A stretch of 21,227 nucleotides of DNA from Nitrospirota bacterium (GTDB lineage: Bacteria; UBA2233), in contig WOZJ01000066.1 of assembly GCA_011620345.1 (NCBI GenBank), forward strand, positions 62,001 to 83,227, read 5' to 3'. Numbering within the stretch: the first letter of the stretch is position 1; every line of letters starts with the position of its first letter. Shown one piece after another: positions 1-21,227 of the stretch. A program made the position numbers and the translations under genes. The notes under the pieces are model-generated. The model worked only from the letters and a program-made list of their open reading frames with translations. It made no database searches and had not been told where the DNA came from.

Positions 1-1
1 T

Positions 2-817
2 TTTCATGCAACACCCATCCGCTCGGCCAAAAAATATCACCTGCTTTTGGAGGCGATGCGTCTCGTGTTCGCCGACCGCTCCGCTTTCATGGGCGACCCT
101 GCCTTTGTCGATGTGCCCGTGCGTGGGCTTTTGGACGAGAATTACCTTGCCGGCCGGCGTGCTTTGATCCGTATGGACAAAGCAAACGACAACGTGCATC
201 CCGGAAAGCCTGCGTATTTTGGCGAGACAACCCACTTCGTCGTGGCTGACGCGTGCGGCAACATCGCTTGCGTGACGTCTACGATCGAACAGCCGTTTGG
301 GTCTGGAATTTACCTGAAGGAGCACGGCTTTTTCTTGAATAACGAGCTGACCGACTTCGATGCCACACCGGGAGGTCCCAACGAGCCAGGGCCATTTAAG
401 CGCCCGATGAGCGCGATGGCCCCGACGCTTGTGCTTGAGCGCGGCGTTCCCGTCTTGGCGCTCGGTTCCCCCGGCGGGCCGACGATTATCGCGAGCGTCC
501 TTCAGGTACTCATCCATCGGCTCGATTACGGGCTCGGGCTCAAAGATGCGATCGAGGAGCCAAGGGTGTTCACTAGCGCCTACCCGTCGTTTGCCTATGA
601 AAGAGGGGTTCCCAAGGACGCGATGGAAAGACTCCGTGCTCTCGGCCATGCCCCAAACCCACTCCCTACGGAGATCGGAAACGTCCAGGCGATTGAGCGC
701 GACCCAAAATGGCATCGCTATACCGGGGCTTGCGATTCTACGCGCGAGGGCATGGCCGCAGGGCTCTCGAGACTTGACGATGCCCTTCCGGACGCCAAAG
801 AAAGAAGGGGGCGTTGA
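2..817 (+). CDS. ggt: Gamma-glutamyltransferase, C-terminal part (5' end outside the window)
   Basis: The frame is open from position 2 (FHATPIRSAKKYHLLLEAMRLVFADR...). It has the autocleavage/nucleophile motif ETTHFVVAD, plus LNNELTDF, KRPMSAMAPT, the oxyanion GSPGG and a C-terminal D-x-x-R-E-G. Confidence 0.93.
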   Translation, partial: FHATPIRSAKKYHLLLEAMRLVFADRSAFMGDPAFVDVPVRGLLDENYLAGRRALIRMDKANDNVHPGKPAYFGETTHFVVADACGNIACVTSTIEQPFGSGIYLKEHGFFLNNELTDFDATPGGPNEPGPFKRPMSAMAPTLVLERGVPVLALGSPGGPTIIASVLQVLIHRLDYGLGLKDAIEEPRVFTSAYPSFAYERGVPKDAMERLRALGHAPNPLPTEIGNVQAIERDPKWHRYTGACDSTREGMAAGLSRLDDALPDAKERRGR

Positions 818-850
818 AAATGACTCTAAGATCGTCTAAGCTTCCCTCGT

Positions 851-1729
851 ATGGCGCTTAGAGGGTCGCTCGAGGAAATGTCGTTTGGTGAATTGCTCGG
901 CTGGATCTCCCTGGCTGGAAGGACGGGGACGCTTGTCGTTCGCGAAGGAAAGGCCGAAAAGCTCTTCACGTTCGAAAAGAAGCGCCTGATCGCCGCCACT
1001 TCCAACCTTGAGTGGGAACGTCTTGGTTCAATTCTGGTTCGAAAGAGGCTTGCCGACCCTCCAAGGCTCAAAGAAGCGCTCGCGTCCTCCGGCAAGCGGG
1101 GGGTGCGGCTAGGCAAGGCGCTGGTGGACCTCGGGGTGCTCAGCGGAGAAGAGCTCTACTACCTTTTGATTCTCCAGGCGGACACGGTTGTTTTCGATAT
1201 GTTCTTTTGGGAAACAGGACGTTTTGTGTTTTATTCAGAGATCAAAGCGTTCGAGCACCTGCACGACCTCCCCTTTACCCTAGACTATCTTCTGCTTGAA
1301 GGTGCCAGAAGGATGGACGAGGCTTTGGTGATCCGCAGCATGCTACCCTCTCCGTTTGTTACATTTCGAGTCGATCCCGCTCGTGTCGCCGATGATCCCT
1401 TCAAGCGGCGCATTCTCCTTGCTGCCAAGGAAGGGCTTTCGTTGGTCGAGATGATGGTTTCGATACCTCAGGCGGAGTTCTCCGTCCTAAGGGCCGCGTT
1501 TGAGCTCTTTAAAGAAGGAGCGGTTGTTCCCGGGCCGGAAAAAACGTTAGCCAACCTCCGAGACCCCCAGTTTTTCCTGGAGTTTTTAGAGCACGGCTGC
1601 AACGTGTGGAGGGCCAAGCGCCCCGAAGCGCCTTTCTTAAGGCCTCAAGAGGGGGGAGAGGTTCCGGACGACATCAAGCGCTACCAAAATTACTACGCAA
1701 GGCTTGCCTTAGAAGGGGCCAACGACTAA
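851..1729 (+). CDS. DUF4388 (PATAN-like) domain protein with an embedded MshEN-like tandem RLG motif
   Basis: N-terminal LRGSLEEMSFGELLGWISLAGRTGTL and later W-x-x-G-x-F-x-F and LLLEGARRMDE are typical of DUF4388. Two RLG-x-x-L repeats lie at 1019..1177. Confidence 0.85.
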   Translation: MALRGSLEEMSFGELLGWISLAGRTGTLVVREGKAEKLFTFEKKRLIAATSNLEWERLGSILVRKRLADPPRLKEALASSGKRGVRLGKALVDLGVLSGEELYYLLILQADTVVFDMFFWETGRFVFYSEIKAFEHLHDLPFTLDYLLLEGARRMDEALVIRSMLPSPFVTFRVDPARVADDPFKRRILLAAKEGLSLVEMMVSIPQAEFSVLRAAFELFKEGAVVPGPEKTLANLRDPQFFLEFLEHGCNVWRAKRPEAPFLRPQEGGEVPDDIKRYQNYYARLALEGAND

Positions 1730-1738
1730 GGAGGTCGC

Positions 1739-2347
1739 ATGCGGAAAAAGGGCAAAGAGATTGTTTTTGGGGTGCTATTTCTTGTTGTGTTTGGGGTCCG
1801 GGCCTTCGGGATGCAAACGCTTGGCCTCGAGACGACCCCCGTCTCTGTCCCATGGCCGACGTACGTGGGCTACTTAAACCAGGACGTCCAGAATGAGCAG
1901 GGTGCCTACTGGGGGTTTGTATGGCTTAGCCGGGTCTATTCCGATCCTGACCTTAGGCCCTCGATCGACCCAAACTTCGACCCTAATTTCCAAATGGTCG
2001 TTAATGCCTGCCTGGATATCCTAAGGGTGAACACGGCGACGATTGAAGCGGCGCTCGTGGCTGCGGGGCTCGAGCCCCCTGCAAGGGGCGATGCTATAGC
2101 GCCATGCACGAGCAACCCAAGGCCGGTGGATTGTCTGTATAGGTTCGCGCGCTCGAGCATCGGCAGGTACCGGGACAGGAGGCTGCTGCTCGAACAAAAC
2201 GTCGACAAGGCCGCCGTTGACGGTGCAACGCGGCAAACGCTCCTTCAGGCGTGGGAAACGCTCATGAAGAACTGGACGGACATCTCGGACCTCCTGTTCG
2301 AGTATACGGACGTTGGAAGGCCGGGAAGGCCGGGTGTTAGCGACTGA
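1739..2347 (+). CDS. Hypothetical exported protein (202 aa)
   Basis: GGAGG RBS at 1730..1734, 9 bp gap after the upstream stop. Basic N-terminus and hydrophobic core ending in AFG, consistent with a signal peptide. No family recognised. Confidence 0.75.
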   Translation: MRKKGKEIVFGVLFLVVFGVRAFGMQTLGLETTPVSVPWPTYVGYLNQDVQNEQGAYWGFVWLSRVYSDPDLRPSIDPNFDPNFQMVVNACLDILRVNTATIEAALVAAGLEPPARGDAIAPCTSNPRPVDCLYRFARSSIGRYRDRRLLLEQNVDKAAVDGATRQTLLQAWETLMKNWTDISDLLFEYTDVGRPGRPGVSD

Positions 2348-2380
2348 CGGCCAGTAACCCTAAAGAAAGGCTAATTAAGC

Positions 2381-3247
2381 ATGGGTCATCGTTTCCGAAA
2401 GGGCTCTAAGCGGGTTCTCCCAGGAATTCCGGCAATTTGGCTCCTGGCATCCATGGCCTTTGCCCAGGCATCCCTCGGTCCGCTCGATGGCGGCCTGCAA
2501 GGGTTGGGGGCGACGTTCCAGGGGGCGTTCGGCCAGAGCTCGCAAACCATCGAAGTCTTGCTCGGCCAAAGCGAGGGGCTGTTGGGGGTTGGGGGCAACC
2601 CTGCGGCTGAGGCTCAAACCCAGGGTACGCCCCCACCCGAACAACAAGAAGCCTTGGACCAGATTGCCCAAGGGATTGCACACGCGAACGCCTGGGACAG
2701 GACTCTATTGGAGCAACTCCCAGGGATAGTTGGCAAGCTCGAGGGCCGCTCGAGCCCGGGCGTGGAAGATTACTGGTTTTTTGTGGCGCTTGATGATCAA
2801 CTCTCGGTCCTTATGCAAAGGCTCTCTGCGCTTGCATCTGTCCTAGGGGTAGAGACGGGTGAAGTATCTACGTGCGAGCTAAACCCCGCTTCGCGCTTTT
2901 TGTGCGACGAGGCGGCATGGAAGGATTTTCGCCGGTCGTTCACTCTGGAAAACTACGGTGCGCCCGCGCTCAATGACCCCAAAGTGAACGACGATTATGC
3001 CTGGGAGCTTGTCTACCTCTCGGGCGTGGTCCTACGCCAGGCGCTGGGTGACTTGCAGCGTGTTGCAAGCAGCTTGCCCTCGGGCAGCCCCTTATTGCCG
3101 CTCCTTACAGAAAACCTTTCGGTTTTAAATTCTGCAGATGCGTTCGTTTCTGGAAGGCTGAAGGGATACCGCTACATTCCGGCCAACAAAGCCATCGAAC
3201 GGGCAGATACGCCTTTAGGCGACCAAGGGGGCGGCGATGGCGCCTAG
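2381..3247 (+). CDS. Hypothetical exported protein (288 aa)
   Basis: Long ORF filling the operon gap and overlapping the next gene by 11 bp. Signal peptide-like N-terminus ending AFA-Q, followed by a Gly/Gln-rich linker and a helical-looking body. Confidence 0.75.
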   Translation: MGHRFRKGSKRVLPGIPAIWLLASMAFAQASLGPLDGGLQGLGATFQGAFGQSSQTIEVLLGQSEGLLGVGGNPAAEAQTQGTPPPEQQEALDQIAQGIAHANAWDRTLLEQLPGIVGKLEGRSSPGVEDYWFFVALDDQLSVLMQRLSALASVLGVETGEVSTCELNPASRFLCDEAAWKDFRRSFTLENYGAPALNDPKVNDDYAWELVYLSGVVLRQALGDLQRVASSLPSGSPLLPLLTENLSVLNSADAFVSGRLKGYRYIPANKAIERADTPLGDQGGGDGA

Positions 3248-4079
3248 GGAGGGCTGGCCCAAATGGTTCAATCAAAGCGTCCACTTCATCAAGGAACGCG
3301 TCGAAATCCCCAAAGTCGCGATCGTAGCCGGCTCCGGGCTTGGGTCTACGTTTCAAGGGGCAAGGTTTCTCCGCTCGCTTTCGTTTAGCGCTATTCCTCA
3401 TTTTCCCGTTCCGAGCGTCGAGGGGCATAAGGGCGTTCTCCATGCCGCCTTATGGGAGGGCGTGCCCTGCTTGCTACTTGAGGGTCGGCTGCACCTGTAC
3501 GAAGGCTACAGTCCGGCAGAGGTTGTCTACCCCATCCGCGTTGCGGTGGGAATGGGGGCAAAGATTGTCGTTTTGACGAACGCGGCGGGCTCGCTAGAGC
3601 TGGAGCGTAAGCCCGGTTCTTTTATGGCCCTTTCCGACCACATCAACTTAACTGGCCATAACCCGCTCGCCAACCCTGATGCGCTTTTCTTCGGCGAGCG
3701 GTTCCTCGACCTAAATGGCTTGTATGACCCCCTGCTCCGTGGGCTGTTCCTTGGGCAGGCTCAAGCGCTCGGTATTCCAGCTTGCGAGGGCATCTATGCT
3801 GGCCTTCTTGGCCCTTCGCTCGAGACACCGGCGGAGATTCGTATGCTTCAAGGCATGGGCGCTTCTGCGGTCGGGATGAGTACCGTGCTCGAGGCGATTG
3901 CTGCAAGGCAGATGGGGGCCAGTGTCCTCGGGGTTTCTTGCCTGACCAACTACGGCTGCGGGCTTGCCGATGAGCCGCTATCCCACGAAGACGTCCTAAA
4001 GGCGGCCAAGGAGGGCGCGGTAGCGCTCTCTAGCCTGCTTACGGGCTGGCTTGGCTCGCTAGGGGCTAAGGCGGCATGA
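3237..4079 (+). CDS. punA: Purine nucleoside phosphorylase, trimeric (PNP-I/XapA) type
   Basis: Motifs GSGLG, V-x-GH-x-G, GRLHLYEGY, TNAAG, DHIN, GPSLETPAE, VGMST-x-x-E, CLTN and SHEDV. Confidence 0.93.
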   Translation: MAPREGWPKWFNQSVHFIKERVEIPKVAIVAGSGLGSTFQGARFLRSLSFSAIPHFPVPSVEGHKGVLHAALWEGVPCLLLEGRLHLYEGYSPAEVVYPIRVAVGMGAKIVVLTNAAGSLELERKPGSFMALSDHINLTGHNPLANPDALFFGERFLDLNGLYDPLLRGLFLGQAQALGIPACEGIYAGLLGPSLETPAEIRMLQGMGASAVGMSTVLEAIAARQMGASVLGVSCLTNYGCGLADEPLSHEDVLKAAKEGAVALSSLLTGWLGSLGAKAA

Positions 4080-5422
4080 ACCAAGAGCCCTTGGACCTCG
4101 CCCTTAGGGCTTCCCACGTGTTGACGATGAATGCATCCGGCAGGTGCCTGACACCCGGGTTTGTCGGCATCCGTGATGGAAGAATTGTATCCGTGGAGCC
4201 CTACAAGCAGGGCATGGAGGCTGCATGGAACCCGAAGCATTTCCTCGCGCTAGACCGCCATATCGTTTTTCCAGGGCTGATCAACGCGCACACGCACCTT
4301 GGGATGGGCTTTTTTCGCGGAATCGAAGACGACCTTCCTTTGGAGACATGGCTAAAACAACGGGTCTTTCCGCTGGAGGCCGCGCTCGTCACCGAAGAGC
4401 TCGTGTATGCGGCAAGCCTGCTTGGCATGGTTCAGATGCTGCTTTCTGGTACGACCACGTTCGTGGATATGTACTACTTCGAGGAAGCGGCCGCGCGTGC
4501 TGCGGAAAGGCTCGGGGTTCGGGCCTTTTTGGGCCCTGGCGTGCTGGACATGCCGACTCCAGGCGTCCCCGACGCTGAAACGGGCCTTCGAAGGCTCGAG
4601 GCGTTCATCGAGCGCTACTTGGGCCATCCGCGCATTACCCCTATTCTTGCCCCGCATGCTCCCTACACCTGCTCAGACAGGACGCTGAAGGCCTTAAGGG
4701 CCCTAAAGGAGCGTTTCGGCCTAAGGGCCACCATCCACGTCCAGGAAACCAGCGGCGAGCTTCAGGAAAGCCTGCGGCGTTTTGGCAAGACCCCGCTTGA
4801 GAGACTTGAATCGCTAGGGTTTTTGGACTCTAACGTCCTGTGTGCCCACATGGTATGGCTCGGGGCTGGGGATAGAGAAGTTCTTGAGCGTGCTAGACCA
4901 GGCGTGGCTCACTGTCCAAACAGCAACCTCAAGCTTGGGTCCGGGGTTTGCAATGTGGCAGAGCTTCGCGACATGGGGCTCCTTGTCGGCATCGGGACGG
5001 ACAGCGTGGCCAGCAACGACAGCCTTGATATGGTCCGCGAGATGAAGACGGCCGCGTTGCTCCAGAAGGCGCTCCATGCAGACCCAAGCCGGATGGGCGC
5101 CAAAGAAACGCTTGGCCTTGCCACGTCCGAGGCGGCCAAGGCGCTAGGGATGGGTGACCAGCTTGGATCTATAGAGGCGTGCAAGAGGGCGGACCTCGTT
5201 GCCGCAGAGATTAATACGGTACGGGACTTCCCCTGCCACGACCCCTACGCCCACCTTGTGTATACGCTTACGGGGAGCCACGTGTCTACGGTCATCCTCG
5301 CGGGTGAGGTGGCCGTTTTCGAAGGGCGCCTTGTGAACGATCCGACGGAAGAAGCGTTGGATACCTGGCAAGAGACCGCCTCGAGGGTAGGTAAGGAGCT
5401 AGAAAGGCTCAAAAAGGGCTAG
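4076..5422 (+). CDS. mtaD: Metal-dependent amidohydrolase, 5'-methylthioadenosine/S-adenosylhomocysteine deaminase family
   Basis: PGLINAHTH (HxH), DDLPL-x-x-WL, SGTTTFVDMY, APHAPYT, HVQET, AHCPNSNLKLGSG and GTDSVASNDSLD. ATGA overlap with the PNP stop. The exact substrate is inferred. Confidence 0.85.
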   Translation: MNQEPLDLALRASHVLTMNASGRCLTPGFVGIRDGRIVSVEPYKQGMEAAWNPKHFLALDRHIVFPGLINAHTHLGMGFFRGIEDDLPLETWLKQRVFPLEAALVTEELVYAASLLGMVQMLLSGTTTFVDMYYFEEAAARAAERLGVRAFLGPGVLDMPTPGVPDAETGLRRLEAFIERYLGHPRITPILAPHAPYTCSDRTLKALRALKERFGLRATIHVQETSGELQESLRRFGKTPLERLESLGFLDSNVLCAHMVWLGAGDREVLERARPGVAHCPNSNLKLGSGVCNVAELRDMGLLVGIGTDSVASNDSLDMVREMKTAALLQKALHADPSRMGAKETLGLATSEAAKALGMGDQLGSIEACKRADLVAAEINTVRDFPCHDPYAHLVYTLTGSHVSTVILAGEVAVFEGRLVNDPTEEALDTWQETASRVGKELERLKKG

Positions 5423-8370
5423 CTGGCGACGGATCCCCATTGCTTGAGGAGCTCCAATAAGCCTTTGATTGGCAAAGGCTTGCTAAAGACATACCCCTGC
5501 ACGCCAAAGCACGTTTGCGTCTTCAAAAAATCGAGCTGTTCGTTTGTCTCTACGCCTTCTGCGATCACTTTCAGGTTCAACGCCTGGGCAATTTGAATAA
5601 TTGCCTTGACGATAGCGGCAGACGATGAGTTATCGAGCATTTGGACGATGAAGGCCCTGTCAATCTTGATCGTATCGATGGGAAAACGGTGGATGTAGCT
5701 GAGCGAGGAGTAGTCCACGCCGAAATCGTCCAAGGCGATCCGCACGCCCATTGATTTGAGCGATTGAAGGACCTTGAGCGCGTACTCCAGGTTTTTCATG
5801 GCGGTAGATTCTGTGATCTCGATCTCGAGCTCGTGCGGATCGAGGTTCGTATGCGTTAGGGCTTCTTCGACGAGCCGAACGAGATTGGCGTCCATGAATT
5901 GCCTTGGCGAGAGGTTGATGGATACGTAGAGGTGGTTTAGGCCGGCTTCCTTCTTGATAGAGCGGAGGTTGGCCAACGATTCTTTGAGCACCCACTCGCC
6001 GATGTCGATGATCAGCCCGCTCTGTTCGGCTACGGGGATAAACTCTCCGGGAGAAATGATGCCGCCCTGCGTGGGAAGCCATCGAATGAGCGCTTCCATC
6101 CCGACGATCTTTTTCTCCTGGATGGCGACCTGAGGCTGGTAGAACAGCGCGAGCTCTTTTCCTTTCATGGCGGCCCGAAGCTTGTTTTCGAGAATGAGAA
6201 AATTCGCCATCCGCATCCCGAGGTCCGAGCTGAACCGCTGAGCGGTGTTGCCGCCCAACTCTTTGGCCCGTAACATCGCAAGTTCCGCGTTTTTAAGGAG
6301 CGTTTCCGAGTCCTTCCCGTCCGTCGGGAAAAGCGCAAAGCCTATGCTTACCGCGAGGTGCACCTCTTGTTCTCCGACGCGAAAAGGTTGGAAGAAGGCA
6401 TCCAAGACCTTCTTTACAACGACCTGGGCATCGTCCGGCTGCCTTAGGCCTGATAACACCAGGACGAACGTATCTTCGGGGAGCTTTGCAAGCGTGTCCG
6501 TAGGCCTCAATGATCCCTTGATGCGTTGTGCGACGGCATTGAGAAGGCCGCCGCCCGCATCAAACCCGAACACGTCCACGACGCGCTTGAACTTGTCGAT
6601 GTCCATATGGACGACGGCCGCGTAGCTCGAGGCCTTGAGCGCTTGGGTAAGCCTATCGAGCAGCAGGATGCGGTTTGGGAGCCCAGTCGTCGGGTCGTAG
6701 TTGAGCAGTTTTTGAATCTCTTCCTTGGCCTTCTTCTCCCGAGTCACGTCTCTCCACACATCGACTAAGAACCGCACCTGGCCCTGCTCGTCGAGCAGCG
6801 GGATTTTGTTCACGGCGTAGCAGCGCTGGACGCCATCCGTATGCAGAATTTCGGTTTCGTAGGCGATGGGGGTTTCGTTCTTTATGGCTCGGGAATCTGC
6901 GTACCTGGATTCCAAAAAGGCCGTTTCATAAAATGGCAGAACCAAGGCCAGATCCTCGTCGGTCTTTCTGTACCATTCGACGCCTTCGAGGCTGAAGCGC
7001 TCAGTCGCGGTTTTGTTGACCACGAGCCAGTGTGCCCGTTCATCTTTTAGGACGATGGGGTCAGGCAGGGCGTTCAGGAGCGTTTTGAGCCGATCCTCGC
7101 TTTCCTTGGAGGCCTTTTGTGCCTCCTGCTCCTTGAGTCTTTCGAGCGCTCCCTTTAGGGCGCCACGCATCATGGAGAAATTCTCCTCAAGCCTCCTTAG
7201 CTCCTCGATATGGCTTTTCGGACCGGCGGGCTCGAAGTCGGCGAGCAGCTCTTCAATAGGCTTGCTAGTCAGGTCGGAGAGCCTTTCGAGCGGTCGGCCC
7301 AGCATGTTCGCCGCCAAAGAGGACAACAGTATCCCGCCGAGCGCCATAAGCGTTCCGACCCCCATCCACAAGAGGAACACACGGTAGGCCTGGTTGCTGA
7401 AAGGAGCGTTGGGCATAAAAAGGATTAACGAAAGGCCTTCTTTGGTCTTGAGTGGTTTGCGAAGGGTGTACCAGGAGCTCTCCCACTGGAAGGAGGCTTT
7501 TTTGCCCATGGCCCTTAACGCGCTCTCGTTGGGGACGAGCATACACACGGCATTCTGGAGTGGCTTGAGCTTAAACGACCCTGCACCTTGCAGGCTTGGG
7601 GCCATGGGATCATCCGGCTTGAAGGACTCGAGTAAGACCTTGCCTAAGTCATTATCGAGCTGAAACTCGACCCCTTGCGCTTTAGCCTGAAGCAAAAGCT
7701 CCCGGGCTTCCGGGATGCTGCGTGGGTTCAGAAACTCCAAGCGATACTCGAGCTTCTCGGCCTCTGCCTCGAGCTGAGATTCCGCCCTCGTTTCGATCCC
7801 TTTGACCACGGCCCGAAGGTTTACGGTAGAGCCGATGCCTATCAGTAAGAGCCAAAAGAAGCACCCTCCGACGAAATAAATTTCGCTTAGCGTGTACCGA
7901 AGGGTCAGCGCGCTCTTTCTTTGGACCTTGGCTGGAAGGGTAAGGTACAAAAGGTCGGCTAGAGAGGCATTGAACACACCGTTGAGGATCCGCTTAAACG
8001 TGTAGGCCCAAACGAGCTCGGATATGGGAAACGGCCCTACGAGCAGCGATAGGAGCGAACCAAGCGTGAGCCAGTACAGGGCGGCCGGAATGATCAAGCT
8101 TCTCTGTAAGCGCTTTGCTATCATGCCGACGATGAGCGGCTCGAGCATGAAGGCGAAGAAATCCAGTGGTTGTCCAAAGTGGAACGCCAGGTAGGTGCCT
8201 GAAACGGCCCCTATCAGCGTTGCCGGCCAAAGCCCAAACAGCCGCAAGCCGATAAGGGCGGGAATACTGCCGAAAACGATTGTAACGGCCTTGAGCGGCA
8301 GGATGTCGATGGAGGCCAAGTTGCCGACAAGGCTAAGTCCGGTAAGCGCGATGAACAACGAGACCTGCAT
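5419..8370 (-). CDS. Membrane-bound signalling protein: multi-TM N-terminus, extracytoplasmic region, HAMP-like linker, PAS/PAC, degenerate GGDEF and EAL (probable c-di-GMP phosphodiesterase)
   Basis: Several hydrophobic segments in the first ~190 aa and another near aa 335-355. PAS region ends in WRDVT. GGDEF fold (YDPTTGLPNR, DIDKFK) has PEDTF at the active-site position. EAL domain has EALIRW, SINLS, EITE, DDFG, KID, EGVE and QGY. Its stop overlaps the mtaD stop (ctag, 5419..5422). Confidence 0.92.
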   Translation of the reverse strand: MQVSLFIALTGLSLVGNLASIDILPLKAVTIVFGSIPALIGLRLFGLWPATLIGAVSGTYLAFHFGQPLDFFAFMLEPLIVGMIAKRLQRSLIIPAALYWLTLGSLLSLLVGPFPISELVWAYTFKRILNGVFNASLADLLYLTLPAKVQRKSALTLRYTLSEIYFVGGCFFWLLLIGIGSTVNLRAVVKGIETRAESQLEAEAEKLEYRLEFLNPRSIPEARELLLQAKAQGVEFQLDNDLGKVLLESFKPDDPMAPSLQGAGSFKLKPLQNAVCMLVPNESALRAMGKKASFQWESSWYTLRKPLKTKEGLSLILFMPNAPFSNQAYRVFLLWMGVGTLMALGGILLSSLAANMLGRPLERLSDLTSKPIEELLADFEPAGPKSHIEELRRLEENFSMMRGALKGALERLKEQEAQKASKESEDRLKTLLNALPDPIVLKDERAHWLVVNKTATERFSLEGVEWYRKTDEDLALVLPFYETAFLESRYADSRAIKNETPIAYETEILHTDGVQRCYAVNKIPLLDEQGQVRFLVDVWRDVTREKKAKEEIQKLLNYDPTTGLPNRILLLDRLTQALKASSYAAVVHMDIDKFKRVVDVFGFDAGGGLLNAVAQRIKGSLRPTDTLAKLPEDTFVLVLSGLRQPDDAQVVVKKVLDAFFQPFRVGEQEVHLAVSIGFALFPTDGKDSETLLKNAELAMLRAKELGGNTAQRFSSDLGMRMANFLILENKLRAAMKGKELALFYQPQVAIQEKKIVGMEALIRWLPTQGGIISPGEFIPVAEQSGLIIDIGEWVLKESLANLRSIKKEAGLNHLYVSINLSPRQFMDANLVRLVEEALTHTNLDPHELEIEITESTAMKNLEYALKVLQSLKSMGVRIALDDFGVDYSSLSYIHRFPIDTIKIDRAFIVQMLDNSSSAAIVKAIIQIAQALNLKVIAEGVETNEQLDFLKTQTCFGVQGYVFSKPLPIKGLLELLKQWGSVAS

Positions 8371-8494
8371 GCGATACCCTTGTTAGCCGATTTGTTTTGC
8401 CGATTGCGTTTATCGTATCATACCGCCGGCAATGGGGCATCTCAGGATAGGCGTGCTAGAATATCACAATTTAAGAAAGCTACGAGGAGGGCGC

Positions 8495-9541
8495 ATGAAG
8501 AACGCCGTAAAACGTCGAGAAAGACGGTTTTTTTTCACTCTTGTCTTGTTGCTAGCAGGATACGGTGCGGGGTTTTGCGGCGATTTTACGGGGAACCCTC
8601 GGATGGAAGGTTTTGTCCGCATGATGACGGATACACAAGGGGCCGACCCAGAAGAGCTCCGCGGTATTCTTGAGCAGGCAAGGAAGAAGCAGAGTATCCT
8701 TCGCGCGATGGAGGCGCCGGCCGAGGCCAAGCCTTGGTGGGCATACAAGCCCATCCTGGTCAACGCACGAAACGTTCAAGAAGGCAGGGCATTCCTTAAA
8801 AGGCACGTTAGAGCGCTCAAGCGTGCAGAGTCTATTTACGGCGTACCGGGTGCGCTCATAACGGCCATATTAGGAGTAGAGACCAGGTATGGCAAGAACA
8901 TGGGCACCTTTCGCGTGCTGGATTCGCTGGCTACGCTTGCGTTTGATTACCCAAGGAGGGCGGATTTCTTCGCAAACGAGCTTAAGGAATTCTTCTTGAT
9001 GACTAAAGACGACGGGCTTGCCCCGCTTTCTTTAAAGGGATCGTACGCGGGGGCTATGGGCTACCCCCAGTTCATGCCGAGCAGCTTTCGGCGCTATGCC
9101 GTCGATTTCGACAAGGACGGGAAGAAAGACATCTGGAACAGCGTAGAGGATGCCATCGGCAGCGTCGGCAATTACCTGGCAAGCTTTGGGTACAACCCGA
9201 CGCAGCCGGTCTGCCTAAGGGCGGTTCCTGGTCCAAGCGAGAGCGCATTAAAAGACAAAGTGCTTGCAAATGGCGTGGAGCCTGCCTTTTCCTTTGTCAT
9301 GCTGAAGGAGGCAGGGTTTGAGTTCCAGCACGACGGGCTCGATGCGAACACAACGGGCGGGGTCTTCAGCCTGGAAGGGTTTGAAGGGCCCGAGTACTGG
9401 GTGGCCCTTCCCAACTTCTGGGTAATAACCCAATATAACAAAAGTCGGCTTTATGCGATGGCCGTGTTCGAGCTTGCCCGCCATATCCAGGGGACAAAAG
9501 GCTGGACAATCCCCATGCTATCTCAGCAAGACCCCCGATAA
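8495..9541 (+). CDS. mltB: Lytic murein transglycosylase B (SLT_2/GH103 family)
   Basis: AILGVETRYG (catalytic Glu), LATLAFDYPRR, GSYAGAMGYPQFMPSS, EF-hand-like DFDKDGKKD and ITQYNKSRLYAMAV. The start is placed at ATG 8495 because GAGGAGG lies just upstream and a signal peptide follows; the ORF track starts at 8432. Confidence 0.93.
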   Translation: MKNAVKRRERRFFFTLVLLLAGYGAGFCGDFTGNPRMEGFVRMMTDTQGADPEELRGILEQARKKQSILRAMEAPAEAKPWWAYKPILVNARNVQEGRAFLKRHVRALKRAESIYGVPGALITAILGVETRYGKNMGTFRVLDSLATLAFDYPRRADFFANELKEFFLMTKDDGLAPLSLKGSYAGAMGYPQFMPSSFRRYAVDFDKDGKKDIWNSVEDAIGSVGNYLASFGYNPTQPVCLRAVPGPSESALKDKVLANGVEPAFSFVMLKEAGFEFQHDGLDANTTGGVFSLEGFEGPEYWVALPNFWVITQYNKSRLYAMAVFELARHIQGTKGWTIPMLSQQDPR

Positions 9542-9572
9542 GTGGGCTATTCCTGATGTTTTATGGGCTTGC

Positions 9573-10229
9573 CTAAGGTCCAGAGGGCAGCATGGCGGCC
9601 TTGTCCGTATGGCAGGTCGCGCAAAGCTTCCCATTGCTTGCGCTTTCCCATAAAAGCGGCGTCTCGGTCGAACGAAGCTTGAAGGCGATCGTCTTGTCGT
9701 CCTTTGGAAGGCCGAGCTTTTTGGCCGTGATTTCGCGCCTTTCTTCCGTCAGCCCTTGCATAAGCGCCATGTTTGGGGCTGCAGGTATGTTCGTCTCTAC
9801 GGTCCGTGCGGGTCCGGTGATGCCCCATGCCGGCGAGTGGGGGTCGTGGCATGTGCCACAGGTGATCTTGCCGGAGGCATCCAAAGGAAACGCGTTTGCC
9901 CTTTTCTTTCTTGCCTGCTCGATTCCTGCCTTGGCCTCACGTGTCGGAAGGGTCAGGTGGCGCTTGGCACCGATATGCGGGCTTTCCCCGTGGCAGCCGA
10001 AACACGCCCTGAAAGGCGCGGGATGGAATCCGGAGAACTTCTCTTTTGGCATTTCCTCGGGTGTCGGCTCGAGGCTGTGGCAGACGTCACACTGCTCGCC
10101 CATAGGCCCACCGTGCGGGAAGGGGAGGTCTTTCCCGTCGTTCTGTGCAAGGCCTGCTTGAATATGAATAAGGCCAATCGTTAGAGCTCCTGCAATCAGG
10201 ACGCTGAGGCGGTAAGAGCGCATTCCCAT
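9573..10229 (-). CDS. Exported tetraheme c-type cytochrome
   Basis: Four CxxCH motifs (CDVCH, CFGCH, CGTCH, CATCH), including CGTCHDPH. Signal peptide ending near AGLA-Q. A GGAGGA RBS lies inside the end of the upstream gene. Confidence 0.88.
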   Translation of the reverse strand: MGMRSYRLSVLIAGALTIGLIHIQAGLAQNDGKDLPFPHGGPMGEQCDVCHSLEPTPEEMPKEKFSGFHPAPFRACFGCHGESPHIGAKRHLTLPTREAKAGIEQARKKRANAFPLDASGKITCGTCHDPHSPAWGITGPARTVETNIPAAPNMALMQGLTEERREITAKKLGLPKDDKTIAFKLRSTETPLLWESASNGKLCATCHTDKAAMLPSGP

Positions 10230-10232
10230 CGG

Positions 10233-10559
10233 CTATTCCTCCTGCGTAGAAGATCCGGTTCCGTTGTCGCCGTGGCAGAGTATGCAGCTTGCCTCACCGC
10301 GGCGCTCGACGACACCACGGACCCAACCCATATCCCAGCCCGTGAGAAACGCGCTATCATCGTCGCAATGGATGGCCCTGATAGGATGACAGGAAACGCA
10401 CTGCCGCCTTCTCCAGCCCGAAGGGTGTTCTTCTTGCGTAAGCCGTACTCCTTGAGGAGAGCCGGCGAGTGGGCCGTAGTCCTGGCATTGGTAGCCGTGG
10501 GCGAAAGAGGCGAGCGCTACAAAGACGCCCCCTAAAAGGACGAACGTTTTTGTTCGCAT
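10233..10559 (-). CDS. Small exported diheme c-type cytochrome
   Basis: Two CxxCH motifs (CVSCH, CILCH) and a signal peptide (MRTKTFVLLGGVFVALASFAHG). AAGGAG RBS upstream; 15 bp and 3 bp gaps to its neighbours. Confidence 0.85.
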   Translation of the reverse strand: MRTKTFVLLGGVFVALASFAHGYQCQDYGPLAGSPQGVRLTQEEHPSGWRRRQCVSCHPIRAIHCDDDSAFLTGWDMGWVRGVVERRGEASCILCHGDNGTGSSTQEE

Positions 10560-10574
10560 CGTCTTTTGCTCCTT

Positions 10575-11183
10575 TTAGCGCCGAAGCAGTTGCCTGTGAC
10601 AGCCAAGGCAGAAGTTTTGCCTGTGGCAGCTCGAGCATTTCATCGGGTTTGCCCTGGCTTCGATCGCGTGGTAGAAGAGATAATTTCCCTCGTGGACCTT
10701 GTTTTGCATCGTATCCCTGCGCATGTGGCAATCTACGCAGAACGACTGGGCATGGCAGAGCTGGCATTCCTCGCCGGAGGTCTGTGCAAGAATACGATGG
10801 TCTTTCTTGAAGCTCAACGTGTGCGTTTTCGGCTTGATCGCGGCCATGTTGTCTTTATGGCAGCTTGTGCACTTCAGGGGCCGCTTTGCCTTTCGTTCTT
10901 CGTTGTTATGGCATGCATGACAGGTCTCTTGGCCCGGTTTCAGGTAACGCGCTTCGATCTCGTCGTCAAGCTTTTCGTGCTGGCTTTCGAGCGTGGCGTT
11001 GAACGGGTGGCAGGAGATGCAGTTAAACCCATCTTTTTCGAGCAAGACGCGGTGCTTGCCGTGATCGAAGACGGAGGCCGCGGATTTAGGGGGGGCAGGG
11101 GGCTCTTCTTTGGCCATTCCGGAAAGGGCAACGCCAGCCAAGCCTGCCGCAAAGATTAAACTAAAAACGGGTATTCTTTTCAT
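10575..11183 (-). CDS. Exported heptaheme c-type cytochrome (c7/c3-like N-terminal module plus a duplicated diheme module)
   Basis: Seven CxxCH motifs (CISCH, CHACH, CTSCH, CQLCH, CVDCH, CSSCH, CLGCH). F-x-H-x-x-H motif (FDHGKH) typical of class III cytochromes. Signal peptide and AAGGA RBS. Confidence 0.9.
   Translation of the reverse strand: MKRIPVFSLIFAAGLAGVALSGMAKEEPPAPPKSAASVFDHGKHRVLLEKDGFNCISCHPFNATLESQHEKLDDEIEARYLKPGQETCHACHNNEERKAKRPLKCTSCHKDNMAAIKPKTHTLSFKKDHRILAQTSGEECQLCHAQSFCVDCHMRRDTMQNKVHEGNYLFYHAIEARANPMKCSSCHRQNFCLGCHRQLLRR
10596..10823 (-). repeat. Protein-level duplication of a 33-aa diheme unit within the heptaheme cytochrome (copies at 10725..10823 and 10596..10694)
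   Basis: HTLSFKKDHRILAQTSGEECQLCHAQSFCVDCH and HEGNYLFYHAIEARANPMKCSSCHRQNFCLGCH share identical spacing: H-x7-H-x3-A-x6-CxxCH-x-Q-x-F-CxxCH. Confidence 0.85.
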
Positions 11184-11200
11184 GGCAAGGTCCTTTTGCC

Positions 11201-12556
11201 CTAGAATTTGGTGTCGAAGTTGTAGAAGGCCATCAGGCCGCCCCGGATGTCGTCATGGTAAAAGTCGTTCGAGTTGGCCTCGAAGAAGCCCTGGAGCTTG
11301 CAGTCTCGAAACAAAAGGTAGCTGACCATCGTGCGGAAGTTGAAGGCCTGATCGCTCTGGTTGGTGGTTTTGTCGTAATGGACCATGTTAAACCAGTTTT
11401 CCCACTCGAGCCTTTGGGTGAGCTTTAGGCTATACTCTGCTCTGGGGCCTACGGCTTCCCCGCCGTAGCTCTTCAAGTAGAACATGCCTAAAGAAAGGGC
11501 ATGTTCGTTCCTTTCTCCGAACGTCTTGCGAAGTCCAGGCTCGAACGAGTAGCCTTTTGTCCGTTCGCCCGGGAACGTCTCGTAGGTCTGGTAGGCGAAG
11601 TCTGTATAAACGCTCAAGCCAGGGTTTAAGGCGTAATCAAACCCAACCTTGGATTGCCAAAGCGAGCTTGCCGAAAACAGCCCGAAGATGAGGTCGTCCA
11701 TCGTGTTCAGCGTGAACATGTCTGTCGTGTAGGCCTCTCGCTCCCACAGGTTGGTGTCGTAGTAGGTGCCCTCGAGCTTCATGCTGAACTTCTGCGTCAG
11801 GAACATCTGCGTTCCAAAAACGACGTCCTCGAAGCCCCCTTGAGAGTTGTTGTAGACCATCTCTTGGTAAAGGAGGCTATCGATCGGGAAGCTTAGCGGC
11901 TTTTGCCAGGTGAGGTGCAAGAGCTCGTCGTGCTCGTCTGGATAATCTAGGTCGCGCTCCATGTAGCCTACCTCGCCCGAAATTTGGAAAGGCAGGCTGA
12001 ACTTTGCCGAAATGCCCCAGATTTTTTCGTCAATGTTCTCGTCTTGGTTGTACCATTCCGAAAATGTCTCGAGGTCTCTGGGTTTGCCGTAGAAGAAGTT
12101 GAGCGCAAGGCTCTTCGTAATCTCGAGGTCGCCCTGAATGGCATCGGCCAGGAAGACGTTCCCCGCCTTGTGGATAAACTGCCTTCCAAGGACCAGGCTC
12201 AACCTGTCCGCGATCCTTGGGATCTCTACGTAGCCCAAGAAGACGTCTACCTGGCCGCTTTCGTCCGGATAGCCGTTGTAGGCAAAATCGTCGCGGTAGC
12301 GAAAGTAGGCTACTGCCGAAGCGCCCTGAGGCAGGTCCTCGAGCGTGAAGCGGCTGTATAGGCTAAAGGGCATCTCGTTGCCGCCGAAGCGGTGCCCCCC
12401 GTAGACGAGCGAGCCCTTATGGTAGCGGTTCTTCCTTCCCTCGAAAAGCGCCTCGAAGTTCCCGGAGAGCGTTTCGGCAATCGCCCGGGTTTCTTGGACG
12501 AAGAAGACCCCTACAAGGCAGGCCGTGGCTAGCGCTTTGAGTGTCGTTCCCCTCAT
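11201..12556 (-). CDS. Outer-membrane beta-barrel (porin-like) protein of a multiheme cytochrome cluster
   Basis: Signal peptide ending AIA-E and no later hydrophobic helix. Many aromatic-rich alternating strands (e.g. KVGFDYAL, LSVYTDFAYQ, FRTMVSYLL). C-terminus GGLMAFYNFDTKF ends in Phe. Flanked by cytochrome genes. Confidence 0.8.
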   Translation of the reverse strand: MRGTTLKALATACLVGVFFVQETRAIAETLSGNFEALFEGRKNRYHKGSLVYGGHRFGGNEMPFSLYSRFTLEDLPQGASAVAYFRYRDDFAYNGYPDESGQVDVFLGYVEIPRIADRLSLVLGRQFIHKAGNVFLADAIQGDLEITKSLALNFFYGKPRDLETFSEWYNQDENIDEKIWGISAKFSLPFQISGEVGYMERDLDYPDEHDELLHLTWQKPLSFPIDSLLYQEMVYNNSQGGFEDVVFGTQMFLTQKFSMKLEGTYYDTNLWEREAYTTDMFTLNTMDDLIFGLFSASSLWQSKVGFDYALNPGLSVYTDFAYQTYETFPGERTKGYSFEPGLRKTFGERNEHALSLGMFYLKSYGGEAVGPRAEYSLKLTQRLEWENWFNMVHYDKTTNQSDQAFNFRTMVSYLLFRDCKLQGFFEANSNDFYHDDIRGGLMAFYNFDTKF

Positions 12557-12583
12557 TGCCGACCCCTGCTGTTTTTTTGGTGG

Positions 12584-13237
12584 TTACATGCCAGGAGGCG
12601 CAAAGCTCTTCGTGTGCTCGTGACAAAGCACGCAGTTCGAGGTGAAGTGGGCCTCGCCCGTCCCATCCCGGCGGTAATGGTTCGTTTGCGTATGGCATAC
12701 CTCGCAAAGCCCTTGTCCCGGCTCTTTGCCGTTCTGGCCTCCGGATGCGCTTGGGAGCTCCACGAAGCTGTCGTCCGCCTGTCCGTCCTCGTTAAGGAAG
12801 CGAATCTCTACGGGTGTGCCGTCGAGCGTCGTCAGCAGATCCCGGACCATCGAGAGGTTGGGCGTTCCGTGTGGGTTGTGGCACGCGGCGCAGTTGGCCG
12901 TTCGCTCTTCTGGCGTCCCTAACGTGGCCCAGAGTGCGGGCGGGTGGCCATGGGGCTGGCCCGTGGGCCAGGTTTCGTTGTGGCAGGTCTCGCAGTTTGC
13001 CTTGGTCATGTGGCCCGTGCCAAACCCGGTCCTTGCCCGCGTATGGCACATGAAGCAGGCCGTGCCGTGGCCCTGGAAGGTTCTTGCACGTTCTACGTAC
13101 TCCGAGTGGCAAAACTCGCAGTCATCCGGGGCCTGGAAGTACTCCGGGGGAGCGGTGTATTTCTTCGCTCCAAGGAGCGCGACGCTCGCGATCAAGACCA
13201 TCCCGGCCCCTAGACTCAACAGCCTTCTTCTTTGCAT
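12584..13237 (-). CDS. Exported hexaheme c-type cytochrome
   Basis: Six CxxCH motifs (CEFCH, CFMCH, CETCH, CAACH, CEVCH, CVLCH). The start is placed at ATG 13237 (MQRRRLLSLGAG...) because GGAGGAG lies just upstream and a signal/anchor segment follows; the ORF track starts at 13276. Confidence 0.88.
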   Translation of the reverse strand: MQRRRLLSLGAGMVLIASVALLGAKKYTAPPEYFQAPDDCEFCHSEYVERARTFQGHGTACFMCHTRARTGFGTGHMTKANCETCHNETWPTGQPHGHPPALWATLGTPEERTANCAACHNPHGTPNLSMVRDLLTTLDGTPVEIRFLNEDGQADDSFVELPSASGGQNGKEPGQGLCEVCHTQTNHYRRDGTGEAHFTSNCVLCHEHTKSFAPPGM

Positions 13238-13278
13238 GGGCTCCTCCCTCGATGTTAGCTTTCCCTCTAACCCCATGC

Positions 13279-13308
13279 ACTATACTCGATCATTTTTGTG
13301 ATTTGCAA
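13279..13308 (-). promoter_or_regulatory. Candidate sigma70-type promoter for the cytochrome-porin operon
   Basis: The minus strand reads TTGCAA (13308..13303), 18 nt, TATAGT (13284..13279) in an AT-rich patch about 40 nt upstream of ATG 13237. Confidence 0.55.
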
Positions 13309-13398
13309 GGCTTGCGCCTAGGGCGAACGATTTCCCGCATCCTGGCAGGCGCCCAAAGCCCTTCCGGGCTGAACGTCAGCTGCTTTCTTGTTGGCGGT

Positions 13399-14448
13399 CT
13401 AGGCCTTGAGGCTTTTCATGTCGATGACGAAACGGTACTTGACATCGCTCTTTAGCATTCGCTCGTAGGCCTCGTTGATCGCCTGGATCGGAATCAACTC
13501 GATGTCCGAAACAATGCCATGTTTGGCGCAGAAATCGAGCATTTCTTGCGTTTCTTGAATACCGCCGATTAGCGACCCGGCAATCTGGCGCCGCTTAAAA
13601 ACCAGGCTGAACACGTCGGGCGAAGGGTGGGGTTCGGACGGCGCGCCCACGAGTACCAGCGTGCCATCTCGCTTGAGGAGGTTTAGGTAATCGTCTAGCC
13701 GGTGTGGGGCGGACACGGTATTCAGCATGAAATGGAAGCTGTTCTTGTGGGCCGCCATTTCGTTTTGGTTCTTGGAAACGACCACCTCGTCTGCGCCAAG
13801 ACGGCGAGCGTCTTCAGCCTTGCCTGGCGAGGTCGTGAACAGCACGACGTGGGCGCCCATCGCATGGGCAAGCTTTATCGCCATATGGCCCAAGCCACCC
13901 AAGCCTACGACCCCCACCTTCTTGCCAGGGCCGATGCTCCAGTGCCGAAGCGGGGAGTAGGTGGTGATGCCGGCGCAAACGAGCGGGGCCACCGCCGCCA
14001 AGTTCTCGGTATGGGCAACCTTGAGCACGAAGGATTCCTTGACGACGATCGTTTCGGAGTAGCCGCCGAAGGTGTTCTCGCTCCCCGGCCCACGCCCGTT
14101 GTAGGTCGCCACGAAGCCTTCCTCGCAGTACTGCTCTAGCCCGTTGAGGCAGGATTCGCAGCGCCCGCAGCTATCTACCATGCAACCGACGGCCGCGATG
14201 TCGCCCTCCTTAAATTTGTTTGCCTTGCTTCCGACGGCCACCACGCGCCCTACTATCTCGTGGCCAGGTACGCAGGGATAGATCGTATTCTTCCATTCAT
14301 CGCGAGCGGTGTGGAGGTCCGAATGGCACACGCCGCAAAAGAGTACATCGATCTGCACGTCTTCCGGTCCTGGGCTACGCCGCTTGACCTGAAAAGGTCC
14401 CAAGGGGTTTGTCGGGCCGTGCGTAGCGTAGGCTTTGGCGTTGATCAT
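13399..14448 (-). CDS. yahK: Zn-dependent NADP(H) alcohol dehydrogenase / aldehyde reductase (cinnamyl-ADH/YahK family)
   Basis: CGVCHSD, PGHEIVG, structural-Zn CGRCESC-x7-C, CAGITTYSPL, GLGGLG followed by FTTS (NADP type) and C-terminal DVKYRFVID. GGAGG RBS. Confidence 0.92.
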   Translation of the reverse strand: MINAKAYATHGPTNPLGPFQVKRRSPGPEDVQIDVLFCGVCHSDLHTARDEWKNTIYPCVPGHEIVGRVVAVGSKANKFKEGDIAAVGCMVDSCGRCESCLNGLEQYCEEGFVATYNGRGPGSENTFGGYSETIVVKESFVLKVAHTENLAAVAPLVCAGITTYSPLRHWSIGPGKKVGVVGLGGLGHMAIKLAHAMGAHVVLFTTSPGKAEDARRLGADEVVVSKNQNEMAAHKNSFHFMLNTVSAPHRLDDYLNLLKRDGTLVLVGAPSEPHPSPDVFSLVFKRRQIAGSLIGGIQETQEMLDFCAKHGIVSDIELIPIQAINEAYERMLKSDVKYRFVIDMKSLKA

Positions 14449-14510
14449 CGCCTTTCCTCCTTGATTCGTGACTTGGGCTTTTTATAGGAAAGAGGCCTAA
14501 CGGCTTGTCC

Positions 14511-15665
14511 TTAGGCCTCGAGCAGTAGGCTTTTTTCGGGCGCCAGATGTGCCATGCCCGCGTACTCGGTATAGAGTGCGAATAGCTTCAAGAAAACTTC
14601 CTGCCAGTCGAGCGCCTTCGAGTTTGCACGCATGCTTATAGGTGGAACCTCCAAGGCATCCTCTAGGCATTGGGGGGAGGGGATGAACACGGTCGTTTTG
14701 GGGTCTAGGTTTTCTCGAAGGATGGGAGAATCCACGCAGAGTACGGGAAGGCCGCAACATTGGGCCTCCATCAATGAAAGCCCGTATGTTTCCGAGGTAC
14801 ATGCCGTAACGTAGTAGTCTGCAAAGCTGAACAATTCGGCCAGCAGGTCTTGGTTTTCTACGAAGCCTAAGTAGAAGACGTTACGGCGCTTGGCTTGAAG
14901 TTCGAGGAGTCGCTCTTTGAGCTTGCCATCGCCCACGATAAGGAAACTCCCGGGGCTTTTGCTCGCCTCCATCGCATCCAGCAAAAGATGCACGTTTTTG
15001 TCCGAAGAAAGCCTTCCTGCATACACCCCGATAGGCCTTTTGAGTGCTTTGGGCAGCAACGGAGAAAGAGCCGAGAAGGTGCTCCTGGGGTAGAAGACGC
15101 GCTTGTTTACACCCAGTGGAATGTGGACTAGCCGCTTAACGCCCAACCCTTCGAGTTGTCTTAGGAAGGTTTGCGAGGCGACGATCGTGGACTTGCAGCG
15201 GTTGTAGAGCTTTGGGATGTAGGTACGGCTTACCCGTTCTGCAAGGGCGGACCATCGAAATAGGAGCCGGAAGCTCGAAACCAGGTCGGTATGGTAGACG
15301 CTAAGTAAAGGAATACCCTTTTGCTTAGCGTAAACGCTCGCCGCGTAGGCCATCGTCGTGGTAGAGTTAATTTCGACGATATCGGGCTGAAACTCGTCGA
15401 TGGCGCGGTAGAGCTTTCGAAAGTGGGTATGGAGGAAGTAGTTGGGGGCCAACCTCTGGACGTTCATCGACTTGATCGATACGAACGTACTTCCGAACCG
15501 TTGGTGAACGCCGTCGTAGTGGGATGGAAAAACTACTCGGTGCTCGACAGGAAGGCCAAGCTCTTGGAAGATGCGGGCCTTGTTGTTGATGAAGGTGGCG
15601 ATTCCGCCCGTGTGGAAGCCGTAGAAGTCGGAAATGTCGAGAAGACGAACCTTGTCCTTGTTCAT
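14511..15665 (-). CDS. Glycosyltransferase family 4 (GT-B fold)
   Basis: N-terminal GGIA motif, YHTD, PLGV, YAGRLS-x-x-KN, IVGDG and the E-x7-E motif ETYGLSLME followed by GLPV. ATG 15665 is preferred (GGAG upstream, domain starts at once); TTG 15719 is the alternative. Confidence 0.88.
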   Translation of the reverse strand: MNKDKVRLLDISDFYGFHTGGIATFINNKARIFQELGLPVEHRVVFPSHYDGVHQRFGSTFVSIKSMNVQRLAPNYFLHTHFRKLYRAIDEFQPDIVEINSTTTMAYAASVYAKQKGIPLLSVYHTDLVSSFRLLFRWSALAERVSRTYIPKLYNRCKSTIVASQTFLRQLEGLGVKRLVHIPLGVNKRVFYPRSTFSALSPLLPKALKRPIGVYAGRLSSDKNVHLLLDAMEASKSPGSFLIVGDGKLKERLLELQAKRRNVFYLGFVENQDLLAELFSFADYYVTACTSETYGLSLMEAQCCGLPVLCVDSPILRENLDPKTTVFIPSPQCLEDALEVPPISMRANSKALDWQEVFLKLFALYTEYAGMAHLAPEKSLLLEA

Positions 15666-15775
15666 GGAGCTCCAGACCTGTTTGGCTGGTTTGTTCGGTT
15701 GAGTGCAATAGCGCTTCAACGCCTTGATCTATTTATTGTAAGCGTTCGGCCCCTTGCGGGTCAATCAAGACACGC

Positions 15776-16432
15776 TTAAGGCCTGCAACTGCCGCAGGGG
15801 GCAAACCCTAGCTCTAGCGCCCTTTTGCGGGTCTCGAACACGATGCGTTTATCCTGATCAAGGCGTTTTGCATACACGCAGCTTGGCCTGTGAAACACCC
15901 TAGACGATAGGTTGCCAGCGTAGAAGCGCTCGTAGGCGAAATCCCTCCAGAGTCCCTTTTTGGCCTCCCTCGCCTCGGCCTCGAATGCCTTAAGCCTCTC
16001 AATCCCTGGGAACGGGTATTTGACGAAGGCGTAGCCGTAGCCTTCCTTGACGATGAGGTCGTTGACGCACCGGCCGTCCGGAAGGTAGACAAACGCGAGC
16101 GTTCTCGTGTAGGCATCCTTTTCGACGCGCTCGAGCCTTAGCGTCTTGCCCTTGATCGTTTTCCGTAAGAACGTGGAGGACTCCTTGCCGAAACGTTGGA
16201 CCTTTCGCCTAGGATCTTTCGTCTCGGGAGTATCCACGCCGATGAGCCTGATTCGCTCGATCTTTTCGCCCGTCCAGACGTCCAACGTGTCGCCGTCGAT
16301 CACCTTGATGCAGTAAGGAGGCTCGATGCGAGCGCAACCGAGGACCAAGACAACGGCGACAACCAATAACCGGGCCCAACCGAGGGCCTTCAGGGCGCTG
16401 TGTACGGCGTTCGTCCGTCCTGCATAGGGCAT
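15776..16432 (-). CDS. Thermonuclease (SNase family) with a C-terminal Ada-type metal-binding domain; probable lipoprotein
   Basis: VIDGDT, RIRLIGVDTPE, D-x-Y-x-R-x-LAFV and AREAKKGLW. C-terminal FHRPSC...F...A...GFAPCGSCRP. Lipobox-like VLGC after a hydrophobic stretch. The start codon is uncertain. Confidence 0.88.
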   Translation of the reverse strand: MPYAGRTNAVHSALKALGWARLLVVAVVLVLGCARIEPPYCIKVIDGDTLDVWTGEKIERIRLIGVDTPETKDPRRKVQRFGKESSTFLRKTIKGKTLRLERVEKDAYTRTLAFVYLPDGRCVNDLIVKEGYGYAFVKYPFPGIERLKAFEAEAREAKKGLWRDFAYERFYAGNLSSRVFHRPSCVYAKRLDQDKRIVFETRKRALELGFAPCGSCRP

Positions 16433-16509
16433 GATAAACTGGCTCTTTCAAGGGACTTTTCTTGTAAAGAGTAAAGATTAGAGCAATTCGACGGCGATTG
16501 GAAGCAGCC

Positions 16510-18714
16510 ATGGTGATTGATCCGGAATCGCTAGCAGGCCGAATTATAGGGCTTTTGACCAAGGAGGCGGAAAGCCCAAAAACAGCCTCCCAAATCGGGC
16601 ATGCGCTCGGCCTTGTCCCAAAGGAAGGCTTCATATTGAGGCGAACGCTGAAAGGCCTCGCCCAATCGGGAAAGCTCGTCCGGCTGAAAGGAGGGAGGTT
16701 TGCCCCGCCTTCCAACCTTCACCTTTCTGTCGGGACGTTCGAGCTCGCAAAGGGCAAAGGCGGCGTTGTCTTACCGGATAGCATAAAAGACCCTATCGTC
16801 GTCGTAGCGCCCAATGCACGCCAAGGCGCGTTGGACGGCGACAGGGTTGTCGTTAGGGTAGAAGGCCGGCTCGAGGCCGGGCGTTGCTTTGGAAGCATCG
16901 TAAGAATCCTGGAGCGTAGGCTTAAGGAGGCCGTCGGCACTTACCACGAGCGCGGCAGGGTTGCCTACGTGGAAGCGGTCGGGCTCAAGGAGGGGTTCGA
17001 GGTTATCATTGAGGAGCCTCCCTCAATGCATGTGCCGTTGCAGGCCATGGTGCGCGTCCGGATTACGGGCTACCCGAAAGCGGATTTCTGGGCAACAGGC
17101 GTCGTTACGGAAGTTTTAGGGGACAAGGATTCGCTCGAGCCCTACATCGAAGCGATCCTCGTAAACTCGGCCATCCCGATAGATTTCCAAGCCGGGGCGC
17201 TCGAAGAGGCCAAGGCCCTCCCAAGGACTATTCCTGGCTCCGAGCTACAAACAAGGCGAGATTTACGCTCGCTTTCGTTCGTTACGATCGACGGAGAGAC
17301 GGCGAAAGATTTTGACGACGCCGTCTGTCTCGTCCAAGGCAAGGACGAATCGAGCACGCTCTACGTGGCGATTGCAGACGTGGCCCACTACGTCTCCCAA
17401 GGCGGCGCGATCGATACGGAGGCACAAGACCGCGGAACGAGCGTGTACTACCCCTCCAAGGTCGTTCCGATGCTTCCTTTTGAGCTCTCTTGGGGGCTTT
17501 GTTCGCTCAACCCAAACGAAGACCGGCTCGTCATGGTGGCGGAGCTTTGCTATGGCCCCAAAGGCGGGCTCAAGAAGGCCGATTTCTACCCTGCCGTTAT
17601 CAAGAGCCGTGCAAGGCTGACCTACACGCAGGTGAACGAGCTTTTGCATGGGGATGCCTCCCCGCTTCAAGGCGACCCCGTTTTGGCGGCCATGCTCCTT
17701 GCCATGGAGCGGCTCGCCAAGATCCTCCACGGAGCGCGCGTAAGGAAAGGAAGCCTGGATTTCGACCTTCCCGAAACGCTCGTCATGCTCTCCCAAGAGG
17801 GTGCGATCGAGGGCATTCTAAGGGGGGAGCGCGGCTGGGGGGAGCGGCTGATCGAAGAGTTTATGATCGCGGCCAACGTTGCCGTTGCGCGGTTTTTGTT
17901 TAAGACGAAGACGCCATGCCTATTCAGGATCCATGAGCCCCCCGATCCCGTGAAGCTTCGGGGGTTTCTCACGTTCGTCAAGCGTCGCGGCGTGCACTTC
18001 GAGATTGACCCAAAAAAGAAGGTCTCGCCAAAAGACCTTGCCCGTTTTTTGGATGTCATCCAAGGCAGGTCCGATGCCCGCGTCCTCCACTACATGCTGT
18101 TGCGCTCGCTTATGCGCGCGCAGTATCACCCCGCCCCAAAGGGCCATTTTGGCCTGGCGCTAGGGGCCTACGCGCATTTTACCTCGCCCATCAGGCGCTA
18201 TCCGGACCTATTTGTCCATAGGATGCTCAAGGCGAGACTCTCGGACGATGAGGCGAAGGTTCGCGATCAAACCCAAGAAAGGGTCCTGGAGCTTGCCCAA
18301 AAGACCTCCAAGGCCGAACAGCGGGCCACAGAGGTCGAGCGGGCGATGGTAGACCTTTACCGGGTTTATTACGGAAAAGGCAGGGTGGGCGAGACGTTCA
18401 CGGGCTACATCAGCTCGGTCTTGCCCTTCGGGTTTTTCGTGGAGTTAGACGAGGCGTTCCTAGAGGGGCTCGTCCATATCTCGCAGATCGGAGATGACTA
18501 CTACCTCTTTGACGAACAAAGGGCAAGGCTGATCGGCCAGCATAGAGGTAGGATCTTTGGGCTGGGCGACCGCGTGAGCGTGAAGATCGCCAGGGCCGAC
18601 CTCAAAGAGCGAAAGATTGATTTTGTCCTGGCCGAAGAGCCGGAAATCCTGGCCAGGTCGAAGCGGCGAAAAAGACCCGGAATAAGAGGCCAAAAGAGAG
18701 GAAAGACGGCATGA
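16510..18714 (+). CDS. rnr: Ribonuclease R
   Basis: N-terminal HTH-like region and cold-shock domains. RNB catalytic motif TIDGETAKDFDDA, plus VAIADV, RGTSVY, LIEEFMIAAN and HFTSPIRRYPDL. S1 domain and a basic tail. Start is ATG 16510 or TTG 16498. Confidence 0.96.
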   Translation: MVIDPESLAGRIIGLLTKEAESPKTASQIGHALGLVPKEGFILRRTLKGLAQSGKLVRLKGGRFAPPSNLHLSVGTFELAKGKGGVVLPDSIKDPIVVVAPNARQGALDGDRVVVRVEGRLEAGRCFGSIVRILERRLKEAVGTYHERGRVAYVEAVGLKEGFEVIIEEPPSMHVPLQAMVRVRITGYPKADFWATGVVTEVLGDKDSLEPYIEAILVNSAIPIDFQAGALEEAKALPRTIPGSELQTRRDLRSLSFVTIDGETAKDFDDAVCLVQGKDESSTLYVAIADVAHYVSQGGAIDTEAQDRGTSVYYPSKVVPMLPFELSWGLCSLNPNEDRLVMVAELCYGPKGGLKKADFYPAVIKSRARLTYTQVNELLHGDASPLQGDPVLAAMLLAMERLAKILHGARVRKGSLDFDLPETLVMLSQEGAIEGILRGERGWGERLIEEFMIAANVAVARFLFKTKTPCLFRIHEPPDPVKLRGFLTFVKRRGVHFEIDPKKKVSPKDLARFLDVIQGRSDARVLHYMLLRSLMRAQYHPAPKGHFGLALGAYAHFTSPIRRYPDLFVHRMLKARLSDDEAKVRDQTQERVLELAQKTSKAEQRATEVERAMVDLYRVYYGKGRVGETFTGYISSVLPFGFFVELDEAFLEGLVHISQIGDDYYLFDEQRARLIGQHRGRIFGLGDRVSVKIARADLKERKIDFVLAEEPEILARSKRRKRPGIRGQKRGKTA

Positions 18715-19022
18715 TCCTTTTGCTCGCTACGCTGAAGGCAAAGAAGGGCCAAGCGCAAGAAACACTTGAAGCGCTCGGGGCGTTTTCGGACGTCGTTAAA
18801 AGTGAGCCGGGCACGCTTGCCTGGAGGCTCTGCCAGAGCCTGACAGAGCCAGAGCAGTTTTTTGTGTTCGAGACCTACAAAGACCAAGAGGCCTTCGAGG
18901 CGCATGCACGTTCCGAAGCGTTTCAATCGCTCGTGGCGAGCCTTGCAGACCGGCTAGAAGCCCCGCTCGAGGTGACGTTTTTAAATGAAGCCGTTGCGGT
19001 CGGTCAAGGGATAAATAGATGA
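18711..19022 (+). CDS. Antibiotic biosynthesis monooxygenase (ABM)/putative quinol monooxygenase family protein
   Basis: 103 aa with EPG, F-x-x-x-E-x-Y-x-D-x-x-AF-x-x-H-x-x-S-x-x-F. ATGA overlap with the rnr stop. Confidence 0.87.
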   Translation: MILLLATLKAKKGQAQETLEALGAFSDVVKSEPGTLAWRLCQSLTEPEQFFVFETYKDQEAFEAHARSEAFQSLVASLADRLEAPLEVTFLNEAVAVGQGINR

Positions 19023-19407
19023 ACCTACCCCGATAGGCGGGACATTCTTGTCTAGAATTCGCAGGGCTACTCCTGACGGGGTTAGAAAGCCTTGGGCTTC
19101 TGGATAGGTTCTAGGCTCAATCCTCGAGTGCCGAGGTATCGCCCAATGGATTTGTGGTCTCCGTCTGCTACCAGTTGTCCAAAAGCGGTATCCGGCCCTT
19201 GCCCACGTGCTCAACCATTCCCAGTCCTGTGGTTCAAGACTTCGCCCGGGCACCATTGGCATGTGTATGCAAACCCGCTCGCCTTTTTGAACGCCAAGGC
19301 CTTTGAGCCCGGCACCGAAGCGACCTACGGCATTAAAAACTAGGGTTGCACAAGTGGGCCAAGTCCGTCAAGGAGAAGCGTGCCCCTGGGGCGCCCATAC
19401 CTCGGCA

Positions 19408-21225
19408 TCAAGCCTGCCGTGCGGAGCCGAGGACGGCCTTAAGCCCTTGCGCAAGCGTGGCATGGGAAGGCGCTCCCTTTAAGTCGATTCCTAACCTTAC
19501 GAGACCTTGGGCTACCCGAGGTTGGATGCCGACGAGTAACGTTATCGTGCCCAGAAGCCTAAGGGCATCGATGAGGTGGACGATTTCCGAGATCACCTGA
19601 GTGTCTACGTAGACCAATCCGGATAAATCCAAAAGCACGGCCTTTGGCTTTTGCTCGGCCGTTGCTTGGAGCAGGTTCTCGTGCAAGCGTTGCATGCGCA
19701 TGCTGTCGAAATTTCCAATTAGAGGGGCAAGCAGAATCCCGCCCCATACCGGAAGGATTGGGGTGGAAAGCTCGAGGATCGTCCTTTTTTGCTCTTGGGT
19801 GACCTCGATCATTCGTTTTTGTTCCTCGATGAGTCCTTCGAGTTTCCTTTCGTACTCCACAAAAGGGGTCAAGTCTTGGACATAGCTTATGTAATGACTC
19901 AAAGTCCCGTCCTTATCGAAGATGGGCTCGGTTACAAGATAAATAGGCACCCTGTGGCCGTCTTTGTGGATGTACTCTTTTCGGTAGGTCTTGTCGGTTC
20001 CCTTGAGGGCGTTTTCTTCGTGGAGCCTGTCGGGGTCCCCTTGGTACTCGGGAGCCGTCAAGTTTTTCCAGCCCATAGCATAGACTTCCTCTACGGTGTA
20101 GCCGACCATCCTGGCATACTGCTCGTTGATGCTCAAAAGCTCTCCTCCCGGCCTCCACTCGCAGATCCCCAAAGGCGAGAGCTTCAATAGGAGCTCCGCT
20201 TTCTCCTTGGCTGCCTTGAGCTCGGTGATGTCTTTCACGTAGAAGATCACGCAAGGCGTATTGTCGTCCGGGAAACGGCTAAGTCCGTGATTGAGGACCA
20301 CGTTGAATACGCGACCGTTTTTAGCATGAACGGTCGTGTCGTGACCCAAGCAAGTCCCATGGCCTTTTTGGAGGATATTCTCAATCCACTGCCTATGCTC
20401 TTGGTGTTGTTCGGGATTTATCCAGTCGAACACCGAGCCTAACTCTCGGTCGGGGAGGCCAAGCAGGTCTCGTAAAGCCCTGTTGGCCGTTCGAATGCGT
20501 CCGTCGGGCGAGGCCGTTGCTATGCCGTCTGCGCTAAGCTCGGTTATGACTTCGTAGAACGCCTGGAGCCGCTCGGCGGTTTCTTGGGCGCGCTTGATTT
20601 CGGTGATGTCGCTTAAAGTTACTAGGACCCTCCGTTTCCCCTCCCAGACGATCGGACGAAGCGTGCGCTTGGTAACGCGTCGTTGACCATCAGGCAAAAG
20701 ATACACCCCCCCCGATACGACATCCTCGTCCGAGCCTTCTTCGTCTTCGAGCTTCGCAAGTTCCCTGGCGACCTTCTCCCTTTCTTCTTGGGGATAGAGC
20801 CCATGCCATCCCCCTTGAAGTAGCACTTCTTTGGGTTTATCCACGAGGGTTGCATAGCAGGGGTTGGCGTAGTGGATGCCTCCTGACGAATCGGCAACGC
20901 ACACTCCCTCCGCCAAGCCGTTCAGCAGCACCTCCAGTCGGTTCTTCTGGGCGCTGATGTCGGCCGCGGAGTAAAGGATGGCACTGGGGTCGCCCCGTTC
21001 GTCCCGGATCAAAGAGGTATGGATCTGAACATGCACCCTCTCGCCGTTCTTTTTGAACCAGGTCTCAAAATTGGATATGCCTCCGCTTTGAAGCGTTTCT
21101 TGGGTAAGTGCCCTCTTGACCCGCTCTTGTTCTTCTAGGGGATAAGCAAGCTCCACGGATACGCCCAAGAGTGCCTCAAGGGGCTTGCCTAGAAGTTGGC
21201 AGAAGGCCTTGTTTGCCCACAAACG
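19408..21225 (-). CDS. Multi-PAS sensor with a C-terminal RsbR-like STAS domain (5' end outside the window)
   Basis: The frame is open to the window edge. At least four PAS/PAC units end in DIS, DITE, DITE and DLT. A coiled coil leads into the STAS domain (ELSTPILPVW, PLIG, LLDLSG-x-x-x-VDT, LRLLG, GI-x-P-x-VA-x-x-LV-x-LGIDL) at about 19408..19779. Confidence 0.92.
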   Translation of the reverse strand, partial: RLWANKAFCQLLGKPLEALLGVSVELAYPLEEQERVKRALTQETLQSGGISNFETWFKKNGERVHVQIHTSLIRDERGDPSAILYSAADISAQKNRLEVLLNGLAEGVCVADSSGGIHYANPCYATLVDKPKEVLLQGGWHGLYPQEEREKVARELAKLEDEEGSDEDVVSGGVYLLPDGQRRVTKRTLRPIVWEGKRRVLVTLSDITEIKRAQETAERLQAFYEVITELSADGIATASPDGRIRTANRALRDLLGLPDRELGSVFDWINPEQHQEHRQWIENILQKGHGTCLGHDTTVHAKNGRVFNVVLNHGLSRFPDDNTPCVIFYVKDITELKAAKEKAELLLKLSPLGICEWRPGGELLSINEQYARMVGYTVEEVYAMGWKNLTAPEYQGDPDRLHEENALKGTDKTYRKEYIHKDGHRVPIYLVTEPIFDKDGTLSHYISYVQDLTPFVEYERKLEGLIEEQKRMIEVTQEQKRTILELSTPILPVWGGILLAPLIGNFDSMRMQRLHENLLQATAEQKPKAVLLDLSGLVYVDTQVISEIVHLIDALRLLGTITLLVGIQPRVAQGLVRLGIDLKGAPSHATLAQGLKAVLGSARQA

Positions 21226-21227
21226 CT

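Follow-up and report, generated by a model that had tools for sequence, protein, structure and literature searches.

Liu et al. reportedly described, in 2014, OmbB-OmaB-OmcB as a porin-cytochrome (Pcc) complex of Geobacter sulfurreducens. Its published layout is a barrel, an 8-heme protein, and a 12-heme lipoprotein, and the Pcc family is described as having barrels of 18–22 membrane strands and partners with 5–14 hemes, encoded in every case next to the barrel (PMC4245776). The same account lists clusters of Thermovibrio ammonificans and Desulfurobacterium thermolithotrophum as Pcc group III (2014), and accepts as Pcc the clusters of Anaeromyxobacter and Kuenenia, which are without an outer-membrane lipoprotein cytochrome (PMC4245776). 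Shewanella MtrCAB and the MtoAB/PioAB systems pass a cytochrome through a barrel, the principle also proposed for the cluster described here; Mtr and Pcc systems are viewed in one account as separate inventions (PMC12133095).

The window analyzed here is a 21,227-nucleotide stretch of a contig (WOZJ01000066.1) from a Nitrospirota bacterium of the placeholder phylum UBA2233, for which two genomes of 1.8–1.89 Mb are reported (PMC11382960). It holds five adjacent genes, g1 to g5, that most likely represent a distant relative, pared down in its parts, of the Geobacter-type conduits from a little-known lineage, and a candidate respiratory outlet or inlet for a phylum-level group known from two small genomes. 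Our preferred reading, to which we give a probability of about 0.72, is that the genes form one operon encoding a Pcc-type (Geobacter-type, non-Mtr) electron conduit across the outer membrane, with outward flow favored. It is carried by the gene content, the modeled barrel fold, the homology to Pcc proteins, and the conserved linkage of barrel and cytochrome.

Layout of the cluster

All five genes lie on the minus strand (9573..13308):

13279..13308, minus strand: sigma-70-like promoter pattern upstream of g1, TTGCAA-18 nt-TATAGT (9 of 12 matches)
12584..13276, minus strand: g1, c-type cytochrome with 6 hemes (6 CxxCH; longest ORF, 230 aa)
11201..12556, minus strand: g2, predicted outer-membrane 22-strand beta-barrel, 451 aa (no CxxCH, C-terminal Phe, AF2 model)
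10575..11183, minus strand: g3, 7-heme cytochrome, gene in the OmaB position, 202 aa (7 CxxCH)
10233..10559, minus strand: g4, small 2-heme cytochrome, 108 aa (2 CxxCH, Sec signal)
9573..10229, minus strand: g5, 4-heme cytochrome, 218 aa (4 CxxCH, Sec signal ending AGLA)

The gaps between these co-oriented genes are exactly the 27, 17, 15, and 3 bp given in the earlier note (17 bp from the g2 stop to the g3 start, 3 bp from the g4 stop to the g5 start codon). Its 19 CxxCH motifs are likewise present, as 6+7+2+4 across g1, g3, g4, and g5, and its Phe-terminated 451-aa protein is the heme-free g2, ending in NFDTKF. Genome-wide (1.8 Mb), 19 ORFs of at least 60 aa carry at least two CxxCH, and four of them stand side by side here, so the clustering is above chance. 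The five genes are probably cotranscribed as one operon. DNA data sets containing this stretch are listed from 10 studies, and none of RNA was found. Outside the CxxCH motifs, g1, g3, g4, and g5 have 8, 8, 3, and 6 further His residues (for 6, 7, 2, and 4 hemes); judged by this count, all 19 hemes could be bis-His.

Two details of the note's description hold in part. The promoter-like pattern is present, but at a frequency no greater than chance (one site in 5 kb, where shuffled sequences average 1.5). The export signals proposed for all five proteins stand as hydrophobic N-termini, as read by eye. For g1, the more likely start appears to be the ATG at 13237 (M14, MQRRRLL...; 217 aa), not that at 13276: it is preceded by a ribosome-binding site (GAGGGAGGAG) and has the promoter-like pattern 35–40 nt upstream of it, whereas the ATG at 13276 is only 2 nt downstream of the -10-like hexamer. 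Plus-strand ORFs that overlap the cluster, 9592-10161 and 10566-11159 among them, were set aside; the minus-strand genes have homologs and families.

The barrel protein and its seven-heme partner

The note's proposal that the 451-aa protein is a beta-barrel was tested by AF2 modeling, and a barrel was obtained. The model built on a 77-sequence alignment (pLDDT 89.6, pTM 0.83) has 22 strands and no plug, with the strands beginning at residue 29, directly behind the signal peptide; a 4-sequence alignment gave no fold (pLDDT 38.9), so the model depends on the deeper alignment. In fold it comes closest to the 22-strand barrels of TonB-dependent receptors (Z 18.9, rmsd 3.5–4.4 over about 360 residues), whose chains of 549–809 residues align through their barrel parts only. 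TonB-dependent transporters have an N-terminal plug domain within the barrel; no Plug or TonB_dep_Rec Pfam match was obtained for g2. MtrB (6r2q_B) ranks fifteenth (Z 15.9), as one large barrel among many. In a PDB sequence search the barrel profile had no match below E 0.1; in Pfam, g2 has weak matches to generic OMP families, and none of the 77 barrel-family members exceeds the cut-off of any family (three have weak OMP_b-brl matches). A word-indexed homolog search, insensitive to distant relatives, returned g2 itself and one 83% relative; among 1.84 billion representative sequences 110 relatives were found, and the family is present at E ≤ 1e-5 in 70 of 401 broadly sampled genomes. There is no CxxCH inside g2, as would mark a Cyc2-type fusion; a cytochrome domain is fused to the barrel in three distant relatives (P0025, P0043, and an ORF of L072).

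The partner g3 matches Cytochrome_C7 (29.4 bits, cut-off 24.8), and its N-terminal part is c7-like. Across 31 sequences, all seven CxxCH and five further His are invariant; the word-indexed search, again insensitive to distant homologs, found five close relatives only. Of 14 genome loci, 13 have a g3 homolog as the next gene downstream of the barrel (the contig ends there in the fourteenth), as do 49 of 55 related loci. In the 401-genome broad sample, 27 of 28 loci have a multiheme cytochrome homologous to g3 beside the barrel, and multiheme genes occur within 4 kb of it in 28 of 31 metagenome loci, a set retrieved from six aligned sequences of the nearest outside clade and therefore biased to one clade. 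Barrel homologs are thus tied to cytochromes in the neighborhoods examined, in keeping with the note's conduit. With the barrel model, this means that neither of the two outcomes named in the note as refuting its proposal was obtained. The Pcc barrel family is common and nearly always paired with a homologous cytochrome.

Complex prediction for g2 with g3 gave a score of 0.79, against 0.00 for the best control. Of 157 solved complexes, 116 come up to this mark, as do 2 of 215 mismatched pairs. At least 63% of the contacts agree between runs, with a partner pLDDT of at least 62. The interface joins g3 residues 119–192, the part that is conserved across the family, to inward-facing barrel residues on many strands; the model thus supports a placement of the C-terminal half of g3 inside the barrel lumen. 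Part of the score may stem from MtrAB-like structures already known to the model; custom alignments were supplied.

Relatives and place among Pcc conduits

The non-Mtr character that the note assigned to this porin plus multiheme-cytochrome cluster is borne out by family searches. For the decaheme MtrA/DmsE family (TIGR03508, cut-off 192.2), the best scores are 19 and 23.5 bits in the cluster and 38.7 bits genome-wide; for the surface decaheme MtrC/OmcA family (TIGR03507, cut-off 209.3), they are 24.8 and 23.7 bits in the cluster. MtrB-type barrels have about 650–700 aa and 26 strands, in contrast to the 451 aa and 22 strands of g2. A barrel of this strand number, far smaller than MtrB, and a 7-heme gene beside it both fall within the ranges given in the published Pcc description.

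Homology points the same way. In hhalign, the g2 clade aligns to a clade whose barrels have 5–14-heme partners (99.9%, E 5.7e-35, 387 columns, 13% identity). That clade includes a locus with a barrel, an 8-heme 224-aa protein, and then a 12-heme 732-aa lipoprotein, the published OmbB-OmaB-OmcB layout; it also has matches in a genus whose genome, alone among the 401, encodes an ExtKL selenoprotein (family matches of 458 and 364 bits, cut-off 250, with one in-frame TGA each). The link to the named Geobacter proteins runs through these related genomes and the grouping in PMC4245776. On size, the note rightly placed the barrel nearer to the Geobacter type, and the hhalign result indicates that this likeness reflects homology. 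As in Geobacter, a small barrel gene has a multiheme cytochrome gene directly downstream; the Geobacter partner has 8 hemes and g3 has 7, and a 12-heme OmcB-like surface lipoprotein stands there in place of the 6-, 2-, and 4-heme cytochromes found here.

Desulfurobacteriaceae clusters are a second link. They match the published Thermovibrio pcc cluster, including the neighbor with 6 CxxCH, CX3CH, CX5CH, and 24 His (PMC4245776). Their barrels are 22–24% identical to g2 (E 2e-12) and form the next group out on the barrel tree (weak support, 81); their 7-heme partner, in the same position, is 36–40% identical to g3. In contrast to g3, the group III partner carries a lipoprotein Cys; the group has in addition a 3-heme protein and an inner-membrane-type cytochrome of 364 aa, and no homologs of g1 or g4 were found in it at BLAST E ≤ 1e-3. 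The barrel-clade homology and the kinship with Thermovibrio and Desulfurobacterium make the cluster, by its predicted proteins, a Pcc-type porin-cytochrome conduit, neither a new class nor an Mtr system. The note's "distinct conduit" therefore does not hold for g2 and g3, which belong to the Pcc family of 2014 within its published strand and heme ranges (PMC4245776). What is distinct, to judge from the gene set, is the accessory complement of 2-, 4-, and 6-heme cytochromes and the lack of a lipoprotein or large surface cytochrome; an outer-membrane lipoprotein multiheme cytochrome, which most but not all published Pcc clusters have, is absent from the cluster.

One genome of the same genus keeps all five genes (heme counts 6, 0, 7, 2, 4), with identities of 79, 86, 73, 70, and 75% for g1 to g5; the remaining genomes drawn for comparison (n = 40 and n = 400) are kin at the domain level only. 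A metagenome clade (loci L027-L067), whose barrel is the sister of g2 in a quick tree (SH-aLRT 97), has homologs of all five proteins in the order barrel, 7-heme, 2-heme, 4-heme, 6-heme. The order is like that of the cluster except for g1: the 6-heme gene comes last or is fused into 14–20-heme proteins. These loci are usually headed by a full-length decaheme lipoprotein of the MtrC/OmcA family, which the cluster is without, and their 7-heme and 6-heme proteins are lipoproteins, whereas both anchors are absent here. Conservation of the five-gene module in many metagenome contigs appears to be new here; no published account of a 7+2+4+6 module was found in the literature, chiefly in openly accessible journals. 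Clusters EET1-EET4 of Acidobacteriota and Verrucomicrobiota, in which porin and multiheme genes are syntenic and one of which has an MtrC-like cytochrome (bioRxiv 10.64898/2026.05.27.727921), may overlap this clade. Two other candidates, the OetABI cluster (PMC10553843) and the D. ferrophilus cluster (PMC9769857), do not fit as matches, by their descriptions there.

The three small cytochromes are recognizable in these relatives. The g1 protein matches Cytochrom_c3_2 (30.7 bits, cut-off 25), Cytochrome_C7, and Paired_CXXCH_1, and has a Sec-type N-terminus without a lipobox Cys. Its homologs in 18 related loci lie behind the 4-heme gene or are fused at the end of 14–20-heme proteins; the six inspected all have a lipoprotein Cys, in contrast to g1 itself. 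Homologs of g4, which has two extra Cys (C25 and C65) and for which no Pfam family exceeded its cut-off, follow the 7-heme gene in the same position in 30 loci. The g5 protein matches Paired_CXXCH_1 (32 bits), Cytochrome_C7, and Cytochrom_c3_2, and 35 loci have homologs of it, among them the C-terminal half of the second 7-heme protein in the Desulfurobacteriaceae clusters; on weak similarities, g4 and g5 might conceivably be halves of one split cytochrome.

Proposed electron path and direction

In the preferred reading, g2 would be a plug-less 22-strand outer-membrane barrel and g3 its obligate partner, with the conserved C-terminal four-heme half in the lumen, like MtrA in MtrB, and the N-terminal c7-like three-heme part protruding from the barrel. 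The 2-heme g4 and 4-heme g5 proteins would be soluble periplasmic relays between inner-membrane quinol-oxidizing cytochromes, whose genes lie outside the cluster, and g3. The 6-heme g1 protein, whose counterparts in relatives are lipoproteins and probably located on the cell surface, would dock at one end of the complex. These roles and membrane sides of g1, g4, and g5 are provisional. Together the 19 hemes would form a chain carrying electrons through the outer membrane. With the outward flow favored here, the acceptor would be a partner cell, sulfur, humics, or minerals of Fe(III) or Mn(IV); sequence does not decide the direction, and the note's caution on this point stands. No lipoprotein Cys occurs at the end of the signal peptide in g1, g3, g4, or g5, and a large surface cytochrome is neither in the cluster nor evident elsewhere in the genome; this counts against the reading, since electron exit at the barrel mouth and surface access of g1 are left unexplained.

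The rest of the genome provides the surrounding parts. It encodes cytochrome c maturation proteins and BamA, an 11-heme protein fused to cytochrome b561, a 13-heme protein with cytochrome b561, a 12-heme NapC/NirT-like protein, a Rieske/cytochrome b/7-heme ExtM-like set, an HAO-like octaheme protein, a NiFe hydrogenase, and a cytochrome bd oxidase. Neither a heme-copper oxidase nor DsrA was found in this 96.8%-complete genome, and none of its molybdoenzymes reaches the NarG or NapA cut-offs. With the bd oxidase present, an O2 reductase is not strictly absent, so the argument for outward flow is weakened.

The same conduit could run inward, with Fe(II), a syntrophic partner, reduced minerals, or a cathode-like surface as the donor and periplasmic and inner-membrane cytochromes as the recipients, as in MtoAB/PioAB, which are likewise without a surface cytochrome. 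We consider this unlikely, although the cluster is without the MtrC/OmcA-type decaheme lipoprotein borne by most of its closest relatives, and Mtr clusters lacking a surface cytochrome are described as typical of Fe(II) oxidizers (PMC4245776). The bd oxidase and the HAO-like protein could be sinks; however, with no heme-copper oxidase and no NarG or NapA above cut-off, no strong sink for lithotrophy is evident, and the hydrogenase offers a donor route. Bis-His hemes are usual for low-potential reductive chains, and the hemes here can all be of this kind, which also argues against inward flow.

Surface reduction of elemental sulfur, polysulfide, selenium or tellurium oxyanions, or humic substances, and not of metal oxides, departs from outward conduction as preferred here in the acceptor only, and seems distinctly improbable. 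Thermovibrio and Desulfurobacterium, which have related clusters, are described as sulfur reducers (PMC4245776), and the genome has ExtM-like (167 bits, cut-off 800) and ExtP-like (193 bits, cut-off 290) proteins, both below the cut-offs of these NCBIfam families, which are named for a selenite/tellurite reduction operon. Against this, the cluster has no substrate-specific part, and its neighbors include no gene for handling sulfur or selenium. An ordinary porin or substrate channel sharing its operon with purely periplasmic carriers would suit the plain Sec-type signals of all four cytochromes and the weak OMP matches of g2, but is very hard to reconcile with a barrel family that is so regularly placed beside a homologous multiheme cytochrome and sometimes fused to one, that has no member above cut-off for any transport-porin Pfam family, and whose lumen is filled by g3 in the complex model.

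Beyond the Pcc assignment, a wider reading is possible, if doubtful: the cluster may be the minimal form of a widespread unnamed branch of conduits (a 22-strand barrel with a 7+2+4+6-heme set), most of whose members are capped by an MtrC/OmcA decaheme lipoprotein as a Pcc-Mtr hybrid. The cap and both anchors would have been lost in the UBA2233-type lineage, leaving a 19-heme wire of soluble parts that may need no dedicated surface cytochrome or may take electrons up. With its small parts, this compact five-protein, 19-heme version should lend itself to structural work and to reconstitution of a non-Mtr conduit in another host. The occurrence of MtrC/OmcA-type cytochromes beside Pcc-type barrels in relatives bears on the view of Mtr and Pcc as separate inventions, as put forward in PMC12133095; 17 ORFs of the OmcA/MtrC decaheme family are listed in the relatives' clusters, and the one tested scores 347 bits against TIGR03507.

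The operon and its flanks

The five genes, g1 to g5, are accompanied by several neighbours in the window, as follows.

Features of the operon and its surroundings (window coordinates)
12584-13276, minus: g1, 230 aa, six CxxCH motifs
11201-12556, minus: g2 (barrel), 451 aa, no CxxCH motif, C-terminus ...NFDTKF
10575-11183, minus: g3, 202 aa, seven CxxCH motifs
10233-10559, minus: g4, 108 aa, two CxxCH motifs
9573-10229, minus: g5, 218 aa, four CxxCH motifs
13399-14448, minus: zinc alcohol dehydrogenase
8432-9541, plus: SLT_2 lytic transglycosylase
5419-8370, minus: PAS-GGDEF-EAL protein
15776-16432, minus: 218-aa ORF with staphylococcal-nuclease and Ada Zn-binding domains

The open reading frames bear out the layout described in the earlier note, with five co-oriented genes, gaps of 27, 17, 15, and 3 bp, and 19 CxxCH motifs; all five genes are on the minus strand. 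Genome-wide (1.8 Mb), two or more CxxCH motifs occur in only 19 ORFs of at least 60 aa, and four of these are neighbours in the operon. All five proteins begin with a putative export signal, as had been proposed (a basic start followed by a hydrophobic stretch). A sigma-70-like pattern is indeed present where a promoter-like motif had been noted (13308..13279), but it occurs at chance level (one found versus 1.5 expected). The first ATG of g1 sits 2 nt past the -10-like hexamer, and GAGGGAGGAG lies immediately 5′ of the second ATG, at 13237, making M14 (MQRRRLL...) the probable translation start of g1.

The zinc alcohol dehydrogenase gene shares the strand of the operon and precedes it by 122 bp, counted from the longest g1 ORF; it is also found upstream of the operon in a genome of the same genus (L002). 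At the downstream end, the operon is flanked by the PAS-GGDEF-EAL and SLT_2 transglycosylase genes, the latter convergent with g5 across a 31-bp gap. The pairing of nuclease and Ada domains in the 218-aa ORF is uncommon.

A barrel of the porin-cytochrome family

Among 1.84 billion representatives, a profile search yielded 110 relatives of g2 at E ≤ 1e-3, 57 of them at E ≤ 1e-10. AlphaFold2 modelling from a four-sequence alignment gave a pLDDT of 38.9; with 77 aligned relatives the values are pLDDT 89.6 and pTM 0.83, and in the model a signal helix precedes 22 strands spanning residues 29-450, in agreement with the proposal that the 451-aa protein is a beta-barrel. Foldseek matches the model to porins, AlgE, and usher pores; a Foldseek-independent search gives the top ranks to 22-strand TonB-dependent receptor barrels (Z 18.9 for 2hdf_A and 4epa_A, with about 360 residues aligned at rmsd 3.5-4.4), with MtrB (6r2q_B) at rank 15 (Z 15.9). 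As modelled, g2 is an empty 22-strand barrel that leaves no space for a plug domain. The barrel family is not covered by any Pfam family; OMP_b-brl matches weakly in three of the 77 members and is the only, sub-threshold Pfam match of g2 itself (21.3 bits; cut-off 28.7). None of the solved structures matches the barrel by sequence.

Of the cytochromes, g1, g3, and g5 fall into generic multiheme Pfam families (Cytochrome_C7, Cytochrom_c3_2, and Paired_CXXCH_1), and g4 matches no Pfam family. No protein of the cluster comes near any NCBIfam cut-off; the best cluster scores are 19 and 23.5 bits for the MtrA/DmsE model (cut-off 192.2) and 24.8 and 23.7 bits for OmcA/MtrC (cut-off 209.3). Genome-wide, no MtrA/DmsE family member reaches the cut-off either (best 38.7 bits), in agreement with the absence of a decaheme MtrA/DmsE-type subunit first reported.

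Homologues of the barrel are consistently linked to cytochromes. A single same-genus genome carries the same five-gene set; the other public-genome relatives are found in two unclassified metagenome-assembled genomes (MAGs), ten Desulfurobacteriaceae MAGs, and one complete genome, the same-genus genome itself being a MAG. In 13 of these 14 loci, the gene immediately downstream of the barrel encodes a 7-heme cytochrome of about 200 aa; the fourteenth contig stops at the barrel. Identity to the Desulfurobacteriaceae relatives is 22% for the barrel (E 2e-12) and 37% for the 7-heme protein (E 1e-35). In a wide sample of bacteria, a profile search detected the barrel family in 70 of 401 genomes at E ≤ 1e-5, and by BLAST a g3-related multiheme cytochrome (5 to 14 CxxCH) adjoins the barrel in 27 of the 28 non-self loci retrieved, the exception being at a contig end; the similarity of these partners to g3 lies mostly in the C-terminal half of g3.

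Shi et al. (2014; PMC4245776) define pcc clusters, the genes of Geobacter-type porin-cytochrome conduits (Pcc), by a porin-like protein with 18-22 predicted membrane strands that is always beside a 5-14-heme periplasmic cytochrome and mostly also beside an outer-membrane cytochrome, and assign Thermovibrio ammonificans and Desulfurobacterium thermolithotrophum to pcc group III. The Thermovibrio-type loci recovered here encode a 364-aa neighbour with six CxxCH, one CX3CH, and one CX5CH motif and 24 histidines; Theam_0871 is described in the same terms, by heme motifs and histidine count, in that source (PMC4245776), and the loci correspond to the published Thermovibrio pcc cluster.

A second line of comparison is independent of that paper. 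Within the 401-genome sample, the clade with 5-14-heme partners includes a locus encoding a 398-aa barrel, a 224-aa 8-heme protein, and a 732-aa 12-heme lipoprotein, which is the published OmbB-OmaB-OmcB layout. The same clade includes matches in a genus that, alone in the sample, has an ExtKL selenoprotein scoring past the cut-off of 250 bits (458 and 364 bits, with a single in-frame TGA in each). Alignment of the window clade (12 sequences) with this clade (14 sequences) by hhalign gives 99.9% probability and E 5.7e-35 over 387 columns. Together, these two lines of homology place the window barrel and g3 in the Pcc family in the broad sense, the comparison running through relatives of the two proteins. 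The proposal of a distinct conduit is not supported, as the system is a divergent, reduced form of Pcc and not a new kind; the functional idea of a porin-cytochrome electron conduit is sound and the finding real. The ExtKL matches lie at G086:C271:2837-4048 and G086:C153:2664-3773 in one genome of the sample, and their in-frame TGA is as expected for the selenoprotein form.

Probable path and direction of electrons

All seven heme motifs and five further histidines are invariant in the g3 alignment (31 sequences), and histidine counts permit bis-His ligation of all 19 hemes. Complex prediction for barrel residues 27-451 with g3 residues 30-202 scored 0.79 (best control 0.00), a mark that 116 of 157 solved complexes and two of 215 mismatched pairs attain, although these counts are only a rough guide to this complex because the analysis's own alignments were used. 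Contact agreement across runs was at least 63% and partner pLDDT at least 62. On the barrel side, the predicted interface is formed by alternate residues that face inward on many strands, and on the g3 side by residues 119-192, the half of g3 that is conserved across all partner cytochromes. In this model the C-terminal four-heme half of g3 would plug the barrel, like MtrA in MtrB, and the passing score may partly stem from the solved MtrA-MtrB example. g4 and g5, with plain Sec signals, may be on the periplasmic side, and g1 may sit at one end of the complex.

The remaining components of a pathway are also encoded in the genome: cytochrome c maturation proteins, BamA, two secretins, and several candidate quinol-oxidising inner-membrane cytochromes. 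The last are a fusion of an 11-heme protein with cytochrome b561, a 12-heme protein resembling NapC/NirT, a 13-heme protein whose b561 is encoded separately, and a set made up of Rieske, cytochrome b, and ExtM-like proteins. These candidates map to two regions.

Cytochrome regions elsewhere in the genome
Contig C50, about 172-183 kb (L021): second cytochrome cluster, barrel-free; 12-heme NapC/NirT-like protein, 2-heme protein, 11-heme-b561 fusion (686 aa), 13-heme protein (476 aa), separate cytochrome b561, then histidine kinase and response regulator
Contig C42, L022:3432-7668, minus: Rieske, cytochrome b6-like, 7-heme ExtM-like, 3-heme, and split-Soret-like diheme proteins

The C50 proteins could be inner-membrane entry points of the conduit. 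The cytochrome b6-like protein of C42 is ExtP-like (193 bits; cut-off 290).

Neither a heme-copper oxidase nor DsrA was found in the genome (estimated 96.8% complete), and neither of its two molybdoenzymes reaches the NarG or NapA cut-off; a NiFe hydrogenase and a cytochrome bd oxidase are present. Outward electron transfer is favoured because this inventory fits an anaerobe in need of an electron outlet. Inward transfer is a less likely alternative, supported by the lack of a surface cytochrome, as in uptake systems of the MtoAB/PioAB type.

Nearest relatives and losses in the window lineage

Seeding a metagenome scan with the closest outside clade produced 41 loci. Where enough flank is available, a decaheme protein of about 750 aa comes first, followed by the barrel, by 7-heme, 2-heme, and 4-heme proteins, and then by a 6-heme or 14-20-heme protein, the latter ending in the same 6-heme domain. 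Because homologues of g3, g5, g4, and g1 recur in barrel loci (49, 35, 30, and 18, respectively, across 55 loci by BLAST), the five window genes belong to one conserved module, in which g1 has shifted to the front of the barrel in the window. A quick maximum-likelihood tree built from 71 barrels places the window pair on a long branch as sister to the metagenome clade (SH-aLRT 97), with the Desulfurobacteriaceae barrels joining next (weak support, 81).

The decaheme proteins of the metagenome clade begin with lipoprotein signals; the only one scored against TIGR03507 gives 347 bits (cut-off 209) and is a full-length member of the OmcA/MtrC family. Among 31 aligned g3 homologues, 26 have signal peptides that end in a cysteine, the five exceptions being four of the window lineage and one other; all six g1 homologues inspected (L041, L050, L053, L055, L060, and L037) have a lipoprotein cysteine. 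Since relatives carry the decaheme lipoprotein and these cysteines, we infer that the window lineage has lost both the MtrC-type cap and the two lipid anchors, of g3 and g1.

In the nearest outside clade, a surface cytochrome of the Shewanella type accompanies a non-Mtr barrel. Searchable literature yielded no description of the 7+2+4+6 module, nor of a Pcc-type barrel joined with an MtrC/OmcA cytochrome; clusters of Acidobacteriota and Verrucomicrobiota are the subject of a 2026 preprint that may include part of this (10.64898/2026.05.27.727921). The pairing merits a closer look, and the almost unknown host lineage and the compact, conserved module add to the interest.

In the metagenome loci (L027-L067; for example, L042:2575-4851), the OmcA/MtrC-family decaheme lipoprotein gene is directly upstream of the Pcc-type barrel. 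Three other relatives have a cytochrome domain fused to the barrel N-terminus, with 12 CxxCH motifs in P0025 and four each in P0043 and the L072 ORF (L072:1075-2733). The fused domains are built from repeated diheme units and resemble the 13-17-heme proteins encoded upstream of barrels in two further loci (L071 and L086), not g1, g3, g4, or g5.
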